Virus record (IMG/VR): IMGVR_UViG_3300046534_001193
Location: 1 to 64,000 of that record
DNA: 64,000 nt
Direction: 5' to 3' (one strand)
DNA from: a virus
The notes beneath the pieces are model-generated. The model searched no databases. It saw only the letters and a list, made by a program, of their open reading frames with translations, and had not been told where the DNA came from. Position numbers and translations under genes: made by a program. Positions 1 to 64,000 of this stretch are shown piece after piece; position 1 is the first letter of the stretch; every line of letters begins with the position of its first letter.

Positions 1-7687: not shown

Positions 7688-7968
7688 TTTTTGGCCACTA
7701 TAGAGTCGAACCTGTCAACGGCATAAGCACATTTATTGGTCCAATAATTACCAGGCATTTCACCCGTGGTTTTGGTGTAACTAGCGTTATTCCTAGCCGC
7801 CTCCGTGGCTTTGCAAGCTGCATGGTTAGCCGCACAGTCAACTTCATAAGAATCGCCTGTAAAATCGATGGTCAGGTAAGCTGCGCGTGAATTTTCTCGC
7901 AGCTCTTCTACTGTCACGCTATCGGGATCTGCTAGCCACTTTTTGACTAGTTCTATGTGTGGGTTCAT
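7684..7968 (-). CDS. hypothetical protein, paralog A (KWLADP family)
   Basis: N-terminus nearly identical to adjacent ORF. Confidence 0.8.
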   Translation of the reverse strand: MNPHIELVKKWLADPDSVTVEELRENSRAAYLTIDFTGDSYEVDCAANHAACKATEAARNNASYTKTTGEMPGNYWTNKCAYAVDRFDSIVAKK

Positions 7969-8252
7969 TCGCTATCACCTTCTATAGAGTCGAATTCCTT
8001 CAACGCTGCTATACGCTCAAGTATCCAATAATTAACAGATGTGAGTGAAAATGCCCCCGTAGCACAGGAATGAGCGGTATACGCAGCCCAATTAACAGTG
8101 TGTAAAAGGGCATGATCATTCCAAGGAAGGGTAAGCGCACTTCTATCAGTAAGAGCCCTGTAGGATTCTCGTTCATTCACCCTTAGCTCTTCATCGCTTA
8201 CGCTAGTTGGATCTGCTAGCCACTTCCTGACCAGTTCTACGTAAGTGTTCAC
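7965..8252 (-). CDS. hypothetical protein, paralog B (KWLADP family)
   Basis: ELVRKWLADPTSVSDEELR. Confidence 0.8.
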   Translation of the reverse strand: MNTYVELVRKWLADPTSVSDEELRVNERESYRALTDRSALTLPWNDHALLHTVNWAAYTAHSCATGAFSLTSVNYWILERIAALKEFDSIEGDSE

Positions 8253-8575
8253 TTGCTGTCACCTTCTGCTACAAACAAACCTTCTGCTTGCAGGTAGTAA
8301 ATGTAACAAAGAGACTTCAAAGACCGCTTGCCATCGTGATTTGTCTTAAGCGCATTCTGCTCGACTATCCAAGTCCGTGTATCTAGCTTAGCGCAACCAA
8401 ACATTTCTTGAGTTGCCCGCTTAAACACCGCATAGACGCGCTTTTGAAACTCTAAGCTAGTAGTGTCATAAGTCCGTTGGTCTGCCAGACTGGATCCAGC
8501 TAAGCGAATCAGTGCGTATTCTCGCGCGTTCCGGTAAGTAGTCTCAAAGGTATTGTATTTAGTCTTCATTTTCAT
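8249..8575 (-). CDS. hypothetical protein
   Basis: ORF directly downstream of promoter. Confidence 0.75.
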   Translation of the reverse strand: MKMKTKYNTFETTYRNAREYALIRLAGSSLADQRTYDTTSLEFQKRVYAVFKRATQEMFGCAKLDTRTWIVEQNALKTNHDGKRSLKSLCYIYYLQAEGLFVAEGDSK

Positions 8576-8597
8576 TTCCGTCTGTGTGTGATTGTTA

Positions 8598-8627
8598 ATT
8601 ATAAGGGACTGACAATAATAAAGTCAA
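8598..8627 (-). promoter_or_regulatory. sigma70-type promoter
   Basis: TTGACT-18-TATAAT, spacer contains GTCAGTCCC. Confidence 0.8.
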
Positions 8628-8702
8628 CAAGTGATTAAAAGAGCTGGTGAGTTTTAGGGGTCTATAGAACCCTTAAAAGAAAACTTTGTTTAAGGGTAGT
8701 TT

Positions 8703-9056
8703 TCATCCTGCGTGCTCCTCTATAGAATCCTCAGCTTCAATACGCTCTTTCCATCGATGCTGACAATACAAATCAAGCGCTCTTTCAACACTTTTAGGAT
8801 TGGTGACACCCTCTGCCTGGTTAATCAGGCTGTCCAAGTAGAATTCTAATTCTGGGTAGCCTGCGTCTTTTGCAGCCTGGTTTAAGGCTTCTACGTGCTG
8901 AGGCGCAATCTCAGCGTAAGTCCCACGTCCTTTGCCTAAGTCATAGACCATGCCTACAAACATACGACCTAGGCATAGAGGCGCATTGAACATCAGGCCT
9001 TCTGTCGTCTCTAGGTACTTGATAGAGTCGGGATCGATTTTAAATTTCACGTTCAT
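8703..9056 (-). CDS. hypothetical protein
   Basis: ORF, AAGGAG RBS. Confidence 0.8.
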   Translation of the reverse strand: MNVKFKIDPDSIKYLETTEGLMFNAPLCLGRMFVGMVYDLGKGRGTYAEIAPQHVEALNQAAKDAGYPELEFYLDSLINQAEGVTNPKSVERALDLYCQHRWKERIEAEDSIEEHAG

Positions 9057-9306
9057 TGATTATCTCCTTAGGCATTTTCCGGTATTTATTAGTAACATAG
9101 TCTATCCACTCTGACTGGCTAATTAACCCTCCCGCAACTGATAGCATGACTAGCGCTTTAGGACTGGGCGAGGCTGCATGTGGAGGTGCAATGCCTCTAG
9201 GTGTACTATGGAGCAACCAATCTTCACGGATTGCCATATCCCAGTCACGCATAAAGTTATGTTGGACCGCGAGTTGCTTCTTTTTCTGACTATTGCTGAG
9301 TTTCAC
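9040..9306 (-). CDS. hypothetical protein
   Basis: ORF, AGGAG RBS, GTGA overlap. Confidence 0.7.
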   Translation of the reverse strand: MKLSNSQKKKQLAVQHNFMRDWDMAIREDWLLHSTPRGIAPPHAASPSPKALVMLSVAGGLISQSEWIDYVTNKYRKMPKEIINEREI

Positions 9307-9629
9307 TTGTTATCTCCTGCTATAAGAAAGTCAACTTTATCCCCTGGCATAGGGAAATCAACCTTCGGCATATCCGGCACTGTACCAGCAACAAAGTCAG
9401 CGTTATTATTAACGTGATCTCTAATTACATCTAACAAGGCTTCGTATGAACTAGGGTAAGCCTTCTTGAGTGCCACGAAATCAGGTGAAAAGTAATAGCC
9501 TATTACCGTCCATAGGAAACTACCCGCGCGAGTGCTAATCCTTGCACCGGTAGGGACAATGGGAATTTGCACTTGTAAAAATACGAGTTTACCTCCGTTG
9601 GCACTGTCTAAACTGATTTGTGTTGGCAT
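9303..9629 (-). CDS. hypothetical protein
   Basis: ORF, GAGACCAATAAAATG leader. Confidence 0.75.
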   Translation of the reverse strand: MPTQISLDSANGGKLVFLQVQIPIVPTGARISTRAGSFLWTVIGYYFSPDFVALKKAYPSSYEALLDVIRDHVNNNADFVAGTVPDMPKVDFPMPGDKVDFLIAGDNK

Positions 9630-9640
9630 TTTATTGGTCT

Positions 9641-9898
9641 CTATAGGGTTACAATCAAGGGTTCAATGACTGGTTCAATATCTACTGGTGATAAAGTCCA
9701 GCTTATAGGGACAAAGGAAAATCCGTCTCTGTTCAGGTAGACCACATCACTACCCGCAGGCTTGCATAGGATAGTCACCTCAGCTTGTGGACCTTCTTTC
9801 TTTGCCCATTCTGTCGCGACTGTTATAGCTTGTTCTTTGTCGTCTACTCGCAATGTATAACGGTTATTGAGCTTAACTACTTTTATTAGGAATTTCAT
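9641..9898 (-). CDS. hypothetical protein
   Basis: ORF in operon. Confidence 0.7.
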   Translation of the reverse strand: MKFLIKVVKLNNRYTLRVDDKEQAITVATEWAKKEGPQAEVTILCKPAGSDVVYLNRDGFSFVPISWTLSPVDIEPVIEPLIVTL

Positions 9899-9929
9899 GT
9901 TATTGGCCTAGTGGTGAGTGGTAGTACCC

Positions 9930-9951
9930 AAAAAGCCTCAATTAAGAGGCT
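9930..9951 (-). terminator. rho-independent terminator
   Basis: AGCCTC-TTAATT-GAGGCT followed by T run on minus strand; sister hairpin at 10045-10062. Confidence 0.6.
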
Positions 9952-10088
9952 ACCAACTGATGCTGGATTTGTGGGTCGATTAGCTGGGCATTGGCGGTCT
10001 TCATGTTCTCGTTAAAAGGAATATACTTTGGCTTACACCTTAAAGGCCTCAACTAAGAGGCCGGTTAGTGGTTACGGTAGGTTATAGG

Positions 10089-10427
10089 CTACCAACTTCC
10101 CTCAGTGATCATCCTTTGTACTTCTTGGGTAACGTCAACCGCCATAGCGTAGGCGGCAATCACAAAAGTTATATCCTCAACTCCTCGCTCTATTACTATC
10201 TGACCTAACGTCTCAGCGTCATAGTCGTCCAAGTAGGCCTTACTATTGTCCGACAATTGCGCAACGTCTCCTCTATAAGCTGTAGAGGTCAGCCATTCGT
10301 GGCCGTCCAGTGCTTCGTGGATAATGCGACCAAAAATATCATCGTCATCATTTTCGCCATAGTCGGCCATAATGTTAGTCGCTAGATCCAGTATTTCGGC
10401 TTTGTATTCTTCAAGTGTTATGTTCAT
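10089..10427 (-). CDS. Ocr-like acidic DNA-mimic (anti-restriction) protein
   Basis: 112 aa, highly acidic; DDDIFGRIIHEALDGH resembles T7 Ocr DDLHDAIHMAADNA. Confidence 0.55.
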   Translation of the reverse strand: MNITLEEYKAEILDLATNIMADYGENDDDDIFGRIIHEALDGHEWLTSTAYRGDVAQLSDNSKAYLDDYDAETLGQIVIERGVEDITFVIAAYAMAVDVTQEVQRMITEGSW

Positions 10428-10510
10428 TTTATTTGTCTCGATTGTGGGTTAGTTGATATCGCTTTAGCCTCTCGTGTTGAAAGACTAAACCGATTTTAAC
10501 TCGTGACTAC

Positions 10511-11170
10511 TTACAGTCTTATAGGCATGACCACTGCTAGGCAATCATTGGCCGATATAGTGATGGAATCCATTGCGCCCGCATAGTTTATTTCTACAGT
10601 TTCACTGGCATCCCAAAATGACAATGCGTCTACAAGATATTGCTTTTTGACCCAAACATCGCCAATGACGTTTATTGCCTCATCTTTTCCTGTATGCAAT
10701 TTGACTTCACCGGATAGTAGAAAAGACTTGGTTAACTTTCTGGACTGGTGGCGGACTCGACTTGAATTAGGTAGAACACGTTTGTAGTCGGGGTACTTCG
10801 CATCTTGATTGATTTTGAAAATGTTTTTATTATAAAACCCATCTGGCAACGTGTTAGCGGTATATATGTGCAATCGGTGGCCGTCGGTGGCTACCAAGTC
10901 GAGTCCGTCTGCGTAGATATATTGGAGGTAATGCCTTACATCGTTTTTACCTGCCATTGCTTTAGCAAGCCATTGCTGAGGCGTCTTGGGCTTTGCGGGT
11001 ATTGCTGGCTGGAAATGGTTATACATGTTTATCAATATCGCTTCTAAAAGAGGGTCCTCGTGCTGAGGCGTATCCAGATTTTCTATCAATCTTTTATAGT
11101 CCGCCCATTGGTTAGCTTTGTTTAACTTCTTTTGATTTTTTGCGTAGTTTGCTATTTCGTTTATGTTCAT
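10511..11170 (-). CDS. DNA polymerase III beta-clamp-like domain protein (truncated)
   Basis: LVATDGHRLH, KYPDYKRVLP and C-terminal VVMPIRL motifs of DnaN. Confidence 0.7.
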   Translation of the reverse strand: MNINEIANYAKNQKKLNKANQWADYKRLIENLDTPQHEDPLLEAILINMYNHFQPAIPAKPKTPQQWLAKAMAGKNDVRHYLQYIYADGLDLVATDGHRLHIYTANTLPDGFYNKNIFKINQDAKYPDYKRVLPNSSRVRHQSRKLTKSFLLSGEVKLHTGKDEAINVIGDVWVKKQYLVDALSFWDASETVEINYAGAMDSITISANDCLAVVMPIRL

Positions 11171-11208
11171 TTTATTGGTCTCTCGATTGTGTGATTGATT
11201 GAGACCTG

Positions 11209-11237
11209 ATTATGGGGGACTGACAATTATCTGTCAA
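11209..11237 (-). promoter_or_regulatory. sigma70-type promoter
   Basis: TTGACA-17-CATAAT, spacer contains GTCAGTCCC. Confidence 0.85.
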
Positions 11238-11250
11238 CAAGTTTGTATAC

Positions 11251-11769
11251 TTATTTTACAGTGCCATGGTTAACGTGGTACCCGTATTTAATGTTAGCCT
11301 CCATTCTGGCTTTTATAGCGTCTGACTTGTCTTTGAAGTAGCCTAAGTGGATAGACTTGCCTTCAATACCTATTTGAACCTTCCATTTACCTGAGCGCTT
11401 GTGCCATCTAACCCCAAGTACACCTGATTTATTGTTAGACCCTACGGATTGATTTTTCATATTTTCCGAGCGCGTTGCTAGGCGTAAATTTTCTATACGG
11501 TTGTCATTGCGGTCGTGGTTGATATGGTCCAAGTCATTAAGGGGGAATTCCCCGTGAACCATGCACCAGATAAGCCTATGTGCAAGGTGTAGTTTGCCGC
11601 CAATTGTTATACTGGTATAGCCTGCCCAAGTTAATGTACCAGCCTTGACGCCCATTGGAATTCGATACGAGGCTCTAACCTTCCAAAACAGAAAACCAGT
11701 TTCAGGCTCATATCGAAGTACAGAGTTTAAATATTCTTTAGTCGGCGGATTTTGTACGGATTTATTCAT
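11251..11769 (-). CDS. HNH homing endonuclease with AP2-like DNA-binding domain
   Basis: AHRLIW, DHINHDRNDNRIENLR, SGVLGVRW...HLGYF; start at ATG 11769 behind AAGGTG. Confidence 0.9.
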   Translation of the reverse strand: MNKSVQNPPTKEYLNSVLRYEPETGFLFWKVRASYRIPMGVKAGTLTWAGYTSITIGGKLHLAHRLIWCMVHGEFPLNDLDHINHDRNDNRIENLRLATRSENMKNQSVGSNNKSGVLGVRWHKRSGKWKVQIGIEGKSIHLGYFKDKSDAIKARMEANIKYGYHVNHGTVK

Positions 11770-11796
11770 TGTTTTCACCTTGCTGTAGACCTTGCA

Positions 11797-11874
11797 AAAA
11801 TAGATAGCGGCAACCCTGCAAGGGTCGGGATGTCCTCTGGTTATAAGGCAGAGTAAGCCGCTGACATCTATTTT
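11797..11874 (-). ncRNA. c4-like three-way-junction structured RNA upstream of HNH gene
   Basis: Stems AAAATAGAT/ATCTATTTT, AGCGGC/GCCGCT, CTCTG/CAGAG, CCC/GGG; loop complementary to two downstream GCAAGGT sites. Confidence 0.6.
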
Positions 11875-11929
11875 ACTAATTACACCTAAAATTACAAGCG
11901 GTAACCACTTTACAAGGTCCAAATATAGC

Positions 11930-12660
11930 TACCCTATTATAAGGCCACTTTTTCTAGAGCTGACCCTACTAAAATAGTTTATGTAGTCGGATTTAGGGTA
12001 CATAAACTCTGAAAAATACGTTTTAAAAGAACGGCCCAAAAAGGGCCAAAAAGGGGTGTTTTTGAAAGTTTCGTTTGACTATTATTTTTATTTGTGAAAG
12101 TAAAAAGTGAACTTGTTTACAAGTGTCGTAAATTTAATACTTTGGCGTCGTTCCTGTAATTTTCTGTTTTGGCCCTCCAAGGCGTTTTTTGGCCTAAAAT
12201 CAAAAAGTTTTTTACGATTTCCGTTTACCAACCGTTTTTTTAAAAATTATCAACGGTTGACAAGTTTTAAGTTGTTGATAAATAAAGGTATTCCAAAAAC
12301 AGTAAAAGTTTTAAAAAACCCAAATTATTTTGAAAATCGCCAAAAGACTTTTATAGCGCGTTTTCTAAAAAACTTTTGTAAACCAAAAACAAAATAAAAA
12401 GCTTCAAACGTCCCCGTAGGCCCTCATAAAAAAACGTCCGTTTTTTTAAAACTACACCGTTTCAATAATTAATGTCCTACTATCTGACTACAATAATTAC
12501 CCCTATATATATAAAACTTTTTATTTCTTTAATATAAGTAATAGAGATTTGTAGATTTGAGGGCAAAATACAGGGATATTTTCGGGTGCTGCGCAGGCAT
12601 ATAGTTGTAAGAGTGGAAAGGCCCCGTGATTTTCAGGGCCTTATAGGGGTTTTGTCAGGG
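11930..12660. other. A/T-tract-rich non-coding block; candidate origin or packaging site
   Basis: ~700 bp with many A/T runs; IHF consensus TATCAACAACTTA at 12268-12280 (minus); dyad at 12111-12124. Confidence 0.5.
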
Positions 12661-12684
12661 GGTGAATAAGGCTGGTGAGTTTTG

Positions 12685-13250
12685 GGGCTCTATAGGGTCT
12701 ATAAAATCTTATGATGGTCATAAGATTTCTTAGCGGGTAAAACGGCTAGTTGCTTACTTCTATAGGTGAGAATTGTCCTCATAGTCCTCGAATACCGCGT
12801 CTACCTGCCCATAAGCTTCGGCATAAGCTTGAAATTTATCCGCTATGGCATTAGACATTGCATAATCCCTATCAAAAAACCCCGCGCCATGGCCATTCCT
12901 AGACAACCAGAAGTCATGCCCAGCCTGCGAAATCTCATCATTAGACAAGTAGCAAAATACACTCCCATAAAATGACAAACAGTCTATTAATGAATCCCGT
13001 AAAAAGTCTGGATCTAGATCCGCGCCGGATTCGGGTTGGCCAATATCGCCAGTTTCAGTGAAGTTGATGCATTCCAGGTAAGCATTGTAGAATTCTAACT
13101 CTTTCGGTGTTGGTGTAATTTGCGTCATTGTATTAGTTTCCATTGGTTTTGGTGCATTGTAAAAATACCCCGTGACTTTCAAGGGCTCTATAGGGTCTAT
13201 AAAATCTTATGATACCCATAAGATTTTATAGCGGGTAAAACAGGCTAGTT
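12685..13250. repeat. ~67-bp direct repeats (12685-12751, 13183-13250), each containing a long hairpin
   Basis: gggctctatagggtctataaaatcttatgat...cataagatt...tagcgggtaaaac..gctagtt twice. Confidence 0.9.
12760..13128 (-). CDS. acidic hypothetical protein (AGHDFWLSRNGHGAGF motif)
   Basis: ORF between direct repeats; start uncertain (13128 or 13143). Confidence 0.8.
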   Translation of the reverse strand: MTQITPTPKELEFYNAYLECINFTETGDIGQPESGADLDPDFLRDSLIDCLSFYGSVFCYLSNDEISQAGHDFWLSRNGHGAGFFDRDYAMSNAIADKFQAYAEAYGQVDAVFEDYEDNSHL

Positions 13251-13418
13251 CTTAGCCTTCAGGTTATTGAGCCGTCTAACCTCGCGTTTGATGACATCGC
13301 GCTCAAAAGGTGAAACTACTGGAGTTTCTATAAACCTTAAATATCTCAATAGATCTTTCGGGCTACGTGTTGCTAGTTGTACGACGTTTTGAGCCACGAT
13401 GCTGGTAAATTGTGTCAT
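13245..13418 (-). CDS. 57-aa hypothetical protein
   Basis: Manual translation MTQFTSIVAQNVVQLATRSP... Confidence 0.6.
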   Translation of the reverse strand: MTQFTSIVAQNVVQLATRSPKDLLRYLRFIETPVVSPFERDVIKREVRRLNNLKAKN

Positions 13419-13420
13419 TG

Positions 13421-13645
13421 CTATAGGTCCCCTTCGTTAACGGCGCAAAAATAGTAATCCGCGCCATAGTCATAGTAAATATCCAATGTACCATCTTCGA
13501 CCGTATCGATTAGCCTGCTATGGGTCGGGCGTGTTTGGCTAGTTATATCAGCTTCATAATACACCTCAGTTAGCCATTCAATGGCTTCAGCTTCATCCCA
13601 TTGCGTGCCTGTTATAACGTCATAGATTTTAATAGCATTGGTCAT
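13421..13645 (-). CDS. small acidic hypothetical protein
   Basis: ORF, GAGAGAATAAAATG leader. Confidence 0.75.
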   Translation of the reverse strand: MTNAIKIYDVITGTQWDEAEAIEWLTEVYYEADITSQTRPTHSRLIDTVEDGTLDIYYDYGADYYFCAVNEGDL

Positions 13646-13723
13646 TTTATTCTCTCGCTTGTGAGTGTCGGTTTGTACCGCTTTAAGGTCTCAATATCTG
13701 GACCTTAAAACGCTAGAAACTAA

Positions 13724-13888
13724 CTAACTGGCAGTTTTAGGTGCTTGGTGCCCATTGGCCTCGACCCACATGTTAAATATATCGGCTTCAATATCTTCGA
13801 AATAGCTGTTGCCATCAAAAAATACTCTCATATATTTAACATTGTTGTGATCATAGACAGTTTTTGTACTTTCGATTTTCTTGGCCAT
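13724..13888 (-). CDS. 54-aa hypothetical protein
   Basis: Manual translation MAKKIESTKTVYDHNNVKYMRVFF...; same leader as neighbours. Confidence 0.7.
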   Translation of the reverse strand: MAKKIESTKTVYDHNNVKYMRVFFDGNSYFEDIEADIFNMWVEANGHQAPKTAS

Positions 13889-13901
13889 TTTATTCTCTCA
13901 G

Positions 13902-14198
13902 TTATTTTACTAATTGTTTAAGCGCTTCGTTAACTTCTCTCATTTCTTGCCCATAGTCGTATTCGCCTATCAAATCGATGGTGCCGAAAGAATACCACCA
14001 ACCTTCGGGTCGTTTAGTGGCTAACAATAAAACCTTATGCTTAGTTATCACGCCTACTTTGGTTTTTTGCATATCCATTAGCTTAATTTGATTTTTTAAA
14101 GGCTTGTAATATCCGACACAAGTCGAGCCAGTATTGAATAGCGAGTTAATAAACTCTTTATTGTTCAGGGCGAATTGTTTACCGTTTAGCGTGATCAT
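13902..14198 (-). CDS. hypothetical protein
   Basis: ORF, identical 19-nt leader to gene at 13888. Confidence 0.8.
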   Translation of the reverse strand: MITLNGKQFALNNKEFINSLFNTGSTCVGYYKPLKNQIKLMDMQKTKVGVITKHKVLLLATKRPEGWWYSFGTIDLIGEYDYGQEMREVNEALKQLVK

Positions 14199-14274
14199 TT
14201 TATTCTCTCAGTTACATGCAAATCGCATTATAAAGAGACCGCGTTAACAGTCTCTTTTAATGAGATCTACAGGG

Positions 14275-14622
14275 CTATTGCTCGGCTTTGAAATGTTTAC
14301 CTACATAGCAATACTGGTTATATTGCAGCTCGTGTATTAAACCGTCCTTACACCAATTGTCTGTAATATTGTTAAAATCTTGAGTAAATGCCGTGTAATC
14401 CTCGCCATAGTCCGCGTCCATTTCTTCTAACATTTCGTCATATCTTTCTGATAGCGCACCTTCGCTATCGATACAATTATTGTCACCCGCCCATTGTTCT
14501 ACGGCTTCCAGTTCTGAAACGTTTAGAAATTTCAATATGTGGGCCGCGACTAGAGAATCCTCGCTATTTTCTAGCAATTCCAAGGCGTACTCTTTCGCGT
14601 CGTAGTTATTGAAGTCTGACAT
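14275..14622 (-). CDS. very acidic hypothetical protein (possible DNA mimic)
   Basis: D/E-rich 115 aa. Confidence 0.75.
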   Translation of the reverse strand: MSDFNNYDAKEYALELLENSEDSLVAAHILKFLNVSELEAVEQWAGDNNCIDSEGALSERYDEMLEEMDADYGEDYTAFTQDFNNITDNWCKDGLIHELQYNQYCYVGKHFKAEQ

Positions 14623-14715
14623 AATAATATTCTCTATCGATTGTAAGTTGATTCAATGCGAAATCGCATTATATAGCGGCCAGTCTATTAGCCGCTATTA
14701 ATGAGATCCAAAAGG

Positions 14716-15096
14716 CTAGTGAGTTTTAGGCACCTTATAACCGTCGAACAATTGAACAATTTTAGCGGCCATAAAATTGAAATAGTTTTCAACTATTCGT
14801 TGCGCTTGCTTCTCGGTATGATCCGGTTCTAGTCCGCCTGTTTCGATGGCTAGCGTGATAACATCACAATTCATGTATGGCAGTGCAACAGCACTGGGGA
14901 GGCCTTGGAGCCATTCCCTGATTGCACCTTGAAGGCCATAGCGCGCAATATGGAAACCATATTCTGATAAGAAGGTATCATGCAAGAATTTTACTTTTTC
15001 CGGTATTGTTTCGGGATCTTGTTGGTAACCGTCGGCGGTTATGTTGGCGATTATATAGCGCTTGATTGACTGGTCCATTTCACTTGATTTACTCAT
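14716..15096 (-). CDS. hypothetical protein (WLQGLPS motif)
   Basis: ORF, AAGAGAA leader. Confidence 0.8.
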   Translation of the reverse strand: MSKSSEMDQSIKRYIIANITADGYQQDPETIPEKVKFLHDTFLSEYGFHIARYGLQGAIREWLQGLPSAVALPYMNCDVITLAIETGGLEPDHTEKQAQRIVENYFNFMAAKIVQLFDGYKVPKTH

Positions 15097-15169
15097 AATA
15101 TTCTCTTTTATTGCGTGGTTGGTTTGTACTGGCTTAAACTCTCAATGTGAAAGTTTAAGACGGTTAAAA

Positions 15170-15490
15170 CTAACGGTTATCAGGTAACAAGCTCTCAAGC
15201 TCGTTCACTATTTCAGCGTGCAATTCATCGATATCCGTATCTGCTAGTATGCTAGTAACTGCCCAATGCCGGAATCGATAGCAGGCACCCTCGAAACTAT
15301 TGTGACCAGTTTGAAAGGCCCATTCAGTGCCGTTGTCGTTGGTGGCGACGGTCAGCTCCATATAAGAAACTTCGTCGTCTTCATCATCGTTATCGATTCT
15401 GGCTTGTTCGGCGTATTTTTTCCAGTCTGCCAAGTTAGCAGTGATAAAGGCTTTGAGGTCTTGCTTGACTTCTTTTGTTAGCGTTTGCAT
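15170..15490 (-). CDS. acidic hypothetical protein
   Basis: ORF in early operon. Confidence 0.8.
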   Translation of the reverse strand: MQTLTKEVKQDLKAFITANLADWKKYAEQARIDNDDEDDEVSYMELTVATNDNGTEWAFQTGHNSFEGACYRFRHWAVTSILADTDIDELHAEIVNELESLLPDNR

Positions 15491-15520
15491 TTTAGTTTGT
15501 CCGATTGAGGGATTAAAAGT

Positions 15521-15724
15521 CTAACGATTAGAATGGTAGCTAGCGTCGGCATGGTTAGCACCTTCACCGCGTCGCATGGTGTACTCAGTGTAATCCCTGG
15601 CGCTATGGGTAGCCACTTGCGTGTCGATGCACGCGCCGTCATTTTCAAACATTAGGGCGCGAGCTGGTTCTATGTTCAAGAATGAGGCGAGGATAACGCC
15701 GTTTAATTTAACGTGGTAAGTCAT
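15521..15724 (-). CDS. hypothetical protein (first gene of leftward arm)
   Basis: ORF downstream of promoter. Confidence 0.65.
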   Translation of the reverse strand: MTYHVKLNGVILASFLNIEPARALMFENDGACIDTQVATHSARDYTEYTMRRGEGANHADASYHSNR

Positions 15725-15753
15725 TTGATTAGCCTTTTTTTGAATGTGAGCGA

Positions 15754-15782
15754 ATTATAATATTAATGGGGGGGTGACACAA
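15754..15782 (-). promoter_or_regulatory. leftward promoter
   Basis: TTGTGT-17-TATAAT. Confidence 0.6.
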
Positions 15783-15925
15783 GCGAATTAAACCATTTAA
15801 TCAAAATAATTAGATGACACCGACAAGTAACCAGGCTACCCCCACCCCCAATTTACAAAAGATTAATTCGGAGATCGGCCCACATAGTCCCCCCGCGAAA
15901 ATTTCTAATTTCCAGTTTCTACTTG

Positions 15926-15954
15926 TTGACAAATGCTAAAAGTCCGATTAATAT
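15926..15954 (+). promoter_or_regulatory. rightward promoter
   Basis: TTGACA-17-TAATAT, -35 inside ACTTGTTGACAAAT dyad. Confidence 0.7.
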
Positions 15955-15999
15955 AAATCCACCAAGACAAAGTAATCGACGAAGACAGAGGAAAATACC

Positions 16000-16356
16000 A
16001 TGAAAAAAGTAGACTGCACTTTCAATTTAAGCTTCTCTACCAAGGATGCCGATAAACTCCCAGCGCCTAGACTAATGAAGCAACACTTAGAAACGGTATT
16101 TGGCCATGCATTAGATAAATACTTGGATAACCGAGACGTAGAAGGCGAGGAAGTGCATCTAATTCTAGGCGACGAGCTGACCATTGAAGATGAAGAAGAT
16201 GGAGAAGATGAAGACATGCAAGACCCATCAATATGTCCACACGGATCACTATGGTCGAGATGCAAAGAGCCTGAATGCCATGAAGAAATGTGTCGCGTAG
16301 AAGCTGAAGCGTATTGCCCTCACGGTACTTTAGCTGGCTGCCCTAAGTGTTCTTAA
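16000..16356 (+). CDS. acidic protein with two CPHG..C..C Zn-binding repeats
   Basis: GAGG RBS; CPHGSLWSRC, CPHGTLAGCPKC. Confidence 0.8.
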   Translation: MKKVDCTFNLSFSTKDADKLPAPRLMKQHLETVFGHALDKYLDNRDVEGEEVHLILGDELTIEDEEDGEDEDMQDPSICPHGSLWSRCKEPECHEEMCRVEAEAYCPHGTLAGCPKCS

Positions 16357-16369
16357 CTAGGAAAATAAA

Positions 16370-16618
16370 ATGATCAAATTGAATGAACAAGAAGTATCGA
16401 TTTTAGGTATGCCGTGTTTCAGATGTGCAGGCATAGCAAAACTGCTAATAGAAGCAGAAGTTTACGAAAATAAAGCCCAAAAAGCGGAATATGAACAGGC
16501 TGTTTTCATGCATTGGGCTATGACCTTGTACAAAGAGCACGGCGAAAATTGGAGGGAGGAAGCTTCAAAAATTTTAAAAGTTTACGGTAACAAAACTCAA
16601 CCAGGAAAAATAAAATGA
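16370..16618 (+). CDS. hypothetical protein
   Basis: ORF, AGGA RBS. Confidence 0.75.
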   Translation: MIKLNEQEVSILGMPCFRCAGIAKLLIEAEVYENKAQKAEYEQAVFMHWAMTLYKEHGENWREEASKILKVYGNKTQPGKIK

Positions 16619-17388
16619 TAACTACCGACCAATTATACGAAGTAAACAAGCTATATGCAGTCAGAAAAGACCACACCAACTTTTTAGACAGCTTAGACCC
16701 CAAATATCTCAAACGTAAAGTTGGGATTGTTGATGCAAACACCGCTGAACCGAAGATTACCGACGAATCCGTCTATTTTCACAGGTATTTTGAAGACCTC
16801 GAAGCCGAACTAACCGAAGTAGTCAAAGCTAAGCTAGTTGCAGAAATAGCTAAAATAAACCTAAAAATAGCCGTTTACATAGGCGATGAGCCGGTTGTTG
16901 ACTATGAATCAGCCTTACGCAGCCAAAATTTAAAAGAACTTGCAGAAGATCGTATTATTCGCACGACTAGTGCCCAAGACGCCTTAAAGCAGAGCAATCT
17001 TCGCTGGGTACGCCTTGAAAACGGTAATTGGACGCGGCTGCCTGAAGATGAGGCTGCTGCCACACCTAAAGAAGAGGCAATCGACGAGCCTGATAAGAAG
17101 CCAAAGTCTGTTACTCACAAATGGGAGCAGTTTGAAGCTTCTGGCCCGCCATTGCCTGTATTCTTCACGGAAGACATGGCAATCGAGCCGCCTAGTTTTG
17201 CTACTACGGTCGACGGTTCTATCTATGTAGGCCCTACTAACCCGTTTGCTTTGTCTGGAGTCACTAACAACCCTACAAAATCGAATAGCGAGCCACAATT
17301 GTCTAGCTCGTACACGCCAAGTGCTGAAAAGATGGCCAGTTTTGACACTGTGAGCGATGTTGATCTTATATGGCCAGAAGACGAATAA
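16615..17388 (+). CDS. hypothetical protein
   Basis: ORF, ATGA overlap. Confidence 0.75.
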   Translation: MITTDQLYEVNKLYAVRKDHTNFLDSLDPKYLKRKVGIVDANTAEPKITDESVYFHRYFEDLEAELTEVVKAKLVAEIAKINLKIAVYIGDEPVVDYESALRSQNLKELAEDRIIRTTSAQDALKQSNLRWVRLENGNWTRLPEDEAAATPKEEAIDEPDKKPKSVTHKWEQFEASGPPLPVFFTEDMAIEPPSFATTVDGSIYVGPTNPFALSGVTNNPTKSNSEPQLSSSYTPSAEKMASFDTVSDVDLIWPEDE

Positions 17389-17537
17389 CCACCAATAAAC
17401 TTCCCTACTAAACTAAAATGACTTACAATACAGACTATGAAAAAGATACTCCCGACAAGCACTACAATTCATCAGCCAATTCTCCCTGGAGGTGATCTTC
17501 TGTAAGTAGTAAGACCTATTACGACTAGAAGAAAATT

Positions 17538-17569
17538 AGCCTCCACTGCGCAAGTATTGGAGGCTTTTT
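17538..17569 (+). terminator. rho-independent terminator
   Basis: AGCCTCCA...TGGAGGCT + TTTT. Confidence 0.75.
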
Positions 17570-17583
17570 CATGTGTAAAATAT

Positions 17584-17660
17584 CTGAGTGTAGGCTAGTT
17601 TGGTAAGTCACCTGTCTTGGACACTGGAGATCGTCGGTTCGAGTCCGACCACTCAGACCA
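17584..17660 (+). tRNA. tRNA-Pro(TGG)
   Basis: Acceptor CTGAGTG/CACTCAG, anticodon loop CTTGGAC, GGTTCGAGTCC T arm, encoded CCA. Confidence 0.93.
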
Positions 17661-17673
17661 ATTTCAAAGTAGA

Positions 17674-17756
17674 GCGCGGCTGGTTAATGCAAATTGGCAC
17701 AGCTACTAGATTTAGAATCTAGACCATTCTTGGTTCGAGTCCGAGGCCGCGTACCA
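17674..17756 (+). tRNA. tRNA-Leu(TAG), atypical (short variable loop, enlarged D arm)
   Basis: Acceptor GCGCGGC/GCCGCGT, anticodon arm CTAGA-TTTAGAA-TCTAG, T arm, A73, CCA. Confidence 0.85.
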
Positions 17757-17816
17757 ACCTTTTGACAAAGCTCACTTTCCCCGCTAGACTACAGGAAACC
17801 TTTAATGAGCTAGATT

Positions 17817-18236
17817 GTGACTAACCCTTTTGAAGACGCCGCCAATGCCCAGCCCTTTTACGACCCTAAGATTGGGGAAGACGGTGAAAGGTTGTACACT
17901 GAGAAAGATTACGCGGACGCTAAGAAAAATCGCATAGATGCGGCTATCACCCTCGATCTCCGTGATCTGGTAGAGGGAGTTGCGCATCAGCTCAATGCCA
18001 TACAGCAGCATTACTTTTTACCTAGCGGTAAGCCTAAGGAGACGACCGATGCGTCAGCTATCAGCAGCTATATGCGCACGAACTTGCAGCTTTTAGGTAT
18101 GTTGCAGAAATTTGAAGACGCATTATCCACCGATGCGGATGTCCGTAAGATTGAAATAGCCTTAGAAATGACCTTTGAGGACATGCAAGTGCCCGATTTT
18201 CAAGAAACTTTTAAAAAATACTTAGAGCAGCAGTAA
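17817..18236 (+). CDS. putative terminase small subunit
   Basis: Helical protein positioned upstream of TerL; position-based call. Confidence 0.45.
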   Translation: MTNPFEDAANAQPFYDPKIGEDGERLYTEKDYADAKKNRIDAAITLDLRDLVEGVAHQLNAIQQHYFLPSGKPKETTDASAISSYMRTNLQLLGMLQKFEDALSTDADVRKIEIALEMTFEDMQVPDFQETFKKYLEQQ

Positions 18237-18451
18237 TGAAGAATTACAAAATAGGATCTGAGATTTTATCGCTGTCTGGTTGGGCTGATAAAATGGGTGT
18301 TTCCCGAGCCGGAATGTCGAAGCGGATAGCCAAACTTGAAAGAGATACGTCCCTGTCTGAGCGAGAAAAGGAACGCCAAATAAATAAAGAGCTGCAGCGG
18401 CCTAAGAGTCAGGGCAGACGGGCGGATACTAACGCCTCAAGTGCTAAATAG
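18236..18451 (+). CDS. small HTH DNA-binding protein
   Basis: SLSGWADKMGVSRAGMSKRI helix-turn-helix pattern. Confidence 0.7.
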   Translation: MKNYKIGSEILSLSGWADKMGVSRAGMSKRIAKLERDTSLSEREKERQINKELQRPKSQGRRADTNASSAK

Positions 18452-20200
18452 ATGGCCTTATCACCCAAGTTGCAAGGATTCTCTGATCGAGTAGCCGCTA
18501 TCGCCGACAGATCCACAGCAATGACTCGATTGTCTGAATGGATGCAGAAAAACCTTAGGCTAAACGGCCGGCCGTACAATTTTAACAAGCACGAGATGCA
18601 ACGAGCTATTGCGGAAGACCAGCACCCGCACAAAGCGGTTAAGAAGTGCTCACAGGTTGGGCTTACTGAGCTATCGCTTAGAACAGCTGCAGCGTTGGCA
18701 GCGGTTACTCGTTCTCGCATAATCTATGTGTTTCCTTCAGCTACTTTCTCTCAAAAAGTGTCAGCTGACCGTTTTTTACCTATTGTTAAGGATTCTCCAA
18801 CGCTTTCGGCTATGCAGCACAATGAGGTTAAGTCCTCAGCGATGCGCAAACTAGGCAATAGCACAGTTTACTTCGTAGGTGCCTCAGGCACGACTCAGGC
18901 AATATCAATACCGGCCACTCATCTAATAATTGACGAAGAAGACTTCTGCGATATGGTTGTGCTTGGGCAGTTTAACGCTCGTCTTCGACATGCAGAAGAA
19001 GACCCAAAAACAGGGCTTAGGGGCGTCCGTCAGCGGTTCTCTACGCCGACTATTCCTAACTACGGCGTCAGCAGGCATTTTAATAACTCTGACCAGAAAT
19101 CGTACACTGTGAAGTGCTCAAAGTGCAATACGACTCAGGTTCCAGATTATTACAACGACTTCGTAGTGCCTGGCTATGATGGTGCCATGGCTATGTTTGG
19201 TAAGGCCGATTTAAATAACCCTAAATTCCAAGTGGATAAGACTTATATCAAGTGCAATAAATGTGGTCAAGACTTGTGGAAAGATTTAATCGATCCGTCT
19301 AGGCGGGCGTGGGTGGCTAAATACCCTGACCGAATAATGATGTCTGGTTACCAAGTATCACCGATCGACGTGCCTGAGTATAACAAGGCTGCTGCCATAG
19401 TTAGGCAGTTGGAAGATTTTACTACTCAAGACCATAGAAACTTTGTCTTAGGCAAAGAGCACGAAGATACCAACAATTCTTTCTTGCAGTCGGTATTTAA
19501 GAACTGCACTGACGCTTTATTTCTATCATTGTCGGAGGCTAAGCAAACTACTTTATCAGGCATAATAATGGGAGTCGACATTGGCAAAGTGTCTCATTAC
19601 ATGATAGGTAAACGGCCAGAAGTAGGTGGTAAGCGTATTGACATAATTGCTATTGGAACGATATCGATTAATAACGGTACGTTGGCCGAGCAGCTTCAAG
19701 TGCTTATAGATGGCTACAATATTCATTTGACAGTATTGGATGCGGGGCCAGATTTTAGTACGCCTCAGACTTTGATAGCCGATAACTTGCATGGCTCTGT
19801 GTATGGCTGTGAGTATTACCGTAAGGTGTCGGCTTCTTACAGCAACGTTATGCCAGACCCTGAAACAGGCGTAGTCAAGGCTGACCGCTCAGGCACCTTA
19901 ACGGATGCTATGAGGGCGCACAACTCTGGTCATTTTCGTTATCCTGCGGCGCAAGTCGAAGAAGTCAAAGAAGTTAAATTACACTTGGAAGAGACTAAGA
20001 AAGTCACCAAGGTTGGCGAGATGGGTGATTCTTCTAGTTTCCCCAAAACAGGCAAAGCCGACCACTACGCGCATGCGCTTAACTACCTAAAGATCGCGGA
20101 TGAAATTGCGCATGAGCACTCTACAAACTTGAAAGGTGTACCCGCCATGCCTAGTATCACTTGCGTAGTGATCGGCAGCGGAAGAGCCAAGCGCTCTTGA
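18452..20200 (+). CDS. terL: terminase large subunit (lambda GpA-like)
   Basis: KCSQVGLTE Walker A, LIIDEED Walker B, STPT coupling motif, CxxC pairs, MGVDIG nuclease, DHYAHALNY. Confidence 0.93.
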   Translation: MALSPKLQGFSDRVAAIADRSTAMTRLSEWMQKNLRLNGRPYNFNKHEMQRAIAEDQHPHKAVKKCSQVGLTELSLRTAAALAAVTRSRIIYVFPSATFSQKVSADRFLPIVKDSPTLSAMQHNEVKSSAMRKLGNSTVYFVGASGTTQAISIPATHLIIDEEDFCDMVVLGQFNARLRHAEEDPKTGLRGVRQRFSTPTIPNYGVSRHFNNSDQKSYTVKCSKCNTTQVPDYYNDFVVPGYDGAMAMFGKADLNNPKFQVDKTYIKCNKCGQDLWKDLIDPSRRAWVAKYPDRIMMSGYQVSPIDVPEYNKAAAIVRQLEDFTTQDHRNFVLGKEHEDTNNSFLQSVFKNCTDALFLSLSEAKQTTLSGIIMGVDIGKVSHYMIGKRPEVGGKRIDIIAIGTISINNGTLAEQLQVLIDGYNIHLTVLDAGPDFSTPQTLIADNLHGSVYGCEYYRKVSASYSNVMPDPETGVVKADRSGTLTDAMRAHNSGHFRYPAAQVEEVKEVKLHLEETKKVTKVGEMGDSSSFPKTGKADHYAHALNYLKIADEIAHEHSTNLKGVPAMPSITCVVIGSGRAKRS

Positions 20201-20253
20201 CTTTAGGCGCTCAGTAATTGATCATACTAACAATTCGCTTACCTGACAGATAA

Positions 20254-21717
20254 ATGCCTACTAAGCCATCCAAAGCCAATCCGATAGTTCTCCCGAAGTT
20301 GACTAGCACAGTCAAGTCGAGAACTGTCGAGTCGAAAACGCCTAAAGATGCGTTAATCCCTAATCAGCAGAACCATTACTCTACCCGTGATCCAAAGACG
20401 TTACGCGCGCAAGGGTTAGTTACCGAAGCAATCAGGGTTCTGTCGAAAGAGAACGGCAATTTAAGTACCTCTGTTTACAACATGGTGCAGGTAGCTGACT
20501 CGGGGTGGAAAGTGGCAGCTTACTTGCCTAGCACTTCCGAATTCTCAGAAGAAGGCACGATGCTGGCTAAGAACGTGATAGCTTCGATGGATACCCTTCA
20601 TGACTATACTGAGGGTTTCGGTAGGAAGCGGCCTATCCCTATGGTTGTCCAAACGTTGCTAAGGGAAAACATTCTTACAGCTGGCTGTGCTATCGAGTTA
20701 GTTTTAGACGAAGGTTTGTATCCTGACCGGCTCCAAGTAGTTGACTATTCAACTTTAAAGTGGGCGTCGGATGGTAAAGGGTCTAGGTATCCTGTTCAGA
20801 CAGGGTTTGAGAGCGGCGCATTTGGTGGCGACCCAGGTATCGATATCCCACTTGATATTGCGACTTTCTATGCCGAGACTTTGCACTTGGAAGCTGACAC
20901 AGCCTACGGCACATCAATACTTCGGGCTGCCTTAGATTCGTCATTTGCGTCTTCTGAATTTATAGCCGACATGCGCAGAAGCTTGTTTAAGTCAGGCCAC
21001 TCGCGGCTAACTGCTACCTTAGACACAGCTCGAATTGCGGCAACGGCTACGGCGGAAGTAAAAAAAGATCCGGTTAAACTGGCGACGTATTTGAACACAG
21101 TCAAAGGTGAAGTGGAAACAGCCTTAGCAGATATGTCGCCGGAAGACTCAGTTGTGGCTTTTGATACTGTCGAGTTCAAGACTGAGGACATAGGCGGCAC
21201 AAAGTCGGATTACACCGGTTTGCTGGCGGCCATAAACAACCAAGAAGCGACGGCTCTTAAGACTCCGCCTTCTATACTTGGCATGCGCTCGGCGGGCTCA
21301 CAGAGCTTGTCTAATTCAGAAACCCTCATATTCCTTAAAGGTGCAGCAGCGATACAGACGCCGGTCGAGTCAATACTTAGCCGAGCTTTGACGACTGCAG
21401 TGAGACTTTACGGTAGTGACGTCTACGTCAAGTTTAAGTTCAATCCAATAGATCTTCGGCCTGAGTCTGAGCTAGAAGCTTTCCACACTATGAAGGAAAC
21501 TCGCTTTCTTACGCGTTTGAGTCTTGGCATTATCACCGATGCACAGTTTTGTTACGAGATGGATATTCCGTATAATCCTGCGGCGCCTAAGCTGTCAGGA
21601 ACTAACTTTCAAGCTAGCGGTGGCAGTCAGTCTACGCAGACTACTCGCGGTCCTATGGAAGACAATTTGCAGCCAGGCAGCGACATACCGCGCAATGGCG
21701 GAGGTAGCAGCCAATGA
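20254..21717 (+). CDS. portal protein
   Basis: 487 aa between TerL and protease; P..ILG motif. Confidence 0.8.
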   Translation: MPTKPSKANPIVLPKLTSTVKSRTVESKTPKDALIPNQQNHYSTRDPKTLRAQGLVTEAIRVLSKENGNLSTSVYNMVQVADSGWKVAAYLPSTSEFSEEGTMLAKNVIASMDTLHDYTEGFGRKRPIPMVVQTLLRENILTAGCAIELVLDEGLYPDRLQVVDYSTLKWASDGKGSRYPVQTGFESGAFGGDPGIDIPLDIATFYAETLHLEADTAYGTSILRAALDSSFASSEFIADMRRSLFKSGHSRLTATLDTARIAATATAEVKKDPVKLATYLNTVKGEVETALADMSPEDSVVAFDTVEFKTEDIGGTKSDYTGLLAAINNQEATALKTPPSILGMRSAGSQSLSNSETLIFLKGAAAIQTPVESILSRALTTAVRLYGSDVYVKFKFNPIDLRPESELEAFHTMKETRFLTRLSLGIITDAQFCYEMDIPYNPAAPKLSGTNFQASGGSQSTQTTRGPMEDNLQPGSDIPRNGGGSSQ

Positions 21718-21759
21718 TAAAAACTTGCAGAAACCACACTAACTTGGTAAATTACCGTT

Positions 21760-23274
21760 ATGCTTAACCAATTTAACCACAATAACGCCTCTTTCTGGCT
21801 TGGCACTCCCGCCAGTTACGAGACAGTTATCTCTGCCCAAGCAAAAATTCAAGAGCATTCAGCGCGAGGCCATTACGACGAAGACGAAGATAAAATGTCT
21901 TCACCGATCTTGTCTATATCTGAAGGTATAGCAACAGTAATGGTTCACGGCTCTCTGACTTCTGAAGACAGCTTTTACAACCAGATGTTCGGCATTACTT
22001 CTTACAACGAGATTAGAAACGCTATTATAGAAGCCGTTGGCTCTATGGAAGTCAGTCGTATTGTTTTGGACATTGACTCACCTGGCGGATCAGCCAAAGG
22101 TATCGATGACTTAGGCGACTTCATAAAGTTTGCTAGTGCACGCTTACCAATTGTAGCGCACGTATCGGGCGAGGCTTTATCGGCAGCTTGCTGGATAGCG
22201 ACTTCTTGTGACAGCATCACTGGTTCACGTATGTCGCAGCATGGCAGCATAGGCGTTATAGCAGTATTGCAAGAAATTACTAAGATGGCGGAAGACCAAG
22301 GTGTTAAATTCCACGTTTTTCGTGCGGGCAAGTACAAGGCGATCGGAAGTCCTTACGAAGAATTGACTGATGAGTTTCGAGAGATTATACAAGCTCAAGT
22401 CGACACTATCGAAGGCTTCTTTTTAGATGCTATTTCAGATAATAGGGGCATCCCTCGCGGTTCGGTCAAAGCCCGAGTCGGCGAAGGTTTAACGTTTTTT
22501 GCTGCAGAAGCAGTGGACAAGGGGCTATTAGACGAAGTATTATCCATACAGGACTTGCTTACTAGACTAATAAGCCTGTCAAATTCAAACCCGAGAGGGC
22601 TAAATGCATCTACCGAGGAAACATCAATGGCCACTAAAGCCTTAACTGCAAAAGCTTCAGCTGCATTGGCCGCTGGTGCATCCGATGAAGAAATCAACGC
22701 ACTTCTTTCCGCTGCTAGCGAAGAAGAACTTACTGCTGAGCAGATCGCCGCTAATCTGGCTGCTGCCAAGTTAGAAGGTGAAGGCGCAGGTGAAGAACTT
22801 ACTGCTGAGCAGATCGCCGCTAATCTGGTCGTCGAAGGTAAAGGCGTAGAACTTACCGCTGAAGAGTTGGAAATTAAAGCTGCGGCAGATCTAGCCGCAG
22901 CTCCCACCGCTCCAGTCGTAGATCATTTGGTCACTTATCTTAAAGAAGAAAACCAAACACTCCGGCAAAAAATTACAGGCTTAGAGTCTGACAGTTTGAA
23001 ACTTGCGGAACTAAATACAATGATTCCTCAGCTGAAAGCTGCGCTTGGCGAATACGTCTCAGGCATGTCGGTCCGCTTAGGTGGATCGCATTTGGACACT
23101 TCTTCGTTGGAACTTCCTTCTCTGATGGCGCAATACACTAGCACTCGAACGGCTATGTTAAAGCGTTATCCTGTCGGTGGACAAGCCAACGTCGACGATT
23201 CAGAGTCAGATAGCTCTGATGCTGACACTGCAACCGTTACTTACATGCGTTCTGTTAAACAGAACACTATCTAA
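21760..23274 (+). CDS. S49 (SppA-like) prohead protease with C-terminal scaffold
   Basis: LDIDSPGG, ALSAACWIA, GSIGV, AGKYK; acidic Ala-rich C-terminus. Confidence 0.9.
   Translation: MLNQFNHNNASFWLGTPASYETVISAQAKIQEHSARGHYDEDEDKMSSPILSISEGIATVMVHGSLTSEDSFYNQMFGITSYNEIRNAIIEAVGSMEVSRIVLDIDSPGGSAKGIDDLGDFIKFASARLPIVAHVSGEALSAACWIATSCDSITGSRMSQHGSIGVIAVLQEITKMAEDQGVKFHVFRAGKYKAIGSPYEELTDEFREIIQAQVDTIEGFFLDAISDNRGIPRGSVKARVGEGLTFFAAEAVDKGLLDEVLSIQDLLTRLISLSNSNPRGLNASTEETSMATKALTAKASAALAAGASDEEINALLSAASEEELTAEQIAANLAAAKLEGEGAGEELTAEQIAANLVVEGKGVELTAEELEIKAAADLAAAPTAPVVDHLVTYLKEENQTLRQKITGLESDSLKLAELNTMIPQLKAALGEYVSGMSVRLGGSHLDTSSLELPSLMAQYTSTRTAMLKRYPVGGQANVDDSESDSSDADTATVTYMRSVKQNTI
22627..23274 (+). 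CDS. nested in-frame scaffolding protein (lambda Nu3-like)
   Basis: GAGGA RBS before in-frame ATG 22627; 69-bp-period repeat EELTAEQIAANL. Confidence 0.6.
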   Translation: MATKALTAKASAALAAGASDEEINALLSAASEEELTAEQIAANLAAAKLEGEGAGEELTAEQIAANLVVEGKGVELTAEELEIKAAADLAAAPTAPVVDHLVTYLKEENQTLRQKITGLESDSLKLAELNTMIPQLKAALGEYVSGMSVRLGGSHLDTSSLELPSLMAQYTSTRTAMLKRYPVGGQANVDDSESDSSDADTATVTYMRSVKQNTI

Positions 23275-23306
23275 CCTACTGTTTAATTTAACGAGGACAC
23301 TCTATT

Positions 23307-23771
23307 ATGGGCACTACAATTCAAGAACGGACAATGACAGTCGATACCAAATTTATGGGTATCGTTACTGATAAGCTGGGCACTACTGCGGGCGATTACA
23401 CTGATAAAGAGCTAGGCAAAGGCGTCAAGATGGCAGCCAACGCTTACGTACCTGTGGTTGCAGGCGACGAAATCGAAGGCATTGTTAATACCGTTGAGCC
23501 TGGCACTAAAAATTCTGGTTACAACTGGGGCGGCGTACAAACTACAGGCCGCGCAGAAGCTACTGTTGGTGCCAACCAAGTTACCACTATCAACATTGGA
23601 AATTTTGTCCTCAATGACACTCCTATAGATGCTGGCACTGCCGGCTTAATCCAGGTTTACGACGAGGATGGCGATGGTGCTGCTGCACCGACTAAGTTCC
23701 TTTGGCGCGTTATTAGAATTCTTACTGGCACGGGTATTGCCGGTGATAAAGTTCTGATCGAACGCGCTTAA
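23307..23771 (+). CDS. head decoration protein
   Basis: 154 aa between protease and capsid; beta-rich. Confidence 0.65.
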   Translation: MGTTIQERTMTVDTKFMGIVTDKLGTTAGDYTDKELGKGVKMAANAYVPVVAGDEIEGIVNTVEPGTKNSGYNWGGVQTTGRAEATVGANQVTTINIGNFVLNDTPIDAGTAGLIQVYDEDGDGAAAPTKFLWRVIRILTGTGIAGDKVLIERA

Positions 23772-23808
23772 ACCAGCCATTCAACTTTAATAATTCTGGA
23801 GAACCAAC

Positions 23809-24999
23809 ATGTCATACGATACAAAATTTAAATTTACAGACCTTAACGGCAAACTACAGGAAGGCGGAATTACTGTCCAATCTTACGCAGAGGCTGCCGC
23901 TAAAGGGTTGAGTTTGTCCCAGCACATGGCTCAGAAGTTCCCGACCGACGAAACTAAGTATGGGCCTATTTTGGCACAAGCCATGGCTTCAATTGGTTTA
24001 AATGTACGTCCTGACAATGTTACCGGTGTTCCTTCCACCAAGTTGTCTAGCGCTTTTTCAATGAATCTGGGTGCAATTACGTCTCCTGACGGCACCGGAA
24101 ATGGCACACCTGCGGGGCGTTTGTTCTTTCCTGAGGTAATCCTGCAAAGTATTGCAAAGGAATTGACGGAAGACAAAGGTGACTTTTTTGCTGGCTACGA
24201 AAGTTTGCTGAGTGGCAGCGAGAGCGTTAACGCGCCTGAGTTTAAGCGGGTGCGAATTGACAACACTGCACCTGAAGCTTCGGCGTCTATGGCAACATCT
24301 CAGTTGGCTGAACCTTCCGTCATGGTAAAAGTGACAGCAGCTGATACTACCACACCGATTCCGACCAAAGGTATTGGCTTGCTAGTTTCTGACCAGGCTT
24401 TACAGCATACCAGCTTCGATCTTGTCAACACGATTATGATGGCTCAAGCTCGAGGCGAGCGAATTCGCATGGTAGAAGACCAGCTTGACGACGTGTTCAA
24501 CGGTAACACTGATTTGGCCGGCATGGCTGCTTTACCTACGTTCAATGCCGACACTTTGGATGCCACTATCGCTGCTGACGGTGTTCTTACCCAGAAAGCG
24601 TGGATTCACTTTCTCCGCCAGAATTATCAGAAGATGACAGTGACAAACATCGTTTGTACGCTTAACACTGCGCTAGCGATTGAAGGCCGTACCAATAAGC
24701 CTACCAACGTGGTGGATGATCCTAACAGTCCTCGTATTGACAGCTTATTCAACATCGACAATCTCGGCATTACTGCTCCAAGAGTTTTCTTGGTAGGCAC
24801 AAACGTTTTACCTGATAACCGAATGGTTGGTTTGGATAACGCTTACGCCTTACGTCGGTACATTAACGTCTCGGCTTCTTACGAAGCAATCGAGTCGTTC
24901 GTAATTCGTCGTGCTACAGCTTTTCGAGTAGACCATGGTGAGGCGTTAACGCGTCTTTTTGACGACGCCTTTACTGTCATGGATTTGACTGACACTTAA
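23809..24999 (+). CDS. major capsid protein
   Basis: 396 aa, position, strong RBS, followed by terminator. Confidence 0.85.
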   Translation: MSYDTKFKFTDLNGKLQEGGITVQSYAEAAAKGLSLSQHMAQKFPTDETKYGPILAQAMASIGLNVRPDNVTGVPSTKLSSAFSMNLGAITSPDGTGNGTPAGRLFFPEVILQSIAKELTEDKGDFFAGYESLLSGSESVNAPEFKRVRIDNTAPEASASMATSQLAEPSVMVKVTAADTTTPIPTKGIGLLVSDQALQHTSFDLVNTIMMAQARGERIRMVEDQLDDVFNGNTDLAGMAALPTFNADTLDATIAADGVLTQKAWIHFLRQNYQKMTVTNIVCTLNTALAIEGRTNKPTNVVDDPNSPRIDSLFNIDNLGITAPRVFLVGTNVLPDNRMVGLDNAYALRRYINVSASYEAIESFVIRRATAFRVDHGEALTRLFDDAFTVMDLTDT

Positions 25000-25021
25000 T
25001 AGAAAGTTTTATTGGTGTTTT

Positions 25022-25047
25022 AAAAAGCCGCCTTCGGGCGGCTTTTT
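25022..25047 (+). terminator. rho-independent terminator (bidirectional)
   Basis: AAAAAGCCGCC-TTCG-GGCGGCTTTTT. Confidence 0.92.
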
Positions 25048-25135
25048 ATTGTCAACAGCCGATAAAATAAAAAGTATATTTGTAAACAAGTTAGGTGTAG
25101 AGTAGAGATCTAATCGAGACAACCAAGGTGTATTT

Positions 25136-25342
25136 ATGAAACCAGTTAGCCTAGCAGAAAAATTTTCAGCGGAATCGCCAGATGACCCACGCTTCTTACG
25201 CCGACAAATTAAATCCTCAAGCTCTTATCCAGAGATTGAAAAATTCGTAGTGCGTCCTGCCAAAGTAGTTATGCTTGAACAGGACGAGTCTTTGAAGGGC
25301 GTGTTTGACGCTGCCTTTACTCTCATGCCTTTTAATGACTGA
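25136..25342 (+). CDS. 68-aa diverged copy of major capsid protein C-terminus
   Basis: Ungapped alignment to last ~50 aa of MCP; own AAGGTG RBS and ATG. Confidence 0.75.
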   Translation: MKPVSLAEKFSAESPDDPRFLRRQIKSSSSYPEIEKFVVRPAKVVMLEQDESLKGVFDAAFTLMPFND

Positions 25343-25458
25343 CACTTAACAGCGGCTTTTTATTGTCAACAAGTCAATGGACATTAACTTGTTAAGCGGT
25401 TAGTATTAGTGAGCTTATGTTCAAACACAGGCCTAACCAATTAACCAGGATAAATAAT

Positions 25459-25773
25459 ATGTCGCGTTCTAAGCCTAATAAAGGGACTACCCTTAGCCTA
25501 GCCAAGGTGGAAAAAGAAGAAGCCGAAGCAGCTGACGCTAGGGCAGTTTTGGAAAAAGAAGAAGGTGAAGCTGCCGCAGCCAGAGCGGCTTTTGAAAAAG
25601 CTAAAGCAGCCAACACAATAAAAACAGTCACTTTATTGCTCGGCTCGCAAATAACTGACCCAGGCACTGGTGTAATTTTAGTAAAAAACAAAGCAGTAAT
25701 AGTTCCAGAAATTTCTAAATGGGTTAGAATGCAAGCTGGATTCACACCTCCTTACTTAACTTTTACGGAGTAA
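25459..25773 (+). CDS. hypothetical virion-associated protein
   Basis: ATG 25459 behind AGGA; EKEE repeat. Confidence 0.7.
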   Translation: MSRSKPNKGTTLSLAKVEKEEAEAADARAVLEKEEGEAAAARAAFEKAKAANTIKTVTLLLGSQITDPGTGVILVKNKAVIVPEISKWVRMQAGFTPPYLTFTE

Positions 25774-25779
25774 TTAGAA

Positions 25780-26262
25780 ATGGCCAAATCTTTTTTAGGG
25801 CTAGTGACCGTAGACGAAATTCGCGGATCACTCGGGTTGGACGCAAAAGACATAAGCGATGCCATAATGGCTAGCCAATCACCTGAAAAAGATTTGCAAG
25901 CTGATCTATTAACATGGGTTTCTACCTATCAGACTATAATTTCTGAAGGGGCCGCCACTACACCGACTACTGCGCAGACTCTGAAATATCTCAAGTTGCA
26001 AAACTATTCCAAATATTTCATTGCTGCCATATTCGCCTCTTCTGGTATGGTCTCAATATTTCAGAGTATGTCTGATGGGAAGAATCAATTTACACGATTC
26101 TCTAATGGTTCATTGAAAGATCTCCAGCTGGACCTAAAATCAAAGGCTGCATCGGCGAGATCTGAATTAGAGGCCCTAATCGATCCTGATCAAGTAGCTA
26201 CTTACACCCAGTTTTCTCGGGTGGTTTCTTCTTACGACCCAGTCACAAACGCAACTACCTAA
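25780..26262 (+). CDS. putative head-tail adaptor
   Basis: Synteny, helical 160 aa. Confidence 0.6.
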   Translation: MAKSFLGLVTVDEIRGSLGLDAKDISDAIMASQSPEKDLQADLLTWVSTYQTIISEGAATTPTTAQTLKYLKLQNYSKYFIAAIFASSGMVSIFQSMSDGKNQFTRFSNGSLKDLQLDLKSKAASARSELEALIDPDQVATYTQFSRVVSSYDPVTNATT

Positions 26263-27152
26263 TGGATCTCCGCAAAGTCGCTGCCTTTTTTGAAACCACA
26301 GAATTCGACGCCTACGACGAAAGCGATAACTCGTGGGACGCGTGTTTTCTGTTAGGCAAGGTTATGCCGATAGAGAGCGAAGTGTCTAATTCAAATCGAA
26401 ACACTCGCAGAGCTTTGCTTGGTACAGACCCTTTGGCAGTTTTTCCCGCCTCTAATACTCTCAGAGTTTTAACTTCTGGCGACATCTACATAGTAGGTGA
26501 CCTGCGTAAGGACTATCAAAACTCTGCTGCTTACGATCAATCAGGCTTGCTTCACCGCAGCAGTACGGTAGGCACGATAAATCGTCGTGCGCCTTCGGGC
26601 CCCTCAACAGACCCTGGTTGGTTAGTTGAGACTTTGATTAGCACTCACTACATGGATATAGAGCTACGGGCGGTTAAAGAAGCTGGAGAGCAAGAGCAGC
26701 AATTTGACAAGCAGTATCTTATTATTATGCCTTTGCACGCTGCCCCTCAGCAGTGGGACCGTATCAATGTGGGCAGTTACGACCATATTGTTGAGGCTGG
26801 ATATGTTGACAGTGGATTTAAGTTAGCCAGAGTAGCCAACCGACTCGACCCTCGTAAAGATTTTACTTACTATAGCCGTGGCGACACAGCGTCTTTTAAT
26901 CCTAGCAATGGCGTAGTCACCTCAGGACTAACGCCTTACAACGTTACAGGTTTTGCGCTTGATGCAAAGTCTGGGCAGGTTGCAAACACTGCAGCCAAAA
27001 GCGGCACATTCACGTTGGTAGTCGATAAAACTCACATCGGCGTTGTGCCGACTTCGAAAGATGAAGTAATTTGGGAATCCCAAAGATCTAAAGTTATTGA
27101 AGTCGAAGAAGATTTTATTGACTTTCAATATAAGATACACTGCTCATTATGA
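26262..27152 (+). CDS. putative head-closure/neck protein
   Basis: Synteny; TAATG coupling. Confidence 0.55.
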   Translation: MDLRKVAAFFETTEFDAYDESDNSWDACFLLGKVMPIESEVSNSNRNTRRALLGTDPLAVFPASNTLRVLTSGDIYIVGDLRKDYQNSAAYDQSGLLHRSSTVGTINRRAPSGPSTDPGWLVETLISTHYMDIELRAVKEAGEQEQQFDKQYLIIMPLHAAPQQWDRINVGSYDHIVEAGYVDSGFKLARVANRLDPRKDFTYYSRGDTASFNPSNGVVTSGLTPYNVTGFALDAKSGQVANTAAKSGTFTLVVDKTHIGVVPTSKDEVIWESQRSKVIEVEEDFIDFQYKIHCSL

Positions 27153-27604
27153 GTAAAAATTCAATTGAAGCTGCACGAATTATAGCACTACTTGCTCCGT
27201 TGCCGTCTAAAATGTTGGCTGCGGTCAGTACGGAAGTCTATGAAAAAGTTTTGAATCTTACTATACAAGATTCGGGGGAAGCTGCTTTTAACTGGAGAGC
27301 TGGAGTAAATGATGAGAGCGAAATTGGTTTTACTTTTTCTGTCGGTAAAGACCCTGTAGGATTTAAAGGAGAAAAACGCTCTTTGACTGGCGGAGCCGAA
27401 GTAGTGGTTGGGTTTAGGATGCAAGAGTTTTTGTCAAAAATTTCTACCGATAATTTAACTAATGTGCATATTTACAACCCTATTACAGACGCCGATCACG
27501 CTGGAAACGCGCGACTTTTAATATCAAGGGCTGCCGCCACTAACCAAGATTTTATGGACGACATCGCAGAGAAAGCATTAAATGCCAACTTACCAAAGCG
27601 CTGA
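27149..27604 (+). CDS. putative tail completion/neck protein (HK97 gp10-like)
   Basis: T.QDSGEAAFNW motif, synteny. Confidence 0.55.
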   Translation: MSKNSIEAARIIALLAPLPSKMLAAVSTEVYEKVLNLTIQDSGEAAFNWRAGVNDESEIGFTFSVGKDPVGFKGEKRSLTGGAEVVVGFRMQEFLSKISTDNLTNVHIYNPITDADHAGNARLLISRAAATNQDFMDDIAEKALNANLPKR

Positions 27605-28001
27605 GGACACGATAACTTCGCAGTTTGGAAATAATTGGAGTTACACTCCGGTTGCCTACCCCAATGCGCCGGCTATTAACGAAACGGTGTCTGGTCGACC
27701 TGAATTAGGTATTGGCCAAGATCCGTTTATAGCCGTTGAAATTATTTACAGCACTTCCCCAGCTATTGAGGTTGGGGCTAGCCCCTTGAAGAGAACCTTT
27801 GGAAACATCCTAGTAGAATTCTATACTAAAGAAGACACCGGTTCACTTCAAAACAGAATTAACCTTGACCGACTTGCAGCAATGTTTGAATACAAAACTA
27901 TCGAAGACATCTCTTTTAGAGACATTACTGTAATGCAATCTGGCACCCAAAACGGCTGGTACATTACCCCCGCCATGGTCAGGTTTTACTTTTACAGGTA
28001 A
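27582..28001 (+). CDS. putative tail terminator
   Basis: VAYPN...GWY motifs, directly before tail tube. Confidence 0.65.
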   Translation: MPTYQSAEDTITSQFGNNWSYTPVAYPNAPAINETVSGRPELGIGQDPFIAVEIIYSTSPAIEVGASPLKRTFGNILVEFYTKEDTGSLQNRINLDRLAAMFEYKTIEDISFRDITVMQSGTQNGWYITPAMVRFYFYR

Positions 28002-28059
28002 AAATTCTAACTCGCCAAAAATACTAAGTTTTAGGAAAGTATTGAAATACTTTACACCC

Positions 28060-28068
28060 TGCTATAAT
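28060..28068 (+). promoter_or_regulatory. extended -10 promoter for tail tube gene
   Basis: TGCTATAAT with TTGAAA at 28042. Confidence 0.55.
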
Positions 28069-28108
28069 ATGAACCCATATTTCCAAAAATTGCCACAGGA
28101 ATACCACT

Positions 28109-29299
28109 ATGTCATTATTCGCTGATACCGCCAATACCTCTTTAGCCTACGCCGTGGAGTCCACTTTTGACGTAGCTCCTACTGCGGGGTATGCACTACT
28201 TAGAAATACCAGTGAGAGTTTTAACACCTCTATAGAGAGGGCCGACAGTGATGAAATTACCACTACTCGCCAGTATTCGGGCAGCAGCCAAGTATCCGGC
28301 TCTTCAGCTGGTTCTGTCGGTTTTCAATTGTCGTATGGTGAATACGACCCTTTTCTAGAAGCTGTTTTGCAGTCTTCTGGTTTTAGCACAGCTTACTCTG
28401 ATACCGTTGTAGATATCTCTTCTAAGGTCTGCGAAGTAACTTCTACCGCCAATTTAAAAGTCGGTATGCTGGTTAAGCTAACAGGGCTTACAGTATCTAC
28501 TCAAGACGGTGTTTTTACTATTGGGGCAATCCCCGACGCCACTCATTTTACTGTAGTAGAAACCCTCACTGACGAAGGCAGTTCTACAGTAGCAGCCACT
28601 CACGGCGGTTCAGCTTTCAATGAGAAAACGGATCGCAGTTTTACTTTTGAGAAAAATTTAGCAGCAGACGGCGACGATCACTTTTTTATATTCAGTGGTC
28701 AGAAAGCGTCATCTCTATCTTTAAGTATGACCACTGGTTCCATTATCAGTGGAGACATAGGTTTCATGGGTGCTACGCCAGCAGCCTCTGCAACGTCTAA
28801 AGACGGTGATGGATATACAGCTGCGTCCAGTAACCAGCTGATGAATTCAGTATCAAACGTAAGAGGCTTGTCTTTGCATTCAATTGCTTCCAATGGTACT
28901 GCCACTCTAATAACCGACACTACTTTTCAAGAGCTGTCTTTGTCAATTGATAACAACATGCGAGAGCAGCCAGGTATTGGTTCTTTGTTTTCCCAAGGTA
29001 TTGGATCAGGACGATTTAAAGTAGAAGCTTCTGCTACCATGTATTTTACCAACCGAGAAGTTTACGATAAGTTCCTTTCAAACGGGTCAATGCAATTGCG
29101 TTTTCAGGTTACTGACTCTAAAGACGTGTATGGCAACCGTTATGGTTTTGTTCTGCCGGAACTTAAAATAACCACTTACGAAGCGGCGGCGACCGGAGCG
29201 GATACTGACATTATGGCTACAATTGGTTTTACTGGCCAAGCAGACACTTTATCAGGCACCGGCAGCAGCCTCATTATTACTCGCATACCTTCAGCTTAA
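28109..29299 (+). CDS. major tail tube protein
   Basis: LRNTSES, SFTFEK, LSIDNN, synteny before chaperones and TMP. Confidence 0.85.
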   Translation: MSLFADTANTSLAYAVESTFDVAPTAGYALLRNTSESFNTSIERADSDEITTTRQYSGSSQVSGSSAGSVGFQLSYGEYDPFLEAVLQSSGFSTAYSDTVVDISSKVCEVTSTANLKVGMLVKLTGLTVSTQDGVFTIGAIPDATHFTVVETLTDEGSSTVAATHGGSAFNEKTDRSFTFEKNLAADGDDHFFIFSGQKASSLSLSMTTGSIISGDIGFMGATPAASATSKDGDGYTAASSNQLMNSVSNVRGLSLHSIASNGTATLITDTTFQELSLSIDNNMREQPGIGSLFSQGIGSGRFKVEASATMYFTNREVYDKFLSNGSMQLRFQVTDSKDVYGNRYGFVLPELKITTYEAAATGADTDIMATIGFTGQADTLSGTGSSLIITRIPSA

Positions 29300-29317
29300 T
29301 CCTCCTCCCCTGGACTT

Positions 29318-29357
29318 CGCCGAGTTAAAAGCTTGTTCTTTTGCTCGGCGCTTTTTT
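29318..29357 (+). terminator. rho-independent terminator
   Basis: CGCCGAG...CTCGGCG + CTTTTTT. Confidence 0.7.
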
Positions 29358-29368
29358 GCCTGCACACT

Positions 29369-29413
29369 AAACAAAACGTCAATAAGTTGCTTGAACTTAT
29401 TGACGTTTTGTTT
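29369..29413. repeat. perfect 20-bp inverted repeat, 5-nt loop
   Basis: AAACAAAACGTCAATAAGTT-gcttg-AACTTATTGACGTTTTGTTT. Confidence 0.95.
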
Positions 29414-29452
29414 TAGACTAATTTTTCAATACTACACCAGAGGATTTTAATT

Positions 29453-29854
29453 ATGGCATTTAATATGTCAAAAGATAAGCGCGACAGAGTTAGCGAACAA
29501 AAAGGTAGTTGGATGCCTTACGACGAAGACTGCGCGTTTCTTGTAGCTCGAAACAACAACAGTGACTACAGTAAATTTATTAGTAAGTGCCTCCGTGAAA
29601 ACGCATCCAATAAAGGTGAGGATGAAGGCCGTCTTACTGATGAGCAGCTTTTAGAAGGCGCTTCAAATTTTATTTTGTTAGGATGGCGAGGTGTTGTTGA
29701 CGGCAAAAAAGAAGTTCCTTATTCAGTTGAACTTGCTAAATCTTTGTTGGATGAACACGATGACTTGTATCGGGACGTGTCTGTTTATGCCACCGAGCGT
29801 TCAAACTATCTTGTAAAGCGCGACAACAAAGACGCTAAAAACTTAAAAAAGTAA
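29453..29854 (+). CDS. tail assembly chaperone (gpG-like)
   Basis: LLGWRGV...VPYSVE; ends at slippery A AAA AAG. Confidence 0.85.
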   Translation: MAFNMSKDKRDRVSEQKGSWMPYDEDCAFLVARNNNSDYSKFISKCLRENASNKGEDEGRLTDEQLLEGASNFILLGWRGVVDGKKEVPYSVELAKSLLDEHDDLYRDVSVYATERSNYLVKRDNKDAKNLKK

Positions 29855-30213
29855 CCGAGTGGTTGATCCAATGGGGATCTCCTGAGAAGCAAAAACTACT
29901 CAAAGAGCACGAAGAGAACTGGGGTGTAAAGCCCCCAGCTCTTTTAAATAAGCCCGAGCTGTACTCTCAAAATGCAGTATACAACACGGCTTTTAATATC
30001 CTAGCTTCTGGACGCCAAAACACCGACAATGTTATAAACCCTATAACGTTTTTAGATGTTTTAGGTTACTGTGATTGCATTGAAGAGTTCGATGGCTACG
30101 AACGCCTTAGATACTGGCAAATGGTAAACGCCTGTGACGTTGCTTGGATGGCTAAAGTCTTAGAGATGTCGTCTGTAAAGACCCAAACTAAAAAACCTAA
30201 TATCCCTACATAG
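29845..30213 (+). CDS. tail assembly chaperone -1 frameshift extension (gpGT-like)
   Basis: AAAAAAG at 29845-29851 in correct phase; -1 frame open to 30213. Confidence 0.85.
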   Translation, partial: KKVTEWLIQWGSPEKQKLLKEHEENWGVKPPALLNKPELYSQNAVYNTAFNILASGRQNTDNVINPITFLDVLGYCDCIEEFDGYERLRYWQMVNACDVAWMAKVLEMSSVKTQTKKPNIPT

Positions 30214-30273
30214 CTAAGAGACGGCAAATGCCGTAAACTTAACGGCTAATTCTCCACCAAGAGTTAATTCCTC

Positions 30274-33200
30274 ATGGCTTTTGACATTAATCTTAATACC
30301 CGCATTGCACGGGCGCAAGTTATAGGACTTAACAGGTCTATAGTCAATCTTGCCCGTGCAGCCGATAAATCTTCTGTCAAAATGCAAGCAGCTTTAGGTG
30401 GAGGTTTTGGCGGCACCGCGCAGCTCAAGGGTATTGAGACCGCAGTATATAGCGTTAAGAACAGCTTGATATCTATGGCTGCTTCACAGCGTATGACTGC
30501 CAATGCCGCTGTCTCTGGACAAACTCGGACACGTATTGCTGTTGAAGAGACTCTTTTGTCTACAGCCAAGGCTGCCACTGAGACAATAAAAGGTAAAAAC
30601 TTAATTAGCAATGCCTACATAAAAGAAGGCGCTATAATAGAAGCCAGCAATAACGCAAAAAAATTGTCTGAGGCTAGAGTTCAAACTGAGCAAGCAAAAA
30701 CTGCGGCTGAAACTATAAAAGGTAAAAACTTAACTACTGGGGCCTACATAAGAGAAGGCTCTATAATAGAAGCTAGCAATAACGCAAAAAGATTGTCTGA
30801 GGCTAGAGTAGGGACCCAGGAGGCAAAAACTGCTACTGAAACTATAAAAGGTAAAAACTTAACTACTGGAGCCTACATAAAAGAAGGCGCTATAATAGAA
30901 GCCAGCAATAACGCAAAAAGATTGTCTGAGGCTAGGGTGCAAACTCAGCAAGCAAAAACTGCTACTGAAACTGTCAGAGCTAAACGTATAGAGACAGCTG
31001 CAGCAGCAGCTAATGCTGCTGCAGCACAAGCCGCCGCCGCTAGGATAATAGCCGCTCAAAGAAGAACTGACGCCGCACTTTTGTCTAGTCAAACAAGATC
31101 TATGGCTGCCACTACAGTTGCCGGATTTAACAGCGCCAACCAAGGTGCGGCAGCTCTACGCTCTACCTTAGGCGCCCTAGGTGCCAGCTTTGGTATATTC
31201 TCAGCAAGCACTCTGCTTGTAGCGACTAGCACATTTATGCTGGTTAGAGCATTTAAAAGCACTGTCACTGTCGGCGCCGAACTTGAAAACTCTATGCAAA
31301 GAGTTTATGCGGTTACCGGATCTCTTGGCCAAATAGCAGGAGAAGTTACACCTGCAATGCAGATGCTTAGTTCTGCTGTTAGAGACGTTGCTAAAGGCAC
31401 CATATTTACTTCTACAGAAGTTGCGCAAGGTGCGATCAGATTTGCCCAAGCAGGTTTTAGTGCGGCTAACACCGCTAGTGCTTTGAATGCTACTGCCGCG
31501 CTTGCCACTATCGGTATGACTGATATGGGGCAAGCCGCCAATACGGTTACCAGCATACTTAACTCTTTTGGATTAGAGGCTACAGCACTGCAAGGTGTGG
31601 TCGATACGATGGCCGTAGCAGTAACAGGCTCTATGTTAAACATAACTCAGCTGAGCAGTGCCTTGAGCTACATAGGCCCCCTGGCTAAGGAGACCAACAC
31701 CAGCTTTACAGAAACCGTTATCATACTCGAGCTTATGGCGGATGCAGGCGTGAAGGCGTCCAAAGCGGGTACGTCATTAAGACGCGGCATGGTCAACTTG
31801 CTAAACCCTACCAGTCGTCAGATGGGTGTTCTTAGAGAACTTAACGTTAGCACCAATAAAGCGTCAGGCGAAATGCGGTCAATGCTAGACATAGCCAAAG
31901 ACTTGGCTACCGAAGGTATTACCCCTGCCCAGCTTTCTCTGCTATTCGGAGCCCGAGCAGTTGCCGCATGGACCCAAGTTATTAATGAAGCCAATGGCAA
32001 AATGATAACTTTTATCGATGCACAAAAAGACATAGCAGGGACATCTTTGGTTCTGCGTAGACAGCTAGAGCAAAACTTGACCGATCAATTCAAGCTGCTA
32101 GTTTCCGCTGTACAAGAAGTTCAGCAAGTTCTTTTTGAACAGTTTGGACCTAGGCTGACTGAGTTAGTTGTGGGCTTTAAAGACTGGGTTACCGAAATAG
32201 GTAATAGCAGGGAAGAGCTAGTTGCTATGGCAACTGCGGCTTATGACACTGCAAGGACTTTAGCTGCAGGAGGTGCAATAGTTGCAGCCGCCGCTTTTGC
32301 TTTCAGTAAATATAAACTAGCCGTAGGCACTGCCGCAGTAACTGCCGCCGTTGGCGGGCTTAATAAAGCACTGTTGGTTACAAAAATTCTTTTACTCGGA
32401 ATTGTTAAGAATCCGATTATAGCCACTTTGTTGACAGCATCCGCTGTGTTTGCTTACTTCCGAAGGTCAGTCGAGGATTCCTCAGGCGCCACTCAAGAGC
32501 AGATAGAGGCTACTAAAGAGCTAGTTCAATCTCAAAAAGATTTAGCTGATGCTTCTGAAAAAGCTGGGCTGGCAGTAACTCGTATAGGGTATCTGGAAGC
32601 TGCCGAAGGTTTACGTTTAGCTACCCAAGCTACGGTAGCTAAAAAGAGGGCTGTCAATGATTTAGCCGAGGCTCAAGTGGTAGCCGCCAATAAAGAGAGT
32701 AAAGCAATTGCTGACCTAACTGCTAGAGCTATGAGGGGTGGGATGCCTTTAGGCATGGTACAGCCTAGAGTATTTACGCCTGCTGACGACTTTGTTGTCA
32801 CCCAGCAAACAGTCAGGCAGCAAGCCATCGCCGAAACTAACTTAGCCCTAGAGAAACAACTAGAGCTTACTTTCGGCGGGCGTGAAGCAACACTAGCTGG
32901 AAGAATGCAAAACCTTCAATCGGGCCGCCAAAGAAATCTTCCTAATGCTGCAAACGCACAACGTTTTCAGCAAATGGCTCAAGATTCGGTTCCCGACGGT
33001 GGAATGCCACAGCAAAGGGCAGCCAGAATCGCGGCCGAAGTTAACGCTCTAACTAAAGACGCCGCAAGCAATCTTATTTTGTTTGACCGTGAAATAAAGA
33101 AAGTTACAGAATCTACTTACAATTTGCGAGTAGAGAGAATGAAAGTTTCTGGTGTTTACTTAGACTCTCCAGAACAGCGGAAGGCCCACACTAAAGCGAT

Positions 33201-34587
33201 AGTAGCAGAAGAATTGGCACTAAAAACTTTGTTAGCCACTTTTAAAGTTAAACCGCCTGTCGACGTTATAAAAGGCACTGCTGAAGCTTTTAAATCCGCC
33301 ACAGCAGATATAGAAGCCACGACTCAGGCAGCAATACTGACTCAGCAACACCTACAAAAGATGGGGCAGTCTACGCCTACAGAGACTTTGCTGGCTGGCA
33401 TTGCTACGACTAGAGACGGTTTGCGTGAAATGAATGCCGAGTTTGAGAGTCAGCGCGAAATCTTGCTGGCTGCTCAAGCTGCAAAGCAGAAAATATTAGA
33501 TACTGTAACAGTAGATCAGGGTAAAGCTGAGTCCACTACGGGTGCAAAGCTGCTCACAGACGCTAACGACGAAATTAATAAAATTAAAGCAGCTATAATC
33601 GAGCTAGAGCAGAAATCGACTGAACAGACTAACTCTTATAATCGGGACCTTTTATCTCAAATTAGGTCGGTCGATCAATTGGCTGATGCTAAAGCCAAAG
33701 CGGCTGCTGCAGATGCCGCAGCATCTGTCGACGAAAGCGCTAAACGCGAAGCCGAAAGGAAAAAAGGAGTTGCCAGTGCAGGAGGTAGCCTGCTAAACGA
33801 TCTTTCTTCTCCATCTGCAAGGCTCCAAGCTGAGGAAGTAGAAAAACTTAAAATACTTGAACAATTTCGCGTATTAGAAATGCAGGCAGTTTCAGGCCAG
33901 CACAAGCAGGAGATGGCTATTGAAGCCGAGTTTTCTTCCTTAAAGTTGCAAATTAGACAGCAAACTTTAGATGCCCTAGCGGCAATAGAAAGCGAAGCTA
34001 TAAACAAGTCCATTTCTGCTTACGAGGACGAGGCGAAGGCTAAAGAATCTATAGAGCTACGAAAAACTCGTGCTGCGTTAAACGGATTTTCTTCGCTCAC
34101 TTCTGAAGGCGCTAAATCTAGCAGAAAGATGTTTGAGTTAAATAAAGCGATCAACGTGGCCAGCATCATAGCCGATACACCTGCAGCTATCTCTGGTGCG
34201 GCTAAATGGGGTTACTCTTTAGGCGGCACACCTGGGGGCATCGCGGCAGGTCTTGCAGCTGCAGCCAACCAAGCTGCATTGCTAAGGCAGGCTAGCTCGG
34301 CTTCTTTCGGCGCGTCTTCGTCAGTTTCTGCGCCTGCTACTGCCACTGCCGCCACACCTGAGACGCCAGAGATAGTCGTACCGCTCGCTAGCGACTCACT
34401 TGTAAACCAATCTACTTCAGCTAGATCTCAAGCGTCCGCACTTCAGCAGCGACCGCAAGGCGACGTAAACATAACTTTAAGCGCTAGTTCAGTTGATACA
34501 GAAGGCATGAGTGAACTCTTACTTAGGCAAGCACCGGTAATTGCGAGTATAGTAAGAGAATCTCAAGCAGAACAAGGTATCTCATAA
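30274..34587 (+). CDS. tail tape measure protein
   Basis: 1437 aa Ala-rich helical, TP901-type core; 129-bp internal repeats. Confidence 0.93.
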   Translation: MAFDINLNTRIARAQVIGLNRSIVNLARAADKSSVKMQAALGGGFGGTAQLKGIETAVYSVKNSLISMAASQRMTANAAVSGQTRTRIAVEETLLSTAKAATETIKGKNLISNAYIKEGAIIEASNNAKKLSEARVQTEQAKTAAETIKGKNLTTGAYIREGSIIEASNNAKRLSEARVGTQEAKTATETIKGKNLTTGAYIKEGAIIEASNNAKRLSEARVQTQQAKTATETVRAKRIETAAAAANAAAAQAAAARIIAAQRRTDAALLSSQTRSMAATTVAGFNSANQGAAALRSTLGALGASFGIFSASTLLVATSTFMLVRAFKSTVTVGAELENSMQRVYAVTGSLGQIAGEVTPAMQMLSSAVRDVAKGTIFTSTEVAQGAIRFAQAGFSAANTASALNATAALATIGMTDMGQAANTVTSILNSFGLEATALQGVVDTMAVAVTGSMLNITQLSSALSYIGPLAKETNTSFTETVIILELMADAGVKASKAGTSLRRGMVNLLNPTSRQMGVLRELNVSTNKASGEMRSMLDIAKDLATEGITPAQLSLLFGARAVAAWTQVINEANGKMITFIDAQKDIAGTSLVLRRQLEQNLTDQFKLLVSAVQEVQQVLFEQFGPRLTELVVGFKDWVTEIGNSREELVAMATAAYDTARTLAAGGAIVAAAAFAFSKYKLAVGTAAVTAAVGGLNKALLVTKILLLGIVKNPIIATLLTASAVFAYFRRSVEDSSGATQEQIEATKELVQSQKDLADASEKAGLAVTRIGYLEAAEGLRLATQATVAKKRAVNDLAEAQVVAANKESKAIADLTARAMRGGMPLGMVQPRVFTPADDFVVTQQTVRQQAIAETNLALEKQLELTFGGREATLAGRMQNLQSGRQRNLPNAANAQRFQQMAQDSVPDGGMPQQRAARIAAEVNALTKDAASNLILFDREIKKVTESTYNLRVERMKVSGVYLDSPEQRKAHTKAIVAEELALKTLLATFKVKPPVDVIKGTAEAFKSATADIEATTQAAILTQQHLQKMGQSTPTETLLAGIATTRDGLREMNAEFESQREILLAAQAAKQKILDTVTVDQGKAESTTGAKLLTDANDEINKIKAAIIELEQKSTEQTNSYNRDLLSQIRSVDQLADAKAKAAAADAAASVDESAKREAERKKGVASAGGSLLNDLSSPSARLQAEEVEKLKILEQFRVLEMQAVSGQHKQEMAIEAEFSSLKLQIRQQTLDALAAIESEAINKSISAYEDEAKAKESIELRKTRAALNGFSSLTSEGAKSSRKMFELNKAINVASIIADTPAAISGAAKWGYSLGGTPGGIAAGLAAAANQAALLRQASSASFGASSSVSAPATATAATPETPEIVVPLASDSLVNQSTSARSQASALQQRPQGDVNITLSASSVDTEGMSELLLRQAPVIASIVRESQAEQGIS

Positions 34588-34589
34588 CC

Positions 34590-35189
34590 ATGTCTGGAAC
34601 TTTCCCAACTAGTCCCATACCTACAGCAGTCGAGGTGACCTCAGCGTCACCTACGCTTTTGGATATGACTCACTCAGGTCGACGTAACGTTAGACAGCTG
34701 GGCGCTCAAAAGTGGGCGCTAGATTGCTCTTTCCCTAGCACTATGAGCCGTGCCCAGTTCATGCCGTTGTTTGCCTTCGCGCTTAGCCAAGCAGGGCGGT
34801 TTGGAACTTTTTCTTTTGTGTCTCCTGACTTGGCTACGCCCCAAGGGGGCGCTGGCGGAACACCTCGAGTAGCCGGAGCAAGCCAAACCGGCACTAGTGT
34901 AACCACCGACGGCTGGACTCCTAGCACTAATGTTTTAAAAGCCGGTGACATATTAAAATACTCCGGTCACAACAAAGTTTATATGGTGACAGCAGATGCA
35001 GATGCAGACGGATCAGGTGACGCCACTTTAGTCCATTACCCGCCACTGATGGCAGCTATCGCAAACGACGAACTTATAACTGTTATAGACGTCCCGTTTA
35101 CTGTTCAGCTTTCAGAAGACGTTTCTAAATATACGGTCACAGGGCCTTTGCTTTATAATTTTAAAATGTCAATGCTGGAAGTCGTCTAA
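34590..35189 (+). CDS. distal tail protein
   Basis: Synteny after TMP; LKAGD motif. Confidence 0.7.
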   Translation: MSGTFPTSPIPTAVEVTSASPTLLDMTHSGRRNVRQLGAQKWALDCSFPSTMSRAQFMPLFAFALSQAGRFGTFSFVSPDLATPQGGAGGTPRVAGASQTGTSVTTDGWTPSTNVLKAGDILKYSGHNKVYMVTADADADGSGDATLVHYPPLMAAIANDELITVIDVPFTVQLSEDVSKYTVTGPLLYNFKMSMLEVV

Positions 35190-35830
35190 TGCCTAGAAAA
35201 CTGGAATCTGAATCGATAACCGAGTTAGACAAAGACGGCCAATATGTTTTTCACATGGTCGAAATAATACTGGATGACGAAACACTTAGATATACCAATT
35301 CACATTCCGAAGTCTCGTATGAGAGTGAAACGTACACACCGTCTGGCAACCTGATAAGTTTTGGCGACGTTACTGAGACTGAGGCTTTAGTATTAAACTC
35401 GATGGTCTTTAAACTGTCGGGCGTAGACTTGACGCTCTTTGCTCTAACCTTGCAGCAAGACATTGTGAATCGGAAAATAAACCTGTATCAAGGTCTTATC
35501 GATCCTGACACTTACGTAATTGTGCCGTCTCCAATTCGCGTCTATAGCGGCAAAGTTAAATCGATTAGTCTCCAAGAATCGCCTGGCGATAAGAGCGTGC
35601 TAACAGTCAACACTGCGTCAGTCTTGTCGGACTTTGATAAGACTACAGGCCGCAGGGCCAACTCCCAAGATCAAGAAATGTATTTAATTATAAAAGGTCA
35701 GACAGATGCTGCCGATGCAGTCAGTCGCGGGATGGGTACTTTGGCAGGCGACGTCTTTACTCCAACTGTGGACAAAGGGTTTGACGAAGCCCACAAAAGC
35801 AACGTAGACGTTAAATGGGGCAGAGCTTAG
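35189..35830 (+). CDS. tail tip/hub minor protein
   Basis: Synteny; C-terminal DKGF...KWGR. Confidence 0.7.
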   Translation: MPRKLESESITELDKDGQYVFHMVEIILDDETLRYTNSHSEVSYESETYTPSGNLISFGDVTETEALVLNSMVFKLSGVDLTLFALTLQQDIVNRKINLYQGLIDPDTYVIVPSPIRVYSGKVKSISLQESPGDKSVLTVNTASVLSDFDKTTGRRANSQDQEMYLIIKGQTDAADAVSRGMGTLAGDVFTPTVDKGFDEAHKSNVDVKWGRA

Positions 35831-36252
35831 CCGTGCTAAGATTTCAAACCATAACACCTAAATGTGCCAGTAGGCTGTATAAAGATCCGTCTATGTTTAA
35901 CAAGATAGCGGCGGATAATTACGCTACTTTAGAAGGCTTAGAAATGCCTAGGGCTGAGTACGTAGGATTTTATTACGGAAGAGCCCTAGCTGCTATTTTG
36001 GTGCTTACAGCTTACAAAGATGGTTACTTAGGGCACGCACAAATACTGCCACAGTACCGGATGAAATTTATAGGATTTGGCAGGGCCTATTTAGAATCTA
36101 AAGCTTTCCGCATTTATGCCACTATCCCAAATAAATATAGAAGCTATCAAAAAATATGTAAAAGGTTAGGCTTTACTAAAGTTTCTGACTTGCCTAAAAT
36201 GTATTTAAAAGAAGGCGTTATTTACGATGGAGAAGAACTTGTTCACGGGTAA
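35815..36252 (+). CDS. GNAT-like acetyltransferase fold protein in tail module
   Basis: HAQILPQYR, ATIP...RLGF, YLKEG pattern; start uncertain. Confidence 0.55.
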   Translation: MGQSLAVLRFQTITPKCASRLYKDPSMFNKIAADNYATLEGLEMPRAEYVGFYYGRALAAILVLTAYKDGYLGHAQILPQYRMKFIGFGRAYLESKAFRIYATIPNKYRSYQKICKRLGFTKVSDLPKMYLKEGVIYDGEELVHG

Positions 36253-36258
36253 ATCGAT

Positions 36259-39200
36259 ATGTTAGGACTAATAGCTTTAGGTGGCTACGCGGGCGCAACG
36301 GCAGCTGTAGGATTAGGTGCTTTGACATTTGGTGCTGTAGCAGGAGCCTTGCTTGGTGCTGCCTTCGTCGTGAGCTTTGTAGACCTTATAACGCCAGAAG
36401 CCGAAGCTGAAATAAAAGGCGTACTGACTACCCGAAAAGGCGCAGTCCAACCATTGCAAGTGATTTACGGCAGAAGGGAAGTGGCGGGCGGTCAAATATT
36501 TTTAGCTTCTTCTGATAGAGAAATCGCTGCAGATCCTCCTGTTTATGAAATTAGGACAGTAATCCGAGAGGGTGGAGATAGCGTCAGCCAAGAAAGCGTC
36601 AATGTGTTCGCTGGCACCGCAGCCTACACTTTACCCAATGCTTTCCGGTGGGTAGTCTACCAATTAGCTGATGGCGATGTGCCGATCGAAGGCCTTGAAA
36701 GCATATACATCAACGACGAATTGCTAGTAGGTTCCAAATATGAAGATTGGGTAAGTTACCGCTTCACTGACGGCAGCCATACCAGCCAACCTTTCACCGA
36801 CCTAGCTGCCGCCGTGCCAGGGTGGACATCTGACCACCTAATATTAGGCACGGTTGGTATAGCCATAAGAATGGAATGGAATAAAGACATATTTGAAGGT
36901 GTGCCTAAGTTCACTTTTGTTTTGAAGGGGACTAAGCTGTTGGACTTGGACGCGCTACCTACGCAGACCAGACGCTATTCAAACAATCCTGCTGAAGCTC
37001 AATTTGACTATTTAATAAATCCTATTTACGGCAAAGGTCTTAGCCCTGTAGACGGTGTAGACCTAAGCGTGGCTTCATTTATAGCTGCGAGAGATTACGC
37101 CAACGATCCTGTTATTGCTTATTCAGGCGGGCCCCAGCACACTCGCATGTCGTCCAATGCAGTTCTGACCGCAGGGTCGACAGTTATGGACAACATGCGA
37201 CAGCTTCTAGTCGGCTGCCGAGGTACTTTGCCTTATATCAACGGCGTATTTAACTTAATGATTGAGCGCGACTACGCTTTTACCGAATACAAAGATGGCG
37301 AAGGCGCAGATTATTCAGAATTTTTTGATTTCAATGAAGATAACATTATCGGTAGTTGGAAAATAAAAGCTGGTGACATTGCTACTCGGTATAACCAAGT
37401 CAAAGTTATTTTTCCTAATGAAGCGAAGCACTTTGAATCTGATTTTGTCACAGTTTACTCCAACACGTTTAGAGCCGAAGACGGCAGGCTCTTAGAGAAG
37501 ACGTTTACATTGACAGGCGTAACCAATGCTTACCAAGCTACGGATACCGCCAATGTCATAATGCGTAAATCTCGACAGCAAATAGACGCCTCGTTTATGT
37601 CAACTCCGCGAGCTAGAAATGTAACTGCAGGTGAGATTGTAACTATCACTCACGCCACGCCTAGTTGGAGCCTAAAGAAGTTCCGGGTATCTAGTATTGT
37701 GCTACTCGCAACAGGGAATTGCAGCGTTACCGTGGCCGAGCACGAGCCGACGGTATACGATTTAACGGTGCCTAATGAGATAGCAACTAGTCCAGACACT
37801 GATTTTCCAGACCCGACTATAGTGGCCAGCTTAGCTGCGCCTACTCTAGTCAGTGACGAGACGGTATTAAAGACAGGCAAAGACGGAACTTTGACTCCAC
37901 AACTTAAAATAACTTGGGTAGCGCCGATCGATCCTTTTGTTGTGGGATATGACGTCCAAATAAAAGACATGTCTTCGACAGATTTGGTTTGGCAAACTGT
38001 CGCCTCACCCAACTCGATAGACTCTGTAACTGTAACCATATCCGGCGTAGAAGAAGGCATTGCTTACGATGTTCGTGTTCGGGCTAGAAACTCAGGTGGA
38101 TGGGTCGGAGCGTGGGCCACAACTGAAAATCATACAATTATAGGGCAAACTTCTTTGCCGAGTAACGTCCCTAATTTCTATATCAGTGGCAGTATTCTGT
38201 CTTGGGAAGCCATCACAGACTCAGACAGAGCAGGCTACGTAATCAGGTTCCAGCCAGGTGTTAATCGATCGTGGGGAGACGCTAACCCAGCTCACGATGG
38301 CATTGTTACTGAGTCACCTCACGATTTGTCCATAGATATTTTTGGTCAAAATACACTTATGATTAAGGCAGTTGATCGAACTGGCAACTACAGCGAGACG
38401 CCTGCGAGCATTATTACCGACTTCGGCAATCCCCTTATTAGCAACGTGTTTGAAGAAGTTGATGATCACGCACTAGGCTTTACGGGAACAATAACAGGAG
38501 CTGCCGTAGTGTCTGGCGATCTTAAAGCAGACAGTCAAACACCTGTAATCTGGGGTAATGCTTTATCCAATATGTACACTAGCAGCTCTGCGGCTATGTA
38601 TGTGGCTGTTCAATACGCTAAGCTGACTTACCTAAGAACTATTACGCCTTCTTTCTCGGCTAGCGGCAACGACTTAGTGATAGAGTCGACTATCGCAGGC
38701 ACCAACTCACAGATTACTTACAGGCCTGAGGCACCAGATTTGATGTGGGAAAGTCTAGATACTCAGCCGATGTGGCAAGATGAGCCTATCAGCATAGTTG
38801 TGAATGGTGATTTTGCTATTGACCATGGTTGGACTCAGCAGAGCGGTTGGACTATTGCAGATGGAAAAGCAAGCAGGAGCAGTGGCGAGTCTAGTAACAC
38901 TAGCATTCAACAAACAATAAACATAGTCTCAGGAACTGCTTATACAGTTAGCTATGACAGAACTTATATTTCAGGCAACGGCCAAACACTTTTTTTCTCT
39001 GAATTCTTGACTGATGGTTCATCTTCTACATTGGCACCATATACCAGCACCACCCAAGAGACAGTTACAGTGACTGGAACTTTTACGCCTACTTACTCTG
39101 GGGCTATGGTTTTAAAATTGTTTGGGATTGGGGATTTCGAGGGCTCAGTAGACAATGTAGTAGTTAAGACGGCTACAGGCAGCACGATAGTCGATAACGG

Positions 39201-39951
39201 AGACTTTTCTAGAGACGTTAGTTGGGATGAAGGTAGTGGCTGGAGCATAGGCGGTGGAGACGCAGACCGAGGCAGTGGTGAAAGCACCAACGGCATTCTT
39301 ATTCAAACAATAGATATAGTTGCGGGAACACCTTACATAATTAGCTATGACAGAACTTATATTTCAGGGGACGGCAGAACAACTTTCTACTCTGAGTTTG
39401 TAACTGATGGGAGTTTTATTAACTTAGGAGATTATGACGACACTACGGAAGAAACAGTTACTGTTACAGATGTTTTTACGCCCGCTTATTCAGGTTCTAT
39501 GCTTTTAAGGCTTAGTGCTATTTCTGACTTCACAGGTTCAATAGACAACATAGAAGTAATACCGCAGTACCTAAGTTACGCAACCCCACCGCCTTACGCC
39601 CAGTGGCCAGGCCGGTTTAAAGTGACTGCTCAGCCTTATAATTTTAAGTTTGGGATAGCCCAAGGTTTTACTCGAGGCGTGATATCTGAGTTAAATTTTA
39701 AAGTGGATGCGCTCGACATCACCGAAACATTGGCGGATGTAGCGATAGACTCTGGCGGCACTCGGCTGTCTTTGACTAAAACTTACTCTGTGATAAAATC
39801 AGTTAATTTAACTTTACAAGATGACGGCGGCACAGCAGCTACTGTCAAGGTCATGGATAAAAACGCCACTACAGGCCCATTAATCCAAGGCTACGATTCA
39901 TCAGACTCCGCGACCGGCTGCAATGTCGACGCTACTATAATAGGCTACTAA
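36259..39951 (+). CDS. central tail fibre / tip attachment protein (gpJ-like) with FnIII and two CBM-like domains
   Basis: VIYGRR, SNNPA, YDVRVRARN, IKAVDRTGNYS; duplicated NGDF domains. Confidence 0.9.
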   Translation: MLGLIALGGYAGATAAVGLGALTFGAVAGALLGAAFVVSFVDLITPEAEAEIKGVLTTRKGAVQPLQVIYGRREVAGGQIFLASSDREIAADPPVYEIRTVIREGGDSVSQESVNVFAGTAAYTLPNAFRWVVYQLADGDVPIEGLESIYINDELLVGSKYEDWVSYRFTDGSHTSQPFTDLAAAVPGWTSDHLILGTVGIAIRMEWNKDIFEGVPKFTFVLKGTKLLDLDALPTQTRRYSNNPAEAQFDYLINPIYGKGLSPVDGVDLSVASFIAARDYANDPVIAYSGGPQHTRMSSNAVLTAGSTVMDNMRQLLVGCRGTLPYINGVFNLMIERDYAFTEYKDGEGADYSEFFDFNEDNIIGSWKIKAGDIATRYNQVKVIFPNEAKHFESDFVTVYSNTFRAEDGRLLEKTFTLTGVTNAYQATDTANVIMRKSRQQIDASFMSTPRARNVTAGEIVTITHATPSWSLKKFRVSSIVLLATGNCSVTVAEHEPTVYDLTVPNEIATSPDTDFPDPTIVASLAAPTLVSDETVLKTGKDGTLTPQLKITWVAPIDPFVVGYDVQIKDMSSTDLVWQTVASPNSIDSVTVTISGVEEGIAYDVRVRARNSGGWVGAWATTENHTIIGQTSLPSNVPNFYISGSILSWEAITDSDRAGYVIRFQPGVNRSWGDANPAHDGIVTESPHDLSIDIFGQNTLMIKAVDRTGNYSETPASIITDFGNPLISNVFEEVDDHALGFTGTITGAAVVSGDLKADSQTPVIWGNALSNMYTSSSAAMYVAVQYAKLTYLRTITPSFSASGNDLVIESTIAGTNSQITYRPEAPDLMWESLDTQPMWQDEPISIVVNGDFAIDHGWTQQSGWTIADGKASRSSGESSNTSIQQTINIVSGTAYTVSYDRTYISGNGQTLFFSEFLTDGSSSTLAPYTSTTQETVTVTGTFTPTYSGAMVLKLFGIGDFEGSVDNVVVKTATGSTIVDNGDFSRDVSWDEGSGWSIGGGDADRGSGESTNGILIQTIDIVAGTPYIISYDRTYISGDGRTTFYSEFVTDGSFINLGDYDDTTEETVTVTDVFTPAYSGSMLLRLSAISDFTGSIDNIEVIPQYLSYATPPPYAQWPGRFKVTAQPYNFKFGIAQGFTRGVISELNFKVDALDITETLADVAIDSGGTRLSLTKTYSVIKSVNLTLQDDGGTAATVKVMDKNATTGPLIQGYDSSDSATGCNVDATIIGY

Positions 39952-39952
39952 G

Positions 39953-40729
39953 ATGACAGCTCTACCAGCAAAAACAGCATTTACAGCTGAAAACCTGACT
40001 GAGGGTGATTTCAGGGCCGCGATGGATAACCTTCGAGATTACTTGTCTGAGCGAGTGCAAGGCCTTAAATCTAATACGGCATTGTCTGATGCAGCCGCAA
40101 CATTAACAGCTGCTCAACTAGTTGGTGGGGAGTTCACTATAACTCCAACAGTAGCGAGGACTCAGACAACAGACACGGCAGTCAATATCATAGCAGCGAT
40201 GGCAGGTAGCGCGGATGGCAGTAGCTTTGAGTTTACAGTTGTTAATCTAGCTGATTTTGCTGTGACTATTGCACTGGGAACCGGTGTAACTTTAGTTGGG
40301 GATATGGCTATTAATATTGGTGCGGCTACTTTTAGAGTACGTAGGCTAACTTCTACAACAGTTAGTGTTACGCGTCTTGAAAGTCAATTTACTGCAGCTG
40401 ATAACACTAAGCTGGATAGTTTAGGTTCCCAAAACGTCAAACTCAATACCAAGCTTATTGATATAGGTGATTGGAACATGAACACAACATACGAGTTTGA
40501 GGTTACTCACGGACTAACGCTAAATAAAATAAGAGGGATGTCTGTACTAATTAGAAATGACGCTGATACCAACTACACTCTTCTTGCTATTAACGGGGTT
40601 ACAGCATGCTACGCAGATGCCACAGAGATTACTCTTAACAGAGTTAATTCAGGAGCGTTTGACACTTCATTCTATGAAAGCCCGCCATCAGGAAATAGAG
40701 GCTGGATAACCATCCAATACGTAGATTAA
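39953..40729 (+). CDS. tail fibre/receptor-binding protein 1
   Basis: Follows gpJ; N-terminal anchor shared with next gene. Confidence 0.7.
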   Translation: MTALPAKTAFTAENLTEGDFRAAMDNLRDYLSERVQGLKSNTALSDAAATLTAAQLVGGEFTITPTVARTQTTDTAVNIIAAMAGSADGSSFEFTVVNLADFAVTIALGTGVTLVGDMAINIGAATFRVRRLTSTTVSVTRLESQFTAADNTKLDSLGSQNVKLNTKLIDIGDWNMNTTYEFEVTHGLTLNKIRGMSVLIRNDADTNYTLLAINGVTACYADATEITLNRVNSGAFDTSFYESPPSGNRGWITIQYVD

Positions 40730-40755
40730 AACCCAATTATAAATAGGCCATTAGA

Positions 40756-41628
40756 ATGACAGCTCTACCAGCAAAAACATCATTTACAGACGCAGGCGTA
40801 ACCGAAGGCACGTTTAAAACCGCGATGAATAACCTTCGAGATTATTTGTCTGAGTCTATAGGGACTTCGGGAGGAGCGATTACGCCGAGTGTTGTTAGAA
40901 CCGCATTGGCAGCAGCGACAGACGCTAACGTACTGACCGACTACCAAAGTTCTAAACTAGGATCTCTTACAGGCCGAAATTTACTGATAGGTAATTTCTT
41001 TGTAAATCAAGAAGAGGTATCAGGATCGGTTGTTTTAAGCGCAGGCGATTACGGGCACGATATGTTTAAGGGCGGAGCAAGCGGTTGCTCTTACACTTTT
41101 TCCACGACCAACGGTGTTCCCATGACGACAATATCAGCAGGGTCACTGGTTCAAGTCGTCGAAGCGGTAAACATTGCGGCTGGCGATTACATTTTAAGTC
41201 ACGTAGGCACAGCCCAAGTCCGAATCGACGGCGGTAGCTACGACGATTCTGGTGAGGTTACGGCTACGTTAGACGGTTCAGCAAACGCTACTGTTGAGTG
41301 GGGCACTGGCACGTTGTCGTTGCCTCAACTAGAGCTAGGCACTGTAGTTACCGCATTCGATAGGCGGAACATCGGTGTGGAGCTGACACTCTGTAAGCGG
41401 TATTTTCAAGACTATTCTGGGGCCTTTACACTTTCAGCGACTTCTAGCGCCGCAAACATTAATAAGCCTATTCTAGAAGTCGAAATGAGATCAACGCCTA
41501 GCATAACACAGACAACTTCGGGGTCAGGCGGGTCTTGGGTGGTAACGACAAATAAATCTTTAAGGCAGTCGGGCGTCCATTCAGCAGACTCAACAACAAC
41601 TGTATTGAAATTAGACGCGAGGTTATAA
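40756..41628 (+). CDS. tail fibre/receptor-binding protein 2
   Basis: RNLLIGNF.VNQ, QLELG...ELTLCKRYF motifs of phage fibre domains. Confidence 0.75.
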   Translation: MTALPAKTSFTDAGVTEGTFKTAMNNLRDYLSESIGTSGGAITPSVVRTALAAATDANVLTDYQSSKLGSLTGRNLLIGNFFVNQEEVSGSVVLSAGDYGHDMFKGGASGCSYTFSTTNGVPMTTISAGSLVQVVEAVNIAAGDYILSHVGTAQVRIDGGSYDDSGEVTATLDGSANATVEWGTGTLSLPQLELGTVVTAFDRRNIGVELTLCKRYFQDYSGAFTLSATSSAANINKPILEVEMRSTPSITQTTSGSGGSWVVTTNKSLRQSGVHSADSTTTVLKLDARL

Positions 41629-41653
41629 ATTATTGTCGATTCAAAGATTTGGT

Positions 41654-41986
41654 TTACCTAATCCTCCACCTCATGCCAGCCCCAACATGGTCCAGAGTTG
41701 ACTCAGGCTCAAAGTTAAAAGGCTCACCCACATTGTATTGCGAAAAGTGGGTGAGCTGAATAAAAAATCCGTTGTCCCATTCGTTTCTTATTGAAATATA
41801 AGCGCCAATGCCACCGCCGTCATTCCAACAAATACTGCAAGCTGTAAGATTGCCGTTCTTGCCAGCGCCGATTTCAAAGTAAGTTTCTGAGTCAACTATT
41901 GATTTGATGAATCTGTCCTTGGCAGTTTCTGCCACCGCCGGCCCTGCAAACATTGTCAACAAAGCTGCTAATATTAATACTTTCAT
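41654..41986 (-). CDS. exported/outer-membrane beta-strand protein (possible superinfection exclusion)
   Basis: Signal peptide ending AVA; amphipathic strands; GGAG RBS; counter-oriented. Confidence 0.65.
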   Translation of the reverse strand: MKVLILAALLTMFAGPAVAETAKDRFIKSIVDSETYFEIGAGKNGNLTACSICWNDGGGIGAYISIRNEWDNGFFIQLTHFSQYNVGEPFNFEPESTLDHVGAGMRWRIR

Positions 41987-42144
41987 AAATTACTCCATTT
42001 AAAATTACTTAGATTTATTTGTCGGCAAATCTGATAGACTGCAAGCCTATTGAAAACCCAACAACTGCAACTTTAGCACTTGTTTACAAAATGTTCAAAC
42101 CTAATCTTTAGATTAAAGATTATTCTTAAAATAAGGACTGATTA

Positions 42145-42294
42145 ATGCTTATTGAGATACTGAATCAATTTTGGCCTATTATATTAAGTTGTATCAGTTT
42201 AATTGTTGTACTTGCAAAGATGTATAATAATATTGAAAGCTTAAAAGAAAAGGTTCGTATTTTATTTGACTTCCATAACAACAGGGATAAATGA
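42145..42294 (+). CDS. 49-aa single-TM membrane protein (holin/antiholin candidate)
   Basis: Manual translation MLIEILNQFWPIILSCISLIVVLAKMY...; TAAGGA RBS; ATGA overlap with endolysin. Confidence 0.7.
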   Translation: MLIEILNQFWPIILSCISLIVVLAKMYNNIESLKEKVRILFDFHNNRDK

Positions 42295-42665
42295 TGGGCG
42301 ACTTAACTAAAAACTTTTCAGCTTGGGAATTCGAATGCCCTTGTGGTTGTGGCGAATCGAAGATGAACGCGAATACGATGGTCAAGATTCAGCTTTTCAG
42401 AGACGCCTACGGTAAAGCGTTCTCTCCCGTAGAAGGTGGCGGTTATCGCTGCAAGGCGTATGAAAAAGGCATAGGCGTTCACAATATGGGACTTGCCATT
42501 GATCCCGGCATTCCTCGCGCAGACATGTTTCCGGCACTGAAAATAGCTATCGAAGTAGGCTTTACTGGCTACGGGTTAAAACAGAAAGGCGGTAGATGGC
42601 AGATGCACCTTGACGATTACGAAGGCGATGCTAAGCGTCCTCGCCCTTGGCTTTGGACGTACTAA
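42291..42665 (+). CDS. endolysin, peptidase M15 family
   Basis: NFS..EFECPCGCG, GYRC, H..G.AID, HLD zinc ligands. Confidence 0.88.
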   Translation: MMGDLTKNFSAWEFECPCGCGESKMNANTMVKIQLFRDAYGKAFSPVEGGGYRCKAYEKGIGVHNMGLAIDPGIPRADMFPALKIAIEVGFTGYGLKQKGGRWQMHLDDYEGDAKRPRPWLWTY

Positions 42666-42666
42666 T

Positions 42667-43137
42667 ATGAATTGGTTTAGCAAAATGATTAGCGGCGGTA
42701 TTGATAAAACCGTTGACTCAGTAGGAACGGCATTAGACGGGTTGTTCACATCTGATGAAGAGAGACTGCAAGCAAAGCAGATCATAACATCAGAAATGAA
42801 CAAGTTTAAAACAAGTGTAATGGACGCTCAGTCTAAGTACGATGCTGAGATAACAGCTAGGTGGAAGTCCGACAATGAACATGGTGTTACTAGGTTAGTC
42901 AGGCCAATAGCTTATGCTGCTGTTTTATTTGCCTTCTTTCTGATTACTTTTGCCGATGGCAATATTGGTGCTACTTGTTCGATAGTCAAGGGTGTTGAAA
43001 CCTGTGTGGGGGGCTTCGTTATCAATCCAGTTTATATACCAGTTTATGAATCTTTGCTAGTTACAATGACAATTGCTTACTTTGGTAGTCGTGGTATAGA
43101 GAAGGTAACAAAGTTACTAGGTAAAAGTAAGTCGTGA
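42667..43137 (+). CDS. 3TM-type holin
   Basis: LFTSDEERL, RW.SD, VRP, YFGSRG.EK motifs; start at ATG 42667. Confidence 0.8.
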   Translation: MNWFSKMISGGIDKTVDSVGTALDGLFTSDEERLQAKQIITSEMNKFKTSVMDAQSKYDAEITARWKSDNEHGVTRLVRPIAYAAVLFAFFLITFADGNIGATCSIVKGVETCVGGFVINPVYIPVYESLLVTMTIAYFGSRGIEKVTKLLGKSKS

Positions 43138-43472
43138 ATACTCCGCATATTCCTGATGTGCCAAATACAACGAGCGATAGAAGAGTTATGGTACAACAGT
43201 CAGCTTTTGAAAAGAGTGCACAAACAGTTTTAGCCTCTTTAATAGTGTTAGCACTCAGCGGGTCTGCAGTAGCCTTAGTAAAAATAAGTGACACTCAAAC
43301 TAAGCAATTAGTTGAGATGAATCTATTGAAATACCAAATATCAGAACTTATAGCGAGTACCAAAGCTTTTTCTTCTGATCGAGTAGGTAAAGAAGATTAT
43401 TTAATATTTAAAAACAGGACAGAAGATAGGCTGTTTAATCTTGAGCAGTTGAAAAATAAGGTAGGCGAGTAA
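43134..43472 (+). CDS. membrane protein with coiled coil (lysis accessory)
   Basis: One TM segment, DRR motif, GTGA overlap. Confidence 0.6.
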   Translation: MNTPHIPDVPNTTSDRRVMVQQSAFEKSAQTVLASLIVLALSGSAVALVKISDTQTKQLVEMNLLKYQISELIASTKAFSSDRVGKEDYLIFKNRTEDRLFNLEQLKNKVGE

Positions 43473-43507
43473 TGGTGCTATTGAAGCAGTTGCGGAGGCT
43501 AGGCTAG

Positions 43508-46500
43508 ATGGCTTACATAGTAGACACAAAGATTTCCAGTGGTGCCAGTGGTTCTACAACCGTTAAGCTGCCAGCACATTTAGAAAATGATGTAGTTTTT
43601 GTTTTTTGGAACAGCTTGAATCCCGGAACAATTACTGGCCCTGGTGGAAGTTGGCAGGAAACAACTATAGCTAACCCCGGAGCGGCAGACTCTAAAGCGT
43701 ATTTTCAGCGTGTAGGCGGAAGTTCATTGGCTGACCCAGTAATCACAAATACTACAACTAGCAGACAGCCTGGTGCTATGTCTGCAGTTGTACGTGGGGC
43801 AGACGTTTCGACAGCGACTTCTTGCGTAGATGATGAGGATTCTGTGGGTAGTTCAAGTGCTTTAACTCTTACGACTAGTGCTATGACTTTAAGTGGTACA
43901 AGTTCGTTAATTCTTTTGTTTGGTAGTGGAGAAAGAGGCGATGAGGTTCCGGTCTTAGCGTCAGGTTCAGGTATTGAAGTTTTGTATTTTGCTCCTGGTG
44001 ATGACGCAAATATGTTTTTGGCATACAACTATGCAACAGGTTCAGCAAGTGATACTCACACTATTTACCAACTCAATACTGACTCAGAAGGTATGGCTCT
44101 TGCCGCAATAGCTATAAAAGATGATGGTAATTATGTTAATAAAGGATATGTGTCTACCAGCAACGCTGCTGAATTAGTTTTTCTGAATGTAGGAAATCAC
44201 GTACATACTATTACTGAAGAAGACGTGACGAATGTAGGTTTTACACCTCAAATATCATCTATCACTCATGCTATCAGTGGTATTACTAAAAACACAATTG
44301 ACGACTCAACTAGTCTTGGGTCTTCTGGCCCTTTACACAGAATTGACACTCACGCCCAATACGGCATAACCATTATATTTAACACCGGACAAGGTGAATC
44401 AACAGATTTAATTTTAACTAAAGGTATGACTTTTGCTACAGCCATTGATTTAAGTGGTCAGATTTTAGCGTTTAGTGGACTTACCCTTTCAAAATTTACA
44501 GAGTCAATTGACAATTTAGGGAGATTGATTGGGTTTAGTGATGGCACTAACGCTTCTGTATTTTTGTTTGACGGATCTGATGCTCTAGTAACTTCGCAAA
44601 ATGGATTAACGGCATTTTTATTAGAAACTGCGCCTTCAGGCTCACCCACTACTTTGACTGGTTATGAAATAGATACTTTCGGGGCTGGTAATTTAGATTG
44701 GTCAGCTATCGAAACAATATTTGTTGGTGCAAGCTCGACCAATTCCACAGGCATTGAGTACCACACAGGCCCAATGTACAAATTAAAAACCTTTCCTATG
44801 TTAGGAGGAACAGAAACTTTCCCACTCTCTTTTGATGATGTAGTTAAAGCATCAACGGCGGGAGCATTAAACGTAGCAACAGCACAAAGCGGACAGACTA
44901 CCGGCCAATTCTATTTAATGGGTAATGTAACTATCGGCGATGGGGTTGAAGATGTTTACTGGGAAAGCAAGAACCAATCTGTAGAATTTCCAAGAAGTTA
45001 TAACTATTCAGAAAAATCATTGCAATGCCAAATAAGCGCGGGAGCATTGTCACTGACAATAAATGCTGCAAGCGTAGACAGTGTAATAAGCCCTATCACC
45101 ACTACAATCAACTTCGGTAATTTCCATAATTTTGTAGAACATGCAGACACTTTTGATGGCGATATTTATGATTATACAAACCTTACACTTCTAAACTCCA
45201 GCACAACACTGCAAGGCTCAAAAACAAACATAGATAGGTCGGGCGCTATTTGGAGTGGCGGTAAGCAAATAACTCACAATGCGCCAACTACTGCAAGCAC
45301 AGCCAGAGTGTTTAAAGACACAGTTGTTAGTAATGTTGCAGTGGGTGAAACAGCAGCTATTGAAGCTATCACTACTCAAGAGCAGTTTAAAAATGCTGTG
45401 ACAGGCGCAACTTTTAAAAATAATACTAACGCTCCAGCAATCTTAATCACTGGTAATCAGACAGGCACATGGGCAGATGACCCTGGATTAACAGTTTCTG
45501 GGAATACTTTTGATATAAAGTACACAGGAACTACGGATTTCAGTATTCCCTCTTCCGTGTCATTGACAGTTCAGAACACAGAAGCAGAAGCGGCGGGTAA
45601 TACAGGTCTAACGATTGTTTTACCTGCTAACACATTGTCGATCAACTCTGACCTAAGCGCTTTGATCCGTTACTTTGTAGATGACGAACAAACAGTGGCT
45701 GACAGTGACACCAATACAACTTTAGGCTATGACTATGCCAATACCAATCCTATTGATATTGAAGTGTTGCTACAAGGCTACGTACTAGTTAACCGACAAA
45801 ATGTCACACCTGTTAATGGCCCTTTTGACATTGAGCTTGACCCAGACGAGGCTTACAACTCTGGTCACGCCTTAAACATCGACACTGAATACGCTTATGT
45901 TCGAGGAACAAAAGTATTAACATTCAATTCTGACCAGCAAGCTAGGAATGTTTATTCCTCACTATCAGATGAAATAAGGCTGGATAGCGCTTACTTTAAT
46001 ACTAAGTTGTTGATGACAGCTATAGGCCCAACTCGGTTTGATTTAACCGTGGGAATGACCGTCGCAGACATGCAGTATTGGAAGGGTGCTGGATCTCAAG
46101 TCTATAACGCACTAGATGCGGTAAACCCTACTGAAAAATGGTGTTTTGTAAAATCAGGCGGTAACATCACAGGATCGACCACCCACTTTAGGCAAACAGA
46201 TTCAGGCGCTTCAACAGCTTTGACATTGACTAATAATGTTGTGGATGAGGCTTTCCAATACTATCGAGATGATAATCACGATGGAGATACTAGTGATACA
46301 GACGAGTATAATTATAATGACTACATGCTTATCAAATCATTCTTGGCTGGTAGCAAGCAATCGCGGGTTGATGTTTTAGTAAGCCAAGGCATATCAGAAA
46401 TTGAAAGCTATCAATATGCGGTCAGTCTAGCCAATGCTTCACATGGTTACTCTGGCACTGACCCAGGCATCAGCGCTCAAATAACAATGGTTGCTGGTGA

Positions 46501-47926
46501 TACCTTTGGCGGCAAAGTTTTTGCGTATGAGATAATTGATGGTGGCACTAACTCTGGTTCTGATATTGCTGATCAGCTTAATTACGATGCTGCTGCTAAT
46601 CCCAACACTGTTATCCCTGGAGGTACTGGTTTACGTTATTTTGAAATGCCTGACGGTATTATTTACAACGCTACTGGGCAAGAGACTGAGCGTGGTTATA
46701 AAGAAGGCACAACCCCTGCTTTGGTCGGATTTTATGTGAGCCGCAGCAGCGCCGACCACCCCGACTTCACGCAGTTTCAAGCTGACGATGGGACGTATTA
46801 TATTCCAGCAGTAAACTCCAACATTAGCGGTTCAAATCTTGAGAATACAGCTGGTGGAACTGTCGAGCGCAGAATGCAAATCATCAACTCGACAGCTAAA
46901 GCAGCGTCAGCATGGCAAGCGAGTACCGCATACAGTGTGGGCGATGTAAGGTTGCGTTCAACAGGCGCAGGCACCGAGCAAATTGGCGGACTGTTTATAC
47001 GGTGTACTACGCCAGGCACTTCAAACGACACAGAGCCAACTTGGAATACAACATTAGCAAACACCACCGCTGACACTAATGGTTCGGGCGATGGTGATGT
47101 TGTCTGGACTATTTACGGAATTGTTTACTACGATGATGACCCTGCCGCTACGGGTTACGCTGCCACCTATATTGATGGCCAAGAGTTTGCATCCAGTGAG
47201 TCTTTTGAAGTCAGATTTGCAGAAGAAGATCCTGAAACCAGATTTGTGTTTGGTAGTGTGTCAGGCATTACCTCAAGCTCTGGCTTTTCTTTTGCGATGT
47301 CCGTCGAGGTAGTTTCTCCTTACGCAGAATGGCAATCGGGTGGCTCATTCTACGGAACACAACAGGACTCTACCTATTCACCAAATTTTGATTATGACTA
47401 TATCGTTTTAGATACCAACACTAATTACTATGGCGCAGGTGCGGGAGTGTACTATTGCTATATTCTGACGACTTCTCAGGGGATGTACGAATTTTGGGGA
47501 GGCGTTACAATTGTTGACGCTGGAAGTATTCGGATTAACAACGGAACTGTTAATCTATACTTTGACGAGACTAATGGTTTTGTTAGGCAATTAGACAACG
47601 TTAGAATATGGAGAGTTGATGGCGCTAGGCCAGCGCTTGACCCGACAACGGGCGGCTCAGGCATAGAAATCAAATGGGAAGTTCCTGTTCAAGTTATTGA
47701 AATAAATACAGGCTCAGCAGTCAATCAAGCAACTGTTCAATCAGCGCTAACCGCCCAAGGCTATACATCAGGTAGAGCGCCAGAGCTTGACAAGATCAAT
47801 GCTGTCAAAGTTAAAACTGATGATATGACGTACACTATCGGTAACCAGCTCGATGTAAACGTCCAATCAGTCAATGATGTTCTATTGGCGGGCGATGGCG
47901 ATGCTACTCCAATGGGCCCTACCTAA
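43508..47926 (+). CDS. large beta-rich virion adhesin with CBM5/12-like module
   Basis: 1472 aa S/T/G-rich; AWQASTAYSVGD...TEPTW...VVW. Confidence 0.75.
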   Translation: MAYIVDTKISSGASGSTTVKLPAHLENDVVFVFWNSLNPGTITGPGGSWQETTIANPGAADSKAYFQRVGGSSLADPVITNTTTSRQPGAMSAVVRGADVSTATSCVDDEDSVGSSSALTLTTSAMTLSGTSSLILLFGSGERGDEVPVLASGSGIEVLYFAPGDDANMFLAYNYATGSASDTHTIYQLNTDSEGMALAAIAIKDDGNYVNKGYVSTSNAAELVFLNVGNHVHTITEEDVTNVGFTPQISSITHAISGITKNTIDDSTSLGSSGPLHRIDTHAQYGITIIFNTGQGESTDLILTKGMTFATAIDLSGQILAFSGLTLSKFTESIDNLGRLIGFSDGTNASVFLFDGSDALVTSQNGLTAFLLETAPSGSPTTLTGYEIDTFGAGNLDWSAIETIFVGASSTNSTGIEYHTGPMYKLKTFPMLGGTETFPLSFDDVVKASTAGALNVATAQSGQTTGQFYLMGNVTIGDGVEDVYWESKNQSVEFPRSYNYSEKSLQCQISAGALSLTINAASVDSVISPITTTINFGNFHNFVEHADTFDGDIYDYTNLTLLNSSTTLQGSKTNIDRSGAIWSGGKQITHNAPTTASTARVFKDTVVSNVAVGETAAIEAITTQEQFKNAVTGATFKNNTNAPAILITGNQTGTWADDPGLTVSGNTFDIKYTGTTDFSIPSSVSLTVQNTEAEAAGNTGLTIVLPANTLSINSDLSALIRYFVDDEQTVADSDTNTTLGYDYANTNPIDIEVLLQGYVLVNRQNVTPVNGPFDIELDPDEAYNSGHALNIDTEYAYVRGTKVLTFNSDQQARNVYSSLSDEIRLDSAYFNTKLLMTAIGPTRFDLTVGMTVADMQYWKGAGSQVYNALDAVNPTEKWCFVKSGGNITGSTTHFRQTDSGASTALTLTNNVVDEAFQYYRDDNHDGDTSDTDEYNYNDYMLIKSFLAGSKQSRVDVLVSQGISEIESYQYAVSLANASHGYSGTDPGISAQITMVAGDTFGGKVFAYEIIDGGTNSGSDIADQLNYDAAANPNTVIPGGTGLRYFEMPDGIIYNATGQETERGYKEGTTPALVGFYVSRSSADHPDFTQFQADDGTYYIPAVNSNISGSNLENTAGGTVERRMQIINSTAKAASAWQASTAYSVGDVRLRSTGAGTEQIGGLFIRCTTPGTSNDTEPTWNTTLANTTADTNGSGDGDVVWTIYGIVYYDDDPAATGYAATYIDGQEFASSESFEVRFAEEDPETRFVFGSVSGITSSSGFSFAMSVEVVSPYAEWQSGGSFYGTQQDSTYSPNFDYDYIVLDTNTNYYGAGAGVYYCYILTTSQGMYEFWGGVTIVDAGSIRINNGTVNLYFDETNGFVRQLDNVRIWRVDGARPALDPTTGGSGIEIKWEVPVQVIEINTGSAVNQATVQSALTAQGYTSGRAPELDKINAVKVKTDDMTYTIGNQLDVNVQSVNDVLLAGDGDATPMGPT

Positions 47927-47946
47927 AATGATACAGATAATCGATC

Positions 47947-48861
47947 GTGGTATCGAAGGTGGCGAGTGAACCTGTAAATAATTTTTGGGCTGACGGCTTC
48001 TGGGCTACTGGATTTTGGGCCGAAGGTTTTTGGGCAGGCGACGGGCTAGGTACTGATGTTACTGTTGGTCAGATAACTGAGTCTGAGACTTTATTTGGCT
48101 TAGCAGTTATACAAGGCACTACCGCTGTTACTGTTGGTCAGATAACTGAGTCTGAGACTTTATTTGTTTTAACGCCTGTACAAGGAGTAGCCAGTCTCGC
48201 TGTTGGGCAGGTAACTGAGTCTGAGGCTTTATTCGGCCTGACCGTTGCACAAGGTTTAGTCAGTGTTGATGTCGGACAATTAACTGAGTCCGAATTATTA
48301 TTTAACTCCGCCGTTGTAACCGGAACTGCTAGTCTCGCAGTTGCACAGCTAACTGAGTCCGAGTTATTATTCGATTCTCAAGTTTTAAGCGGCTCGGTCA
48401 GTCTCAGTGTTGGACAAGTAACTGAGTCCGAGTCCTTATTCAGCTTAGCTGCGCAACTTGTAATTAGTGTTGATGTCGGACAGCTAACCGAGTCAGAGTC
48501 TATATTTGACTCGGCAATTGTGCCAGGCGCAACCAGTGTCACCGTTAGTCGGATAAACGAGTCTGAATTATTATTTGACTCCACTGTAAGCGGTTTGGTT
48601 ATTGTCTCTGCTGGACAGCTAATTGAGTCCGAGTCTATATCAGGCTTAGCAGTTATAATAGGAGTCTCTAGCCCTGCTGCCGTACAAATATCTGAGTCCG
48701 AGTTCATATTTGATTTAGTAGTTATAAAGGACTCGATTGACCCAAATGCCTTTAGGCCTTTCAGAACACTGTCTTTGGGCCTGACTCAAGAGGTTCTTTT
48801 CACTTGCAGCACTTTAGACGCACAATCGGGCAGCTGCAATATACTTAAGCGCTGTAGTTGA
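47947..48861 (+). CDS. repeat protein, FW-rich N-terminus + 10 x ~22-aa ESExLF units
   Basis: Repeats read directly from translation. Confidence 0.8.
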   Translation: MVSKVASEPVNNFWADGFWATGFWAEGFWAGDGLGTDVTVGQITESETLFGLAVIQGTTAVTVGQITESETLFVLTPVQGVASLAVGQVTESEALFGLTVAQGLVSVDVGQLTESELLFNSAVVTGTASLAVAQLTESELLFDSQVLSGSVSLSVGQVTESESLFSLAAQLVISVDVGQLTESESIFDSAIVPGATSVTVSRINESELLFDSTVSGLVIVSAGQLIESESISGLAVIIGVSSPAAVQISESEFIFDLVVIKDSIDPNAFRPFRTLSLGLTQEVLFTCSTLDAQSGSCNILKRCS

Positions 48862-48933
48862 TCTGATGGTACTATTGCACATAGAAGCCTAACGGTTGAT
48901 CCGCCCTGCACAAATTATCAACAGGAGAACAAG

Positions 48934-49314
48934 ATGAAAGTACAAATATTAGCTAGGCCATCATCCGGCGGCAATAGAGCTTACGGGATGAAAATGTTGT
49001 CACCACCTAATACTGGCAAACACAACTTCCGAAAAGACTGGCTGGAAGAACATCGCCAGTTTATCACTAAAACTGACGAGCGAATTACCCTTCACACTGT
49101 TGATGGGGATATTAATTTTAAGGTAGATCATCTGCCTGGTCGTTACTGCCTGACCACAAACGAAAGATTGCCGGACGTGTCGAAAGACCCTAAAGCGGAA
49201 GCCTGTCGTGCGCATGTAGCGGCTCAAGAAAATGCCGTAAAAACTGAGCGATGGCCTCACGGCTACATGGTTGTTGCACCTAAAATGATCAACACTACGA
49301 TGGAACAAGTCTAA
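48934..49314 (+). CDS. hypothetical protein
   Basis: AGGAG RBS, TAATG coupling to next gene. Confidence 0.8.
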   Translation: MKVQILARPSSGGNRAYGMKMLSPPNTGKHNFRKDWLEEHRQFITKTDERITLHTVDGDINFKVDHLPGRYCLTTNERLPDVSKDPKAEACRAHVAAQENAVKTERWPHGYMVVAPKMINTTMEQV

Positions 49315-49787
49315 TGGCCAACATAATCCCTAATGAGTCGCTAGGACTTACGCGCCGTTACCTTCAAAATGTTGAAGATAATTCTCCAGCAGCAGCTCTT
49401 GTGCGTGTCCATGCATGGGTAATAACTGCGGCTGATACTAATATTATAGACATGACGGGTAACACTGTCCAAGCACTCGCGGCCTTAGCTGACATAGCCG
49501 AGGCGACAAACACTGACTATACCAATCAATCCTTTGACGATGCTGATATAACAATTGATGTCAATGACGCCAACAACCGGATAGACATCAGTTACTCTGA
49601 CTTGACTTTTACGAGTGTCGACGGCGGTGACGATTGGACACATATAACAGTGAGCTACGACGCTAGCGGGTCAGACACGGACGCCAATACGGAAGTGTTG
49701 CATGTGCTAGATTTTGTTGTGTCTCCTAATGGTGGCGATATTACTGTCGACTTCCCAGCGGTTTGCTACAGAATTGCGCAAGCTTAA
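49314..49787 (+). CDS. putative structural fibre subunit
   Basis: 157 aa beta-rich, acidic; PNGGDITV C-terminal motif. Confidence 0.6.
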   Translation: MANIIPNESLGLTRRYLQNVEDNSPAAALVRVHAWVITAADTNIIDMTGNTVQALAALADIAEATNTDYTNQSFDDADITIDVNDANNRIDISYSDLTFTSVDGGDDWTHITVSYDASGSDTDANTEVLHVLDFVVSPNGGDITVDFPAVCYRIAQA

Positions 49788-49821
49788 CTGCGGGTTATGA
49801 TAATTATAGGTTGGGTATTAG

Positions 49822-51672
49822 ATGGGCACATTAGCAGATAGAGTTAAGGAAACGTTTACCACTACGGGCGACGGCGATATTACGTTGGGTAATCCGGTGG
49901 CTAACCATCAATCTATATATGAAGCCCAAGGCCTCAATGATCCTATCGAATATTTCTGGCAGGATGACGACAATGAAGCATGGGAGTCTGGGGTAGGGCA
50001 GCATACCACCACTACAAATTTCGAGCGCACAACAATAAAGAGCAATTCAAGCGGGACAACTGATCCGTTGGTCATTGGGTCTGGTACAAAAAGTATAATC
50101 TGCTCTCGAAGTGCAGTTACCATTGCTGAACTTTTCGACCAGAGCGTAGCAAGTGGCGCAAGCCCGAACTTTAATATTGCTAACATGACGTTAGACGATA
50201 CTGATTTAGAGGTTGTTAACACTACCAACTTGCAAACATTTGCAGAAGAAGTAGATGATGCTTTGCGCAGGGCGAGAGGGACAGGAATCTCAACGACTTA
50301 TGTCTCTACTGCCACAGCAGGGGGAACAACGTTTGACCAGCCAGCCGTAAAAGGTGAAATAACTAGTGATGAAGGTTATTTTAGAATTGTTTACGCAGGT
50401 GCTACAGGTGTACCAGTTGCGAACTTATCTGCTACTTCTACTTGGGTTTACATTGACAAAAACAGTGCATTGCAGCAACAAACTACTGCCCCAACTAGGC
50501 AAGACAGAACCAGAAAAGCATTTGTGATGCGTATTGGTGTTAACGTGTCTTCTAATGAGATAATTGGTTTTGAGTATGAGAATAACCCCATAGGTCATTA
50601 TGCTAACAGCCTGAGAGATTTGTACGAGTTTTTGCTGGTGCAAGGTGTGCCGTTCAAAAGAGACCAGATTGTAACGGGTAGGACAGACAACCTTGGATTT
50701 GATGTGTCAGCAGGGAGTCTCTTAGAGTTCGGCGGTACAGGCGATATCAACAACCCAAACATTAAGAGTTTTGACTTAGTATCAAATGCAAGCTACAACT
50801 TGCTGTCAAGAACAGCACTTATATCATCCGAGACAAACCTCCCGACAGTTTGGGACAACGCTGGTTCTGTAATCGCATTAGGCTCTACAACTTTTGCAGG
50901 TCATAGATTGTACAGATTTAGTTCTGGTAACTTCGCTATTCAGTACGGGCAAGGAAACTATGCAAACATAAATCTTGCAAGAACTGGAGTAAGGTTAGAA
51001 GATTACGTTTTAAACCCAGTGCTTAAAGACGCAACATTTTTTGGTTGGTGGCTTGTCGCTTTAGAGACGACAGCTACATCAGGAGTAGCAAACGCAGAAT
51101 TTGTTGAGTATACGATAGGAATACAGGGCGGCAGCTCCAGCGGTTTATCGGGTGCCGCGCTTAGGGGTAATAATCTTTCTGACTTGACGGATGTAGACGC
51201 AGCAAAAACAAACATAGGACTTGGAACTGGCGACACTCCTGAGCTTGCAGGTGCGAATTTTACAGGTGATGTCAGTATAGAGGCTACAGGCATAGTCGAC
51301 ATCCTAGGCGGCACCGTCAAGCTAAACAACGCTACCATGTCGGCAATACAAGTTACAATTGCTGATGATGGTGTTGCTACATTGACTTTTCCTAATCGCT
51401 CGTTTGGGGTGCTTAATATGACCGTGGGAAGCAATGCGACTAACGCCAGTAATTCAGACGTTTGTTTTATTGGCTACGTTTCTTTTGGCACCAGCTCTAG
51501 TGTGAACGCTGCACTTACAGGGGCCGACGTTGAGACAAACATTGTAGACACTCTTGCAGGAGCAACCGGAACAGATGGGGCTGTCACTATAGGTTTGGCA
51601 GGGGTAAGCCGAACCTTATACATTGAAAACCGCCAAGGCTACGGTATAACCCTTAACATAACTCTACTCTAA
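49822..51672 (+). CDS. fibre/tip protein
   Basis: N-terminal LADRVKET.TTTG.G.ITL; NNLSDL...A..NIGLG fibre shaft motif. Confidence 0.75.
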   Translation: MGTLADRVKETFTTTGDGDITLGNPVANHQSIYEAQGLNDPIEYFWQDDDNEAWESGVGQHTTTTNFERTTIKSNSSGTTDPLVIGSGTKSIICSRSAVTIAELFDQSVASGASPNFNIANMTLDDTDLEVVNTTNLQTFAEEVDDALRRARGTGISTTYVSTATAGGTTFDQPAVKGEITSDEGYFRIVYAGATGVPVANLSATSTWVYIDKNSALQQQTTAPTRQDRTRKAFVMRIGVNVSSNEIIGFEYENNPIGHYANSLRDLYEFLLVQGVPFKRDQIVTGRTDNLGFDVSAGSLLEFGGTGDINNPNIKSFDLVSNASYNLLSRTALISSETNLPTVWDNAGSVIALGSTTFAGHRLYRFSSGNFAIQYGQGNYANINLARTGVRLEDYVLNPVLKDATFFGWWLVALETTATSGVANAEFVEYTIGIQGGSSSGLSGAALRGNNLSDLTDVDAAKTNIGLGTGDTPELAGANFTGDVSIEATGIVDILGGTVKLNNATMSAIQVTIADDGVATLTFPNRSFGVLNMTVGSNATNASNSDVCFIGYVSFGTSSSVNAALTGADVETNIVDTLAGATGTDGAVTIGLAGVSRTLYIENRQGYGITLNITLL

Positions 51673-51681
51673 GGAAATAAA

Positions 51682-51852
51682 ATGCAACCTAAATACACAG
51701 CACAACGGCTCGCCGACACCACCAATGGTTGGGTAGTTACAGAAATAGAAAATGAAAAAAAGAGTGTTGTATTCTGTAACACGTTGTCAAATACAGCTGA
51801 AGATGCCGTGGAACTTATCGAAGAAAGCCTAAATACTGATGAACCCACTTAA
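51682..51852 (+). CDS. 56-aa hypothetical protein (possible fibre chaperone)
   Basis: Manual translation MQPKYTAQRLADTTNGW...; AAGGA RBS. Confidence 0.65.
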   Translation: MQPKYTAQRLADTTNGWVVTEIENEKKSVVFCNTLSNTAEDAVELIEESLNTDEPT

Positions 51853-51885
51853 CCAAAGCCTAAGCGCTACAGGCAATAATACGCT

Positions 51886-52347
51886 ATGAGTTTAGGCTTC
51901 GCCCCTTTAGGCACCTTGCCCCTTGGCGGTCAAGTTGTTGACCCTAGCCCACAATCGGTTGCTGTATACCAGCTAACCGAAAGCGAAGCGCTATTTAGTT
52001 CTTCTGCTGTCCCAGGTGTCACCAGCATAGCGGCATCATTAGCCAGCGAACAAGAAACTTTATTTGACTTGGCAGTAGCTACAGCGATATCAATTAGCTC
52101 AGTCCAAGTAGACGAAAATGAATCTTTATTTGACTTGGCAGTATCTCATGGAGCCTTTAGTGTAGCTACTTCTCAAATAACTGAGTCAGAATCCTTATTT
52201 GATTTGTCAGTATCTGAGGGTGGCTTCGGTAAAGCTGCCTCACAGATTACCGAAAGTGAGTCATTGCTGGCAGCAACAGCGCGAATATCTTTCCTAGGAA
52301 AAACAGTTTACGCGACTTTAAGTATATCCAGACACATCTCATTTTAA
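51886..52347 (+). CDS. repeat protein, LGFAPLG N-terminus + 5 x ~22-aa ESExLF units
   Basis: Same repeat as 47947-48861. Confidence 0.8.
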   Translation: MSLGFAPLGTLPLGGQVVDPSPQSVAVYQLTESEALFSSSAVPGVTSIAASLASEQETLFDLAVATAISISSVQVDENESLFDLAVSHGAFSVATSQITESESLFDLSVSEGGFGKAASQITESESLLAATARISFLGKTVYATLSISRHISF

Positions 52348-52449
52348 GTGAGAATGTTCCAGTGATAAGCGACTCGCCTATAGAGACTAAGTTGCTAGAC
52401 TGAAGGAATTAAAGTATCCTTGTTTTTAACGCTAATCTAGCAGGGCCAA

Positions 52450-52764
52450 ATGTCGACAATAACTGGTGAGATACACGTCAACTCCGTAGGCACAGTCTTC
52501 GAAATAACCTTAATCGAAAACGGCACAGCAGTACCTATAGCCACTGCCACGACCTTAACGATAACTTTTAAGAAGGCTACAGGCGCTACTATTAGTCGTG
52601 CGGCCGCATTGTCTACGGACGGATTTGACGGCAAGATGAGTTACGCTACTATCAGCGGAGACTTAGACGTTGACGGTTCATGGATGTTACAAGCGTACAT
52701 AGCCATGCCCAGCTGGCAGGGTTACTCCAGTATTGGGGAATTTGAAGTTTTGGGAAATCTTTAG
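52450..52764 (+). CDS. BppU-N-like Ig-fold adaptor
   Basis: GK..Y....GDLD..G.W..Q pattern. Confidence 0.65.
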   Translation: MSTITGEIHVNSVGTVFEITLIENGTAVPIATATTLTITFKKATGATISRAAALSTDGFDGKMSYATISGDLDVDGSWMLQAYIAMPSWQGYSSIGEFEVLGNL

Positions 52765-52774
52765 GAGAAAAATC

Positions 52775-53005
52775 ATGTTAGAACAAATAAAAGAAAGCTT
52801 GGCGCAGTTTCAAAAAGAGAAAGGCACTGAGCTGTCGCTTCGAGACAATCAAGGCATTGCCAAGATAAACTCGGAGTTAGGATTGTTAGCTGAGCGTCAC
52901 GAAAAAGAGCCGGTTAAAGTAAGTTCTGAGCTGGAGCTACTAACCGGTGAAGGCAAAAAACAGCCCGCTAAAAGTCTGCGGGCTAATAAGCACGGGGTTA
53001 TTTAA
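52775..53005 (+). CDS. hypothetical protein
   Basis: ATG 52775 behind AGGAG. Confidence 0.65.
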   Translation: MLEQIKESLAQFQKEKGTELSLRDNQGIAKINSELGLLAERHEKEPVKVSSELELLTGEGKKQPAKSLRANKHGVI

Positions 53006-53266
53006 TTACAGTTCTACCGCCCCAACTGCATTCCACTGGCTAGGCATGTCGTCTACATACTGCTCTAGCACGTCACTGCCCACCGTCTGATCGTAGTAGC
53101 AAGCTGTGGCTGGGGCAGTAGGTGTTCCGACCATGGCCGCCAATTCCCTGCCTCTGTCTTCGGCTATTGATTCTGTGTCATATACGCAATCGATTATTGC
53201 ATGCCTGTTTATGACTGGCAGCCACCCAAAACAGCGTATTTTACCTTCGCTTGTAAATTCAATCAT
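53006..53266 (-). CDS. hypothetical protein
   Basis: GGAG RBS; last gene of leftward replication arm. Confidence 0.7.
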   Translation of the reverse strand: MIEFTSEGKIRCFGWLPVINRHAIIDCVYDTESIAEDRGRELAAMVGTPTAPATACYYDQTVGSDVLEQYVDDMPSQWNAVGAVEL

Positions 53267-53280
53267 TACTACTCTCCATT

Positions 53281-55419
53281 TTAAAGTTCGACTATATTGG
53301 TGGCAACGCCTTTGTCGGACTCTCTGTGAGTTACCATAAGTACCTGTTCATTGCCGAGAAGGGCGCCTGACAATCTCATGGCGGGCTCTTCTCGCATTGC
53401 CTCTGTAGGTTCATCCAGCACCACAAGGGCACAGGAGCTGCGCAAAGACTTCGCCAATGCTAATCTGACAGCTACGCCTATGAAGCCTCTCTGCATGCCA
53501 GACGCACTCTCTACCGGTGCAAATACACCATCTTCACAATACATAAAGCCTTCTTTTTCCGATCGCATCAGTGCAGTGATACTGTTATTAGTCGATTGCA
53601 TCAGAAATCCTGAAGCCGCACCGAGTATGTTAGCCCATACTGAGGTCAGGAACCTAGAACGAGAGTCTTTCAAGTATTGTACAAAGTCTGACAAAGTTTT
53701 GACTTTACCTAGCTTTTCTTGGAATTCCAGTTCATCAGCCAAAGCCTTGCCTAGCTCTTTGATTTCCGTAGCCATCTCAGACAGCTGAATCTTCGCACCG
53801 TTTATAAGGTCTCTCGATTGGTTGAAATCAACTTCAAATTGCTTTATCTCATCCCGCAAGGTTTGAAGGGCAAGTTGACCTACGACTGGTAAAGACAATC
53901 CGTGTAGCTGCGCCAAGTCGGCATTGGCTGCTTTGATGCCTTCCTCCGCACTTGCCAGCTTAGCCGCATTATCATTTATCTGCTTTTGCAGGGAGGTTGC
54001 TAAAGTTTGAGACTTTCTGTCGTTCTGCAATAGCTTAGACTCGGCACCGGTATCAGTCCAAATAGCAGTTTCTAAGTAGGCATCATTTTCTGCAATACGC
54101 TCTTCCCAATCCAATTGCCGCTTGTGCCAGCCTTTGTAGTACGTGTCGTAATCCTGCTCTTCGGCGTCAAATATAGGCTTGGCGATAGCTGCCTTATCTT
54201 CTATCTCTGCCAGCTTGGCCAGCAATGGTTTTAGAGAGTCTTTAGCTGATTGCAGCTCTTCTACGTGCGCAGCCTTTGACTCTTCACTGACAATGCTCTG
54301 CTTACAGGCTGAGCAAACGCCTGAGGCTAAGGCTTGTTCGGTTGCAGTTACAAGGGATTGGGCACTTTTAGCTTCAGGGGATATTTTTGCGTAATCCTCG
54401 CGCAATTGGTCTACAACTGCTTTAGCTTTGGTAACTTTGTTGGATAGCTCATTGTCATTGATAATTCCAGCTTTGCAATTTCCTAAGACCTCCTTAAACT
54501 TCTCAGAGCTTTCCTTTACTCGGGCTATCTCTGTATTGGTTGCAATAGCTTTATTGTTATTTCGCTCACGTTGATCAAGATCTTCTTCGCTTGCTATTTC
54601 GCCTAGTTCAGCCAGCTCAGCAGCCAGACTTTTAGCAGTTGCACTGTACAATGCTTCTGAGGCTATAGCGCTTCCTAAAGTATTTTCAGCTACCGCAATG
54701 TCCCGAGTATTCTGCTCAGCCTTCTGGTTGCCTTGTTCACCGGCTTCTAAATGTCGCTGCGATATAGCCTTGGAAGCTGTCGTTTTAGCAGAGTCGTCTT
54801 CCTCTTCTGCGATGTTTTTAGCTAATTCAGCATGTTCAGCTGTGACTTCTTTTGTTCGGGACTCGATTTCGGCTGCGCTGCTAGTAACTCGACTCTCCGA
54901 AAACGAATCAGTATCGCGCTTCAAATCTCGCAAGTCGGTGCCAGCCAGCTTAATCATTTCGTCAATGAACTCGACGCCCGAGAACCTCTCTACGTCGCGC
55001 TGCAGCTGAGTTGAACCGATAGTTAGCAACGCTGATGTCTCGCCTTGTGCTGACCAGTTCAGCATTCTGAAACCTTTCAGGTCGGTGCCTGTTATATTTT
55101 CTTCAATGTAGGCTGAGCAGACGGAGTTACCAGTGGCAACCGGTGTGTTATCGACTAACACTTTGCAATTCTTCAAGGTGCGAATGATTGTATATTGAGC
55201 CATAACTACTATTACTTCACAGTCTTTCTCTCCCCAAGTCGGAATCTTGTCGGCGCTACCTGGTACAGCTTTGACGCCAAACAAGGCAAACATCAGCGCT
55301 TGGGTAACCGTAGTCTTACCCTTGGCGTTGTCACCGCAGATAATGTTCAAGTCTGGCGTGAAGTCGAAGTGTCCACTAGCCAGCTTCTTAAAGTTTTTAG
55401 TTGTGATAGATTTTAACAT
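53281..55419 (-). CDS. sbcC: SbcC/Rad50-like ATPase
   Basis: GDNAKGKT Walker A, coiled coil, CSAC zinc hook, ASG signature, VVLDEP, VTH. Confidence 0.92.
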   Translation of the reverse strand: MLKSITTKNFKKLASGHFDFTPDLNIICGDNAKGKTTVTQALMFALFGVKAVPGSADKIPTWGEKDCEVIVVMAQYTIIRTLKNCKVLVDNTPVATGNSVCSAYIEENITGTDLKGFRMLNWSAQGETSALLTIGSTQLQRDVERFSGVEFIDEMIKLAGTDLRDLKRDTDSFSESRVTSSAAEIESRTKEVTAEHAELAKNIAEEEDDSAKTTASKAISQRHLEAGEQGNQKAEQNTRDIAVAENTLGSAIASEALYSATAKSLAAELAELGEIASEEDLDQRERNNNKAIATNTEIARVKESSEKFKEVLGNCKAGIINDNELSNKVTKAKAVVDQLREDYAKISPEAKSAQSLVTATEQALASGVCSACKQSIVSEESKAAHVEELQSAKDSLKPLLAKLAEIEDKAAIAKPIFDAEEQDYDTYYKGWHKRQLDWEERIAENDAYLETAIWTDTGAESKLLQNDRKSQTLATSLQKQINDNAAKLASAEEGIKAANADLAQLHGLSLPVVGQLALQTLRDEIKQFEVDFNQSRDLINGAKIQLSEMATEIKELGKALADELEFQEKLGKVKTLSDFVQYLKDSRSRFLTSVWANILGAASGFLMQSTNNSITALMRSEKEGFMYCEDGVFAPVESASGMQRGFIGVAVRLALAKSLRSSCALVVLDEPTEAMREEPAMRLSGALLGNEQVLMVTHRESDKGVATNIVEL

Positions 55420-56450
55420 TGCACTAGCCCTCTGTAATATTCATAAGTTTCTTCCAGATCCCCGCCCTTAAGCTGTTCGGCAATAACCTCTGGCAGCTTG
55501 TCAAAGTCGACCGTCTCAATTACTTGGTGGTCTTCACTGACAATGCGAACACTGTTGCGAATCATTAATACGCCTGGGTGCTGCCAATAGTGCTTAATAG
55601 CCTCAGCTAATTGCACACCTTTGTCAGCTGTTATTTCACCTTTGATATCGACGATTGTAGTCGTAGCATTTAGCTCTGGCAGCAAGTCTTCTGCGTTAAA
55701 GTCGATCTCTTGGTAGCAGGTCTCCATAGACCAAATCAAAGTCTTGTCTAGACTGGTAGGCGTCAAATCGTAGTAATACTTATCAGAGATGTCTGAAAAG
55801 CTGGTAGGGTGAGTGCAACCACAGATGACTAGTCTGCCGCCGAGCAATTGCCGAGGCTGATGCTCGTGCCCGAGAAAGATGTAGTCGCAGATTGTTAGCA
55901 ACTTCTCTGCTTGCACCTTAGTCAGATTAAGGCTGGTGTCGAGGCCTTGTGTGTGGCCATTCTCATAGTTGCAATGTAAGAAGACTGCGCGAAAGGTTGA
56001 CTCGTCATGTGCATAATCCATCGACTCTAAGGCTGCGTCAAATAGCTCCTGCGAGCCGTGGTGAGGTACAAAGGCCAAAGACATGCCTTCAAGTTCACCG
56101 TACTCGACGTGATGGCTGGCGAAGTCAGGATTGATAAGAAAGCTAGTTTCGGGCAACATCTCTGCCAATAGATCCAGAGAACTAACACTTTCAGCTACAT
56201 TTAAGCTGTCGTGGTTGCCCGCCAGTACAACATCGTAGTGCTTAGCCACCTTGGCAGCTTTTAATATATCGGCTTCTGAATTGGAGTAAGTGTCGAAAAG
56301 ATCGCCTACGCAAACTTTCGCTTTCGGCTTGCCTGCGGTTACTGAGTGTAAGGCATTGTAGTGGATAGCCTCGGCCAATGCGGCTCGGGAGGCTTTGGTT
56401 GTATGTGACTTACGTTGCAGAGCCAAGTGTGGATCAGTGGATATTCTCAT
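55413..56450 (-). CDS. sbcD: SbcD/Mre11-like metallophosphoesterase nuclease
   Basis: DPH, GDLFD, GNHD, GHEH motifs. Confidence 0.92.
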   Translation of the reverse strand: MRISTDPHLALQRKSHTTKASRAALAEAIHYNALHSVTAGKPKAKVCVGDLFDTYSNSEADILKAAKVAKHYDVVLAGNHDSLNVAESVSSLDLLAEMLPETSFLINPDFASHHVEYGELEGMSLAFVPHHGSQELFDAALESMDYAHDESTFRAVFLHCNYENGHTQGLDTSLNLTKVQAEKLLTICDYIFLGHEHQPRQLLGGRLVICGCTHPTSFSDISDKYYYDLTPTSLDKTLIWSMETCYQEIDFNAEDLLPELNATTTIVDIKGEITADKGVQLAEAIKHYWQHPGVLMIRNSVRIVSEDHQVIETVDFDKLPEVIAEQLKGGDLEETYEYYRGLVQC

Positions 56451-56809
56451 TTTATTTCCTTAGTCGGTAGTTGTACGGATTTCAGAAGGATATCCCCTGC
56501 GTCAAAACTCCAAGTGTCTACGCTGACCAGCCTAACTCCGAAATCGTCATTCAGAGCAGCCCACCCCTCAGCTTCTGCGAAATACGCAACAATGCCAGAT
56601 AGGCTGCGACTTTGAGACAGAGGTAGGATTTCTTGAGCTAGTGACCTCAAGTATGCCTTTTCAATGTCTCCGCCAAGTTCGTCCTCAATTCTTTCAGTGC
56701 CGCCAGCCCAGAACAAAAGCTGGTCTTTCATCCACTGCAAAGTATTTTCGTTGTAATTTATTTCTACAACTGCATCCCACCATTCGTAGTTAAGTGACAC
56801 TCTTTTCAT
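56447..56809 (-). CDS. hypothetical protein
   Basis: AAGGA RBS, ATGA overlap. Confidence 0.8.
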   Translation of the reverse strand: MKRVSLNYEWWDAVVEINYNENTLQWMKDQLLFWAGGTERIEDELGGDIEKAYLRSLAQEILPLSQSRSLSGIVAYFAEAEGWAALNDDFGVRLVSVDTWSFDAGDILLKSVQLPTKEIK

Positions 56810-56854
56810 TTTTATTTCCTAGTTAATCTTAGTTAATCGTCAATTTCAGACGGG

Positions 56855-56884
56855 ATAGTAGCCTAGCGGTTAAGTGTTTGTCAA
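56855..56884 (-). promoter_or_regulatory. sigma70-type promoter
   Basis: TTGACA-18-TACTAT, -35 inside dyad. Confidence 0.6.
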
Positions 56885-57351
56885 CAAGTTATCTCGGACG
56901 CGTCTATAATTGTATCTTTAATAGTTTTTATGTCGCCTTGTGCGAGCAAATAAGCATTCTTCGGAAACCTGCCACCTTTTGCTCTGGCTACAGCAATGTG
57001 GAGCCCGTCCCAAATATCCACCCTTCCAGTATCGTAGTGGCAGAACATGACCCAAGAAGGCAAGCCAGCCCTGTGCCACATACGGTGAAAAGCGGCTTGG
57101 TCCTTGGACCAGAGACTAGAGAAGCCGCTACTCAAAGAGTCATACTTCGCAGAACACTTAGCTTCAATAAGGATTGCAAGACCGTCAATCGCTAGCAGGA
57201 AGTCGCCTGGCTGGGCGGGCAGTATATTTCTGGCCGCCCGCGTGTCGGGATATCTGTGGAAAGTCGATTTTCTTTCCGACTCTGTCTCTTTCAGTGCGTC
57301 TTGGATTTTGCCTTCGAACCATTTACCTATGTCGTTGCTTTGATTAGTCAT
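56881..57351 (-). CDS. PD-(D/E)xK nuclease, RecU-like Holliday junction resolvase
   Basis: GKWFE, PGDF, IEAK, downstream Q. Confidence 0.75.
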   Translation of the reverse strand: MTNQSNDIGKWFEGKIQDALKETESERKSTFHRYPDTRAARNILPAQPGDFLLAIDGLAILIEAKCSAKYDSLSSGFSSLWSKDQAAFHRMWHRAGLPSWVMFCHYDTGRVDIWDGLHIAVARAKGGRFPKNAYLLAQGDIKTIKDTIIDASEITC

Positions 57352-57583
57352 CGGCCTTCCACACAAGTTTTTCCATAAATTTAACAGCGAAATAGGCGTA
57401 GCGTGTAGGGTTAACCGCCCCTGTAAAAAGCAATACTACCGTGGTGTCGGTTATTTCTACAATCTTACAGAGCTTTGGGCAAGTGTTAATCGTTATCGGC
57501 TCTATCTGTACCAACCAATAATCACCTAACCCTACATCTGCAAATTCGGGCGGGTACTTGTGTATTCTGGTTTTCTTTGTCAT
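57344..57583 (-). CDS. small beta protein, paralog A
   Basis: Aligns with 57629-57859; same leader. Confidence 0.75.
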   Translation of the reverse strand: MTKKTRIHKYPPEFADVGLGDYWLVQIEPITINTCPKLCKIVEITDTTVVLLFTGAVNPTRYAYFAVKFMEKLVWKADD

Positions 57584-57628
57584 TACTATTCTCCAATTTT
57601 AATAAAATTAGTAAGGTTGGGCTGCCCA

Positions 57629-57859
57629 CTACATCCTGAGCCTTTCAATAAATCTAAGTGATACAAAAGTGTGCTTAGTATTGTTATTCGAACCTGCAAA
57701 AAACAAGACTAAAGTGTTGCCAGTTTTTTCTACAATTAAACACTTCTTTGGGGGAGTCTCACTTGTTATCGGTGCTACTGGAATTTCCTGAATTATCCAA
57801 ACCTGTCCAACTTCAATTTCAGATAGCTCTGGCGATTGATCGGGTATTCTAGTTGACAT
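57629..57859 (-). CDS. small beta protein, paralog B
   Basis: Aligns with 57344-57583. Confidence 0.75.
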   Translation of the reverse strand: MSTRIPDQSPELSEIEVGQVWIIQEIPVAPITSETPPKKCLIVEKTGNTLVLFFAGSNNNTKHTFVSLRFIERLRM

Positions 57860-57884
57860 TACTATTCTCCAATCCTAATAAAAG

Positions 57885-60800
57885 TTAAGCCGCTTTCTTA
57901 GCTTCCCATTTAGCTAAGGCATCCACAATTGCCTGATCGATGTCTTCGCGACTCGGTTCCACGCCTATCTCGATTTGATCGTTCCAGTTCTTACCTAGCG
58001 ATACATCGGCTGTCATCGGTGCCACATGGTTAGGCGGCGTCAAGGTCATAATCGCTACCAGCCTATCGATGTACTCAGGTATCTTAGAGATTGGCACCGA
58101 AGCAGTTATCTCGTCGTAGACTGGGCCTAGCAACGTTGCACCGGTATCTGCCCAAAGATGTTTCTTCCAGCATTGCGTCAAAACTACCTTTAGGATATCT
58201 GCTGCAGTACCTTGAATTATCGAGTTGACGCCTTGACGCTCCATTCTTCTGCGCTCGGAATTCTTGTCAGAAAATATGGTTGGACCAATATGTCTGCGAT
58301 TACCGTAAGCTGTTTGGGTGTAGCCATTAGCTTTAGCAAAGGCAATGACTTCTTGCTGCCAAGGCTGTATTCGAGGGTAGGTGCTGTAGGCTGCGTTCAT
58401 CATAGCCTCAGCCTCAGTCAAAGGTATTATCAACTGTCGGCTCAAGGTTGGAGCTTCCCCTAAGTAGGTCATTAGAAAGTTGGTACGCTTAGCTGGGCGT
58501 TTTCTAACTTTCAAAAACTTGTCATGGTCAGCATGTTCTTTATCTTTGTAGGCTTCCATGTAGTCTACGTAAGAGACACCTGCTATTCCTGAGGCTGTCA
58601 TTGAGTGGACGTCGCGTCGATTGTCGCCTACGTAGCACGATATCAGGTTAGCATCTCCACTTTCAGACGCGGTTATTACCAATTCTTGCTGAGAGAAATC
58701 GATCGATACAATCATCTCGTCATCGGCGTAAGCCTTGTAAACTGATCGCATTATGCCTTCTTCTTGGTGCTTGCTCACGGCCAATATGTTCGGCGCAGTA
58801 GCCGATGGCCTGCGAGTAACCGTACCGCAGTTCTTTATCTGAGGATGAATCCTGCCGTCTGTCGGGTGGGCCCACGCAGGGTAAGGCGTGTGGTAAAAGC
58901 TAATCCTAGTGGTAGCCTCCTTCACCAGCAGCACAGTTTCTAATATCTGCTTGCGCCAAAAGTCCGATGGGTCATCCAACATGTCTTCAGCCAAAGCTGT
59001 TTGTATTGCTAAAGCGTCGGTAGATGGATTTCCGCTCAGCTTATTTATGTCTCTAAACCCACCTTTTTCAGGGAAAGTTTGCAGTCGAACCGGTAGGCCT
59101 AACTTGCAATACATCAATTGCTGCATCTGTTTGTACGATCCAACACTGAGTTCGTCGCCGATGTGGACTACCTTGCCCTCGCTCACCAGCTGGCCAGAAC
59201 AAAACTTAGCCAAAGCATCATACTCGACACCTTCTCTGCTCTTCAATTGCTCTACAGCCTCAGCTAGCAAAGTCGTAAATTTGTCTTGGTCTTTGGTCAG
59301 CGCAGGCCTAGCGTCGTGCTCGTCTTCAGCACTAAACTGGCAAACCTCAGTCAACCATTGTGTTATGGCCTTCCTGGCTACACTGGTAAACGGCGTACTG
59401 AAGCCTAAGTTTTTGACGACTGACTCAAACTTTTTCAAGGTCGGTACGAATTCCACAGGCTCACAAACTTCTTCGTAGGGCACGTACTGGGATGCGTCTA
59501 AACATTGCTTAGCAAAATTGGCAGCAGCAGAACCCATTGCCTCGGTAACTGCTTTTGAGGCTGCTTCTGAATCTAAGGCAACACCTTCTTTGTCTAATTT
59601 CTTTCGGGCAGCAGCTTTAGCTTTTGCTTTTACAACGTCCAGCTCAGCAGCCAACAAAGGTTTGGCTCTTTCTTTATCGACTTTACTGCAGTGCACCTCT
59701 AAGATCGTTCTTAGCCGCGCCATGCCGTCTGATATTGTAGCAACGTCTTTCTGTCGCAAAGTTTCTAAGACGTCCCAGTCCATCTCACATCCCACTAGAT
59801 AAGCGTCTACCAGCGCATGCTGAGTGTAGACTTCGTTCTCCATGAAGAAAGCATGGCTACCTTCAATCTGCATAATGATATTGCGCAGTACCCAAATGTG
59901 AGCCGTGCAAGTTGCGTCGTCACAGCCATACTTGAATACTTCGTCCAGGCTCAGCTGATCCATTGTTCGCATTTCACCAGTCACAGGGTCGGTCACAGTA
60001 TCTTTGTAGCTGGCTTGGTCGTGGCCTAGCAGTCGTTTTGACGAGCTTTTAAGGCCTGCCAGTTCTTCTTCTTCAACGTAAGACGACATTATTGCAGTAT
60101 CGATCACAGGGCCTAGCCAAAAACCTAAATTCTGCTTGGTGACTGCGATCTCAAAGAAAGCATTTTGTACCGACAAGGTTGAGACTTCTTCTGCTATCCG
60201 AAGTAACTTTCCAATGACTTCTTTATCTACGTTGCCTTCCGAGTTGTGTTGCACAGGAAGGTACATAGTCTGCTGCAAGTTCTCTCCGAAAGTGAATGAA
60301 GCACCGGCTATCAATGCTTCTTTGACGTCCACATAGTCTTCGCCCTTAGGGCCATGCAACATTGCGTCTTCTGACGGATAAGTCTCGTAGTCAAAAGAGA
60401 CTATCGGGCTTTTAGCACACTCCGATCGGAACTCAGTGTACAAGTCTTCGTCGACATCTTCGGCTGTTATTGCGTATGAAACAGGTAAGTGTCGCTCGAC
60501 ATCTTCGTGATCAATTAAATCTGAGCAGCCCATTGCGTCAAAAATTCTTTGCACAGTAGCAACGTCAGGCAGGCGCTTGAACCAATGGATATTGGTTAGC
60601 TTCTTACCTTTAGGCTTCCAACAAAGCTCAGGGTGAAGGATTGCCAGCAAGTAGGACTTTCTCCAATCATGCCTATGATCCGACAGCATTTGCAATACTT
60701 TGTTGGGCTCGTCGGCCAACACTTCTTCGATGACAGAGTAGTCGCTATTCTTGACGCACTCTTCAAGTTCCAGCAATCCGTCGTAGCCGTAGGATTCTAC

Positions 60801-61403
60801 TAAGGCTGTCCACTTGGCAGGTCCGAAACCTTTGACGCCGGCATACTTGTCGGATGTATCTCCAACCATCGATTTGCTAAGGCTGGTAAAAGCGTAAGGT
60901 ACATCGTGCCAAGTGCCTTCGGTTTGCAGTTCCATTTTCAAGTAAACTTGCACGTCTTCATTAGCTAGTTGCAACAAGTCAGCGTCAACAGTGTAAATCA
61001 TGTGCTTACCTGGCATTGTCTGACAAAAATAAGCCAGCAGGTCGTCAGCCTCCACGCCGTCAACTTTCGCTTGGGTACATCCGATCGCGCCCCAGAAGCG
61101 CTTCATCATGTCCATCATAAGAACATTTTGCTCACGTTCTTCAGGGTCTCGGTCTAGGCGGGCTTTTGTTTGCTTGTAATCAGGTAGCAAGGCGGTACGG
61201 TAGTCAGTGCCGCCGTCATGCGCTATCAAGATATCGATAGGCGCGTGGTATTCTAAAATTGGCAGCATGTATCGAGTCATAAACTGATTGAAGCCGTAGG
61301 CCGCCGTGTTTATGTCGTTATCCAGTGCTGTGTTAATAGCTTCTGGGTCGGTGCCGATGTGGTAGCAGTGGTACATTACAGCTTTTGCGTCGAGTAATAT
61401 CAT
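57885..61403 (-). CDS. polA: DNA polymerase I (family A) with 5'-3' and 3'-5' exonuclease domains
   Basis: EADD, D.DLLQL, GDTSD, FDYET, YGCDD, DFSQQEL, AKRTNF...Y, NSIIQGTAAD, VYDEI. Confidence 0.95.
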   Translation of the reverse strand: MILLDAKAVMYHCYHIGTDPEAINTALDNDINTAAYGFNQFMTRYMLPILEYHAPIDILIAHDGGTDYRTALLPDYKQTKARLDRDPEEREQNVLMMDMMKRFWGAIGCTQAKVDGVEADDLLAYFCQTMPGKHMIYTVDADLLQLANEDVQVYLKMELQTEGTWHDVPYAFTSLSKSMVGDTSDKYAGVKGFGPAKWTALVESYGYDGLLELEECVKNSDYSVIEEVLADEPNKVLQMLSDHRHDWRKSYLLAILHPELCWKPKGKKLTNIHWFKRLPDVATVQRIFDAMGCSDLIDHEDVERHLPVSYAITAEDVDEDLYTEFRSECAKSPIVSFDYETYPSEDAMLHGPKGEDYVDVKEALIAGASFTFGENLQQTMYLPVQHNSEGNVDKEVIGKLLRIAEEVSTLSVQNAFFEIAVTKQNLGFWLGPVIDTAIMSSYVEEEELAGLKSSSKRLLGHDQASYKDTVTDPVTGEMRTMDQLSLDEVFKYGCDDATCTAHIWVLRNIIMQIEGSHAFFMENEVYTQHALVDAYLVGCEMDWDVLETLRQKDVATISDGMARLRTILEVHCSKVDKERAKPLLAAELDVVKAKAKAAARKKLDKEGVALDSEAASKAVTEAMGSAAANFAKQCLDASQYVPYEEVCEPVEFVPTLKKFESVVKNLGFSTPFTSVARKAITQWLTEVCQFSAEDEHDARPALTKDQDKFTTLLAEAVEQLKSREGVEYDALAKFCSGQLVSEGKVVHIGDELSVGSYKQMQQLMYCKLGLPVRLQTFPEKGGFRDINKLSGNPSTDALAIQTALAEDMLDDPSDFWRKQILETVLLVKEATTRISFYHTPYPAWAHPTDGRIHPQIKNCGTVTRRPSATAPNILAVSKHQEEGIMRSVYKAYADDEMIVSIDFSQQELVITASESGDANLISCYVGDNRRDVHSMTASGIAGVSYVDYMEAYKDKEHADHDKFLKVRKRPAKRTNFLMTYLGEAPTLSRQLIIPLTEAEAMMNAAYSTYPRIQPWQQEVIAFAKANGYTQTAYGNRRHIGPTIFSDKNSERRRMERQGVNSIIQGTAADILKVVLTQCWKKHLWADTGATLLGPVYDEITASVPISKIPEYIDRLVAIMTLTPPNHVAPMTADVSLGKNWNDQIEIGVEPSREDIDQAIVDALAKWEAKKAA

Positions 61404-61437
61404 AATAGTTGTGCCTCGTGTGTTTGTTTGGTGAATC

Positions 61438-62757
61438 TTATCTTCTTAGGAGTAATGCACTCTCTCGTGCTCTGCTTACGCCTACGTAAAGCAATTGATT
61501 GCGCTCTTTCATTCTCGGGTTTTTGAATACGTCATCCACGTCTAAGAATACGTTGCCGTAACTAGAGCCTTGAGAACGGTGGATAGTCATTGCGTGTGGT
61601 GACTGCAGGTTTGCGAAGCTATCTTTAAAATTCCAAAAATCTGACCACTTGCGACCTTCTACCTTGGCTGCAGCTCCAAGCTTTTCGAGCATAGCTTTGT
61701 AATCCCGCGCACTGTCTTCGTGTAAGATGTAGGCACAAGTTGACACGCCCCGTTCGGAAAGCAGGAGAACTTCCCAGACTGTAAACTGAATAGTCATACC
61801 AGAGTACAAGGGGTGAAGCGCTTTGGTTATTGATAAGACTTTCAGCTCTTCGTCAGTGTGGGCTACAATCTCGGGCTTAGGGTCGGTTATGTCGCCCACT
61901 AAAGCAGATCGGGTTAGAACCCTCTCACCTTGGATAAAAGGAGTCTTAGTCTCCCCGACTAGCAGGCGCCTAAGACTTTTATTCAGAGAGTCGACTCTCT
62001 TGTTAGTCCATGCCAAGCATCTAAATGAGTCAGGGTCATCGCGGTATTCATCTGATAAGAAGTTCTCTTTAACACAGTTGTACCAATCGACTGCGCCTAA
62101 GACGTAGATACCTTGATCTAATTTGGAGTTTATTTTGTTTACAAACTTGGTCGTAGATTTTCCTTCAATTATGTCATTGCGCAACGACTCGGTTAATTCT
62201 AGAATAGGGTTTCCAGTAACCTGCCTGCGGTTCTCAGTCAGGTGAAACATCTGGTCAGCCTGCTCAAAAGCCTGCGACTTTACCTCTTTTACCGGAGGTA
62301 TCTGATATTTGTCACCCATTACGATAACTTTAACCCTGTCCAATATGGCAGCCTCTCGAAGGTGTGTAACGACATTCTTATTTAGCATAGAGCCCTCGTC
62401 GACTACAACTAAATCCATGTCACCAAAACCTCCTTGCGACATCTTCTTGGCCATTTTAATTTCGCCGTTGCTATCCAATACCATACCCAACAGAGAATAG
62501 ATTGTTCGGCACTCAACATTGATGCCGTAGTCCTCAGCCATAGTGTTTAAGACTTTTACAGCTTTGTGAGTAGGCGCGGTTAAACAGACCTTAATGTTCG
62601 GGTGAGATTTTTGCAGATTTTTTATGACTCGCTGAATTGTGTAAGTCTTGCCTACACCAGCCCAGCCAGTCAGAACGAAGAAAAGCTCACCAACAGCCTT
62701 GTAGAATTTTATCATAGCGTCAGCAACTTCTTGCTGATCGGGTTTTAAGTCTGACAT
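61438..62757 (-). CDS. dda: Dda/RecD-like SF1B helicase
   Basis: GWAGVGKT, APTHKA, DEGSM, GDKYQIPPV, TIHRSQGS, YVGVSRA. Confidence 0.92.
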   Translation of the reverse strand: MSDLKPDQQEVADAMIKFYKAVGELFFVLTGWAGVGKTYTIQRVIKNLQKSHPNIKVCLTAPTHKAVKVLNTMAEDYGINVECRTIYSLLGMVLDSNGEIKMAKKMSQGGFGDMDLVVVDEGSMLNKNVVTHLREAAILDRVKVIVMGDKYQIPPVKEVKSQAFEQADQMFHLTENRRQVTGNPILELTESLRNDIIEGKSTTKFVNKINSKLDQGIYVLGAVDWYNCVKENFLSDEYRDDPDSFRCLAWTNKRVDSLNKSLRRLLVGETKTPFIQGERVLTRSALVGDITDPKPEIVAHTDEELKVLSITKALHPLYSGMTIQFTVWEVLLLSERGVSTCAYILHEDSARDYKAMLEKLGAAAKVEGRKWSDFWNFKDSFANLQSPHAMTIHRSQGSSYGNVFLDVDDVFKNPRMKERNQLLYVGVSRARESALLLRR

Positions 62758-62782
62758 CTTAGTTACTCTTAGGGTTTTAATT

Positions 62783-62811
62783 GAACTGGGCGAATCATGT
62801 TCGCCCAGTTC
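62783..62811. other. 12-bp perfect hairpin without U-tract
   Basis: GAACTGGGCGAA-tcatg-TTCGCCCAGTTC. Confidence 0.75.
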
Positions 62812-62837
62812 CCTACTTATTGTGCTGTGTCTTTATC

Positions 62838-63644
62838 TTAGTCTTTAACTAGTTTAAAGTCCCAAGGATAGAAAGTGTCACCACTGCCTTTTATGGTTAC
62901 TTTCTTGCCGACACAAACTTCGGTTGTGACTTCGCGAGGGTTAATACCTGCGTAAGCCAGCCGACCCATGTAGCCAGTTAGACGAGCAATAGATGAAGGT
63001 GATATAGACATAATGACAATGTGCCCTTCTAGCTCGCCAGAAACAACTTCCGCCGTCAGATCTAGATACTTCTTCTCGATCACAAGTTTGTCCTCAGCTT
63101 TCCACTCAGCAAGGATGTCAGCCAGCGGAGTTCCATCTGTAGTCGTCTCTTTATCTAAGCTAAAGACGCAGGTAGCATCGCGCTCTTTGCTGTCAAGGTA
63201 TGCCCAGCGTGGCTTGCTTTCCATCAGGTTAGCTTGGAAAGACTTGCCTTCGAGTTCTACGCCTTCCGAAGTTTCAAACACGCCTTTGTCTAACTTAATG
63301 TTAGTAAAGCTGTGGTAGCCGACTTCCAAACCGCCGAAGCCTTCGGATGCCATTTTATCTACAAAACCACCTGAGACACCGGTTGATTTGGCTACGCCTT
63401 TACTGGCTGTCGAAGTGTTAGCTAAGGCAGTTTTAGGGGCATCAACTTCTTTAGCCTCCGGCTCAACCTTCTCAGCTGCCACCTCTTTAACTTCAGGTGC
63501 AACAGTTTTTTCCGCAACGGTTTCCGCAACAGCAGTTTCTTCAACCACTTTTTCTTCGTGCACAACAGCTTCTTGCTCGACTTCTTGATCGGCACCTTGC
63601 CGAATTTTTGAAGCCGCCGAATTTTTAGGTGTTTTAAGTCCCAT
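62838..63644 (-). CDS. putative ssDNA-binding protein with acidic N-terminus
   Basis: ATG 63644 behind AGGAG; OB-like C-terminus FYPWDF; replication context. Confidence 0.5.
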   Translation of the reverse strand: MGLKTPKNSAASKIRQGADQEVEQEAVVHEEKVVEETAVAETVAEKTVAPEVKEVAAEKVEPEAKEVDAPKTALANTSTASKGVAKSTGVSGGFVDKMASEGFGGLEVGYHSFTNIKLDKGVFETSEGVELEGKSFQANLMESKPRWAYLDSKERDATCVFSLDKETTTDGTPLADILAEWKAEDKLVIEKKYLDLTAEVVSGELEGHIVIMSISPSSIARLTGYMGRLAYAGINPREVTTEVCVGKKVTIKGSGDTFYPWDFKLVKD

Positions 63645-63762
63645 GGTATTTCTCCTAGTAGTAATTGTAAAAGTAAGTTTTAACAGTAATTGCCCCTTAA
63701 TCAAGGGGTGACGCAAGTGTAAACAAGTTAAATATGTAATGCAACTTGTTTACAAATTCTTT

Positions 63763-64000
63763 TTAATCTGCTGGGTACAATTCGTTCAAGTTGTCAATGA
63801 CAGCTCCAAGCATGTAGTTTGTTTTCATATCAATGTAGTCCTGATCTAACCCGATATCCTGCAAAGCCCTGCCAAAATACATTATCCCAGTCAAGACTGT
63901 CGAGTAGCAAATTTGCTGTCGACGCTGAATATCTTTAGGTATAAAGTCGTTGAAAAAAGCCATAGTTTCTTTGACCCACTGAGAACCGGTATCGAGGCTG
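63763..64000 (-). CDS. C-terminal part of a gene entering from beyond the window
   Basis: Frame open to the window edge. Confidence 0.6.
   Translation of the reverse strand, partial: SLDTGSQWVKETMAFFNDFIPKDIQRRQQICYSTVLTGIMYFGRALQDIGLDQDYIDMKTNYMLGAVIDNLNELYPAD

Follow-up and report, generated by a model that had tools for sequence, protein, structure and literature searches.

A small optional gene with a diverged copy of the major capsid protein C-terminus in an uncultured phage from ice: possible origin at a tandem duplication junction

Chimeric genes are known to arise at the junctions of tandem duplications and have been surveyed in Drosophila and rice. In phage T4, the vertex protein gp24 is a paralogue of the major capsid protein (MCP) gp23, and the Lit protease acts together with the Gol peptide of gp23. 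An excerpt of the work on CapRel-SJ46 describes triggering of this defence protein by direct binding of new MCP (PMC9712102). For Bodo saltans virus, the excerpted report describes ankyrin-repeat ORFs with fragments of essential genes, which were proposed to act as decoys (PMC5871332). The PeSL of T4-type phages, in the excerpts considered here, are composite motifs of promoter and terminator through which indels arise and modules are shuffled (PMC2839356, PMC4122927).

We analysed a window of 64,000 nucleotides from the genome (81,991 bp) of an uncultured phage, for which all nine listed sequencing runs are ice metagenomes. The phage has a portal/S49 protease/HK97 MCP module in a genome of about 82 kb, and a mini-gene lies directly behind its MCP gene (Table 1). 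As in the excerpted descriptions of PeSL, repeats that combine a terminator with a regulatory motif flank a small, non-essential ORF, the motif occurs at many intergenic sites, and an indel in relatives ends exactly at the repeat (one contig of run X4). Unlike PeSL as described there, the locus belongs to a non-T4 phage and lies in the late structural module instead of a hyperplastic early region; its motif does not read as a sigma-70 consensus, promoter and terminator are predicted, and the cargo is the end of the neighbouring capsid gene. With junction genes the locus shares adjacent copies in the same order, intact parents and a new ORF with a body of the upstream parent; its 5' signals and head may come from the downstream parent. 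It differs from the examples in Drosophila and rice in being a phage locus with a capsid-derived body and old copies (62% nucleotide identity), and the parentage of its 5' end is based on a weak protein similarity.

Like Bodo saltans virus, the phage has an extra small gene holding a piece of one of its own essential genes, for which mimicry has been proposed. In that giant virus of a eukaryote, the excerpted report places the fragments in ankyrin fusions within expanded terminal gene families, whereas the mini-gene encodes a bare capsid end of 53 residues behind a head of 15 residues. The capsid-sensing defences CapRel and Lit indicate that parts of HK97-fold MCPs can be a pattern sensed by the host, which is the premise of the decoy idea and, for this locus, context only. 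As with T4 gp24, a duplicate of the capsid gene has been kept adjacent to it; gp24, however, is a full-length structural protein with HK97 fold, while the mini-gene corresponds to 53 of 396 residues and lacks invariant ones.

Table 1. Features of the region behind the MCP gene (positions in the window)
Feature	Position	Strand	Remark
MCP gene (HK97 fold, 396 aa), from which the segment was copied	23809..24999	+	matches PHROG 3922 (major head protein) at E 2.5e-47
Source block, MCP residues 343-395	24835..24993	+	pairwise alignment and MCP model
MCP intrinsic terminator, 12-bp perfect stem 25021-25032/25037-25048, 4-nt loop, T-run	25021..25048	+	
Left copy of the 20-nt direct repeat, covering the 3' arm and T-run of the terminator and the initial 9 nt of the TTGTCAACAAGT motif	25038..25057	+	
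Optional cassette, 314 bp, carries the mini-gene	25058..25371	+	20-nt repeats spaced 314 nt
Motif TTGT[AC]AACAAGT, putatively promoter- or operator-like, 44 nt upstream of the mini-gene ATG	25080..25091	+	
Shine-Dalgarno-like AAGGTG (GAGGTG in the TARA relative)	25125..25130	+	
Mini-gene, 68 codons; residues 1-15 not MCP-like, residues 16-68 diverged copy of MCP 343-395	25136..25342	+	
Copied MCP 3' flank: 14-nt repeat 25336-25349 and right 20-nt repeat 25352-25371	25336..25371	+	
Second motif copy (25363-25374) within a near-palindrome, ahead of the downstream gene	25363..25393	+	
Downstream gene, 104 aa, Glu/Ala-rich, no family	25459..25773	+	first 26 residues resemble the first 16 of the mini-gene

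In tblastn the MCP is 33-35% identical to proteins annotated as major head protein in Pseudomonas phage PMBT3 and Vibrio phage SHOU24, and its AlphaFold model (pLDDT 81) matched phage capsids including HK97 in Foldseek with a probability of 1.00. In this model the source block comprises a strand (348-353), a helix (359-366) and two further strands (371-382 and 388-392). The preliminary description of this locus had reported an ungapped match between the mini-gene and the end of the MCP, and pairwise alignment reproduced it with 23/53 identities and 31/53 positives (E 2e-12 for the pair). A profile HMM of 116 MCP homologues, run against positions 25000-25420, matched the mini-gene as the sole frame, on residues 16-66 with 19.6 bits (E 1e-8 in this small search), and of the 396 profile positions only 344-394 were aligned. 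An IDNLG-like echo of the MCP, noticed by eye upstream of the ATG and with a stop at 25103, gained no support from the HMM; because the alignment begins at residue 16, a longer decayed capsid remnant was dropped. A search of the mini protein against its own genome returned two matches, the mini-gene itself and the MCP end. Nucleotide identity between mini-gene and MCP block is 99/159. The earlier statement that many conserved residues use different codons needs tempering: the codon differs for 8 of the 23 identical residues, about one third, but is the same for 15.

At the sites that are invariant in 78 aligned MCPs, the mini-gene keeps D343, while R373 is replaced by M and D375 by E. Comparison of the nearly invariant C-terminal residues (A347, A356, Y358, A360, E362 and A387) showed that Y358, E362 and A387 are kept, whereas A356 is replaced by S or V and A360 by E. 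With the loss of family-invariant residues the mini-gene product cannot be a capsid subunit, and the N-arm, P domain and A domain of the full-length HK97 fold are absent. The copy retains the pattern of hydrophobic residues found in the strand-helix-strand-strand element at the MCP end. Searches against PHROG and Pfam gave no match for the mini-gene, including PHROG 3922 and PF25209. A structure model of the mini protein alone has no confident fold (pLDDT 52, pTM 0.15); its Atlas entry holds the same low-confidence model with no usable feature match. Two runs of complex prediction for MCP and mini protein scored 0.00, with controls that did not fold, and are uninformative.

The terminator postulated behind the MCP gene proved to be real, with a fold of -27.6 kcal/mol (z -5.3) that none of 200 shuffles equalled; Rfam gave only sub-threshold matches on this hairpin and none at gathering score. 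Duplication of the MCP 3' flank was likewise found as described, in the form of two short repeats that are both exact. The 20-nt repeat is found twice at up to three mismatches, against 0.01 expected, and the copies of the 14-nt repeat lie at 24986-24999 and 25336-25349. From the second flank copy 36 nt, comprising the 5' arm and loop of the terminator, are missing, so that it has no hairpin; the fold of 25300-25385 was no better than shuffles (z 0.36), and the RNA folds of 25340-25460 and 25050-25140 were not above shuffles. Dyads were present on both sides: upstream a 9-nt inverted repeat (25042-25050/25066-25074), downstream a 26-nt near-palindrome (25368-25393). The ribosome-binding site and ATG ascribed to the mini-gene were also found, with the Shine-Dalgarno-like sequence 5 nt upstream of the ATG. 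With its own start signals and its own motif copy the mini-gene stands alone.

The motif TTGT[AC]AACAAGT has ten sites in the window against 0.86 expected, a number reached in none of 100 shuffles, and 14 recurrent intergenic sites in the whole genome. The A-rich flank of the copy at 25080 is common to the sites near 63755 and 64753, and in the printed contexts several copies appear directly behind hairpin-like sequences. Read from these contexts, the motif lacks a -10 element at sigma-70 spacing and does not follow the sigma-70 consensus; in a consensus scan near the cassette, the best promoter-like matches reached 9/12. The mini-gene is part of a 314-bp cassette which is present or absent among close relatives and which lies between perfect 20-bp repeats. 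In one contig of run X4 (a single contig with a 15-letter overhang), position 25057 joins directly to a 15-mer unique to 25372-25386. Runs X4 and X5 have zero depth over 25084-25347, which alone is no evidence of absence.

An independent TARA scaffold and a Logan contig from a different run have the same arrangement of MCP and mini-gene, which is therefore not an assembly artefact. In two more distant relatives, L003 and L004, whose MCPs are 67-68% identical, the mini-gene is absent (2/2) and the counterpart of the downstream gene directly follows the MCP gene. The TARA relative keeps the motif copy at 25080-25091, and a 41-nt deletion removes the last seven residues of its mini-gene, including the most MCP-like motif; in an allele of run X3, 130 other letters replace 25282-25354. 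Nine variants of the mini protein were found, eight of them 68 aa long. Residues 1-11 are invariant in all nine, and the variants differ mostly by conservative substitutions. As these variants derive from gene calls, broken copies would go unlisted. None of the 40 best-supported read differences (of 193) falls within the mini-gene. Absence or decay in relatives had been named as evidence against a functional gene, and here the picture is mixed: the mini-gene is absent in the two distant relatives and in one close relative and truncated in another, but intact in eight variants.

Database searches gave no DNA match and no tblastn match among known phages, and none of 99 pattern matches among viral contigs was confirmed. 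Among 1.84 billion protein representatives three matches were found at E <=0.001, one of which is a true relative of 68 aa, while the other two are long multi-stretch proteins of 3331 and 1147 aa. No RNA sequencing runs carrying the mini-gene were listed.

From the observed homology, repeats, motif, presence/absence polymorphism and variants we infer a tandem duplication as the origin of the locus. A segment of about 350-390 bp, beginning at MCP codon 343 and ending near codon 26 of the downstream gene, would have been duplicated in tandem, so that the full MCP gene and the full downstream gene stayed intact and a new ORF arose between them. This ORF would have taken its motif, Shine-Dalgarno sequence, ATG and first ~15 codons from the downstream gene, these head codons being fused to the last 53 codons of the MCP and its 3' flank. 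Freed of capsid duty, the copy may then have diverged fast and shed the family-invariant residues. Recombination between the 20-bp terminator/motif repeats could delete or move the cassette, and transcription might read through the MCP terminator or start at the cassette's own motif. In both copies the order is MCP end, terminator flank, motif, Shine-Dalgarno sequence, ATG and head codons, with intact parent genes, and the intergenic lengths are 136 nt and 116 nt (plus the 36-nt deletion).

When residues 1-20 of the mini-gene were aligned to residues 1-30 of the downstream gene, the score was beaten by 3, 19 or 60 of 2000 shuffles under different gap costs (p 0.0015-0.03), and the two genes have an in-frame 10-mer in common. 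For the clade, two downstream-gene sequences were available. At the DNA level, 25058-25180 and 25372-25530 show no significant likeness (274/500 shuffles score at least as high). The synonymous difference of the mini-gene is 0.63 from the resident MCP gene and 0.80-0.90 from the MCP genes of L003 and L004. One old duplication does not account for the near-identity of the flank (36/37 nt) beside 62% identity in the coding part, for which later gene conversion or exchange is needed.

Between the window and the TARA scaffold, the mini-gene shows 18 nucleotide differences, which are distributed 6/2/10 over the codon positions and of which 8 are synonymous and 10 nonsynonymous (omega 0.33, compared with 0.15 and 0.10 for the next two genes). 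The dN/dS check proposed in the preliminary description, made with the DNA of one relative, yields p 0.033 in a Fisher test of nonsynonymous against synonymous differences, but the simulated p of 0.03-0.09 is borderline. Against local noncoding and synonymous sites the differences in the mini-gene gave p 0.125; nonsynonymous differences (10/142) set against the synonymous differences of the flanking genes (45/134) gave p 2e-8, a comparison that assumes a shared history. Across the nine variants, 5 of 23 MCP-matching positions are variable compared with 16 of 30 others (p 0.026), and with majority states the same contrast is 3/21 to 18/32 (p 0.0036). The mean amino-acid distance in six paired contigs is 0.137 for the mini-gene and 0.045 for the MCP, and the source block of these six MCPs differs at 0-1 of 53 positions in any pair. 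In neutral simulations of a copy at 43% identity the frame stays open in 22-34%, for which reason the open frame was dropped as proof of selection. The joint probability under neutrality is 0.005 at t 0.69 (point age), where neutrality is rejected, and 0.12 at t 0.45 (lower bound), where it is not. These tests, suggestive to borderline, point to weak purifying selection, and the mini-gene is probably transcribed and translated as a small accessory protein under such selection. The reading we favour, with a probability of roughly 0.55, is that an old tandem duplication gave rise to the mini-gene as a chimeric ORF at its junction, and that the mini-gene now sits in an optional cassette and is probably expressed and weakly selected.

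It is possible, if somewhat unlikely, that the same duplication left a non-functional relic whose ORF is open by chance and short length and which is on its way out, conservation then reflecting recent common ancestry or signals at the DNA level. The fraction of neutral simulations with an open frame and the borderline DNA tests would agree with this, as would the absence in one close relative, the 3' truncation in TARA, the replaced 3' end in X3, the failure to match a family or fold and the bias of protein databases towards intact ORFs. The codon-position pattern and omega argue against it, together with the coincidence of slow sites with MCP-like sites (p 0.004-0.03), the largely conservative substitutions with an invariant head and, if a shared history is assumed, the few nonsynonymous changes relative to flanking synonymous sites. 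The synonymous difference between copy and parent (0.63), compared with 0.19-0.43 between window and TARA scaffold, indicates that the segment outlasted the radiation of the clade despite 20-bp repeats that ease its deletion, which also speaks against a relic. The earlier suggestion of a scar of capsid gene replacement, in which the fragment would be the 3' leftover of an older, different and displaced allele, appears highly improbable to us. Phage structural modules do recombine, and the fragment adjoins the MCP gene and has its 3' flank; yet the nearest sequences are MCPs of the own clade (21-23/53) and not a distant allele. Across the 116 MCPs, those at least 64% identical overall match the mini consensus at 19-22 of 53 positions and those at 35-46% at 9-10 (r 0.74). 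A scar is further disfavoured by the end of MCP likeness at residue 16, although the part upstream is well conserved in the family, by the resemblance of the head to the start of the downstream gene and by the genome's own regulatory motif in the upstream part. Given that residues invariant in 78 MCPs are missing, the fragment is no recent derivative of a working capsid gene. The 1.84 billion protein representatives contained no longer protein whose C-terminus is closer, and none of 55 candidates from a search for longer proteins scored. A tandem duplication with a chimeric junction ORF appears to fit the sequences better than a replacement scar.

A function as decoy or mimic of the C-terminal element of the MCP, which would soak up a capsid sensor or modulate assembly of the own or a co-infecting phage, is in our view improbable. 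Among the variants it is the hydrophobic and aromatic positions in common with the MCP that are kept, and the mini-gene has its own start signals directly behind the most strongly expressed late gene. In the excerpted sources, capsid proteins directly trigger CapRel-SJ46 (PMC9712102) and a decoy role was proposed for the fragment-bearing genes of a giant virus (PMC5871332). Set against this are the TARA allele without the most MCP-like end, the dispensability of the mini-gene in at least one close relative and the position of the copied element inside the MCP fold in the model, with no obvious surface patch. The broader proposal that the mini-gene is a selected mimic of the strand-helix-strand-strand element, serving as sensor decoy or as assembly modulator or poison against related phages and standing for an undescribed recurrent class, is speculative and rather doubtful. 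A limited word search of the open-access literature found no description of a gene for a phage capsid C-terminal fragment, and a limited search of the same literature found no phage-encoded capsid-fragment decoy.

If the chimeric junction ORF is functional, the most abundant structural gene of the phage would have yielded a small novel protein in a single step, with the duplication supplying the capsid fragment with a ribosome site, a start codon and a promoter-like motif. The locus would then be a tractable case for the idea that phages imitate their own capsid protein. In polar and sea-ice samples, natural alleles that have or lack the mini-gene, or differ in its 3' end, occur side by side, and the form without it is a natural knockout allele from the same environment. 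If it is a relic, the locus would show terminator/motif repeats serving as break points at which a cassette is gained or lost in the late structural module of a non-T4 phage, and how slowly such a remnant can decay.

The region around the mini-gene is the late head module of a virus record of 81,991 bp, which is rated complete and whose first 64 kb form the window. Stretches of the window were found in nine listed sequencing runs, all labelled as ice metagenomes (9/9), and on one TARA scaffold, a close relative. The major capsid protein (MCP) is 33-35% identical to proteins annotated as the major head protein in Pseudomonas phage PMBT3 and Vibrio phage SHOU24, and its predicted model (pLDDT 81) is matched by HK97-type capsids. 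The 154-aa ORF revealed no Pfam or PHROG family match; by its position it may encode a decoration or head-stabilising protein. The MCP homologue entry P0140 (ENA gene call, 435 aa; window 23809-25120) reads past the TAG TAG stops and across the terminator, gaining 39 residues over the MCP, and has Q wherever a TAG occurs. The other nine cluster members have 396 aa, and P0140 looks like a gene call under a TAG-reading code instead of a real MCP fusion. The downstream gene holds a 42-nt tandem repeat (25508-25591, 76% identical) encoding two EKEE..EA..AR units, with several small indels among relatives.

Late head module and copies of the 12-nt motif
Feature	Position	Remarks
Portal	20254-21717	PHROG 3753
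S49-type protease/scaffold	21760-23274	
154-aa ORF	23307-23771	between protease/scaffold gene and MCP; conserved in L003 and L004 (relatives with 67-68% identical MCPs)
MCP	23809-24999 (+)	PHROG 3922, E 2.5e-47; Pfam PF25209 slightly below cut-off
Mini-gene	25136-25342 (+)	68 aa, between MCP and downstream gene
Downstream gene	25459-25773 (+)	104-aa Glu/Ala-rich protein
Connector-type genes	3' of downstream gene	
Motif TTGT[AC]AACAAGT, window	5676, 11231, 12111, 15921, 25080, 25363, 42078, 56878, 63717, 63744	
Motif TTGT[AC]AACAAGT, genome	64753, 72253, 78359, 79003	beyond window

MCP residues 343-395 align to the mini-gene product without gaps (23/53 identical, E 2e-12), as the preliminary description had noted; the nucleotide identity of the blocks is 99/159. 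The codon changes described for many conserved residues apply to eight of the 23 identical ones, about one third. Within 25000-25420, a profile of 116 MCP homologues matched the mini-gene frame alone, starting at its residue 16. In the predicted MCP structure, the copied block is the terminal element, made of one strand, one helix and two further strands; the mini-protein modelled alone gave no confident fold. Duplication of the 3' flank was likewise confirmed, with exact repeats of 14 nt and 20 nt behind both stop regions. The 36 nt that make up the 5' arm and the loop of the terminator behind the MCP are missing from the second flank copy, which therefore forms no hairpin.

A copy of the 12-nt motif lies upstream of the mini-gene and is followed by a Shine-Dalgarno (SD)-like AAGGTG and the ATG, so that the proposed own RBS and start codon are present. 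The motif occurs ten times in the window, where 0.86 copies are expected; the whole 82-kb genome has 14 copies. Its copies are mostly intergenic, often right after hairpin-like sequences ending in CTGAC, and those at 63717 and 63744 are oriented face to face. It does not look like the sigma-70 consensus and probably acts as a promoter or operator specific to the phage. The A-rich flank of the mini-gene's copy matches sites near 63755 and 64753, and the second copy lies partly within the right 20-nt repeat and at the head of a 26-nt near-palindrome in front of the downstream gene.

Since the order of MCP end, terminator flank, motif, SD/ATG and head codons is present twice, we infer a tandem duplication. 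It would have reached from codon 343 of the MCP gene into the downstream gene, to about its codon 26, and the chimeric ORF arising at its junction would be the mini-gene; a duplication of this kind appears to be the simplest account of the doubled order. Mini-protein residues 1-20 resemble residues 1-30 of the downstream protein (3, 19 or 60 of 2000 shuffles were as good, depending on gap cost), and a DNA comparison of the mini-gene head with the downstream-gene start was not significant. A scar of capsid gene replacement, the other origin considered previously, is not supported. The mini-protein consensus shares 19-22/53 residues with MCPs of at least 64% overall identity and 9-10/53 with those of 35-46% (r 0.74); by sequence, the copy is most like the MCPs of its own clade. 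From these it differs at about 30 positions, whereas they differ from the resident block at about 15 or fewer. The mini-protein has also lost A356, A360 and two residues that never vary in an alignment of 78 MCPs, R373 and D375. With these losses and the approximately 30 differences, the copy was not taken recently from a capsid gene in use. Decayed capsid sequence ahead of residue 16 was ruled out by the start of the profile match, and the upstream part carries the genome's own motif.

In L003 and L004, the MCP and terminator run straight into the downstream gene, and the mini-gene matches solely their MCP ends (2/2). The synonymous difference between mini-gene and resident MCP is 0.63, with the caveat for such dating that copies within one genome share base composition. 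As this is lower than the difference of either from the L003/L004 MCPs (0.77-0.90), the duplication would postdate the split from these relatives; as it exceeds the 0.19-0.43 that separate window and TARA relative, it would be older than the radiation of the mini-gene-bearing clade. One old event does not fit the near-identity of the flank (36/37 bases) against 62% identity in the adjoining coding block; the flank would require gene conversion, or an exchange between the repeats, at a later time.

Further repeated stretches were found in the genome. A 310-aa frame (63766-64695, -) is another partial paralogue: over 294 residues it is 55% identical (E 1e-100) to part of a 937-aa frame (residues 524-810; 67251-70061, -) that lies 3 kb away, the pair being partly beyond the window. 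A motif copy lies about 46 nt upstream of the shorter frame. The adjacent genes 39944-40726 (+) and 40747-41625 (+) have their first 38 residues in common (66% identity), tandem frames of about 80 aa (57347-57598, -; 57632-57874, -) are 42% identical, and tandem repeats lie at 30604-31155 (-). Changes by duplication seem to be frequent in this phage genome.

Protein searches revealed nine distinct mini-protein variants. Eight have 68 aa and share 79-87% identity with that of the window, one has 66 aa; no longer protein with a closer C-terminus was found. Six were paired with contigs carrying MCPs of the window MCP's 90% cluster, on the assumption that contigs of matching length are the same. 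The TARA scaffold, about 90% identical in nucleotides, carries the mini-gene, but a 41-nt deletion takes away its final codons together with the 14-nt repeat and the stop, which leaves the 66-aa form. A contig of run X6 spans 25084-25634 gap-free with 42 differences. In the run X3 allele, 25282-25354 (73 letters, the mini-gene 3' end) is replaced by 130 other letters; this may be a less deleted form still holding the terminator arm. One contig of run X4 goes from 25057 into a 15-mer unique in the window to 25372-25386 and is the junction without the 314-bp cassette. The X4 junction, X3 allele and TARA deletion thus indicate that close relatives may have or lack the cassette and that its 3' end is unstable. 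The absence or decay in relatives that the preliminary description had set against a function was found in part: the mini-gene is absent from L003, L004 and the X4 junction and 3'-truncated on the TARA scaffold, whereas eight 68-aa variants are intact. Two papers on PeSL cassettes of T4-type phages (PMC2839356, PMC4122927) describe the same behaviour; in contrast to these, the cassette here belongs to a late module and has another motif.

A duplication-born, optional and probably expressed mini-gene is the best account of the locus (probability roughly 0.55), and its main rival, a plain relic, is possible but less probable. Over mini-gene codons 1-61, window and TARA scaffold showed 18 differences, 6/2/10 by codon position, of which 8 were synonymous and 10 nonsynonymous (omega 0.33; next two genes 0.15 and 0.10); the six differences in the last 18 MCP codons were all synonymous. 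This dN/dS comparison, suggested beforehand, gave a borderline answer: constraint is indicated by a Fisher test (p 0.033), less so by simulation (p 0.03-0.09 by transition bias) and not against local noncoding and synonymous sites (p 0.125). With the synonymous sites of the flanking genes as reference, p was 2e-8, assuming one shared history. Among the nine variants, which come from gene calls and these hide broken copies, 5/23 MCP-matching positions were variable versus 16/30 others (p 0.026), or 3/21 versus 18/32 with majority states (p 0.0036), and residues 1-11 were constant. The mini-gene evolves at about three times the pace of the full-length MCP (0.137 vs 0.045) and greatly outpaces the parent block (0-1/53). 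A simulated neutral copy drifted to 43% identity kept its frame open in 22-34%, and long-term neutrality was rejected at the point estimate of age only. We rate a translated, weakly constrained mini-protein at about even odds or slightly better.

A role of the mini-protein as capsid decoy or assembly modulator, as first proposed, is a candidate idea. Its decoy premise, that capsid proteins trigger defence directly, is documented for CapRel-SJ46 (PMC9712102), and in a giant virus, genes that carry pieces of essential viral genes have been proposed to act as decoys (PMC5871332). The origin of the mini-gene is ordinary genome mechanics; a microprotein derived from the capsid, if it is preserved, would make a useful test case, given its natural knockout alleles.
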